A stretch of DNA of 47,737 nucleotides, taken from Vampirovibrionales bacterium. Lineage in GTDB: Bacteria > Cyanobacteriota > Vampirovibrionia > Vampirovibrionales > JAJTHC01. The stretch lies in assembly GCA_044371965.1 (NCBI GenBank), contig JBILSS010000002.1, forward strand, positions 1 through 47,737, read 5' to 3'. The notes beneath the pieces are model-generated. The model searched no databases. It had not been told where the DNA came from and saw nothing but the letters and a program-made list of their open reading frames with translations. Each line of letters starts with the position of its first letter. Position 1 is the stretch's first letter. The translations under genes and the position numbers were made by a program. Below, piece by piece: positions 1 to 47,737 of the stretch.

Positions 1-1982
1 AAATTGGTGAAGTCCATGACGGTAACGCTGTTACTGACTGGATGGAACAAGAACGTGAACGTGGTATTACCATTACATCCGCTGCGATTACGACATCTTG
101 GAAAGATTGTCAGATCAACATTATTGACACCCCTGGTCACGTAGATTTCACCATCGAAGTGGAACGTTCCTTGCGTGTTTTAGATGGCGTTTGTGCGGTG
201 TTCTGTTCAGTCGGTGGCGTTCAACCTCAGTCTGAAACCGTTTGGCGTCAAGCCGATCGCTACAAAGTGCCTCGTATGGCATTTGTCAACAAAATGGATC
301 GTACGGGAGCTAACTTCACACGAGTCGTCGCTCAAATGCGTGATCGCCTAAAGGCCAACGCTGTACCTATCCAGTTGCCGATTGGTTCTGAAGAGAACTT
401 CTTAGGCATGGTGGATTTGGTTGAGTTTAACGCCATTCGTTTTTATGATGATATTGGTAAAGATATTCGCATTGAAGCTATCCCTGCGGATATGCTTGAT
501 GATGCCACGATTGCTCGTGAAGTGCTTATGGAAGCCGTTGTTGAGCATGACGATGCGTTGATGGATCGCTACTTGGGTGGTGAGGAAATTAGCGTCGCCG
601 AACTTAAAAAAGCCTTGCGTCAAGCTGTTATTGATGTAAAAATCGTTCCTGTTTTATGTGGAACCGCCTTTAAAAACAAAGGCGTTCAGCCCTTGTTGGA
701 TGCTGTTATTGATTACTTGCCAGCACCGAATGATGTGCCTCCGATTGAAGGGGTGGCAATGGATCATGAAACCAAAATCGTGCGTCATTCTCGTGATGAT
801 GAGCCATTTTCCGCACTCGCCTTTAAAATTATGACGGATCCTTTCGTGGGTCGTTTGACCTTCTGTCGTGCCTATAGTGGTGTCATGAGTGGCGGAAGCT
901 ACGTGATGAACGCTACCAAAGGTAAAAAAGAACGTGTTAGTCGTATCGTGCAAATGCACGCGGATGCTCGTGTGGAAATTGATGAAGTTCGTGCTGGCGA
1001 TATTTTTGCTTGCGTGGGCTTCAAAAATACCACAACAGGCGATACGCTTACTGCTGAAGGCAAAGAAGTTATTTTGGAATCAATTTTCATTCCAGAACCT
1101 GTTATTGAAGTCGCCATTGAGCCAAACTCAAAAGCGGATCAAGACAAACTTTCCATGAGCTTGATTAAATTGGCGGAAGAAGATCCCACCTTCCGTGTTC
1201 GTGTGGATGAAGAATCCTCTCAAACCGTTATTGCTGGGATGGGTGAACTTCACCTTGAAATTATCGTTGATCGTTTGTTGCGTGAGTTCAAAGTTAACGC
1301 CAACGTCGGTAAGCCTCAGGTTGCGTATCGTGAAACCATTACGAAAATGGTTGAAGTCGAAGGCAAGTTCGTTCGTCAATCAGGTGGACGTGGTCAATTT
1401 GGACACGTTTGGTTGCGTTTAGAACCGCTAGAGCGTGGCACAGGTTATGTCTTTGAAAACAAAATCGTCGGCGGGGTGGTACCCAAAGAGTTTATCGGAC
1501 CTGTTTCCAAGGGGGTTGAAGAAGCCCTTAAAGGAGGCGTCATCGCTGGGTTTGAATTAATCGATGTCAAAGCCACCTTGTACGACGGTAGCTACCACGA
1601 TGTTGACTCAAGCGAAATGGCGTTTAAGATTGCAGGTTCCATGGCGTTGAAAGCAGGGGTTCCTAAGGCAGGTCCTCAATTGCTTGAACCCACCATGAAA
1701 GTTGAAGTTGAAGTGCCTGATGACTTCATGGGTGATGTTATCGGCGATCTTTCCAGCCGTCGTGGACGCATGGAAGGTATGGATTCCGTTGCAGGAACAG
1801 GCAGTACGGTGATTCGTGCCACTGTTCCGTTGGGTGAAATGTTTGGTTATGCCACAGATTTACGCTCAAAAACGCAAGGACGCGGCACCTTCAGCATGGA
1901 GTTTGCACACTATGAGCCAATGCCTGCTAGCTTAGCCGAAGCCATGGCGACCAAATTTAAAGGTCATTCAGTCGAAGCTTAG
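1..1982 (+). CDS. fusA: Translation elongation factor G, 5'-truncated by the window edge
   Basis: The frame is open from nt 3 ([24 protein letters not shown]...). G-domain motifs DTPGHVDF and NKMD are present, domains II-V are full length, and the stop is TAG at 1980-1982. Confidence 0.97.
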
Positions 1983-2025
1983 TCCTTTATTCAATAAGGG
2001 CTTTTGTAAGAAAAAGCCCGCCGTC

Positions 2026-2062
2026 AATAGGGATGCGTTGTACAACAGAACGCATCCCTATT
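2026..2062 (+). terminator. Putative intrinsic terminator after fusA
   Basis: A 14-bp perfect inverted repeat (aatagggatgcgtt, 9-nt loop, aacgcatccctatt) is followed by the T-rich stretch ttgttt. A second small hairpin (gggctttt/aaaagccc) lies at about 1998-2019. Confidence 0.45.
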
Positions 2063-2300
2063 GTTTGACGTCAAAGACGTCAAGGCGAGTGACGAAAATA
2101 AGTAAAGGTCGATAAATAAAACGTTGGTTCTAAGCTATTCAAAAATAAGAGGTAAGCATTTGCTTCTATTGCTTATATAAGGAGTATAATCGTTATGGTG
2201 ATGCCTTGCCCAGTAAAAGCCTTTGACTACACTTGTCAATGTAAGGATGTCACATCAATTAGCCACAAGCTCTTCTTGTTGCCCTTATTAGAGGTTTATC

Positions 2301-3053
2301 GTGTCAAAACTGTCCCTTAAGGCGTTAAATTTTTTTCAAGAACTACAAATGCTCTTTGGTACCGCCCACTGCCCTAAGTGCAAAGTGGTGCAAGACGTTT
2401 ATGAACTTTGCTCGTCTTGTATTGAAACTTTGCAATTTCAGCCTGAACGCCTCAACCCGACGGAAGGGGGCATCCCGATTTGGCGATTGTTCACATGGAA
2501 CCGTCGTATTCAGCGGATTTGGTATGGCGTCAAGTTTTACAAGCGTTACGGTCATTTGTTTTTAATCGAAACGGCTTTTAAACAAGCCGTTTCGATGATG
2601 CCCCCTTTTGAAGAAGGACGTGCTATTTGGGTCTTGCATCCGCCATTTCAAACAGGAAAACCGAATGTGTTTGCTCCGTTTTTAGCCCCACTCGCCAAAA
2701 CGCAAAACTGGCATTATTTTTCTGATGCCATTGTGTTTGATCAGGCAGAAAACGGCGTAAAATCTTTACACCAAAGTCAAAGTATCGCTGAACGACAACG
2801 GCTCATGCAAAATCGCTTCAAGCTCAATCCTGCGTTTCTTGAGCGTTTAAGGCATCAAAAAAAGTGCCCTTACCTCATTGTCGTCGACGACTTTATGACC
2901 ACAGGCACGACCATGCAAAGCTGTCTAAGACTTTTAAAAAACGTCTTAGAAGAAACGAATACCAAGCTGAACGTTTGTGATAAAATAGAGTCTGTAAAAG
3001 AATTGCTTCACGCCATTGTCATCACCACTGTACCAAAAACTTCGGTACGTTGA
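2301..3053 (+). CDS. comF: ComF-family protein (phosphoribosyltransferase-domain competence protein)
   Basis: GTG start. The N-terminus has a Cys4 cluster (CPKC...CSSC). The C-terminus has the PRTase motif LIVVDDFMTTGTT. Confidence 0.7.
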   Translation: MSKLSLKALNFFQELQMLFGTAHCPKCKVVQDVYELCSSCIETLQFQPERLNPTEGGIPIWRLFTWNRRIQRIWYGVKFYKRYGHLFLIETAFKQAVSMMPPFEEGRAIWVLHPPFQTGKPNVFAPFLAPLAKTQNWHYFSDAIVFDQAENGVKSLHQSQSIAERQRLMQNRFKLNPAFLERLRHQKKCPYLIVVDDFMTTGTTMQSCLRLLKNVLEETNTKLNVCDKIESVKELLHAIVITTVPKTSVR

Positions 3054-3089
3054 TGCGATAGTCATTTCAATTATATAGGACATTTTCCC

Positions 3090-4385
3090 ATGACTTCTCC
3101 CAAACAAACCCCAACGACTCCCCTTAAAATTGGCATGATCGGCTTAGGCACGGTCGGGCAAGGCACATACAAGCTCATTCAACGTTTGCCACATCTTGAA
3201 GTCGTCGCTGTTGCGGTGCAGAATCTCGAAAAAGAACGAGGCATCGACGATTTAGATACCTCCCTATTGACGCTGGATGCTCAAGCGGTGGCGGTGCATC
3301 CTGACATTGATATTTTGATTGAAGTCGCTGGGGGTGTCGAAGGCACCAAGGAATTGCTCGAAGCCGCTATTCAAGCAGGCAAGCATGTGGTCACCGCCAA
3401 CAAAGCCCTCATCGCACAACATGGACCTGAACTCTTTGCGTTAGCCAAAAAGCATGACGTGAGTCTCTTGTTTGAAGCTGCTGTTGCGGGCGGTGTGCCG
3501 ATTGTCACGCCGTTGAAAATGGGCTTAGCGTCGAATCAGATTGAAGAAATTGCAGGCATTTTAAACGGCACGACCAACTATATTTTGACTCGCATGATGC
3601 AAGACGGCTGGACGTATGAGGCTGCCCTTGACAAAGCCAAAGTCCTCGGATACGCCGAAGCTGACCCCAGCAGTGATGTCGAAGGTTTTGATGCCGCCTA
3701 TAAAATTGCGATTTTAGCAGGGCTTGCCACAGGGCATTGGGTCAATGTCAAAGATATGACGGTGGAAGGCATTACGCCGATTACCCCACGGGAAGTGGAT
3801 TATGCCAAGCAGTTTGGCTACACGATTCGTTTGGTGGCGTTGGCTCGTTTGAAAAACGAACGCCCCGATGTTCGTGTGCATCCGATGTTGGTGCCGAATG
3901 AGCATCCGCTTTCAAGCGTGCATAATGAGTATAACGCCATTTGGGTGCGTGGCGATGCCGTGGGTGATGCCATGTTTTCAGGTAAGGGGGCGGGTGAGCT
4001 TCCCACCGCAAGTTCTGTGATGGGTGATGTTTTGGCGATTGTCGCCGATTTAGAAGCAGGCAATCCAAAAACCGCTGCTGGTATGATTTTAGACTTGAAA
4101 GAGCCTGCGGTTTTGCAACCCATTGGTGAAACCACGAATCGTTACTATATTCGTATGACCACCGCCGACGAACCTGGGGTTTTGGCGGCTTTGGGGACGG
4201 CATTTGGCGATGCTGGCGTGAGTTTAGAATCCTTTTTGCAATTGCCAAATCCGCTGAACAATCCACACACGAGCTTGATGGTCGTCACGCACATCGCCCA
4301 AGAATCTTCGGTGCAAGAAGCCTTGTCCGCCATTCGCTCGCTAGCCTCCACGCAGGCGGTGGACTGCGTTCTTCGGGTCTTGTAA
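3090..4385 (+). CDS. hom: Homoserine dehydrogenase
   Basis: Rossmann motif IGMIGLGTVG, VVTANK, the central catalytic domain (YGILNGTTNYIL-like GILNGTTNYIL) and a C-terminal ACT-like domain. Confidence 0.92.
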   Translation: MTSPKQTPTTPLKIGMIGLGTVGQGTYKLIQRLPHLEVVAVAVQNLEKERGIDDLDTSLLTLDAQAVAVHPDIDILIEVAGGVEGTKELLEAAIQAGKHVVTANKALIAQHGPELFALAKKHDVSLLFEAAVAGGVPIVTPLKMGLASNQIEEIAGILNGTTNYILTRMMQDGWTYEAALDKAKVLGYAEADPSSDVEGFDAAYKIAILAGLATGHWVNVKDMTVEGITPITPREVDYAKQFGYTIRLVALARLKNERPDVRVHPMLVPNEHPLSSVHNEYNAIWVRGDAVGDAMFSGKGAGELPTASSVMGDVLAIVADLEAGNPKTAAGMILDLKEPAVLQPIGETTNRYYIRMTTADEPGVLAALGTAFGDAGVSLESFLQLPNPLNNPHTSLMVVTHIAQESSVQEALSAIRSLASTQAVDCVLRVL

Positions 4386-4408
4386 GAATAGAGGGAAAGG
4401 AGACTTCG

Positions 4409-5461
4409 ATGATTGAAACACTTTCACTCTTTAGCGGTTGCGGAGGCTTAGATCTTGGCATTGAAGGGGGTTTTAAAGTCCATAAAAAAGCCTTAAACCC
4501 CAAGGCTAAAAATGGTTGGACAATTGCTCCAAAAACACCCTTTAAAGTCGTTTGGGCAAATGATATTATGCCCCAAGCACAAAAGGCATGGCAAGCCAAC
4601 TTTGAAGGTAATTATGTCTTAGAATCCATTGAAACCTTACTTGAGCAAGGCTATTCATTCCCCAAGGTGGGTTTGGTGATTGGGGGCTTCCCTTGCCAAG
4701 ATTTTTCGCTTGCAGGCAAGCGGAAAGGCTTCTTGAGTTCACGCGGTCAATTGTATAAAGCCATGGCAAAGGTCTTAAAGCAAGTTCAGCCCAAAGCCTT
4801 TATTGCAGAAAATGTTTATGGCTTGCTTTCTATTGAAGGAGCTTTAGAAGAAATCACTCAAACCTTTTCAGCCAGTGGATACAACGTCTATACCGCTCCT
4901 TTATTCGCTCAAGATTACGGTATCCCTCAAACAAGGCAACGCATTTTCTTTATTGGGATTCGTGAAGATATTCAGCCCCCTAGTGATGAAGCGTCATGGT
5001 ATTTCCCTGAAAGTACTCATCGTGTTCCCCTTTCTTTAGCAGAAACCTTTTTTGATTTAAAAGAACCTGAAAATACCACTAATATTGAGCAAAAGCACTA
5101 TTCAAAAGCAAAATGGTATGGTAAAGGTCGACAAGGCAATATCGAAGTGAACCTTGCGAATCCTGGTCCTACCATGCGAGCGGAACATCACGGGAACATC
5201 GAGTTTAGACGCCTTGCTAAAGAACATGGTGGGCAATATCATCATGAATTAGAGGCGGGTCTAAAAGAACGACGTTTAACCGTAAGAGAATGTGCCAGAA
5301 TCCAAACCTTCCCCGATGATTTTGCGTTAATGCAAAATACGGAAGGCGATCCCTTACTTTCCGCTTCTTCTGCGTACAAGGTATTAGGTAATGCCGTTCC
5401 GCCTTTGCTTGCTTATCGGGTTGCGTCGCATTTAGCTTCTAAATGGGATTTATTAACATGA
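4409..5461 (+). CDS. DNA (cytosine-5)-methyltransferase, type II
   Basis: The full C5-MTase motif set is present: I FSGCGGLDLG, IV GGFPCQDFS (PCQ at 4691-4699), VI ENV, VIII QTRQR, IX RRLTVRECARIQTFPD and X GNAVPP. Confidence 0.93.
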   Translation: MIETLSLFSGCGGLDLGIEGGFKVHKKALNPKAKNGWTIAPKTPFKVVWANDIMPQAQKAWQANFEGNYVLESIETLLEQGYSFPKVGLVIGGFPCQDFSLAGKRKGFLSSRGQLYKAMAKVLKQVQPKAFIAENVYGLLSIEGALEEITQTFSASGYNVYTAPLFAQDYGIPQTRQRIFFIGIREDIQPPSDEASWYFPESTHRVPLSLAETFFDLKEPENTTNIEQKHYSKAKWYGKGRQGNIEVNLANPGPTMRAEHHGNIEFRRLAKEHGGQYHHELEAGLKERRLTVRECARIQTFPDDFALMQNTEGDPLLSASSAYKVLGNAVPPLLAYRVASHLASKWDLLT

Positions 5462-6051
5462 CAATCGATTTAGACTATAACTTATTTGTAGACTTGGTAA
5501 AAGAAGCCATACTTGTTTTACAAGAAGACACCAAGCAAATTAGAGATGCTCTTGCAACGAATCGACGCTTAGAAGAAGAATTTGAACACCATGTTTTAAT
5601 TTCTCTTAAGGCTGTTTCAAGGCTAAGTCCTTTTACGTTTCAAAAAATGAGTTCTTCGGGCAGTTTCCCAGATATTATAGCAGAACATGTAAATGGCAGA
5701 TGCTTCGGCGTCGAAGTTAAAACGAGTAAAAAATGGCGTACCTTAGGCAATAGTATTAACGCTTCGATTACAGATGCTCGCATCGAAAATATTGTGATTG
5801 TTTTTTGTAAAACGACACCCCCTATTGAATTTGCATGTAAATCTTACGAAGAAGCCATAATGGAAATAGCTGTAACACATTTCCCACGATATGTTTTAGA
5901 CATGGAAGGTGATTCAGAAAAGGGTATTTTAAGGCATATGGGAGTTTCGTACAGCACTTTTAAAAACTTTGACATTAAGCAAAAAATCGCTTTACTTCGG
6001 CAGTATTATGAGGATAAGGGTAAAGCAGGCAAACAATGGTGGATTAACTAA
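5458..6051 (+). CDS. Putative type II restriction endonuclease (PD-(D/E)xK fold), partner of the MTase
   Basis: The ATG at 5458 overlaps the MTase stop as ATGA. The signature is FPD-x13-VEVK (SGSFPDIIAEHVNGRCFGVEVKTSKK, about 5668-5721). Position directly downstream of the MTase supports the call. I do not recognise a family. Confidence 0.55.
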   Translation: MTIDLDYNLFVDLVKEAILVLQEDTKQIRDALATNRRLEEEFEHHVLISLKAVSRLSPFTFQKMSSSGSFPDIIAEHVNGRCFGVEVKTSKKWRTLGNSINASITDARIENIVIVFCKTTPPIEFACKSYEEAIMEIAVTHFPRYVLDMEGDSEKGILRHMGVSYSTFKNFDIKQKIALLRQYYEDKGKAGKQWWIN

Positions 6052-6068
6052 TTAAAGGACACAGACCC

Positions 6069-7136
6069 ATGTACACAGGTATTTTAAATCAGTATCAAGA
6101 CCTCTACGGCTTTGCGGATGACTACCCCGTTGTGAGCCTCCACGAAGGCAACACGCCTTTGATTCCTGCCCTACGACTCGCCAATTGCTTAGGCGTGGAA
6201 GGCTTAAAAGTCTACCTCAAATACGAAGGACTCAACCCCACAGGCAGTTTCAAAGATCGAGGCATGACGTATGCCGTGTCTCAAGCCAAGTTCGACGGTG
6301 CCGAAACTGTCGTGTGTGCCTCTACAGGCAACACGTCTGCTGCGTGTGCCGCCTATGCCACACGAGCCAAATTGAAATCGTTGGTGATTATTCCTGAAGG
6401 CAAAATCGCCTTAGGCAAGTTGAGCCAAGCCTTAATGTACGGAGCCAGCATCATCGAAATTGCGGGCAATTTCGACCAAGCCCTTAACATCGTGCGGATG
6501 CTCGGTGAGCGAGACAAACGCTTAGCCGTCGTCAATTCCATTAACCCCTACCGCATTTTAGGGCAACAATCAGGGGCGTGGGAAATCTGTGATGCCCTCG
6601 GCAAAGCCCCCGATCAATTCTTTATTCCTGTGGGCAATGCAGGCAACATTACGGCGTATTGGGCAGGATTTAAGCGGTATCACGACTTGGGCAAAATCGA
6701 CCAGCTCCCTGTGATGATGGGCTATCAAGCCGAAGGGGCAGCCCCGATCGTGCGTGGGCATGCGGTGGAGCATCCTGAAACGGTGGCAACCGCTATTCGC
6801 ATTGGGAATCCAGCGAGTTGGCAAGGGGCAACCGATGCCAGAGACCAAAGCGGTGGGCATATCGATTTAGTTACCGATGCCGACATTCTAGGGGCGTATT
6901 CATGCCTCGCTCGGCATGAGGGCGTGTTTTGCGAACCAGCATCGGCGGCGAGTGTGGCAGGCTTGATGAAAGCCTGTGCGGAAGGGCGTGTGAAGCCTCA
7001 TTCCACGGTGGTGTGTATTTTAACAGGCAACGGCTTAAAGGATCCTGACAATGCGGTGTTGGTGGGGACGAAAGAGGTGGCTCGGGTGAGTCTGCCTGCA
7101 GACGAATCCGCCATTTGCGAGTATCTGGGGGTTTAG
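6069..7136 (+). CDS. thrC: Threonine synthase
   Basis: EGNTPLI, the PLP-lysine motif NPTGSFKDRG, and the TGN/GNAGN glycine-rich loops. Confidence 0.93.
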   Translation: MYTGILNQYQDLYGFADDYPVVSLHEGNTPLIPALRLANCLGVEGLKVYLKYEGLNPTGSFKDRGMTYAVSQAKFDGAETVVCASTGNTSAACAAYATRAKLKSLVIIPEGKIALGKLSQALMYGASIIEIAGNFDQALNIVRMLGERDKRLAVVNSINPYRILGQQSGAWEICDALGKAPDQFFIPVGNAGNITAYWAGFKRYHDLGKIDQLPVMMGYQAEGAAPIVRGHAVEHPETVATAIRIGNPASWQGATDARDQSGGHIDLVTDADILGAYSCLARHEGVFCEPASAASVAGLMKACAEGRVKPHSTVVCILTGNGLKDPDNAVLVGTKEVARVSLPADESAICEYLGV

Positions 7137-7158
7137 GTCGGTAAGTTGTACGAAGCAT

Positions 7159-7201
7159 TTGAGTATTTTGAGGATTCACGCTACACTAGAAGGTGAATCC
7201 T
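7159..7201 (+). promoter_or_regulatory. Candidate sigma70-type promoter overlapped by a 9-bp inverted repeat, at the thrC/ATPase junction
   Basis: TTGAGT (7159-7164), 17-nt spacer, TACACT (7182-7187). The inverted repeat is aggattcac (7171-7179) / gtgaatcct (7193-7201). This is a sequence pattern only. Confidence 0.25.
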
Positions 7202-7223
7202 TAGAGAATGGAGAACCTTTATC

Positions 7224-8480
7224 ATGCTAATTGAGTTTAGTGTTGAAAACTTTATGTGCTTTAAAAACGAAGTGACCTTTTCCTTCGAAGCCATGGAAGA
7301 TTTAGCCGAAGACAAGTTTTACAACCCTGAATCTCGACGGGATATTGGGATTGACGGCATTGGTTTGATCAATACCGTCAATGGTATTTACGGTAAAAAT
7401 GCGTCGGGGAAATCGACTTTGTTAAGGGCTATTGCAACGCTTTATAATGCCCTAAACTACACCTATACTAATGCAGGAGGCTTTTCAGGCGGTTTGATGC
7501 AACTACTAAACCCTATACTGAGGGGATCAAAAGCCTATAGCGAAAATTTGCCTATTAAATTTAAAGGGAAATTTGCCAATCCCGAAGCCCAATTGACCTA
7601 TATTTACGAAATCCATATTAAAAGTAATGACCAGTCTATTGTTAAAGAGACATTGACGCAAGGAGAGCATTTAATTTTTGATCGTCCCACCCATTTAGAA
7701 GAAGGTACTTACAATTGTTTCGATGAAACAGAGATAAACCTCTTATTTAAACATATTAGAACCCAACAACCTATCTTATCTTCCAATATACTTACCAATT
7801 TAGATTCAGTAAAAGATTTTTATAAAAATAGACAACCCGCTTTTATAGATCTTTCAGATTCACACTATAGAGGGAGTGTTACCTCTTCTTACACTCGTCA
7901 AAATTTTATGATGGGATCCTATATTGCTTCATTATTAGAAAATCCTATTATAAAACCGTTTATTTTAGAAGAATTACGAATGGCTGATTTTACGATCGAA
8001 AATTATAGCATTCATAAATTCCCCTTTGAGGAAGAAGACAAAGAAGAAGGTGATGACTATCTTTTATATTTTCACCATAAAAATAAAACGCTCTCTTTCT
8101 TTGAAGAGTCTTTGGGGACACAAAAATACTTTTTCCTTTTACTTGAAGCTTTTATTGCTTTGGAACAGGGTAAGTTACTTGTTATAGACGAGCTGGAAAA
8201 AGCCTTGCATCCACTTTTGGCAAGACGGTTTATTAACTTGTTTAAAAACCCTGAAACGAATCCTAAAAACGCCCGACTCTTATTTAGTTCGCATGACATG
8301 ATGTTTTTACATCAAAGTGTGCTAAATGGCGATCAAATTTGGTTTATTGATCGGGACGATCAAGACGGAACCACCTTATATTCGCCTGCGGAATATGCTG
8401 ATTTTGATCCATTACATGTGCAAAAAGATTATACGCTAGGGTGTTATGGTGCCGTCCCTAATACAGACTGGCGGGGGTAG
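7224..8480 (+). CDS. ABC/AAA_15-21-type ATPase, AbiLi/RloA-like
   Basis: Walker A GKNASGKST, Walker B LLVIDELEKALHP and LLFSSHD. The typical N-terminus is present (MLIEFSVENFMCFKN). It is paired with an RloB-like ORF 9 nt downstream. Confidence 0.8.
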   Translation: MLIEFSVENFMCFKNEVTFSFEAMEDLAEDKFYNPESRRDIGIDGIGLINTVNGIYGKNASGKSTLLRAIATLYNALNYTYTNAGGFSGGLMQLLNPILRGSKAYSENLPIKFKGKFANPEAQLTYIYEIHIKSNDQSIVKETLTQGEHLIFDRPTHLEEGTYNCFDETEINLLFKHIRTQQPILSSNILTNLDSVKDFYKNRQPAFIDLSDSHYRGSVTSSYTRQNFMMGSYIASLLENPIIKPFILEELRMADFTIENYSIHKFPFEEEDKEEGDDYLLYFHHKNKTLSFFEESLGTQKYFFLLLEAFIALEQGKLLVIDELEKALHPLLARRFINLFKNPETNPKNARLLFSSHDMMFLHQSVLNGDQIWFIDRDDQDGTTLYSPAEYADFDPLHVQKDYTLGCYGAVPNTDWRG

Positions 8481-8489
8481 GTAATTTTT

Positions 8490-9110
8490 ATGTCTGGAAG
8501 AAATAATAGACAAGACTTTCGCAGAGTTAAGAAACCAGCAAAGCCACTTCTATGCTTGACAGAAGGCAAAGAAACGGAAATGTTGTACCTAAAGCATACT
8601 TTGAAGACTCAATCTAAAACGATAACGTCTAAATTTAAGCAAGGCTCTCAAATCATACAATACGCCATTGAAAAATACAAAGGTGAATATAAAATTATTT
8701 ATGCTATTTTCGATCGGGAGTTTCCGTCTGCTGAAGAACATCGTACTTTAAGGGAAATAGATGAAATACTTAAGAAAGATCAAGGAACGGTCATTCCTAT
8801 TATGAGTAGCCCTTGTATTGAATATGTACTTTTACTTCATTTTGTTGATAAGCACCCTATTTTCAATAATAATAAAGAAGTTGAAAGGGCTTTGAAAAAG
8901 GAATGTCCCTCTTACCAAAAAAACGAGACTTCTTTCTTTCAGTCTCTTACAAAGCAACAAATACAAGAAGCTTCTGAAAGATTGAAAAAACGAGATACAG
9001 AGCTTGATTTTACTGAGGACAGCCCTATTAAACAAAGAGCTGATAAAGACCATATGCCTAACAGTAATTTCCATGTGTTGATTGATGCCTTGACGAATCA
9101 AAAGACCTAG
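8490..9110 (+). CDS. RloB/AbiLii-like (Toprim-like) protein
   Basis: The N-terminal signature LCLTEGKETEMLYL matches the RloB EGxxTE pattern. A second acidic motif is IYAIFDREF. The protein is 206 aa and sits immediately after the ATPase. Confidence 0.7.
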   Translation: MSGRNNRQDFRRVKKPAKPLLCLTEGKETEMLYLKHTLKTQSKTITSKFKQGSQIIQYAIEKYKGEYKIIYAIFDREFPSAEEHRTLREIDEILKKDQGTVIPIMSSPCIEYVLLLHFVDKHPIFNNNKEVERALKKECPSYQKNETSFFQSLTKQQIQEASERLKKRDTELDFTEDSPIKQRADKDHMPNSNFHVLIDALTNQKT

Positions 9111-9121
9111 GAAACAAGCAC

Positions 9122-9523
9122 ATGACCGACATTCGCTGGATGCAACGCTTCCAAAATTATGAAAAAGTCCTCGTCAAATTGCAACACATGGTGCAACGAC
9201 TCCACGCCACGCCTGACGATGAAGCCGTCCACATGGCGGTGGTGCAAGCCTTTGAGTTCACCTACGAACTCGGCTGGAAAGTTCTCAAGGATTATCTCAC
9301 CTTTCAAGGCAATCCCACCACAACCGCAAGAGATTCCATTAAAGAAGCCTTTGCCCTGAACATCGTCAAAGACGGGCAGGCATGGATCGACATGATTCAA
9401 GACCGCAACCTCACTTCACACGTCTATGATGAAGCCACGGCTCAAAAATTACTGACGCATGTGGTGCAAGCCTATTTACCTGCCTTTGAAGACTTGCTCA
9501 CCTATTTAAAGGAAAAAGCCTAA
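9122..9523 (+). CDS. HEPN-domain toxin, HI0074-family nucleotidyltransferase substrate-binding protein
   Basis: RWMQRFQNYEKVL, FEFTYELGWKVLKDYL and the Rx4H motif RNLTSH (about 9404-9421). Confidence 0.88.
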   Translation: MTDIRWMQRFQNYEKVLVKLQHMVQRLHATPDDEAVHMAVVQAFEFTYELGWKVLKDYLTFQGNPTTTARDSIKEAFALNIVKDGQAWIDMIQDRNLTSHVYDEATAQKLLTHVVQAYLPAFEDLLTYLKEKA

Positions 9524-9838
9524 ATGTCTTTTGGACTTCCGTCAAATGTGATTGAACAAGTTTGTGCTGTCTTTCAAGCCTTCCCCGAAGTCGAAGTGGT
9601 GAAAGTCTTTGGCTCACGAGCAGAAGGGACGCATCGTCTAGGATCCGATGTGGATCTTGCTCTTTTTGGCGACTTGAGTTTTGAAACACTCGCTCAAATC
9701 GCCGATGTCCTTGAAGAACTTCCCACTCCTTACCGTTATGATGTAACGGCGTATGAAAGCTTGACGCATGAGGATCTTAAATCGCACATTGATCGAGTGG
9801 GATTAACCTTGTATAAAAAATCAAGCTCAAACGAATGA
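9524..9838 (+). CDS. Minimal nucleotidyltransferase (MNT) antitoxin
   Basis: GSRAEGTHRLGSDVDLALF (GS...DxD polymerase-beta-type NTase motif). The ATG directly abuts the HEPN stop (TAAATG). Confidence 0.88.
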   Translation: MSFGLPSNVIEQVCAVFQAFPEVEVVKVFGSRAEGTHRLGSDVDLALFGDLSFETLAQIADVLEELPTPYRYDVTAYESLTHEDLKSHIDRVGLTLYKKSSSNE

Positions 9839-9920
9839 TTTACGGCGTTGTACCTTGCAGGACTCGCCTTATTTTGCTACTCTAAAGGAAGCAAAAATTC
9901 ACTACAGATAAGGATGCCCT

Positions 9921-10619
9921 ATGATTTTCAATCTTTTAAATCCCGCCACCCCTCAATCGTCAAACGATCAAGAACCCCACCCCCTAGACAGCGTCTGCCA
10001 AGACGCCCACGCCTTCTATCAACGAGGCTGGCTCTTCGGTACATCGGGCAATTTTTCCGTACGAGGGCATGAAAGCAATGGGGGCAATGAACATACTTAT
10101 TGGGTCACCGCCAGTGGCTTAGACAAAGGCAACTTAAGCGTAGAAGGTTTCATTCACCTAAGCACGGGTTTGACTTACGTTAACCCCGACGAAACTCGCA
10201 AGCCTTCGGATGAAAGCTTGGTGCATGAAGCCATTTATCAACATATTGAAACGGCTCAAGTGGTGTACCATGTGCATCCGCCGTATGGAACGTGGTTGTC
10301 TCGATACCAAGCCGAAGAAGTGACACTTCTTCGGCTGCCTGCCATTGAAATGATCAAAGGCTTGGGTTTACAGACGCATGAAGTAGAAGTTCCCTTGCCT
10401 GTTCTGCCCAACACACAATCGATGCACGACCTTTGCACGATGCTGGATCCCCTTTGGCATGCCTTGATGATTCCTGCCTTTTTCATTCAAGGACATGGGC
10501 TTTACGCTTGGGGAAGCACCCCACAAGAAGCGAAACGTCATGTGGAAATCCTTGAGTTTCTCTTTCAACAACAAGTTTGGGACAGGCTAGCCGAAGGAAG
10601 CACCCCCCGTGCCGACTAA
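9921..10619 (+). CDS. Class II aldolase/adducin-family protein, MtnB-like (methylthioribulose-1-phosphate dehydratase-like)
   Basis: FYQRGWLFGTSGNFSVR and HVHPPYG motifs typical of the MtnB/class II aldolase fold. Confidence 0.7.
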   Translation: MIFNLLNPATPQSSNDQEPHPLDSVCQDAHAFYQRGWLFGTSGNFSVRGHESNGGNEHTYWVTASGLDKGNLSVEGFIHLSTGLTYVNPDETRKPSDESLVHEAIYQHIETAQVVYHVHPPYGTWLSRYQAEEVTLLRLPAIEMIKGLGLQTHEVEVPLPVLPNTQSMHDLCTMLDPLWHALMIPAFFIQGHGLYAWGSTPQEAKRHVEILEFLFQQQVWDRLAEGSTPRAD

Positions 10620-11733
10620 GCATCTGTGGGTGTTTACAGGCAACCGTGCGGAATACGGTTTGTTGCATCCTTTGTTGGTGGGCTTGGACGATCATACGGA
10701 TTTTGAGGTGACGCTCGTTATTGGAGGTGAACATCTCCACAATGCGGAAAGTTTCGCCGAAACAAAGCAGATAGACGGCATTCATCGGCAGGTGTTGACG
10801 CTCCCTAAAGAAACGTCTTATCACGTTTCGTCGCAAATTAGCTCTCATCAAATCGCCATGACCCACGCTCTGCAAGAGACGTCTTCACCGCCTGATGCTG
10901 TGCTTGTTTTGGGGGATCGTATGGAAGCGATGGGGATTGCGTTGGCGACTTTTTCGCAAGGCTTACCGCTGGTGCATCTTGCGGCGGGGGACATCACCGA
11001 AGGCGGTTGTGTGGATGATCGTCTGCGTTTTGCGATTTCAAGTTTGGCGACTTATGCGGTGTGCTTTTCGCAAAGTAGCCACGCACGGCTTTTGCAACAA
11101 GGCTTGCTAAAGTCGTCTCACGTTTTAAAAAGTCCATCTTTGGCGGTGGACAATGCCTTAAACGTCAGACATAAGCCTTATCAAGCCTTATGTGACGAGC
11201 TGGGATTAGATCCACAAATGCCTTTCGTATTGTTTACGCAACATCCTGTGGGAGCCGAAGGCAAAGCCAGCGTGGATTATTTTAACGCCAGCATCGAGGC
11301 GTTAGTGTCTTTAGAAGGCGTGCAAGTCCTTGCGACCTATCCTAATCAAGATGCGTATGGTGACGATTTTCTAGCGGTGATTGAGCGTTCGCAAAAGACG
11401 CATCCACAGATTCGTTGGGTGCAGCATTTGGGAGCCGAACGCTACCAAACCGCCTTGTATCATTGCGTAGGAGTCGTGGGTAATTCAAGTTCAGGGCTTT
11501 ACGAAACGGCGTTTTACCAAAAGCCGTGCTTGAATATCGGGCATCGTCAAGCAGGTCGGGAACGAGCAAGTAATGTGCTAGATTGTGACTATGGCGTGGA
11601 AGCCGTGACGCAAGGTTTGCATACGCTATTGCACGATGCGACATTTCATCAGCAGGTGAAGGAAGCGAGGTCTCCATTTGGGAATGAAGCCAGTGTGCCT
11701 CATATTGTAGCGTTTTTAGAAGATAAGCTGTGA
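10609..11733 (+). CDS. UDP-N-acetylglucosamine 2-epimerase, hydrolysing (NeuC-like)
   Basis: GTG start overlapping the preceding gene by 11 nt. The N-terminus VFTGNRAEYGLLHPLL and the motifs HLAAGDITEG and GNSSSGLYE match the NeuC-type epimerase pattern. Confidence 0.7.
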   Translation: MPTKHLWVFTGNRAEYGLLHPLLVGLDDHTDFEVTLVIGGEHLHNAESFAETKQIDGIHRQVLTLPKETSYHVSSQISSHQIAMTHALQETSSPPDAVLVLGDRMEAMGIALATFSQGLPLVHLAAGDITEGGCVDDRLRFAISSLATYAVCFSQSSHARLLQQGLLKSSHVLKSPSLAVDNALNVRHKPYQALCDELGLDPQMPFVLFTQHPVGAEGKASVDYFNASIEALVSLEGVQVLATYPNQDAYGDDFLAVIERSQKTHPQIRWVQHLGAERYQTALYHCVGVVGNSSSGLYETAFYQKPCLNIGHRQAGRERASNVLDCDYGVEAVTQGLHTLLHDATFHQQVKEARSPFGNEASVPHIVAFLEDKL

Positions 11734-11764
11734 TGGTTGGTGTCCTTTAGCTAACCCAATTGAC

Positions 11765-11793
11765 GTGACATTCAAAACAAAGTGGTTTATAAT
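11765..11793 (+). promoter_or_regulatory. Candidate sigma70-type promoter for the unknown/PIN pair
   Basis: GTGACA (11765-11770), 17-nt spacer, perfect TATAAT (11788-11793), 38 nt upstream of the ATG at 11832. Confidence 0.35.
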
Positions 11794-11831
11794 GAATTAA
11801 GAAGCAAGTATTATATTTTAGGTTCATTGTC

Positions 11832-12578
11832 ATGACTGCCAAGTTAGATCAAATTAAAAGTATGCTCACATTAGAAATAGATTCTAATACAATTAAGCCT
11901 GCGGATTTTATTAAGATCTTACAATCTTTTGATGAACTCGTAAACATTATCTATGATTCTGTTTTGGGTGAAGAAAAATTGGATTGGCACGTTTCTGTTG
12001 ACAAGGGTAGTGCGTTGATTCAGTACGACTTGCCAACAGACAATATCATTCCTTTCCCCAAGAAAGCAAGAGGGTTGTTTCTAATTAACAAGGGGTTGGA
12101 AAGCTTGGATCGTGACGAGGATTTGCCTGAAGGCTTTCCTCTTGAAGCATTAAAGCCCATTGAACAAATCAGTAAAAACAAGGGTTGTCCTGTTAGGATT
12201 TGGACAGAAAAAGAGAATGTACTTTTAAGTGAAGCCATTATGAAAAATGCCAATGCTCGTCATGTGAGTGACTCTTATCTAGCGTTAGGTACAGTAGAAG
12301 GTACTATTGAAACAATCCAAGCAAGAAATAACTCTTGTACTATTTACGAACCTATTTTAGACAAGCCTATTCGTTGTTTCGGTACGGATGATTTTGTTGA
12401 CTTTGTTGACGAAGCAAATAAGCTCCTCAAAAAACGTGTTGAAATAAGAGGTGAAATCACATACGATCGATTGGGATTCCCAACCAGTGTTCAAGCCTAT
12501 AAGTTGGAAGTTTTACCTACCCTAGACGATGTGCCTCATTTTAAAAAAATGCTAGGGATTCTTAAATATAATGAGTAA
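11832..12578 (+). CDS. Hypothetical 248-aa protein, upstream partner of the PIN nuclease
   Basis: A long AT-rich ORF with its own promoter-like signal. It overlaps the PIN gene by 8 nt (ATGAGTAA). I recognise no motif. Confidence 0.6.
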   Translation: MTAKLDQIKSMLTLEIDSNTIKPADFIKILQSFDELVNIIYDSVLGEEKLDWHVSVDKGSALIQYDLPTDNIIPFPKKARGLFLINKGLESLDRDEDLPEGFPLEALKPIEQISKNKGCPVRIWTEKENVLLSEAIMKNANARHVSDSYLALGTVEGTIETIQARNNSCTIYEPILDKPIRCFGTDDFVDFVDEANKLLKKRVEIRGEITYDRLGFPTSVQAYKLEVLPTLDDVPHFKKMLGILKYNE

Positions 12579-13074
12579 AAAAATAAAAAAACAAAATGTT
12601 TATTGGGATGCCGATTGTTTCTTGTCTTACCTCCAAAGAGAACAAACTTACGAAAATTGTGCAGGTATTTTAGAAGAAGCTCGTGCTGGTAATATCTTAA
12701 TCATTACTTCAGTATTCACAATTACGGAAGTTTTAGGAGGTGGATCTGGCAAGCTAATCACAAGAGAGACGCAAGCAGAAATAGACAAATTTTTCAAATC
12801 GCCTTTCATCACGGTTGTAAATGTAGATAGGTCACTGGCAGAATATGCGAGATCACTTTTTTGGGATTATAAGATCCCTAAGAAAGATAGCATTCATATC
12901 GCAACGGCTTCAATGTGGGAGATACCCATTATTTATACGTTTGATAAGGGAATTATTGAATTTCACAATAAAATCCCTTTTAGGGGAGATGAGTTTAGCT
13001 TTATTGAAATTAAAAATCCTCCTGTCTATAGTAAGCCTGTCTATAGTGAACAAACCAAGTTATTCGAAGTCTAA
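12571..13074 (+). CDS. PIN-domain nuclease (VapC-like)
   Basis: The PIN acidic quartet sits in the expected contexts: VYWDADCF, TITEVL, KKDSIHIATA and YTFDKG. Confidence 0.8.
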   Translation: MSKKIKKQNVYWDADCFLSYLQREQTYENCAGILEEARAGNILIITSVFTITEVLGGGSGKLITRETQAEIDKFFKSPFITVVNVDRSLAEYARSLFWDYKIPKKDSIHIATASMWEIPIIYTFDKGIIEFHNKIPFRGDEFSFIEIKNPPVYSKPVYSEQTKLFEV

Positions 13075-13148
13075 GTCATTAGTGCTTTTGTGTTTCTACG
13101 TAAACTGTTGTAGAATGAGTAAACCACTATTATCGTAAGGAATATGCA

Positions 13149-13817
13149 ATGTTTTTTGGTGTCTATCAACAATTACAACAACAGAATCCCACAGGGGCAA
13201 GCACCCTATTGAGTCCTGAATCTGCCCTATTAGATTGGCCAGCGTCTTTCATCACGCCATGGCAAAGCTTCCCACAAACGCCGACGGTACAATGGTCGCT
13301 AGAAATTGGGGGCGATGTGCAAGACGCCAAGCAAGTCACTTATGTGGAATTAAGTGCGTTGCCAATTACGTATCAAGTCAAACGTTTGGCATCTAAGCAC
13401 GGATGGGCATTTAAAGCGGAATGGCACGGCATTACCGTTCAACAATTGCTCAATCAAGTTTCGCCACAAGGAGATACTAACTTCCTTGAAGTGGAAGACG
13501 TACACGGTCAAACGGCGGTTTTCCCTTTAGCCAGCATTATTAAAAATCAAGCGTTATTGGTCTTGCATCAAGGCACGCAACCCCTTTCCCCATGGCACGG
13601 AGGACCCCTGCGTTTCATGGCGTTTGATTACGTGGCGGAATATAATTTAGGGCAAGTCAAAGCCCTTCGTTTCCTAAAAACGATTAGTAAAGAAGCCAAA
13701 GCCCTAAGTGATGCCCAAATTGTGCCAGCAGGTAAGTATTATTGTTATGATCTCAAAGAACTTAAAGACAACCCTAAAGCAGGGGAACTTAAAGGCTTTC
13801 TAATATCTCAAGGTTAA
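13149..13817 (+). CDS. Sulfite-oxidase-fold (molybdopterin-binding oxidoreductase-like) domain protein
   Basis: WSLEIGG...VTYVELSALP...WHGITVQQLL...GGPLRFM resembles the Oxidored_molyb pattern. No Cys is visible at the expected Mo-ligand position. Confidence 0.5.
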   Translation: MFFGVYQQLQQQNPTGASTLLSPESALLDWPASFITPWQSFPQTPTVQWSLEIGGDVQDAKQVTYVELSALPITYQVKRLASKHGWAFKAEWHGITVQQLLNQVSPQGDTNFLEVEDVHGQTAVFPLASIIKNQALLVLHQGTQPLSPWHGGPLRFMAFDYVAEYNLGQVKALRFLKTISKEAKALSDAQIVPAGKYYCYDLKELKDNPKAGELKGFLISQG

Positions 13818-13820
13818 GAA

Positions 13821-13952
13821 ATGCAACTTTCTAGTATCAAGTTAGGGCTTTACGGTGCCGTAAGGCAAGAAACACCGCAACAGATTCCGCAAGAACTCGA
13901 AAAACGGCTTAAAAAGCACGCTGAAAAAAAAGCCTTTCAAGAAGCCTCTTAA
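13821..13952 (+). CDS. Possible 43-aa small ORF (MQLSSIKLGLYGAVRQETPQQIPQELEKRLKKHAEKKAFQEAS)
   Basis: The ATG lies 3 nt after the preceding stop and the stop lies 7 nt before the next ATG. It is below the ORF-track cutoff and packing is the only support. Confidence 0.25.
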   Translation: MQLSSIKLGLYGAVRQETPQQIPQELEKRLKKHAEKKAFQEAS

Positions 13953-13959
13953 ATACCTA

Positions 13960-14382
13960 ATGAAACACGCTGATTATTTAAATACAACAAATACAACCAC
14001 AATTGCTGGAGTCTTAAAGAATTATCCTATAACTTCAGATGATATTGAAAAGGCTTTACAAAAATACCTCAAAAAGCAAGAAAAACATCTTAAAAAAGAC
14101 TGTCCTTGGACATCTTTCAAAATGTTTGAACTCTTCACAGAAGCTCTTGGTCTTGGCGGCACACTTTGGTACTCTGAAAAATTTCTCAATTCTTCCAGCA
14201 AGCATTCTCCACTCACTTACATTACTGTTGAAACAGCGGCTTTGTTTTCAGGCTTTGTTCTAGGGAAGCTTCCTTCCTTCGTCCTATATGCTTGGAAAAA
14301 GAGTCGCCTAGCCCATAAACAAGAGGGGATCGAAGCCTTGCTTCAAGAGCTAGGGACGTTAGAAACTTCTAATACCATTTAA
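13960..14382 (+). CDS. Hypothetical 140-aa protein with a hydrophobic segment
   Basis: The ORF has a putative TM stretch (ITVETAALFSGFVLGKLPSFVLYAW). The last codons and the stop lie inside repeat copy A. Confidence 0.5.
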   Translation: MKHADYLNTTNTTTIAGVLKNYPITSDDIEKALQKYLKKQEKHLKKDCPWTSFKMFELFTEALGLGGTLWYSEKFLNSSSKHSPLTYITVETAALFSGFVLGKLPSFVLYAWKKSRLAHKQEGIEALLQELGTLETSNTI

Positions 14383-14490
14383 ACGATTAAATAGCGTCTG
14401 GCGTCTTCGTTGTCGCTCGGGTTCTCGATGTGCTTATGCTCGTCTATTTACACGCCTCACAAGCCGTTTGTTTTTCTTTGAAATTTCTCC
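14372..14490 (+). repeat. MITE-like repeat, copy A (modules L + core + R2)
   Basis: ataccatttaaacgattaaatagcgtctggcgtcttcgttgtcgct..., shared with copies B, C and E. The right half tacacgcctcacaagccgtttgtttttctttgaa is shared with copy C. Confidence 0.7.
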
Positions 14491-14598
14491 TTTCTTAATT
14501 AAATGTCGATACTATACCTAGACAAATTAGTGTAGCTATGTTTTAATGGACTTGTCCAATCATAACAATTTCAATCAATGTAAAAAAGAGAATCTAAA

Positions 14599-15264
14599 AT
14601 GAAAAATGTAAGTGCTGAACTTATAATTAAGTCGCCTTTTGACATGACAAAACTGAAAAGTCGTGAAATGGTTGTCAAACCTTTATTGAATTTACGAGCT
14701 ATTTTAAACCACCCTGTTATGGAAAAGAACCCCTTCCCTACTCTAATAAAAATAAAGCCTACAGTTCCTAGCACTCTTGCCAGTTTTGTACCAGACCCTA
14801 ATTATGTAGAACCCTTTTCTCGTTTAAGTGAAGCGGTGAATCAAAAGCTAGATACCTATGCTCCTGAAGTTCATAATAAAGGAGAAAAAATTATAGCGAA
14901 GACAGGGGAAAGAACTCCTTTTAAACAGTATCGATTTTTTTTAGGCAGAACAAGGAATCACTTAAAAGAAATTTTAAACACGGTGATAAAAGACGAAATT
15001 TTGCCACAGGGAGACCCCTTTTTGCTTTTAGTCACAACAGCCCAAGAAAAAGTAAAACAAGATAGAAAAAGGTTTCCACAAGTGTCTGTTTTGAGACAAA
15101 AGTCTATACCACCTAAAGACGTAGAACAAAACATTATTTTTTCCCAACTCGCTGAACTAATGCTTGTATTCAGGTTTCTCGAATTTTCGCCATCCGAAAA
15201 ATTGCTTCAGGAACTTCTTCCCAGTGTCGAAGGCTATGATCCGTTGGATCACCTCCCTTTTTAA
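14599..15264 (+). CDS. Hypothetical 221-aa protein
   Basis: ORF only, AT-rich, with no recognisable motif. Confidence 0.45.
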   Translation: MKNVSAELIIKSPFDMTKLKSREMVVKPLLNLRAILNHPVMEKNPFPTLIKIKPTVPSTLASFVPDPNYVEPFSRLSEAVNQKLDTYAPEVHNKGEKIIAKTGERTPFKQYRFFLGRTRNHLKEILNTVIKDEILPQGDPFLLLVTTAQEKVKQDRKRFPQVSVLRQKSIPPKDVEQNIIFSQLAELMLVFRFLEFSPSEKLLQELLPSVEGYDPLDHLPF

Positions 15265-15269
15265 AAAAA

Positions 15270-16718
15270 CTAAAGCTTGCTGATGAGCCATTCACGCCAA
15301 TTTTGAATATCCACGGCATGAGCAAACAGGTTCGCCAAATCAGGATGCAAAAAGTGAAAGCCCTCGGCTTCCAAACGTCGAGGCAACGCAGGCACGCCTT
15401 CTTCCATTAAGGCATTCACCATGCTTTGCCCCAAAATAGGATACAAAACCCACGCAGGAAGGCTCCCCAAAAAAGGCATTTTCAATGCCGTTGCCCACGA
15501 CTGATGAAACGCCTTCGCTGAAACCACTTCAGGTGCCACGAGGTGATACACTCCCTCACTGCTCGGGTGCCTTAATAGGTGGACGAACGCCCCTAGGGCA
15601 TCTTCAAGACTCATCCACGCCAAGGGATGCGTGCCTGCACCGATGGCTAGCACGCCAGCCCACGAAACAGGGACTGCTTGAGCTTGCATAAAGCCCCCCG
15701 ATTCATCCATAATCACGCTTAAACGAGCATGACAAACTCGTATATTTTCAGCCTTTAGGGGATCCAAACTCGCTTCCCATTTCTGCACCAAATCCCCTAA
15801 GAACGTTTCCGTCGCCAAAGGGGTGGATTCATCATAACGCAGGTCATTGAGTGTCGTTTGAGGGCTATAGCCTGAAATACCACTGGCTCCCACCCACACG
15901 GCAGGACGAAAACCCGATGCCAAGCAGGCATCCACCAAGCGTATGTTCCAATCGACACGGCTTGAAATCAGCCGTGCTTGAGTGGACGCATCCCATTTTT
16001 GCACGATGCTTTCACCGTTGAGGCTCACCACGCCATAGACGTCTTCAAACACAGTGTGCGGAATCTCGCCAGCATCCGTAAGAGTGACAATTTCAACCCC
16101 TTGCCAAGCCGATGCATCGTGTGAAGCGTGCCGTAAAAGCACTCGCACCTGAAAGCCCAAAGCCAGCAAAAACGCCACCAACGGACGCCCCAACATCCCT
16201 GACGCTCCTGTAATTAGGATGCGTTTGCCTTTGAAGCTAGCATCACGCCGAGCCAAGTCATAGCCCGTGATGCGATGCCGAAAGCGAAACATCCGAGCCA
16301 ATTTCGCCTGCACAAAGCCCCCAGCCACCAACGAGGCAATCGGTTCAAAAGGCAAGGCATAGTTGATTCGATCGATGAGTGTGCCGTCGTCCTTCATTTC
16401 GTGGATGTGTTGCCACGACGCAAAAGGCCCTGACGTTTGCGTATCCACAAATTGATGCGGGGGCAAGTACCCATGATGTTCTGCCTTCCACAAAGCCGAA
16501 ATGGCTTTAAGTGGAGGTAAAAGGCGTGTGATCCGCCCCAGTAAGGGGATGCGTATCCAAGCGGTTTGCCCTTCTTCAAGGCTGTGGGGGAGGCGTTCTA
16601 GGCTCACAGGCTCCCACGGCGGGAGTAAGCGTCTGAAGGCTTGGGGGCTTTCATGCCATGCGAATAGGGCGTGGGCATCGGTGTGGAGGAAGGTGGTTTT
16701 TGGGGTGAATTGTGGCAT
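15270..16718 (-). CDS. SRPBCC-domain / TIGR01777-type NAD-dependent epimerase (SDR, DUF1731) fusion protein
   Basis: The N-terminus has a polyketide-cyclase/SRPBCC-like region. The central Rossmann motif is ILITGASGMLGRPL. The C-terminal extension is typical of YfcH/TIGR01777 proteins. Confidence 0.75.
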   Translation of the reverse strand: MPQFTPKTTFLHTDAHALFAWHESPQAFRRLLPPWEPVSLERLPHSLEEGQTAWIRIPLLGRITRLLPPLKAISALWKAEHHGYLPPHQFVDTQTSGPFASWQHIHEMKDDGTLIDRINYALPFEPIASLVAGGFVQAKLARMFRFRHRITGYDLARRDASFKGKRILITGASGMLGRPLVAFLLALGFQVRVLLRHASHDASAWQGVEIVTLTDAGEIPHTVFEDVYGVVSLNGESIVQKWDASTQARLISSRVDWNIRLVDACLASGFRPAVWVGASGISGYSPQTTLNDLRYDESTPLATETFLGDLVQKWEASLDPLKAENIRVCHARLSVIMDESGGFMQAQAVPVSWAGVLAIGAGTHPLAWMSLEDALGAFVHLLRHPSSEGVYHLVAPEVVSAKAFHQSWATALKMPFLGSLPAWVLYPILGQSMVNALMEEGVPALPRRLEAEGFHFLHPDLANLFAHAVDIQNWREWLISKL

Positions 16719-17287
16719 AGGTTTAGCTCGACTTTTTCTTTTGTTTGTGATTCCATAAAAGCGTCTTGAAACAGCTCGTAAAAATAAGACGGACGCATTG
16801 TACCAGACACGGTCAACACATCTTTTGTGCTATTGCGGGTGAATCCCATTTTTTCCAATAATTGCTGAGACGCCACATTGTCTAAGGCGACCGTCGCAAA
16901 AACGCTATGAAGTTTTAAGTCTTCAAAGGCATACGTCAGTAAAGCTTGCGCAAATTCGGACGCATAACCCTTGCCCCAAACAGATTCATCCAGCCAATAG
17001 CCTATTTCCGCACGAGACGCATCCGCTTCGAAATGAAGGCTGACATTGCCGACAAAACGCATGGAATCTTTAAGAAATATGCCCAGTAAAAGATCGGTTT
17101 CGTCCTGAAATGCTTGATCGGCTTTTTGGATCCAAGCGTGTGCATCGCTTTCTTCGTAAGGAAAAGGTAAAATTGCGACCTTCGTGGTGACGTTCGGGTT
17201 TTGTAAAACACGGGTCATTTCAACGGCATCGCTTGTTTCAAGCAGTCGAAGGTAAAGACGCTCTGTCTGAAAGGATTTCTGAAGCAT
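16604..17287 (-). CDS. GNAT-family N-acetyltransferase (RimJ/RimL-like)
   Basis: ERLYLRLLETSD, GYWLDESVWGKGYASE and NVASQQLLEKMGF. About 50 aa of non-domain tail overlaps the next gene. Confidence 0.8.
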   Translation of the reverse strand: MLQKSFQTERLYLRLLETSDAVEMTRVLQNPNVTTKVAILPFPYEESDAHAWIQKADQAFQDETDLLLGIFLKDSMRFVGNVSLHFEADASRAEIGYWLDESVWGKGYASEFAQALLTYAFEDLKLHSVFATVALDNVASQQLLEKMGFTRNSTKDVLTVSGTMRPSYFYELFQDAFMESQTKEKVELNLCHNSPQKPPSSTPMPTPYSHGMKAPKPSDAYSRRGSL

Positions 17288-17313
17288 AGCCTAAGCCCTT
17301 CTATAATTTAAAC

Positions 17314-18933
17314 CTATAATTTAGAACCGCCCTGATTTTTGACGATGAATCCAAAGAGCTTGGGGCTAAAGAAGTCCCACCAACGCCCCTTACCAACCGT
17401 TTCTAGCAGGGTTTTGCTGTCATGCAAGCTATTGTCGCCTTGGCTAAATAGCACAACGCCTTTTTGCGTAAAAGGTAACCAGTCAAACAGAAATGCCTTG
17501 CCAAAGGTTTTGATTTGGCTAAATTGTAAAATCCCTTCACTGCCGTTGCGAAAGCCTGGCCCTGACTGCTTAAAGCCTCGCCACGCCACGTGAGGGAACG
17601 TATAAAACATAAAGTGCAAGTCGTTAATGCCGATATTGGCGACATCCAACTGCTTGCCGAGCCATTCCGCTTGCTTGGGCTTACCAAAAATACTCACCCC
17701 TAAGCCATAAGGCGAGGCGTTGATTTCTTCAATGACGTGATTTAAATCGTCGTACGTAAACACAGGCAGGATCGGTCCAAAGACTTCTTCGGTGACGATG
17801 CGAGCGTCTTTCGGGGGATTGATCACCAGCATTGGCGTTAAAAAGGACGCATGAGCTTCGTTGGCTTCTTCCACTTGGGTTGGCTGCCCGTAAATCGGCG
17901 TGATGCCCTTGTCTAACGCGTCTTGCCATTGGGCATTTAAGATTGCCTGTTGAGCCGTGTCAATCACAGGCCCAAGATGCGTCGACGGATCAAAGGGATC
18001 TCCCACCCGCAGTTGAGACAATTTCGCCACGAGTAATTCTTGCACAATCGGCAATAAATTGGTAGGAACATACAATTTTTTAATGGCGGCACAGGTTTGC
18101 CCTGCATTGGCGTAACGCCCTAAAATCGCATGAGCCACCACGGCATCGAGCGAGTAACGCTCCGCAGAAGGCAGAATCACCATGGCATCGGAACCGCCCA
18201 ATTCCAGAGAGCAAGGGATGTTTCGCTTGGCACAGCTTACTTGGATTTGACGCCCCACGGCTTCACTCCCTGTAAAAAAGACAAAGCTCGTTTCAGGAGC
18301 CTGCACGAGGGCATTACCCACGCTTCCGTCGCCTTGAAAAAGCTGGACGAGATCGGCTGAAAATCCGTGAGCGTGAAGGGCATCTTGAAACAAACGAGCG
18401 AGAAGTTCTCCGCTTTTAGGCGTTTTTTCACTGGGCTTAAACGCCACGGCATTGCCTGCCAACAGGGCATTAGCAATCGCAGGTGTGGGCGTGCCAATGG
18501 GGTAATTCCACGGACTAATCACGCTCACCACGCCATAAGGCACAGGGACTTCTTTAAACACTCTACCGAGCATCAGGCTTTTGAACGAAACTTTGATTTT
18601 GGGGTTGAGTTTTGTCGCATGTCGGATCACATGTTGGATGCCTGCCAACGCCGAAAGAATATCGCCTTGCAAGGCTTCCGCTTGAGGCTTACCCACTTCA
18701 AGGCTCAACGTATGAATGAGCTGCTCCGCTTCAAGGCTTAGGAGCTGTTCCACCTTTTCAAGCACTTGAAGGCGGTGCTTAAGCTTGGTATTCGCCCATG
18801 CTTTTTGAGCCACCTGTGCTTTGTTCAAGCCTTCTTGAATGGCTTGGGGCGTGGCAAAAGGGATCTGAAAGAGTAAGGCTCCTGTGGCGGGGTTAAATTT
18901 TTTGATTTGTTGCAAGGTTTCGTTTTTCGGCAT
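17314..18933 (-). CDS. Aldehyde dehydrogenase family protein
   Basis: FTGSEAVG, the catalytic-Glu region LELGGSDA and the catalytic-Cys region NAGQTCAA. Confidence 0.9.
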   Translation of the reverse strand: MPKNETLQQIKKFNPATGALLFQIPFATPQAIQEGLNKAQVAQKAWANTKLKHRLQVLEKVEQLLSLEAEQLIHTLSLEVGKPQAEALQGDILSALAGIQHVIRHATKLNPKIKVSFKSLMLGRVFKEVPVPYGVVSVISPWNYPIGTPTPAIANALLAGNAVAFKPSEKTPKSGELLARLFQDALHAHGFSADLVQLFQGDGSVGNALVQAPETSFVFFTGSEAVGRQIQVSCAKRNIPCSLELGGSDAMVILPSAERYSLDAVVAHAILGRYANAGQTCAAIKKLYVPTNLLPIVQELLVAKLSQLRVGDPFDPSTHLGPVIDTAQQAILNAQWQDALDKGITPIYGQPTQVEEANEAHASFLTPMLVINPPKDARIVTEEVFGPILPVFTYDDLNHVIEEINASPYGLGVSIFGKPKQAEWLGKQLDVANIGINDLHFMFYTFPHVAWRGFKQSGPGFRNGSEGILQFSQIKTFGKAFLFDWLPFTQKGVVLFSQGDNSLHDSKTLLETVGKGRWWDFFSPKLFGFIVKNQGGSKL

Positions 18934-19032
18934 AGACGTATGACCTTATGTTTTGTTATAGTGTTTTTAGTGTACTTGATATTGACAATTTTGTCACTTT
19001 CTATCGAATACCTTAAGGATTTCACACTGCTG

Positions 19033-19551
19033 ATGAGCCATTTTACAGCCCCTCTTTACTACGATATTTTCCCCACGCCATTCCCGACTACATGGGGATA
19101 CGCACTCGCCTTGATGAGCGAAACAGGCATCACATTTTTGGCGTTTGCTGAAAATAAAATCAACCTAGAGGTGTATCTGAAAGCGTATGCCCCCCTTGCC
19201 AAGCTTGTTACGAAAAACAGTCCACAAGCGGGCTGGGTGCTTGCCTTAAAAACGTGGATACCTCAACGTCAAACAGAGATTAAGCTACCTTTAGATGCTC
19301 ACGGCACGCCCTTTCAAAAAGCAGTTGGGCAGGCGTTGAGCGAGATTCCTTATGGTGAAACGTGTTCTTATAGCGAACTGGCTGAACGCATCGGCAAGCC
19401 AACGGCGGTGCGAGCCGTGGCATCGGCGTGTGGGAAGAATCCGCTGGCGGTGCTGGTGCCGTGTCATCGGGTGCTAGGCAAGGGCGGTCAACTCAGGGGC
19501 TTTCGTTGGGGACTTTCGATGAAAAAAGCCCTGCTAGACGCTGAAACGTAA
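19033..19551 (+). CDS. ogt: Methylated-DNA--protein-cysteine methyltransferase
   Basis: Active site VPCHRV and IPYGETCSYSELA. I prefer the ATG at 19033 (MSHFTAP...) because the track start at 18907 would overlap the divergent ALDH gene. Confidence 0.85.
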   Translation: MSHFTAPLYYDIFPTPFPTTWGYALALMSETGITFLAFAENKINLEVYLKAYAPLAKLVTKNSPQAGWVLALKTWIPQRQTEIKLPLDAHGTPFQKAVGQALSEIPYGETCSYSELAERIGKPTAVRAVASACGKNPLAVLVPCHRVLGKGGQLRGFRWGLSMKKALLDAET

Positions 19552-19633
19552 CATATCTTAAATTTCTGTGTCTTTTTTGAGCGTTTGTTATAAAATAGGT
19601 CTATAAATGTATTGATGTGAAGGAAAACGCAAG

Positions 19634-22153
19634 ATGATGGCAGCCACTCCAAGAAACGAACGCCCCTTTGGTGACGGTAAAATTCAAGGTATTTCCATTC
19701 ACGAAGAGATGAGACGCTCTTATATCGATTACGCCATGTCCGTTATCGTCGGGCGTGCCTTGCCTGATGTGCGTGACGGCTTAAAGCCTGTGCATCGACG
19801 CATTTTGTACGCCATGCATGAGATTGGCTTGGCACCTGAAAAATCGTTTAAAAAGTGTGCGAAAGTGGTCGGTGAAGTCTTGGGTAAGTATCACCCCCAC
19901 GGCGATACATCCGTTTACGATGCCTTGGTGCGTATGGCACAGAGCTTTGCGATGCGTTACCCTGTCATCAACGGTCACGGCAACTTTGGAAGCATCGAAG
20001 GCGACAATGCGGCTGCCATGCGATACACCGAATGTAAATTGCAAGCCGTTGCTGTGCCGATTCTGCAAGATATTGAGCAAGACACCGTCGATTTTGTGCC
20101 GAACTACGACGGCAGTGAAGAAGAGCCGAGCGTTTTGCCGACTCGCTTGCCGATGTTGCTCTTAAACGGCTCAGGTGGTATCGCTGTTGGGATGGCGACG
20201 AATATTCCGCCTCATAACATGAGTGAAGTTATTGATGGCACGGTTGCCATGATTGACAACCCTAAAATGAGCAACGACGGCTTATATCAATACATTAAAG
20301 GTCCAGATTTCCCTACGGGTGGGCAAATTGTGGGGACCGCTGGGATTCGTGAAGCGTTTAAAACAGGGCGTGGATCCGTAAAAATGCGAGCCGTGGTAAG
20401 CATTGAGCAAATTCCTGGTGGCAAAGGGCGTCAAGAATGTACCGCCATTATCGTCACCGAGATTCCTTATCAAGTCAACTTGACGACACTCACTGAAAAA
20501 ATCGCTGAACTCGTGCGAGACAAAAAAATCGAAGGCATTCGTGACTTGCGGAACGAAAGTGATCGGGACGGCTTGCGTTTGGTGATTGAACTCAAGCGAG
20601 ATGCCAAGCCTGATGTCGTGAAAAACAACCTTTTCAAATACACCCAGCTTCAAACCACCTTTGGTGTGAATATGCTGGCGTTGGTGAACAATCAGCCTCG
20701 TTTATTGTGTATGACCGATATTTTGAGCGAATTTATTGAGCATCGTGTGGATGTTGTCGTCAAACGCACCAAGTTTGAATTGCGTAAAGCCGAAGCCAAA
20801 GCTCACATTTTAGCAGGTTTATTGATCGCCTTGGGTGATTTAGACGCCATTATCGCCTTGATTCGTGGCGCCAACAGCACTGAAATTGCTCGTGCTGGCT
20901 TGATTGAACGTTATAGCTTAGATTTAGAGCAAGCCAATGCGATTCTAGAAATGCAATTGCGTCGTTTAACAGGCTTAGAGCGTGAAAAGATTACCAACGA
21001 ATACGACAGCTTGCGTGCGGCGATTGAAGAATACAAGTCCATTTTGGCGGATCGTCAAAAAGTCTTGTCTATTATTAAAGAAGAACTCCTTGAACTCAAA
21101 GATCGCTTTGGGGATGCTCGTGTGACGAAAATCATCCCTGATGAAGGCGATATGTCCATGGAAGATCTCACACCCAACGATGAAATGGCGGTCTTTATCA
21201 CCGAAAAAGGCTACATTAAACGTGTGCCGTTGGATACCTTTGAGCGTCAAAACCGTGCCACTCGTGGCAAGGGGGCGATGAAGACTCGTGAAGAAGACGA
21301 TGTCACGCATTTCTTCACCGCTGGTATGCACAATCATTTGTTGTTCTTCACCAGCCGAGGCGTGGCTCATTCGTTGAAGGTCTACGAATTGCCCGAAGGC
21401 AGTCGTCAATCGAAAGGCTTGGCGTTGATTAACCTCTTGCCTTTAGAGCAAGACGAACGCATTACGGCTGTTGTCCCTGTCATTGAGTTTAGCGACAATG
21501 CCTATTTGGTGATGCTCACGAAATATGGCTGGATTAAGCGGATTGAGCTTTCTAACTTTGAAAACATTCGACGCAACGGCTTAATTGCGATTAACCTTGA
21601 AGACGGCGACGTGCTGAACTGGGTGAAAACGGCGGAAGAAAGCAATACCGTCTTTATTTCCACCAAAATGGGTATGGCGATTCGCTTCCAAGCGACGGAT
21701 TTGCGTCCGATGGGACGGACGGCTCGTGGAGTGACGTCGATGAAGCTTCGCACTGGCGATGAGATTTGCTCGTTCAGCATGTTACCTGCGGATAGCTTGG
21801 AAGATGCGACCGAGATTCTGTTCATCACCAATGACGGTTACGGCAAGCTGGTTCGTGCCAGTGAGTTCCGTAAGCAGGCTCGTGGAGGCATTGGCTTGAT
21901 TTCGACCAAGTTTAAGAATCGTGACAGTCGACTTTCCAGCACGTGTACCGTGAATCATACGCATGAATTAATGATTGCTACCGCCAATGGCGTGGTCGTT
22001 CGTATGGCAGCTTCTAGCATTAGCCAGCAAGGACGCCAAGCCACGGGTGTGCGTATCGTGAACTTGGATTCGGGTGACTTTGTCGCCAACGTCACCAAAA
22101 TTGTCATGCTCGACGTTGATAGCGTTGTCGAAGACGAGAGCGAAGACGTCTAA
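19634..22153 (+). CDS. gyrA: DNA gyrase subunit A
   Basis: The QRDR region [17 protein letters not shown], the AAMRYTE active-site Tyr motif and the C-terminal beta-pinwheel repeats. Confidence 0.97.
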
Positions 22154-22881
22154 TGTTAATTCAATCCCCTCGTACGCTTTTACGATATTCTGAAGATCGT
22201 GGGCATACACAACTGGATTGGCTGACTAGCTTTCATACCTTTTCGTTTGGTGAATATAAAGACCCCGACCACCAGAGTTTTGGGCATTTGCGTGTCATCA
22301 ACGATGACATCATCAAAGCCAACAGTGGTTTTGGAACGCATTCCCACCACGACATGGAAATCATTACGCTTGTTTTAAGTGGACAGCTTGAACATAAAGA
22401 TAGCCTAGGTAACGGTTCACTTATTCAAGCAGGTGATGTACAACGCATGACGGCAGGCACGGGCATTCGCCACAGTGAGTTTAACCCCTCTCAAACCGAA
22501 GATGTCCAGCTATTACAAGTGTGGATAATTCCTCACACGAAGGGACTGACCCCAAATTATGAGCAGAAATCCTTTAGCGACAAGGCACAAGCAGGGGCTT
22601 GGTGCTTGCTGGCTTCTGATGACGGTAGAGACGCTTCGGTGAAAGTGCATCAAGATTTATCTTTGTGGGGGACTCAATTGGCGAAGGATGAAAGGCTTGA
22701 CTACTCACTAGAAGAAGGACGAGCCGTATGGCTTCATGTCGCCACAGGAGCAGTGGAAATTAATGGGGAACAACTCCGTGCAGGTGGAGGTATTGGGCTA
22801 GTGGAAACAGGTGCGATCGAGTTGAAGGGACTTGTAGATACATCCCAAGTGTTTTTGTTTGATTTGCAGAACTTTCAATAA
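22153..22881 (+). CDS. Pirin-family protein (YhhW-like quercetin 2,3-dioxygenase)
   Basis: Strong end-to-end resemblance to E. coli YhhW (HTFSFGEY, GFGTHSHHDMEIITLVL, AGTGIRHSEFNPS). Confidence 0.9.
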   Translation: MLIQSPRTLLRYSEDRGHTQLDWLTSFHTFSFGEYKDPDHQSFGHLRVINDDIIKANSGFGTHSHHDMEIITLVLSGQLEHKDSLGNGSLIQAGDVQRMTAGTGIRHSEFNPSQTEDVQLLQVWIIPHTKGLTPNYEQKSFSDKAQAGAWCLLASDDGRDASVKVHQDLSLWGTQLAKDERLDYSLEEGRAVWLHVATGAVEINGEQLRAGGGIGLVETGAIELKGLVDTSQVFLFDLQNFQ

Positions 22882-22905
22882 GACCGTCTTTTCCCACAAA
22901 ATACG

Positions 22906-24717
22906 CTAATCGTCGTCTAAACTTAGCACGGCAACAAAGGCTTCTTGAGGAACTTCTACACGTCCCACCGCCTTCATCCGTTTTTTGCCTTCTTTTTGCT
23001 TTTCAAGCAATTTACGCTTACGGCTAATATCCCCACCATAGCACTTGTCTAGCACGTTCTTACGCATGGCTTTGATGTTGGTTCGAGCAATGACTCGACT
23101 ACCAATCGCCGCTTGAATCGGCACTTCAAACATTTGTTTGGGGATCAACTTCTTGAGCTTTTCCGTCAAAGCACGACCCATGTAAAACGCCTTGTCTTCA
23201 TGGATGATAACACTCAAGGCATCGACGACTTCGCCAGCGAGCATGACATCCAACTTCACCAGCTTAGAACGGCGGTAGTCTAAAAAGGTATAATCCATCG
23301 ACGCATAGCCTTTTGAACGACTTTTAAGGTGATCGTAAAAGTCCGTGACCATTTCGGCTAAAGGCAATTCGTATTCCAAGCTTACCCGTTTTTCGTCGAT
23401 GTAGTTCATATTTTTGAACTCCCCACGGCGATCTTGAGCCAGTTCCATCATGGTGCCGACAAATTCTTGAGGCAACATAATACTGACATGAACATAGGGT
23501 TCTTCAATGAAGTCACGCTTTCCTGCATCAGGCATTTCCGCAGGGTTCGACACATCCAAGACTTCACCCTTCATGGTATGCACCTTGTAGATAACGCTAG
23601 GTGCTGTGCGAATCATGCCGATATTGTATTCTCGTTCAATGCGTTCTTGAATAATTTCCATGTGAAGCAAACCCAAAAAGCCACAACGAAAGCCAAAACC
23701 AAGGGCTTCACTGGTTTCGGGTTCAAAGGTAATGGAAGAATCATTCAATTTAAGTTTGGCTAAGGCTTCTTTTAGTTCGCTGTAATCGTCATTGTCCGCA
23801 GGGTATAATCCACAAAAGACCATGGGGATAGCTTCTTTGTAGCCGTCCAAAGCTTCGCTGGCTTTGGCACGGTTGGTGGTGACGGTATCGCCCACCAACG
23901 CCCCGATTTCTTTAATGGATGCCGCCACATAGCCCACTTCACCTGAATGTAAGATGTCTCGTTTGATTTTCAGCGGAGGTACCAAGGTACCCAGTTCCGC
24001 CACTTCGTAGGATCTTCCGTTTTGCATGAAGTGAATGGTGTCGTTCTTGCGAATTTCGCCGTCAATGACCCGAATATAGGCGATAATACCCATGTAACTG
24101 TCAAAATAACTGTCAAAGACCAAGGCTCGTGTGGGTTTGTCGTCTTCAATCACAGGGGCGGGAATGCGTTCCACCACCGCACGTAAGACGTCTTCAATAC
24201 CGATGCCTGCTTTGGCGGAACATAAAATGGCTTCACTGGCATCAATGCCAATGACGTCTTCAATTTCTTTTTTGACCCGATCGACATCCGCACTGGGCAG
24301 ATCGATTTTGTTGATGACGGGGATGATTTCTAAGTCGGCATCCAACGCCATATAGACGTTCGCGAGCGTCTGGGCTTCAACGCCTTGTGTGGCATCTACC
24401 ACGAGCAAGGCTCCTTCGCAGGCTTCTAATGAGCGTGACACTTCATAGCTAAAGTCCACATGCCCAGGGGTGTCGATGAGGTTCAACACATAGACGGTGT
24501 CGTCATAGGTGAACTCCATGCGAGCCGCATTCAGCTTAATGGTGATGCCTCGTTCCCGTTCTAAATCAAGGGAATCGAGCATTTGTTCTTGCATAATGCG
24601 TTTTTCAATGGTGTTGGTAAACTCAAGCAAGCGATCCGCCAAAGTCGATTTACCGTGATCAATATGGGCAATGATGCAGAAATTACGGATATTCTTATTG
24701 CGTTGCACTTGAATCAT
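22906..24717 (-). CDS. lepA: Elongation factor 4
   Basis: [28 protein letters not shown] and NKID, plus the LepA-specific C-terminal domain. Confidence 0.97.
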
Positions 24718-24814
24718 GTTTAAACCATACCTTCCCTAAATGTAAGTCCTTGTACATTGTACACAAAACATACGCTTTATGGGAATATATTTTCAAAGCA
24801 TGAAAGCGAAGCGA

Positions 24815-25951
24815 TTATTTTTTCTTACTTTTATACTCATCTGAACGACGCAGATCTTGTTCTATTCGTTCAATAGACCAACCCTTTTTTAAATTATTGG
24901 TGTAGGTTTTTTCTCCAGCAGGGTCAACAGAACGTCCTAGTATTTTCTGATAGGCGGCATCGACGGCTGTTTTTCTATCTTCTTGTGAGTTTTCCAAATC
25001 TAACGGACGATCGTTTTTTTTAACTTCTTTTTCAACAGGTTTTTGGGGTTCTGGTGCTGGTGTCGGAGCTGCTACTGTGGCTGGAGCTGGAGCTGCTACT
25101 ACTGGCGTTGGTGTCGGAGTTGCTACTGTGGCTAGTGTCGGAGCTGCTGCTACTGGAGCTGGTGTCGGAGCTGCTACTGTGGCTGGATCTGGAGCTGCTG
25201 CTACTGTGGCTAGTGTCGGAGTTGCTACTGTTTCTAGATCTGGGGTTGCTTCTACTGTGGCTAGATCTAGTGTTTCCGTTTTTGCGGAAGCTCCTTTTGT
25301 TGCTGCCTCTTCAATTTGCGCCACTTGCGTTTCTTCTTCTTTGATGGCTCGTTGTATATCCGCTTCTTGTAACTTTAACGCAAAAGGTAAGTCATAACGA
25401 GCAATGGAGATATAACTGGCTTTCTTCATATTGACTGATGGATATGGCGTGTTACCAAACTGTTCTTCTTTTCCTGTCTTTTTAAGACGTTCACTCTTCA
25501 CCGATGCTTGAGCAACTTCGTTTAAGCCAGCCTCTTTAAACAATCCGTCATCGACGGTTGAAAAAATTTCTTCATTTGAAATGATGTCGCCCTTCATAAT
25601 GCGGCTTACCATACCTAAAGGATTTGACAAAGCATTACGACTACTGCTTTTTTCAGTGAGATCTGAGGCTGGGGTGCTAGCGACAGTAGACGTATTTTCT
25701 GATGGGGATTGATATTGTTTAGCTAATTCGCCTAGCGTCATAGTGGTATTACTGTTTAACGGAGGCGGTGAAGAGGCTTGGAAATTAGCAATCCCCGTGC
25801 TATTAGAACTAAAATCTAAGAGCGAAGAGTTTGTCGATGTGTTTAATAAATTCGGTGTGGGGGTGTTCCAATATGAACTAGTATTGAGTCCTAAGTTTGG
25901 ATTGTTCACAGTCCCCTGCGGAGCAATGTAAGAGCTTCCCTGTATTGACAT
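24815..25951 (-). CDS. Hypothetical protein with an A/P/T/V-rich tandem-repeat linker and a C-terminal DUF4214-like domain
   Basis: The C-terminus (YQKILGRSVDPAGEKTYTNNLKKGWSIERIEQDLRRSDEY) resembles DUF4214. The central repeats are of the (T/P)P.LATVA type. Confidence 0.6.
   Translation of the reverse strand: MSIQGSSYIAPQGTVNNPNLGLNTSSYWNTPTPNLLNTSTNSSLLDFSSNSTGIANFQASSPPPLNSNTTMTLGELAKQYQSPSENTSTVASTPASDLTEKSSSRNALSNPLGMVSRIMKGDIISNEEIFSTVDDGLFKEAGLNEVAQASVKSERLKKTGKEEQFGNTPYPSVNMKKASYISIARYDLPFALKLQEADIQRAIKEEETQVAQIEEAATKGASAKTETLDLATVEATPDLETVATPTLATVAAAPDPATVAAPTPAPVAAAPTLATVATPTPTPVVAAPAPATVAAPTPAPEPQKPVEKEVKKNDRPLDLENSQEDRKTAVDAAYQKILGRSVDPAGEKTYTNNLKKGWSIERIEQDLRRSDEYKSKKK
25051..25275. 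repeat. Imperfect tandem repeat, about 8.5 copies of a 24/27-nt unit, inside the CDS
   Basis: Units such as ggtgtcggagctgctactgtggct recur head to tail. They are in frame and encode the A/P/T/V-rich linker on the minus strand. Confidence 0.8.
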
Positions 25952-26069
25952 AATGATATTATTCTTCCTATCTTATCTGATTTCTCTGAATATTCCCAAC
26001 AAATATAGCGTGTATAATTAAGAAAAAGAGTTTCTTCCTACGGTTTGCTTCGGCAGGGTCTGATTAAAC

Positions 26070-26098
26070 TTGAGTCCGTTTAAACAAACTGTTACAAT
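26070..26098 (+). promoter_or_regulatory. Candidate sigma70-type promoter upstream of the thiolase-like gene
   Basis: TTGAGT (26070-26075), 17-nt spacer, TACAAT (26093-26098), 21 nt upstream of the ATG at 26120. Confidence 0.35.
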
Positions 26099-26119
26099 CC
26101 TTTACAGAAAGCCCTTCTT

Positions 26120-27334
26120 ATGCCCACCTCTATTTGGATACACGCCACACATCGTAGCTTTTTAGGTAAGTACAAGGGGGCGTTAAGCTCGTTACGAGCA
26201 GACGACTTAGTTGTACAACTATTGAATCATCATGCCCATTTTCGCCCTGAAGCCTTGTACTTAGGCTGTGCCAATCAAGCAGGTGAAGATTCTCGTAATA
26301 TTGCACGTTTGGCGGTTTTGCTTTCGAATCTGCCAGAAACCACACCAGCCGTTACCGTTAATAGTCTTTGTGGAAGCAGTACCCACGCCTTGGAATATGC
26401 CTACTTACAATTGAAAACACAGCGTTTTCAAACCCTGTGGGCAGGCGGCGTCGAACAAATGACCCGCTCCCCTTTGGCGTGCTTGCCGCCACATATTGAC
26501 GAAAACGCGGTTTGGGAAGATAGCACCTTTGGCTGGCGATTTAGGCATCCTGATTTTGACGGAAACGTTGCGGGGCGTTCGATGTTGCATCATGCAGATG
26601 TCATGGGCAAAGATCTTTGTCGTGAACGACTCGATGCGGTTGCCTTACAGTCGCATCGCCGAGCCATTGAACATCAAGCCCTTTCTACTTGTGAATGCCT
26701 TGCCCTTTACGATAGTCAAGGGTTATTACTATTAGAACAAGATGAAGGCGTGCGTCCTAATTTAAGTGCTGAAACCTTGAGTCGCTTAAAGCCTGTCAGA
26801 GAAGGGGGCATTCACACGCCTGCTCATTTGGCTCCTTATGCGGATGGTGTGGCAGGATCGGTGCTTTCCTTACGACAGGCTCCTTTTTGTGAAGAGAGTT
26901 ATGACGAGACGGTCGCCATTGAACTCGTTGACATCGTTCAGATCGCCACCCCCCCTGCTGCCATGCCCTTGGCAGGTTTAGAAGCTCTAAACGCACTGCT
27001 TGAAAAACACGCCGTCACCCTTGATGAGGTTGCTTCTTTTGAGTTTCACGAAGCCTTTGCGTCTGCCTATGTATTGCAGTGTGACGCTTTAGGCTTAGAT
27101 GCCTTTAGCGATAGTCGGCTCAACCGACGAGGGGGTTCCCTTGCTTTGGGTTCGCCTATGGGGGCGACCGCCTTGCGGAGTGTTTGTACGTTGGCTCATC
27201 GTTTACACGGTGAAGGCGACGAGTCACGTCCGTATGGGGTAGCGACGATTAGTGTTGGCATGGGTTTGGGGTCTGCCGTCTTACTCAAGCGACATGATGT
27301 TGGACGTGTTGATAATCATTTTCATACCAATTAA
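26120..27334 (+). CDS. Thiolase-fold protein with a degenerate active site
   Basis: The thiolase N-terminal motif VNSLCGSS (Cys84) is kept. The C-terminal motifs read HEAFA, GGSLALGSPMGAT and ATISVGMGLG instead of NEAFA, GGAIALGHP and C-GGG. The last codons and the stop lie in repeat copy B. Confidence 0.8.
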   Translation: MPTSIWIHATHRSFLGKYKGALSSLRADDLVVQLLNHHAHFRPEALYLGCANQAGEDSRNIARLAVLLSNLPETTPAVTVNSLCGSSTHALEYAYLQLKTQRFQTLWAGGVEQMTRSPLACLPPHIDENAVWEDSTFGWRFRHPDFDGNVAGRSMLHHADVMGKDLCRERLDAVALQSHRRAIEHQALSTCECLALYDSQGLLLLEQDEGVRPNLSAETLSRLKPVREGGIHTPAHLAPYADGVAGSVLSLRQAPFCEESYDETVAIELVDIVQIATPPAAMPLAGLEALNALLEKHAVTLDEVASFEFHEAFASAYVLQCDALGLDAFSDSRLNRRGGSLALGSPMGATALRSVCTLAHRLHGEGDESRPYGVATISVGMGLGSAVLLKRHDVGRVDNHFHTN

Positions 27335-27471
27335 ACGATTAAATAGCGTCTGGCGTCTTCGTTGTCGCTACGATTTTTTTGTTCTGTTATGTACGTCTGT
27401 GTACACGCCTTCACAAAAAATCTAGGCTCCTAGAATAGCCTAATAGCTCATTTTATCTATAAAACACTATA
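27324..27471 (+). repeat. MITE-like repeat, copy B (modules L + core + R1)
   Basis: It begins ataccaattaaacgattaaatagcgtctggcg. Positions 27356-27471 are near-identical to 37886-38002 (2 substitutions and 1 indel). Confidence 0.8.
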
Positions 27472-27533
27472 TCAGATAATAAAGTGTTGATTTGTGAATC
27501 GTGACAACAGCCGACGTCCAAGCACCAGCTCAA

Positions 27534-27581
27534 AAAGGGAGCTAACCAAAACGACTAGCTATAAAAGGAGCTAACCAAAAC
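27534..27581. repeat. Short direct repeat (aaaagg(g)agctaaccaaaac, two copies about 29 nt apart)
   Basis: Seen directly, in the 3' flank of the minus-strand permease gene. Confidence 0.5.
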
Positions 27582-27587
27582 TAAAAA

Positions 27588-29216
27588 CTAATGACCCGCC
27601 ATGGCTAGCGGAGGAGCCTCAATGTCTAAGGACTCCAACGCCACAGGATCCTTCATAATGCTGTTGTGCATGCCGTAGGTGAAGTAAATCGCCAACCCAA
27701 TCGCCAACGCCACAAGGGTCAAGAACCACGCCGAAGACGACAGGCTCATCATCAACCAAAGGCAACCAGCGACGCCCAAAAGGGGAATCGTGATGCCAAA
27801 GGGGACTCGAAACGGACGCTTGGCTTCAGGCATGGTAAACCGCAAAATCACCACACCCACACACACCATGAGAAACACAAAAAGCGTGCCTAAGCTTGCG
27901 ATGTGAGACACCAAGGAAATCGGCAATAAGGCGGCGCCTAAAGCCCCGATACCTGCCATAATCCACGTAGCAGCGAGCGGAACGCCCATGTGGGGATCCA
28001 TTTTCTTCAAGAAAGCAGGCAAGAGACGGTCTCGGGCAATGGAATAAACGACTCGCACAGTCGCCATTTGCATGATGAGCATCACGGAACTAATACCGAT
28101 GACTTCCCCAATCACGACGAGCAGGTCGGCACCAGGGACTTTCATGGCGGTCATGGTTTGAGCCACCGCTGCGGTGCGGTGAATCTCTTCAATCGGATTC
28201 ACGGCGGTTACCACGACCGTCACCAAAATATACAAAACGGTACAAATTAAGAGCGATCCCAAAATGCCAATGGGCATGTCTTTTTGCGGATCTTTCGCTT
28301 CTTCGGCGGAACAAGCAAGAGCGTCAAAGCCGACGTAGGCAAAGAACATCAACGCTGCCCCTTTAATGATGCCGTCGTTGCCGAAGGGGGCAAAGGTTTT
28401 CCAGCCTTCGGCGAACCAATGTTTGGGCAGTAAATCAGGATTGTTCAACAAGAACCAGCCCCCAATCGCTAGGAAAAAGAGGATGATGCCGATTTTGGTG
28501 TAGACCATGGCAGTCGCCAGCTTGGCGTTTTCTTCGACGCCTTTGGTCAACAACCACGCACAAAAAAGCAATCCCACGACAGGGAAAATGTCAAAGCTAT
28601 GGTTGATGACAAGTGTCAAAATATCGGGGGATCCTGGGAGCGTGAAGGGTATTTTGCTTGTGGCAACCGACGCTTCATGGAGGGGGATCTTCTGCCCTTT
28701 TTCAAGCACGGTAAAGGTCGACGTATTCAACCACGTCGGTACACCGACGGCTAAAGCAGGGTTATGAAAGAGATTCGCCAAGGCTTCGCCAAAGATTTTC
28801 ACGCCATATAAAATCGTTTTGCCCCAGCCTTGTGCGATACACATATTGCCAGCCAAGTATTCCACCACCAACAACCAGCCCACGATCCAAGCGACGAACT
28901 CGCCTAGGGCGATGAACATATAGGAATAGGCGGATCCTGAAATGGGGATGAGCGTGGAAAGTTCGCTGTAAGACAAGGCACAAAAGACGCAAATCAAGCC
29001 TGAAATCAAGAAGGAAATGACTAAAGCAGGCCCTGCGTTGTCGGCAGCCCCTTGCCCTGTTAGCACGAAAATCCCTGTGCCAATCATGGCGGAAACGCCG
29101 AAGACGATGAGATCTTTCGCCGTAAGGGTGCGTTTTAAGCCTGCGTCATCCGCCTGATGTTCAGGCAGGGGGCGGGAACGGGTGAGGCTGTCCAACAAGG
29201 AAGGAATAGAGGGCAT
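27588..29216 (-). CDS. APC-superfamily amino acid permease
   Basis: About 12-14 hydrophobic segments, with an N-terminal LTAKDLIVFGVSAMIGTGIFVLTG motif typical of cationic amino acid / APC transporters. Confidence 0.88.
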   Translation of the reverse strand: MPSIPSLLDSLTRSRPLPEHQADDAGLKRTLTAKDLIVFGVSAMIGTGIFVLTGQGAADNAGPALVISFLISGLICVFCALSYSELSTLIPISGSAYSYMFIALGEFVAWIVGWLLVVEYLAGNMCIAQGWGKTILYGVKIFGEALANLFHNPALAVGVPTWLNTSTFTVLEKGQKIPLHEASVATSKIPFTLPGSPDILTLVINHSFDIFPVVGLLFCAWLLTKGVEENAKLATAMVYTKIGIILFFLAIGGWFLLNNPDLLPKHWFAEGWKTFAPFGNDGIIKGAALMFFAYVGFDALACSAEEAKDPQKDMPIGILGSLLICTVLYILVTVVVTAVNPIEEIHRTAAVAQTMTAMKVPGADLLVVIGEVIGISSVMLIMQMATVRVVYSIARDRLLPAFLKKMDPHMGVPLAATWIMAGIGALGAALLPISLVSHIASLGTLFVFLMVCVGVVILRFTMPEAKRPFRVPFGITIPLLGVAGCLWLMMSLSSSAWFLTLVALAIGLAIYFTYGMHNSIMKDPVALESLDIEAPPLAMAGH

Positions 29217-29427
29217 CGATACATTTCCTTTATATTCAAAACAAGGGTTTTAAACCATAGGGTGGATGAAATCTACATGAAATAAGTGTCATCATTAAAG
29301 GTGAGGGACAAATAGACCGAAAGAAGTGTAAGTTTCATTTTTATTACGAATGAACAAATCTTAACAAAAACATAAGCTTTTTGAAAGCATTTGCTTAAAA
29401 ATTGTTACTTTATAAGGACAAAACACG

Positions 29428-31170
29428 ATGGGTATTACATTCGGAGGCATCAGTTCAGGCTTGCCTGTGAACCAAATTATCGATGCGACCATCGCCGCAG
29501 AGCGTAGACCGTTGGATGCCATTCAAGCTCGTATTGACAAAACCAATACCCAAAAAAGCACTGTAGCGACCATTAGTTCTCGTGCCAAAACCTTCCAAAC
29601 CGCCTTAAGAGTTTTTACGTCCAGCTCTGTTTTGGATGCCAACATCTTCCAAGCTCGAAAAGCGACGTCCACCAATACCGATGCCTTGGATGTAACGGCA
29701 TCCGCAAATGCGAACCTTGCTAACTTGGCGGTGAAGGTCAACACCCTCGCGACACCCACCAATGCTCGTTCTACCGCCAAACCTGGTGCATCCGCAACAG
29801 CAGGAACTTTGTTGAGTTCGATTAAGAATATGTCGCTTAGCTCGGGGACTTTTAATGTGTTTGTCAACGGTGTGGCTTCAAGCGTCAATGTGGATGCGAC
29901 TACCGACACCTTTGGCGATGTGCTTGGACGAATTGGTGCGATTCCTGGTATCGCTAGTGCGACCATCAATCCAGACGGGCAACTCGTGGTGAATGCCACG
30001 ACACCTGGTACGGTGCAGTTTGGCTCTACTGGCGATACATCAAACTTTTTAAAACTTTCTAAGCTCGATACCACCCTAGAAGCAGGATCCACCTTTACCG
30101 CCAACCAGTTCTTTTCAACCGTCGACACCACGCAAGATGTTTCGACAGGTGCCGCAGGCTTGAATACCCCTGTTACGGCAGGTTCCACCTTTAAGCTAGG
30201 CAAAGCTACCTTTGACACCACAGGCAAAAGTATCGCTCAAATTATGAATGCCATCAACAATTCAGCGGATGCTGGCGTTAGTGCTGTGTTTAACAGCTTG
30301 AGCAACCGTATGGAGTTGACGTCCAAATCCACAGGGCAAGTCGGGATTCAAATGGAAGATGTCACAGGTAACTTTTTAACCGCCATGAACGTGATAAGTG
30401 CGGGCAATAGCTTGGCGTCTCAAACCTTAGGAACGAACGCTAAAGTCACCGTCAATGGCACGGAATATCTTTCTACCAGTAACGAAGTGGGCGAAGCCCA
30501 AACAGGGCTAAAAGGCATTACGTTGAAACTTAAGCAAGTCAAAACGGATGCTGATATTAACGTGTTGGTGGATCAAGACACCGCTAAACTGACCAAAGCC
30601 ATTGATGATGTGGTGAATGCCTTCAATACGATGATTGGTACCATTGACACTGAAACCAAGGCGGATACAGGTAAGCTGGGTGCTCAAAATAGTATAAGAT
30701 CCTTTAGAACAAGTGTTCGTCAAAACATGACGGCAAGCACCACAGGGCAAGTGACCTATAATAGCTTGGCACAGGTGGGGATTTCCACCGCCAGTAGCAA
30801 TGGGCAGTCCGCCAACTCGACGTTGACTTTTGATTCAGCGAAGTTTATTGCGGCGTTGAAGACGAGTCCTGATGAGGTGGAAAGTCTTATTAAGGGTGCC
30901 ACAGGGGTGTTCACGAAATTACAAACCATTGTTGACGGTGCCGTTAAAACAGGAAGTGGCACCAGTGACAAGGGTGTATTTCAGTCCATTACAGATAGTT
31001 ACGACAGCTTTATTACTCGTTCTAAAAAGAATATCTCTGATGGGGAAGCCCGTTTGGATCGGCGTCGGGTGCAGTTGCAACGTCAATATGCAGCGTCGGA
31101 TTCCTTGATTTCGCAGTATAGAAGTCAAGGCAACGCCTTGAGTGCGATTGGTACTCAGAGAACTCAGTAA
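29428..31170 (+). CDS. fliD: Flagellar filament capping protein (hook-associated protein 2)
   Basis: The N-terminus is GISSGLPVNQIIDATIAAERRPLD. The C-terminus has the coiled-coil region LDRRRVQLQRQYAASDSLISQYRSQGNAL. The middle is T/S/N-rich. Confidence 0.85.
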   Translation: MGITFGGISSGLPVNQIIDATIAAERRPLDAIQARIDKTNTQKSTVATISSRAKTFQTALRVFTSSSVLDANIFQARKATSTNTDALDVTASANANLANLAVKVNTLATPTNARSTAKPGASATAGTLLSSIKNMSLSSGTFNVFVNGVASSVNVDATTDTFGDVLGRIGAIPGIASATINPDGQLVVNATTPGTVQFGSTGDTSNFLKLSKLDTTLEAGSTFTANQFFSTVDTTQDVSTGAAGLNTPVTAGSTFKLGKATFDTTGKSIAQIMNAINNSADAGVSAVFNSLSNRMELTSKSTGQVGIQMEDVTGNFLTAMNVISAGNSLASQTLGTNAKVTVNGTEYLSTSNEVGEAQTGLKGITLKLKQVKTDADINVLVDQDTAKLTKAIDDVVNAFNTMIGTIDTETKADTGKLGAQNSIRSFRTSVRQNMTASTTGQVTYNSLAQVGISTASSNGQSANSTLTFDSAKFIAALKTSPDEVESLIKGATGVFTKLQTIVDGAVKTGSGTSDKGVFQSITDSYDSFITRSKKNISDGEARLDRRRVQLQRQYAASDSLISQYRSQGNALSAIGTQRTQ

Positions 31171-31252
31171 AGTTAAGCTCGTTCGAAAATGACTATTTCA
31201 AAATAATATGTTTGTATTAAGCTAAACTCATACGAAAAATGAGGCTTCGCTT

Positions 31253-32722
31253 ATGACAAACATCATCCCATACCTTCGCACCCATTGGCTCGGCAATATC
31301 AAAAATGAGATATTGGCAGGCATGGTTGTGGCGTTTTCATTGATTCCTATGTCCATTGCGTTTTCAAACATTGCTGGGGTAGCACCTGAAGTAGGTCTGT
31401 ATTCTAGTATGATTCTACTAGTCATTACTGCCATTAGTGGGGCAAGGCTTTCCATGATTTCAGGAGCCACAGGTGCCATGGCGTTGGTTATGACGCATTT
31501 GGTGCAAACCCATGGGGTTGAATACCTTCTTTTTGCGGGTATTTTGTCAGGTATTTTACAGATTGTAGCGGGGTATTTGCATTTAGGATCACTCATGCGG
31601 TTTGTGTCGCCTTCCGTGGTCACGGGCTTTTCTAACGCTTTGGCGATTTTATTGTTTATGGCACAACTCAAAAGCTTGCACAATGCAGATGCAACGGTAT
31701 ACGGATTGCTGGCTTTGGGCATCTTGGTTATTTATGGACTTCCCTATTTAACAAAAGTCGTACCAGCCCCCTTGGTTTCGATTGTTGTGGTGACAGCAAC
31801 GTCTTTGTATTTCGGGTTGGATGTTAATACCGTTGCAGATATGGGCAAACTACCTTCGGGCTTGCCCCTATTTCACATTCCTCAAGTCCCTTTGAACTGG
31901 GAAACGTTCGTCATTATTATGCCTTATGCCTTAAGTCTAACGTTAGTGGCTATTTTAGAATCTTTAATGACGGCTCGCATTTTGGATGATATTACCGACA
32001 GTGCCAGCGACAAAAACAAAGAATGTAAAGGACTTGGGGTGGCAAATTTGGTAGCAGGATTTTTTGGTGCCATGCCGGGTTGTGCATTAATTGGGCCTTC
32101 TGTTATGAACTTAAAACTGGGTTCAACTGGGCGGTTGTCTGCCTTATTTGCAGGGCTTTTCTTGATGTTCTTACTTGTGGGCTTAGGTTCTTGGGTACAG
32201 CAAATTCCTGTGGTGGCGTTAACGGCGGTTATGATTATGGTGTGCATCCATATTTTTGATTGGTCGTCTCTCAAAACACTGCATGTTTACCCCAAAACCT
32301 GTAGCTTTATTATGATTGTGACGGCATGGGTAATTGTTGTTACGCATGATCTTTCTATGGGGGTATTTGCGGGCGTTTTGTTGAGTGCCTTGTCGTTTTC
32401 TCGGCGAGTGTCTCGTATGTTGACGGTAGAATCTGTGTTGGCTGAAAACGGCACGCATCGCACCTATTACATTACAGGGCAGGTATTTTTTGCGTCGGTG
32501 GATATGTTGGTGCAGTATTTTGACTTTAATGAAGATCTTGAAAGTGTGACCATTGACGTGAGCCAAGCCCATTTGTGGGATTTATTTGCGGTGGGGGGCT
32601 TTGACAAAATCGTCTTGAAATTTAAGAAGAAGAACATCTCTGTTGTTGTTCAAGGCATGAACGAAGCTAGTGCGTCGCTTGTGGATCAGCTTGGTACCTA
32701 TGCCAAACTTAATACCAATTAA
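31253..32722 (+). CDS. SulP-family anion transporter with a C-terminal STAS domain
   Basis: Multiple TM segments, a SulP-type N-terminus (LRTHWLGNIKNEILAGMVVAFSLIPMSIAFS) and a STAS-like tail. The last codons and the stop lie in repeat copy C. Confidence 0.88.
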   Translation: MTNIIPYLRTHWLGNIKNEILAGMVVAFSLIPMSIAFSNIAGVAPEVGLYSSMILLVITAISGARLSMISGATGAMALVMTHLVQTHGVEYLLFAGILSGILQIVAGYLHLGSLMRFVSPSVVTGFSNALAILLFMAQLKSLHNADATVYGLLALGILVIYGLPYLTKVVPAPLVSIVVVTATSLYFGLDVNTVADMGKLPSGLPLFHIPQVPLNWETFVIIMPYALSLTLVAILESLMTARILDDITDSASDKNKECKGLGVANLVAGFFGAMPGCALIGPSVMNLKLGSTGRLSALFAGLFLMFLLVGLGSWVQQIPVVALTAVMIMVCIHIFDWSSLKTLHVYPKTCSFIMIVTAWVIVVTHDLSMGVFAGVLLSALSFSRRVSRMLTVESVLAENGTHRTYYITGQVFFASVDMLVQYFDFNEDLESVTIDVSQAHLWDLFAVGGFDKIVLKFKKKNISVVVQGMNEASASLVDQLGTYAKLNTN

Positions 32723-32886
32723 ACGAGTGAATAGCGTATAGAAAGCTCTGCGAAAGTCCCATTCGGCGAATCTTCTGTGTCAAAACAAGCCGTTTTTTCG
32801 TTGTGTACGTCTATGTACACGCCTCAAAAGCCGTTTGTTTTTCCTTGAATCTTCATCCGACTTGAACTTTTGCAGAGCCTTCTATA
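32712..32886 (+). repeat. MITE-like repeat, copy C (diverged L module plus a nested element with its own 21-nt inverted repeats)
   Basis: ataccaattaaacgagtgaatagcgt is followed by the inverted repeat tatagaaagctctgcgaaagt (32737-32757) / acttttgcagagccttctata (32866-32886). The interior shares gtacgtctatgtacacgcctcaaaagccgtttgtttttcc with copies A, B, D and E. Confidence 0.7.
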
Positions 32887-32891
32887 GGTGG

Positions 32892-35800
32892 CTAACCAAA
32901 CTTCATGAGTTCTTCGGCTTGGCTTTTGAGCGTCGTGTTCTGACTTTGCATCGCCAAACGAATGGCTTGCTCGGCAAATTGACGACTCTTCTTCACATAA
33001 GCGTCCTGCTTCGGAAGCGGTATACCCTGATCATACGCTACTTTGTGATGAATATGTGCCAGTAACGACAATGCCGTCACCAAGACACGCCCCATCAAGG
33101 AAGAGGCTAAAGGTTCCCACAAGGCAGATAAGGATTGAATGGCTGAAATGCTCTTGTTTTCAAGAATGAGACAGCGGACTTCCACCAATTGAGCCTGCCA
33201 ACCCAGCAACTTAAAGCGTTCTAGTACCCCCTGCCCACGAGCGGACGCTTGAGCCTCTAAGGCGTGACGAATATCCGTCACTTGACGGCTGGCAAGAGCT
33301 AAATCGACGTGTTGCGTATTTAAAACCTCTACTAAGAAGCCTAGAGACAGGGTCTTTAAATGCCCTTGCCTGTCTGCATTTTGTTCAGGGGCAAGGATGC
33401 TTCCCACAAAGGTTTTCAGGGCTAAGGCGTGCAAAGGCGTAAATTTGTCTTGATTATGTTGAACATCTTCCGCCAAATGACCGTAAAGCTTCTGTACATG
33501 GGGTTGCGTACGTTGAAAACGCTCTTCCAACCAATTGACATGGACATAATCCACGAGCGTTTGATGCAAGGCGATGCTTTGCGTCGGCGTGGATGCCAAC
33601 ACGACTTTCACTTGTTCGGTGACTTGCTTATAGGCGTTGAAGGCTCCCTTGTCGTAAAGATAATGGGCATAAGCGAGTTGACTGCGAGCGATCCATAGCG
33701 GGTTTAGCTCTTCCGTGATGCACGTTTCCCACAAGCCTTTCGCCACGCCATACCAATACTTTACGCCTTTTGAATCCGCTTTTAAACGATGCACCTGTAA
33801 ACCTAATCCAATGGCTTCAAGTTTCCAAGGCACCAAGGGGATGGATCTTTCTTGCCAAATCGCATGGCTTGAAAGGGTTTGCCACAGATCGTCCAACGTA
33901 TTAAAATCGGCTTTCAACCACGCCAAGACGGCAAGGCTCGTTTGAGCAATGAAATCGCCGTGTTGATTGAGTTGTGATTCGTGATGAATGCCTAAGGCGT
34001 ATTCGTACAAACGCCCTGCATGGGCAATTTCCAGCTGTTCTTTGGCTTCATCACCCAATAAAATCAACATTTCAAAACTTTGAGACGCAGGCAAGCTCAA
34101 ATTGCCTGCTTGCAAGGCTTCATAGGCTTCACGCTTAAGAAGCTGTTTTTCCGCCGTGACATCTTCCGTGATATGAAACCACTGCCGTAAAATAGCGATG
34201 CGTTCCTGCACGCCTAGATCCGCTTTTTGCAGGGGACTCAACAGTTCTAAAGACTCTAACCACGGTTCACTAATGGGGTGAATCCGCTTTCGCCACGCTT
34301 GAGCTTGTTCCGCCACGGCTTGAGGGTTGCCTGCATGAAAGGCGTGAAAGGCGAGTAGCGGTTCAGCAATGGCGACAGGGGCATCAAAGTGCTGGCTTAA
34401 GGATTCGTAAATCCATGCGTGCATATGGCTTAATTCTTCTGCTGGAATGAATTGACGTAAGGTGTTCAAAAGCTTGGGGTGACGAAACGCAATGGTGTCC
34501 GCTACATCAGGAATCAGCCAGCCCTGTTCCCACAACACGCCTAGGAAATGGCTTAAGTGTTCTTCATCAATGCCGAGCAAACCTGCCAAAGACGGCATCG
34601 AAAAGCGAGGTCCTAAAATGCCAGCCAATTGCAAGACTCGTGCGACATCTTCAGGCAAAACACTAAGCCGTTCATGCCAAACGTTCAACATGGAATCAGG
34701 CAATTTAAAGGCAGACAACACATTGAAATCAGGCACGCTTAACGCCCCCGTTTCAGGATCTACACCCAAAACTTGCCGTTGAATGGCATAACGCAAAATC
34801 TCTTCAAAGTAAAAAGGGCGACCTTCTCCTAAACGCAAAACTTCCGCAATAAAGGACGGTGGGCAAGCGTCATAACAGGTGGAAAGCCATCCTTTTTGCA
34901 AGTAAGCCGTGCTTTCTTCTTCATTGAAGGGGACAATTTTCGTCGCACAATATAAGGACGCATCCAAGTTTTCAAGCACGGCTAAATGCCGTGAGGGCTT
35001 GGCATGCAAGACCCACACCAAGCCCTTTTGACGAGCCAGTTCATGCTGGTGCAATAAAATCTGTAAAACGTATAAAGACGCTTCATCAGCCGTGTCAAGG
35101 TTTTCAAGCTGGAGCAATAAGGGTTTGACGTTCGCCACATGAGACAGCGTCCATGCCAAGGCTTCAATGAGATCGACATGAGGCACGTCATGAATTTCGC
35201 CTCCCATAAAGCGAGTCAGTGTTTTAATATGGGGAAAGGCTTTAAACTGCTCGGTTTCAGGCACGACATAATGCAAAACCGCTTCAATCGAAGGCTGAAT
35301 CTGGCTTTGCAAAAGCCCTTCTGTTGGCAATTGAAACAAGGCACGGCACACATCTTGCCACAATTCAAGGGGGTAAGGATGCCCCGAACGGTGTCTGTAA
35401 TGGGACGTATGAAGCGTCAAATACTGCGGTTCGACTTCAGACGCTTCGCTTGCGGCTTCGGCTTCGGCGTCTGGCGGTTCAGCAGACGCCCCTTCTTGCA
35501 AGAAGGCATCCACTTGTTGACGAGCCGTGACTACGGCGGTGGTGCTTCCCACACCTGATTCACCCAACAAGCAACAGACTTGTTGCGACGTTGGGTAATT
35601 GTCGTCATACAATCCCAAGCCTTTCGCTAAAAAGAGGGGTAAAAACTCTTGAATGCTTTCCACCGTGTAAGGCGTGGTATGAACATCATGTTCCGAAATC
35701 CACAAGGTGACCCCTTCGACATGGGGCCAAGCAGGTTCTTCATCAAAGAGCTGTAACCTTGGGCGATATGCCGATTCTTCCACAGGCGTAGGCAGGGGAA

Positions 35801-36956
35801 CATCTTCAAAGGCACTGGCAATGGAACGTTTAATCTCGGTGCTTTGCGTCGTTTTAGGATCCACAATCACGGGAGGCAATTCTGAGGTCAAGGTGCTTTG
35901 CAGATCGCCAAACACATCAAAAGAAGGCGCTTCTTCTACAGAAAGCTCAAAATTGGGAGCCATAGGCTCTTGATATGCTTGAGGCGGAGGAGGCAATGGA
36001 GGGGCTTGCTGGGCTTGAGCCATAGGAGCATCCACAGGAGCGGTGGGTTCCCCTGCGAATTGCTCTATACTATAGGGATTTTCTTCAAAAGCAGCCTGCA
36101 TGGCTTGCATCGCTTCTTCGGATGCATCTTGAGCCAAGCTTTCATTCAGTTCATGCAAAACGCCTTGCAACGCCGAAATGGGATCCAGCTCTTCAGGTTC
36201 AGGAACAGGTGGAGGCGGTGGTGGAGGCACCAAGACAGACGCAAACGAATCCAGCGGAGGGCGGTACGCTGTTTGAGCCGAAGCCGTTTCCACCGCAAAA
36301 TCACTAAAGCCATCTTCTTCACTGGTGGAATGACTAGGCGAAGGGTTGGCTTGGGTTTGCCCAAGGTCGCCGACATCTGGCGAAGATGCCAAGACGTCAT
36401 TGAGGTTTAGCACAAAGTAGTTGCCTTGTTGAGCCACAGGGTTTTCGCCTTCTAAGGGCGAAAAGGGGTAACGCTTCTGCCCCATGGTATTGACGACCAA
36501 ATGAGACACCACCAATTGCCCTGCGGTGGCTAAGCTACGTTCTGTGGCAGCTGCCATGGGGTTGCGTTGTTGGACGTCGTCCAGCGTTAAGCCAAATCGC
36601 AAGGTAAGGCTCGGGTATTGTTGAGCGATTGGTAAAGGATGAGCTTGCAGATTAAGCACCAGCTTAATCGCCGATTCCAGTGCATCGACAGGGGTGGCTT
36701 CTTGAGGAAAGGCGACAAAAGCAATGTTTTGATATTGGCGTTCTACTGTTGCTCCAAGGCTTTCGCCCAATTGAGCGAGGCGTTCCACCACTTGCTGATG
36801 CCACGCCTGATGCACCGTTTCACGATCCCCCGTGGGTTCGCTAAACACCAGTTCAGAAGAAAGCACTTCAATACACAACAAAGCAAGCACGGTTGAAGCC
36901 CCTTTTGTTGAAGGGGATTTGGGTGAAAAGAAGGGCATTGCAAAGGGGGGGGACAT
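32892..36956 (-). CDS. Large multidomain protein: degenerate cyclase-homology-like N-terminus, Pro-rich linker, degenerate P-loop (AAA_16/STAND-like) and a helical-repeat C-terminus
   Basis: I prefer the ATG at 36956 (GGAG 6 nt upstream) over the TTG at 36968. The P-loop-like motif GESGVGST lies at 35541-35564. PPPPPPVPEP and PPLPPPPQ tracts are present, followed by a long alpha-helical, TPR-like tail. Confidence 0.7.
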   Translation of the reverse strand: MSPPFAMPFFSPKSPSTKGASTVLALLCIEVLSSELVFSEPTGDRETVHQAWHQQVVERLAQLGESLGATVERQYQNIAFVAFPQEATPVDALESAIKLVLNLQAHPLPIAQQYPSLTLRFGLTLDDVQQRNPMAAATERSLATAGQLVVSHLVVNTMGQKRYPFSPLEGENPVAQQGNYFVLNLNDVLASSPDVGDLGQTQANPSPSHSTSEEDGFSDFAVETASAQTAYRPPLDSFASVLVPPPPPPPVPEPEELDPISALQGVLHELNESLAQDASEEAMQAMQAAFEENPYSIEQFAGEPTAPVDAPMAQAQQAPPLPPPPQAYQEPMAPNFELSVEEAPSFDVFGDLQSTLTSELPPVIVDPKTTQSTEIKRSIASAFEDVPLPTPVEESAYRPRLQLFDEEPAWPHVEGVTLWISEHDVHTTPYTVESIQEFLPLFLAKGLGLYDDNYPTSQQVCCLLGESGVGSTTAVVTARQQVDAFLQEGASAEPPDAEAEAASEASEVEPQYLTLHTSHYRHRSGHPYPLELWQDVCRALFQLPTEGLLQSQIQPSIEAVLHYVVPETEQFKAFPHIKTLTRFMGGEIHDVPHVDLIEALAWTLSHVANVKPLLLQLENLDTADEASLYVLQILLHQHELARQKGLVWVLHAKPSRHLAVLENLDASLYCATKIVPFNEEESTAYLQKGWLSTCYDACPPSFIAEVLRLGEGRPFYFEEILRYAIQRQVLGVDPETGALSVPDFNVLSAFKLPDSMLNVWHERLSVLPEDVARVLQLAGILGPRFSMPSLAGLLGIDEEHLSHFLGVLWEQGWLIPDVADTIAFRHPKLLNTLRQFIPAEELSHMHAWIYESLSQHFDAPVAIAEPLLAFHAFHAGNPQAVAEQAQAWRKRIHPISEPWLESLELLSPLQKADLGVQERIAILRQWFHITEDVTAEKQLLKREAYEALQAGNLSLPASQSFEMLILLGDEAKEQLEIAHAGRLYEYALGIHHESQLNQHGDFIAQTSLAVLAWLKADFNTLDDLWQTLSSHAIWQERSIPLVPWKLEAIGLGLQVHRLKADSKGVKYWYGVAKGLWETCITEELNPLWIARSQLAYAHYLYDKGAFNAYKQVTEQVKVVLASTPTQSIALHQTLVDYVHVNWLEERFQRTQPHVQKLYGHLAEDVQHNQDKFTPLHALALKTFVGSILAPEQNADRQGHLKTLSLGFLVEVLNTQHVDLALASRQVTDIRHALEAQASARGQGVLERFKLLGWQAQLVEVRCLILENKSISAIQSLSALWEPLASSLMGRVLVTALSLLAHIHHKVAYDQGIPLPKQDAYVKKSRQFAEQAIRLAMQSQNTTLKSQAEELMKFG

Positions 36957-36992
36957 GAAAATCTCCAAACTATAGTATTCGTTAGATTTAGT

Positions 36993-44449: not shown

Positions 44450-46432
44450 ATGCACACCCTCATTCAACTTTGCCAAACGTGGTCGCACTATGCCCACGTT
44501 CGAAACTGGCAAGCACTCGATACCCTCAATCAAGACACGCTCAACACCATTAAGCAGGCGTGGCAAGGCAAGGGCTTACTCGCTAGCTTGCAGTGGAACC
44601 CCATTGCAGGCGATGTGGCTGGCAACGAAACCCTCGTGCGACTGGCCATGCAATTCGCCGATGCTGTCGGTGTGGACATCCTTGTCCTGCCTGAACAAAC
44701 GCTTTTGGGCTATCCCCTACGAGATATGCTCCTACGCTTTCCTAAGCTGGTGAAAGACAATGAAGCCGCCCTCGCTCGATTGGCGTTGCAGTCCGCTCAT
44801 ACACGGGTCTTTGTGGGATTCGCCGAACGACGCTACGATCTCGCCGAAGGCTGGGGGCAAGCGTGGGGCAAGCCCTATTATAACAGTGTCGCTATTTTGG
44901 GCGACGGCGTGATTCAAGGTATCGTCAGAAAAAGCCTTTTGCCGAATTATCACGAATTTGAAGATTCTCGTGTCTTTGAAGCCAGCGAAACGATGGGTGT
45001 GCAACGTCGAGAGGGTCGAGACCCCCTCGATGCCTACGGCAACATCAGCATCCACGGATGCAAAATCGCCGTCACCGTCTGTGAAGATCTTTGGGCGAAG
45101 GAACCAAATCAACACCCATGGTACCAGCAAAACGTGGTGGATGCGTTGATGAAGGGGGTGCCTGATTTGCTGGTGAACTTGTCATCGTCACCGTCTCGTG
45201 CGGGTAAGGAATACCGCAGACAAGCTCTTTTAAGCGAAGTCGCCACGCATAACCATGTGCCGATTCTCTACGTCAACCAAGTCGGGGCGGTGGATGAACT
45301 CATCTTCGACGGAGGCTCACGACTCGTTGGGGCGGATGGGTCTGTTTTAAGCAGGTCTCGGCTTTTTGAAACGCAGTTTAGCCTGCATCATGTGAGTGAC
45401 ACGGCGTTTCATCAGCTTGAAAATTGGGTGGCGGATGTCAAAAAATCGCAGCGTAGTTCCCCCGATGATGCCTTTGAACCTTATGATACCAGCGATTTGC
45501 CAAGAACTTATGCGGCGTTGGTCTGTGGGGTTCGGGATTATTTCGCCAAATGTGGCTTCAAACGAGCCGTCTTGGGGCTTTCAGGCGGACTTGATTCCGC
45601 CGTTAATGCCGTGTTAGTGGCGGAGGCTTTAGGGTCTGAAAACGTTCTGGCGTTTAGCTTTCCGTCTGAACTTACGCCACAAGATAATAAAAGTGATGCC
45701 TTTCAACTGGCGAAAAATCTCGGTATGGGCTGGGTAGAAATCCCCATTACGGCGATGCAATCGGCGTTTTTAGGGGGAATTCACCAAGAACGTCACGCCT
45801 TAGAGTCCTTGTGGGGCAAGGCTTCGAGCGAAAGTTTCGCTCAAGACAACGTGCAAGCCATGAGCCGTGCGACGTTACTACGTTTAATCGGCAATGATTA
45901 CCATGCCTTGCCGATCGCCACCAGCGACAAAAGCGAGTTTTACATGGGTTACGCCACCGTGAATGGGGATATGTCAGGAGCGTTGGCGCCGTTGGGGGAT
46001 GTATGCAAAACGAAGGTGCGTGCCTTGGCTCGCTGGATGAACGAGCATCATGCGGTGCCAAACGTCATTCCGCAAGCGGTGGTGGAACGTCCTTCGGGGG
46101 CGGATTTGGCGGTGAATCCAGAGACGGGCAAACTGCTTACGGCGGAAGAGGCTTTGATGCCGTATGAGGTCATTGACGAGCTAATTTGGCGGATAGAAGC
46201 CCATGGCATGGATGCGTCTCAACTTCAAGCAATCCCGTGGAGCTGGGAACTGAAAAATGGCGTGCTTTCTAGCGAGCAGAAATCGGCGTGGGTGGCGAAG
46301 TTTTTCAAGCGAATGCAGGCGAGCGTGTTTAAGTGGTGGGTGGCTCCACCGATTTTAATTGTGGACGGCGACGGCACGCTAGCAAAGTCAGCGTATCACC
46401 ATGTGATTACAGCGAATCAGACGGTTTATTGA
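44450..46432 (+). CDS. nadE: Glutamine-dependent NAD+ synthetase (CN-hydrolase + NAD synthetase domains)
   Basis: N-terminal nitrilase-like domain (the Cys of CEDLW), PP-loop GLSGGLDSA, and 660 aa in length. Confidence 0.93.
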   Translation: MHTLIQLCQTWSHYAHVRNWQALDTLNQDTLNTIKQAWQGKGLLASLQWNPIAGDVAGNETLVRLAMQFADAVGVDILVLPEQTLLGYPLRDMLLRFPKLVKDNEAALARLALQSAHTRVFVGFAERRYDLAEGWGQAWGKPYYNSVAILGDGVIQGIVRKSLLPNYHEFEDSRVFEASETMGVQRREGRDPLDAYGNISIHGCKIAVTVCEDLWAKEPNQHPWYQQNVVDALMKGVPDLLVNLSSSPSRAGKEYRRQALLSEVATHNHVPILYVNQVGAVDELIFDGGSRLVGADGSVLSRSRLFETQFSLHHVSDTAFHQLENWVADVKKSQRSSPDDAFEPYDTSDLPRTYAALVCGVRDYFAKCGFKRAVLGLSGGLDSAVNAVLVAEALGSENVLAFSFPSELTPQDNKSDAFQLAKNLGMGWVEIPITAMQSAFLGGIHQERHALESLWGKASSESFAQDNVQAMSRATLLRLIGNDYHALPIATSDKSEFYMGYATVNGDMSGALAPLGDVCKTKVRALARWMNEHHAVPNVIPQAVVERPSGADLAVNPETGKLLTAEEALMPYEVIDELIWRIEAHGMDASQLQAIPWSWELKNGVLSSEQKSAWVAKFFKRMQASVFKWWVAPPILIVDGDGTLAKSAYHHVITANQTVY

Positions 46433-46433
46433 T

Positions 46434-46935
46434 ATATAGCCAAGTTTAGAGTTTTCTGTACAGTGTCTCTTCGTTGTCGCTACGATTCTCGATGCCCCTG
46501 TCAGCAAGAAAAACGAAGCCCTCACGCGTGACCCTGAAATGAGTTCGACGAAAAAGAACAACAAGTGGCATTTTGGGGCAAAAGGTCATATTGGGGTTCA
46601 AGCCAACGGCAAGCCGATCATTCATTCGCTGGCATTTACCACGGCTAAAGAAGCGGATATTAACGGGCTGGACAGCCTATTGCACGGGGAAGAACAGGCG
46701 AAATTGCGTTACAAGGGTTTGGAGAAAAATGCGAGTCGTTTTAAGAGCTTGTGTGCGTTGTGCAACATTTATATGTGCCGAAAGTTATTGATTGCTTAGG
46801 GTTTAAGGGGGTCTTGTCTCTAAAATGGGGACAAGCAGGGGTAAATGAAGGCGTTTTGAGGGGGTAAGCTCTATTTTTCTTTCTATTTAGGCTTTCTTGT
46901 TAAAAAATAGGAGACATTTAACCAATTAGCTATAT
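46434..46935 (+). mobile_element. Degraded IS5-family insertion sequence (about 0.5 kb remnant)
   Basis: The left end atatagccaag... and the right end ...ttagctatat form a short imperfect inverted repeat (9/10). The interior encodes transposase fragments. No clear target-site duplication is visible. Confidence 0.65.
46470..46799 (+). pseudogene. IS5-family (InsH-like) DDE transposase, N-terminally truncated and internally deleted
   Basis: In frame, the sequence FVVATILDAPVSKKNEALTRDPEMSSTKKNNKWHFGAKGHIGV...SLLHGEEQ aligns without gaps to E. coli IS5 InsH ([43 protein letters not shown]...NLLHGEEQ). It then jumps directly to AKLRYKGLEKN (InsH: KARYKGLLKN). About 95 aa are lost, including two of the three catalytic DDE residues. 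Confidence 0.8.
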
Positions 46936-46993
46936 CTTAAGTTGACTTTATGAAAATACAGATGTTTAACGAGGATGCAATCCTTTATTTGTC

Positions 46994-47737
46994 CTAAGTT
47001 GTTTTAGGCGTTTCCCCGTCTTCAGTGTTGGCTTCCTCTTCTTCTTTTTGAGCTTTGAGTTCTTCCACCGCTTGATCAAAAGTATTTTCGTTCGGTTCCA
47101 TGAGATAAAACTTCAAGCGAGTCACCAGTAACAACGGACGGTTCACATGACGAGCAGGATCTGACTTCTTGCTAGAATCTTGATTACTAAAATTCGTCAT
47201 TAACCGTTCGCCTAAGCCTTCATAACTTAAGTACATGGTTTCCACCTGCACCAATTCTTTTTTAAAGTTGGCAAGGGTTTCAATAAACTTTTTGACTTGT
47301 GCAAAGTTGCCTCGTATTTTGAGTTCCATTTTAGTGGAATACAAGGGTAAGTCTTGCTCTTTAACGGTTTTAAAGCGTTGTAATGCTTCAGGAATTTCGT
47401 TTGCTTTTTCGCCTTCTTCTTTCATGTTTTGAGTCTTGCTAGCACTGTCTCCCTCTTCGCCTCCGTAAGGCTGGATGGTGATCAATTGATTGCCTGTTTG
47501 CGTGGTGATATTTGAAAGCACTCGCATGAAGCCTTTCATCCGTGATTCTAAATCTTTATTTTCAAACGCAAAGGAAAGGGCTGCTTTATTTTCGTTGTAT
47601 TGGCTTTTGTCTCGACCGACATCTTGATTAAGTCCCATTTGCTCGGCTTCAAGTGTTTTCACGGCACTCGTCGCTTCTGCCAAGCCAGAAGACGTTTCTT
47701 CCAACGTTTTTAATTGAGGCTTTACAAGTATTGAATA
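46994..47737 (-). CDS. Hypothetical coiled-coil protein, possibly PilO-like; 5' end lies beyond the window
   Basis: The frame stays open to the window edge (the track start at 47704 is an internal TTG). The layout is a coiled-coil followed by MELKIRGNFAQVKKFIETLANFKKELVQVETMYL, which loosely resembles a PilO ferredoxin-like domain. Confidence 0.55.
   Translation of the reverse strand, partial: YSILVKPQLKTLEETSSGLAEATSAVKTLEAEQMGLNQDVGRDKSQYNENKAALSFAFENKDLESRMKGFMRVLSNITTQTGNQLITIQPYGGEEGDSASKTQNMKEEGEKANEIPEALQRFKTVKEQDLPLYSTKMELKIRGNFAQVKKFIETLANFKKELVQVETMYLSYEGLGERLMTNFSNQDSSKKSDPARHVNRPLLLVTRLKFYLMEPNENTFDQAVEELKAQKEEEEANTEDGETPKTT

Follow-up and report, generated by a model that had tools for sequence, protein, structure and literature searches.

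We describe a two-gene module in the window (the whole stretch of 47,737 nucleotides that was analysed) that couples a 248-residue protein, hereafter A, to a PIN-domain nuclease, and which is a bicistronic, translationally coupled, mobile and selfish module belonging to a large unnamed family. We consider it probable that this is a type II toxin-antitoxin (TA)-like module in which the PIN protein would be the toxin and A an antidote or sensor of a non-canonical kind. Whereas the first-pass annotation of this DNA had treated the pair as novel and isolated, an exhaustive HMMER search recovered 1646 clusters (at 50% identity) of A relatives of about 250 residues, none of them covered by Pfam, NCBIfam, PADLOC or PDB sequences.

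Organisation and conservation of the gene pair

Gene A (11832-12578) and the PIN gene (12571-13074) lie on the forward strand and encode proteins of 248 and 167 amino acids respectively. As had been noted at first pass, the two ORFs share the 8 nucleotides ATGAGTAA (12571-12578, forward strand), in which the start codon of PIN overlaps the stop codon of A, and on sequence grounds we read this junction as translational coupling. At 1.24 kb, the pair is compact and self-contained. Upstream of it lies a sigma-70-like promoter (GTGACA-17-TATAAT; 11765-11793, forward strand) predicted for the bicistronic operon, which with 11 of 12 matches is the top promoter-like site within 11400-13400 and thus agrees with the earlier description of a good promoter-like signal belonging to the pair itself. 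This block is 100% conserved among relatives that are 90% identical overall, and the 5'UTR that follows it varies. A search for inverted or direct repeats of at least 8 nucleotides in 11700-11860 recovered no operator-like palindrome at the promoter. The AT-richness that had been remarked upon is borne out by GC contents of 36.8% for A and 34.7% for PIN, about 10 points under the mean of the 38 window genes (45.9%, sd 5.4). Transcription crosses the A-PIN junction, which is covered by a metatranscriptome contig (12357-12591), the RNA evidence as a whole comprising two contigs, both short, from a single small metatranscriptome in which DNA may be present.

The 167-residue protein is a VapC-like PIN domain (Pfam PF01850, E 2.3e-9; 38.3 bits against a cutoff of 23.6) and displays the four acidic residues previously claimed for it, namely D13 (in YWDAD), E53 (TITEV), D106 (KDSIHIA) and D125 (TFDKG), each of which is at least 90% conserved across 110 partner PINs. 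In sequence terms, its active site is intact. With the PIN that accompanies a distant A homolog (locus L001) it shares 36% identity (E 1e-30), and its closest match among solved VapC structures is 7by2, which is a marginal one by sequence (E 0.19). One PIN partner encoded by a phage carries the annotation “repressor”.

We gathered the loci of relatives by means of a hand-designed degenerate DNA pattern, that is, a single sequence motif with 34% recall, and a part of the A family is therefore over-represented in the locus sample. The sample comprises 120 genome loci spread over many phyla and contains 127 matches to A, of which 119 are directly followed on the same strand by a member of the same PIN subfamily; the other eight are locus-end truncations or fragments. 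Moreover, five distant A members that were looked up independently all have a PIN gene downstream, one of them only as a remnant of the PIN N-terminus. The pairing of A with PIN is obligate, and the co-conservation that the first-pass annotation had marked for checking in other genomes identifies a real, conserved two-gene module, with no computational result refuting it. The junctions of 110 pairs comprise 52 overlaps of 4 nucleotides, 13 of 1 nucleotide and 6 of 8 nucleotides; the predominant ATGA-type 4-nucleotide overlaps are canonical antitoxin-to-toxin junctions. An apparent case of two copies in one genome (L021, L090) proved to be overlapping blocks of one site.

The two proteins have diverged in concert: their mirror-tree correlation is r = 0.86, and no permutation exceeded 0.12. 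A is the faster-diverging partner (median identity 27%, versus 40% for PIN) and the more acidic one (median pI 5.5, versus 7.0). Both genes are intact in 93 of the 112 loci that could be classified. Of the 13 loci in which just one gene is broken, 10 have lost PIN and 3 have lost A (P = 0.008, given the expectation from gene length); these 13 events come from MAGs, some of them long-read assemblies in which frameshifts can be sequencing errors. A PIN that does damage in the absence of A would be expected to produce such an excess of PIN losses. The distribution of the pair across phyla is patchy and its genomic neighbours are unrelated. Searches for further copies of particular members returned no match, be it tblastn of A and its relative P0143 against plasmids, tblastn of the window A against phages, or a related-locus search of the genome collection with alignment A1.

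Architecture of protein A and comparison with known systems

Sequence searches with A found no significant match in Pfam, NCBIfam, PADLOC, PHROGs or PDB sequences, and a profile of A likewise retrieved nothing from PDB sequences. Known RHH, AbrB, Phd and HTH domains are absent from A, and equally from 109 relatives, according to Pfam and NCBIfam. The earlier statement that A contains no such antitoxin motif therefore holds, and a match to a known antitoxin or housekeeping family, which was sought as a refutation, was not found at significance, leaving A outside those families. Proteins of the A family are labelled “hypothetical” everywhere. Word-indexed searches (with A, PIN and a 109-member alignment) had pointed to a tiny A family of 4-8 proteins, a picture overturned by the exhaustive HMMER search.

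An AlphaFold model of A built from a deep alignment (m7467264c5d6c) reached a pLDDT of 92.6 and superseded an earlier one from 5 sequences (pLDDT 62). It predicts two globular domains followed by a tail, all encoded on the forward strand. The N-terminal alpha/beta domain (residues 1-147; 11832-12272) bears the near-invariant residues F33, W52, V56, G59 and S60 (alignment A2) and matched neither solved structures nor curated families, Foldseek against the PDB aligning the C-terminal domain only. The latter (residues 148-228; 12273-12515) has the order b1-b2-b3-helix-b4-b5 and is modelled, with a pLDDT of about 93-98 throughout, as a five-stranded barrel matching solved OB domains. Its conserved motifs are GS/TxEG (G153, G157), C182, KRVxVxGxIxY (R202, G207, Y211) and G215. 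In a Foldseek ranking that is dominated by OB-domain matches, nearly all of the top 50 PDB matches to A are nucleic-acid-binding OB domains, the remainder being SilF, and the best are the OB domains of LysRS, RPA, RMI, Stn1/Ten1, ExoVII and PolD (E 2e-4 to 7e-3). The Pfam tRNA_anti-codon family (PF01336) is matched by 4 of 109 A-family members (best E 5e-7), with the window A itself falling below Pfam significance for an OB-fold. Based on the model, the C-terminal domain of A is an OB-fold of the nucleic-acid-binding type, with binding itself a prediction. The tail (12516-12578, including the TAA stop) contains a conserved helix at residues 237-245, with P235, G242, I243 and L244 conserved, which by analogy with the C-terminal tails of VapB may be the segment that binds PIN.

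Comparison with VapBC systems brings out both what is shared and what is particular to the pair. Common to both are a PIN-domain protein with four conserved acidic residues, its gene being second in a bicistronic operon with 1-, 4- or 8-nucleotide overlaps; an upstream partner that is more acidic and faster-evolving; and a mobile, patchy distribution in which the toxin gene is preferentially lost. In contrast, the upstream partner measures 70-90 residues in VapBC and about 250 in the A family; A has an alpha/beta domain and an OB-fold in place of RHH, AbrB, Phd or HTH domains; and the A-PIN promoter lacks a palindromic operator. With none of the known antitoxin DNA-binding domains in A and no such operator at the promoter, classical autoregulation is unsupported. 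Because A has three times the size of a usual antitoxin and two conserved globular domains, there are hints of a function beyond simple inhibition. In this respect, the two-domain structure with its OB-fold agrees with the first-pass suggestion that A goes beyond a simple antitoxin, and the sensor role proposed there is no more than possible.

A survey of PIN domains defined the canonical PIN clusters PIN.4 to PIN.7, of unknown function and with contexts that are not TA-like, PIN.7 being mainly cyanobacterial (Matelska et al. 2017, PMC5499597). Compared by description, these resemble our pair in having a PF01850-type PIN and an upstream neighbour that is not a transcription-factor-like antitoxin. 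Our search of the literature for OB-fold antitoxins of PIN or VapC proteins found nothing pertinent.

Transposon and phage carriage of the module

In 49 of 116 loci (42%), the gene immediately adjoining A is that of an IS1595 transposase, and conserved terminal inverted repeats enclose the transposase together with A and PIN. These elements span 2.4-3.2 kb with terminal repeats of 24-41 bp in the order IRL-transposase-A-PIN-IRR, and perfect 8-bp target-site duplications flank 11 of the 13 elements examined. By the ISfinder end consensus (ggnnatTAT), they may belong to the ISNwi1+/ISPna2+ subgroups. The transposase is fragmented in about one third of the transposase-bearing loci, and an IRR-like match was found in only 1 of 47 solo loci; more than half of the pairs, the window's included, have neither a transposase nor a remnant of inverted repeats, yet are intact. 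Furthermore, in the temperate Pseudomonas phage vB_PaeS_AV001 the pair adjoins an S24 repressor gene, with no transposase. The description that suits the family best is that of a passenger on transposable elements and on a temperate phage.

Insertion sequences of this kind have precedents, in that transporter ISs (tIS) are a recognised class in IS1595, to which along with IS66 they are described as being restricted, and TA pairs with PIN toxins are already known on Tn3-family transposons (bioRxiv 10.1101/2021.05.26.445724). As in the tIS of IS1595, the pair in the relatives sits between the transposase (ISXO2-like, with a zinc-ribbon and a DDE domain) and the right inverted repeat, whereas the window copy has neither transposase nor inverted repeats. 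The Tn3-family pairs (with PIN and PIN_3 toxins) are comparable as TA pairs that form integral cargo beside transposition genes; they differ in that A-PIN has a DDE carrier of the IS1595 family and a non-canonical antitoxin candidate, and in that it abuts the transposase in the same orientation. A literature search on IS1595 combined with PIN or TA found nothing pertinent, and no paper was found naming an OB-fold protein and a PIN nuclease as passenger genes of an IS1595 tIS.

In the window, the pair is flanked upstream by an Epimerase_2 gene (10609-11733; Pfam) and downstream by an Oxidored_molyb gene (13149-13817). No transposase lies between Epimerase_2 and A, and no match to the inverted repeats rises above chance. 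An imperfect 22-nucleotide direct repeat on the forward strand brackets the module, its left copy (11723-11744) lying on the Epimerase_2 stop and its right copy (13142-13163) including the ATG of Oxidored_molyb (13149), with 73% identity between copies and a spacing of 1419 nucleotides. The left copy looks like a duplicated remnant of the start of the downstream gene (TGATGGTTGGTGTC), and the repeat core TTGGTGTC is retained on both sides in the relatives L002-L004. This repeat may possibly be an insertion scar, a reading drawn from two copies only, which can arise by chance; the Epimerase_2/Oxidored_molyb junction at an empty site without A-PIN is predicted to read CTGTGATGTTTTTTGGTGTC. A metagenome scan with the flanking epimerase, aimed at insertion-free relatives, yielded one 1.8-kb contig. 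The window copy is a solo insertion in a Vampirovibrionales-like genome.

Proposed function and competing explanations

In the TA-like mechanism that we favour as the probable one, PIN would be a toxic RNase and A its cognate protein antidote, made first and in excess through the coupling of the two genes. A would bind and block PIN, plausibly by way of its conserved C-terminal helix, and the OB-fold might additionally endow A with nucleic-acid binding, serving autoregulation, mimicry or occlusion of the substrate (e.g. in a tRNA-like manner), or sensing. If A were lost or inactivated, PIN would be freed, so that loss of the carrier element would be penalised (addiction); a phage infection could be aborted likewise. 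The preferential decay of PIN (10 loci against 3) and the co-divergence of the two proteins lend indirect support to toxicity and its neutralisation. Given the carriage of the pair by transposons and a phage, an addiction-type toxin-antidote function fits at least as well as dedicated phage defence.

The defence alternative overlaps with this model in mechanism and differs in the selected function, which would be immunity: the OB-fold and the N-terminal domain of A would detect a phage cue (ssDNA, RNA or protein) and release or activate PIN in a sensor-effector Abi system. We view it as rather unlikely. In its favour, the R-M, AbiL-like and HEPN/MNT setting claimed for the window at first pass is recovered by Pfam as a C5 DNA methylase (4409-5461), AAA_21 (7224-8480) with RloB (8490-9110), and a HEPN-like NTase_sub_bind (9122-9523) with MNT (9524-9838), at most 7 kb from the pair with housekeeping genes in between. 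Similarly, P0143 sits in a TA/Abi island and P0160 adjoins an MTase-Mrr fusion, the position beside a repressor in the temperate phage is a typical site of prophage exclusion genes, and A evolves fast. As an argument, however, this setting fails to generalise: the 150 nearest neighbours examined around 119 pairs show no enrichment of defence genes, and IS1595 transposases are the sole recurrent neighbour (raw counts of 15 matches, against 2 N6_N4 methylases and otherwise housekeeping singletons). The whole-protein fold of A resembles three phage proteins (Foldseek E ~1e-9; modest TM-scores of 0.40-0.48), one of them of 370 residues and labelled “DUF6575 domain-containing protein”, and DUF6575 is listed among the domains newly tied to phage defence (Vassallo et al., PMC9519451). 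Against this, the likeness is structural only, as the Pfam DUF6575 model matches none of 109 A-family members at E up to 0.01. Nor does PADLOC provide a model for the system, with PADLOC-DB v2 giving a single match to A (11.5 bits over 32 residues, E 0.022), two isolated matches at chance level among the 109 members, and none to the window PIN. A phage-defence role for the pair is possible but unsupported.

Two further explanations would place the pair in the service of the transposon or of the host. A as a binder of ssDNA and PIN as a structure-specific nuclease could aid IS1595 transposition, for instance by acting on intermediates or flaps, which would suit the operon-like array with the transposase inside inverted repeats in 42% of loci, the ssDNA binding of RPA- and ExoVII-type OB-folds, and the inclusion of DNA flap endonucleases among PIN-like nucleases (Matelska et al. 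2017, PMC5499597). We nevertheless find this improbable, as over half of the pairs persist intact without transposase or inverted-repeat remnant, most pairs are intact even though about a third of the adjoining transposases are fragmented, the phage carries the pair in its immunity region with no transposase, and by Pfam the PIN is of the VapC and not the FEN type. Ordinary IS1595 members, moreover, are not known to need anything but the transposase for transposition. The pair might instead be a two-subunit RNA-processing nuclease with a housekeeping role in the host, the OB-fold protein being the RNA-binding and PIN the catalytic subunit; combinations of OB-fold and PIN do exist in RNA-processing enzymes, and the locus is transcribed in situ, as judged from contigs of the possibly DNA-containing metatranscriptome. 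Patchiness across phyla amid unrelated neighbours, a GC content low relative to the host, carriage on transposons and a phage, and the frequency of pseudogenised copies all speak against it and render it the least credible by far.

Returning to the TA-like module, one may tentatively extend it to a more speculative scheme, which we would not yet expect to hold in full, in which A represents a new class of PIN partner. Here, the OB-fold would be a sensor that gates a VapC-like RNase and releases it on binding a specific single-stranded nucleic acid or tRNA state arising from phage infection or from loss or excision of the carrier, and IS1595 elements and temperate phages would use the pair as combined addiction and immunity cargo. 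Such a sensor-gated toxin, if true, would establish a new TA/Abi family whose members number in the thousands.

The present analysis fills an annotation gap, in that for at least 1646 clusters of proteins the fold, the obligate partner and the mobile way of life are now described. If A does neutralise PIN, the set of PIN antitoxins widens to an OB-fold protein without a classical DNA-binding domain, and the identity of the OB-fold's ligand becomes a question in its own right. The pair also clearly exemplifies a toxin-antidote-like module within simple IS1595 insertion sequences, target-site duplications included, and thereby has implications for the ways in which small transposons achieve stability and spread accessory functions.

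A PIN nuclease and its 248-aa partner

The first-pass annotation described two overlapping genes, and on the forward strand of the window we indeed find an ORF for a 248-aa protein, hereafter A (11832-12578), whose end overlaps by 8 nt (ATGAGTAA, 12571-12578) an ORF for a 167-aa PIN-domain protein (12571-13074). The latter matches Pfam PF01850 beyond the gathering cutoff (E 2.3e-9) and carries the four acidic residues (D13, E53, D106 and D125) in the contexts originally quoted. The promoter-like signal noted upstream (GTGACA-17-TATAAT, 11765-11793, forward strand) is likewise the best site of the region, with 11 of 12 matches; this block is unchanged in relatives with 90% overall identity, and the 5'UTR following it varies. 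No operator palindrome was found at this promoter. Contigs from one freshwater metatranscriptome span 12214-12591, and one of them (12357-12591) traverses the A/PIN junction, which is thin evidence that the pair is transcribed and co-transcribed. As had been surmised, the pair is AT-richer than its surroundings, with 36.8% GC for A and 34.7% for PIN against a mean of 45.9% (sd 5.4) over the 38 genes of the window. Both fall within the seven lowest-GC genes, the remaining five being accessory-looking: RloB, AAA_21, a 202-aa ORF adjoining a C5 methylase and two ORFs of no family.

Searches of Pfam, NCBIfam, PADLOC, PHROGs and PDB sequences gave nothing significant for the window copy of A, consistent with the earlier observation that it displays no known antitoxin motif. 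A word-indexed search gave only four relatives and cast A as an orphan, a status overturned by an exhaustive HMMER search, in which a five-sequence profile recovered 1646 representative clusters (at 50% identity) at E<=1e-3 and 503 at E<=1e-10. Nearly all relatives are full-length (240-255 aa), with ~25% identity to the window protein. An alignment of 109 members reveals near-invariant positions in the first half (F33, W52, V56, G59 and S60) and later in the sequence (G153, G157, C182, R202, G207, Y211, G215, P235 and G242). Scans of these 109 members returned no Pfam, NCBIfam or PADLOC family, bar the tRNA_anti-codon OB-fold (PF01336), which was reached by four of them with a best E of 5e-7.

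An AlphaFold model of A from a deep alignment (mean pLDDT 92.6, pTM 0.69) predicts an N-terminal alpha/beta domain (aa 1-147), an OB-fold (aa 148-228) whose barrel of five strands has a helix linking strands 3 and 4, and a conserved C-terminal helix (aa 237-245). The best 50 Foldseek matches in the PDB (E 2e-4 to 7e-3, ~100 residues aligned) are nearly all OB domains of nucleic-acid-binding proteins, including the lysyl-tRNA synthetase anticodon-binding domain, RPA32/14, RMI, Stn1/Ten1, the ExoVII large subunit and PolD DP1; the remainder are SilF, and none of these solved structures matches the N-terminal domain. Among predicted viral structures, A matches three phage proteins over its whole length (E ~1e-9), one of which is labeled DUF6575, a domain listed as new to phage defence (Vassallo et al. 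2022, PMC9519451). As none of the 109 family members matches DUF6575 at the sequence level, we treat this resemblance as a lead only.

Obligate pairing and asymmetric decay

Among distant members of the A family, a PIN gene overlaps the A stop by 8 nt in P0004, whose PIN shows 36% identity to that of the window (E 1e-30), and by 4 nt each in P0143 (from a Coriobacteriia MAG), P0158 and P0160. Every distant member examined with downstream sequence has such a stop-overlapping PIN gene, with the apparent exception of P0159 (L010 1336-1440), where an intact A is followed by the PIN N-terminus only (MRYRYWDAS...) and then by degenerate sequence, an orphan-antidote configuration. At the P0004 locus (L001), two paralogous hydrophobic ORFs (9231-9671, 146 aa; 9668-10093, 141 aa) extend the operon after PIN with 4-nt overlaps; neither the window nor the IS-borne copies show them.

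We sampled loci more widely, one genome per species, using a degenerate DNA pattern built on the OB-fold motif F.[KR]R[VI].[VAIL].G.[IV].Y...G.P..[IV].[VAI], which has a recall of 34% (53 of 156 known members) and an estimated information of ~39 bits, such that ~2 chance matches are expected in the collection. At least 120 stretches were recovered; those listed come from Alphaproteobacteria, Rhodothermales, Nitrospirota, Verrucomicrobiota, Armatimonadota, Acidobacteriota, Latescibacterota, Saccharimonadales, Bifidobacterium, Oceanobacillus and others. Among the matches listed, a strong A-family member is encoded in 120/120 stretches, and 119 of 127 A matches are followed on the same strand by a match to the PIN-subfamily HMM, starting at a median of 9 nt past the A stop; the other eight either run off the locus end (five) or are fragments (three). 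The co-conservation that the first-pass annotation had left to be established is thus observed, and the pairing is essentially obligate. Junctions of 110 pairs among the matches listed include overlaps of 4 nt (52; ATGA in 39, GTGA in seven, TTGA in six), 1 nt (13) and 8 nt (six). Within the same set of listed matches, each of the four PIN acidic residues is at least 90% conserved; pairwise identities of A and PIN are correlated across 94 intact pairs (r = 0.86, permutation maximum 0.12); divergence is faster in A than in PIN (median identity 27% versus 40%), and A is the more acidic protein (median pI 5.5 versus 7.0). A lysine-rich ORF of ~40 aa (motif DDALRKLLSTPPKP, then a K-rich tail) overlaps the PIN 3' end in a different frame at L007 (2522-2653) and also at L009, L032, L036, L062, L111, L115 and L123; several copies are IS-borne, the window has none, and it could mark a conserved regulatory region or add a small third component.

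Considering non-redundant loci not cut by the locus end, among the matches listed, both genes are intact in 93, PIN alone is disrupted in 10, A alone in three and both in six. The excess of PIN loss (P = 0.008 against the gene-length expectation that 60% of single hits fall in A; P = 0.046 at 50:50) points the way one would expect were PIN harmful in the absence of A, with the qualification that few events are involved and that sequencing errors in MAGs may contribute.

Mobile carriers and the insertion site in the window

A Pfam census of the 150 nearest-neighbor ORFs of pairs among the matches listed yielded a single recurrent neighbor, an IS1595 (ISXO2-like) transposase (PF12762 in 15, zinc ribbon PF12760 in 11), the others being unrelated housekeeping genes with one occurrence each; the enrichment beside defence genes envisaged in the first-pass annotation was not seen in these ORFs. 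Iterative searches place such a transposase in 49/116 loci among the matches listed (~30 full-length, the others fragments), nearly always on the same strand as A and abutting its start. The terminal inverted repeat is conserved (consensus GGCGATATTATACTTGACAAACCCA), being situated 25-70 nt ahead of the transposase and, as the reverse complement, 150-890 nt beyond the PIN stop; perfect 8-bp direct repeats (e.g. AAATATTT, CTTGTTTT, CAAGGTTG and CAACAAAA) flank 11 of 13 dissected elements (2397-3186 bp). Based on the enclosing terminal repeats and the 8-bp direct repeats, we conclude that transposase, A and PIN transpose as a single unit, a "transporter IS". We take the ends and the 8-bp duplication to fit the ISNwi1+ subgroup of ISfinder. 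Transporter ISs are described as confined to the IS1595 and IS66 families, and Tn3-family transposons, which carry TA pairs with PIN toxins included, provide a close precedent for the IS1595-borne pair (bioRxiv 10.1101/2021.05.26.445724).

The pair also travels in phages. In the complete genome of the temperate Pseudomonas phage vB_PaeS_AV001 (PQ349086.1; L140) it directly follows an S24 CI-like repressor gene: gene 054 (2297-3133) encodes a remote member of the A family (hhalign probability 98.6%, E 6e-16) and overlaps by 11 nt gene 055 (3123-3656), a PIN-domain gene (Pfam E 2e-8) whose label "repressor protein" appears to be a mis-annotation. A-family members further occur on seven IMG/VR contigs, with intact pairs on four (two giving identical matches), a truncated PIN on two and an A fragment alone on one.

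The pair in the window is solo: a search found neither transposase nor inverted-repeat remnant. An IRR-like match was present in one of 47 other solo loci among the matches listed. An imperfect 22-nt direct repeat brackets the module exactly, its left copy (11723-11744) lying on the stop of the upstream epimerase gene and its right copy (13142-13163) containing the ATG of the downstream Mo-oxidoreductase; the repeat core TTGGTGTC is retained on both sides in relatives. As the right copy holds a gene start and the left looks like a duplicated remnant of that start, the arrangement suggests insertion of the module into a former stop/start junction, with the repeat as a possible scar. The epimerase shares a cluster at >=90% identity with a protein of an NCBI-named Vampirovibrionales MAG, and the window sequence is present in freshwater and lake metagenomes. 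In one lake metagenome (X6) the flanks recur at high identity, with two alleles up to ~12180, and no contig at >=90% identity covers 12255-12956 (most of the A 3' half and the PIN gene), suggesting that the population has a gap at the module or carries it as a divergent allele.

The R-M, AbiL-like and HEPN/MNT context reported earlier does exist: a C5 methylase, AAA_21 with RloB, and a HEPN-like gene with MNT lie near the pair, and genes for EF-G, homoserine dehydrogenase and a PLP enzyme are interspersed among them. AAA_21 and RloB (7224-9110; AbiL-like or OLD-related architecture) adjoin the HEPN-like (NTase_sub_bind) and MNT genes (9122-9838), both modules being wedged amid housekeeping genes. 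The C5 DNA methylase gene (4409-5461) overlaps at its end with the 202-aa ORF (5443-6051, 36.0% GC, no Pfam match), which from its position is a candidate cognate restriction endonuclease. Just past the Mo-oxidoreductase, two low-GC ORFs (13960-14382, 37.8%; 14599-15264, 36.6%), also lacking Pfam matches, resemble additional accessory genes gained by horizontal transfer. Small accessory modules in this genome are scattered singly and form no single island.

A probable non-canonical toxin-antidote module

We propose, as a reading that is probable if well short of assured, that the pair is a type II TA-like module with PIN as toxin and A as cognate antidote. PIN would exert its toxicity as an RNase, and A, coupled to PIN and translated ahead of it, would be the protein antidote that neutralizes it; by analogy with VapB tails, the conserved C-terminal helix of A may be the PIN-binding element, and the OB-fold would have a ligand. 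IS1595 elements and phages would carry the module as addiction or stabilization cargo, and it would persist as solo insertions. What defines a VapB is small size together with an RHH, AbrB, Phd or HTH domain, and A, which fails this feature, is not a VapB; since the operator palindrome is absent as well, the pair lies outside canonical VapBC. It would nevertheless work like a VapBC system.

That A is instead the sensor of an abortive-infection system with PIN as effector would suit its size, the context in the window and the location of the pair in a phage immunity region, but neither PADLOC nor the neighborhood census lends support, and we hold this doubtful. Recruitment of A and PIN as accessories of transposition is more improbable still, given that solo pairs stay intact, that transposases have decayed and that a phage carries a copy, and a housekeeping nuclease is scarcely credible for a pair that is patchily distributed, mobile and low in GC.

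The toxin-antidote module that we favor joins known elements, namely PIN toxin-antidote operons and transporter ISs, with a new one, the partner protein A, and the combination is also new. The searchable literature yielded neither an account of PIN/VapC with an OB-fold partner nor one of IS1595 elements carrying PIN as cargo; the PIN.4 to PIN.7 subfamilies are reported from non-TA-like contexts with function not known (Matelska et al. 2017, PMC5499597). The finding defines a large unannotated family, for which it supplies fold, obligate partner and lifestyle, and leaves the A-PIN pair open to direct testing.
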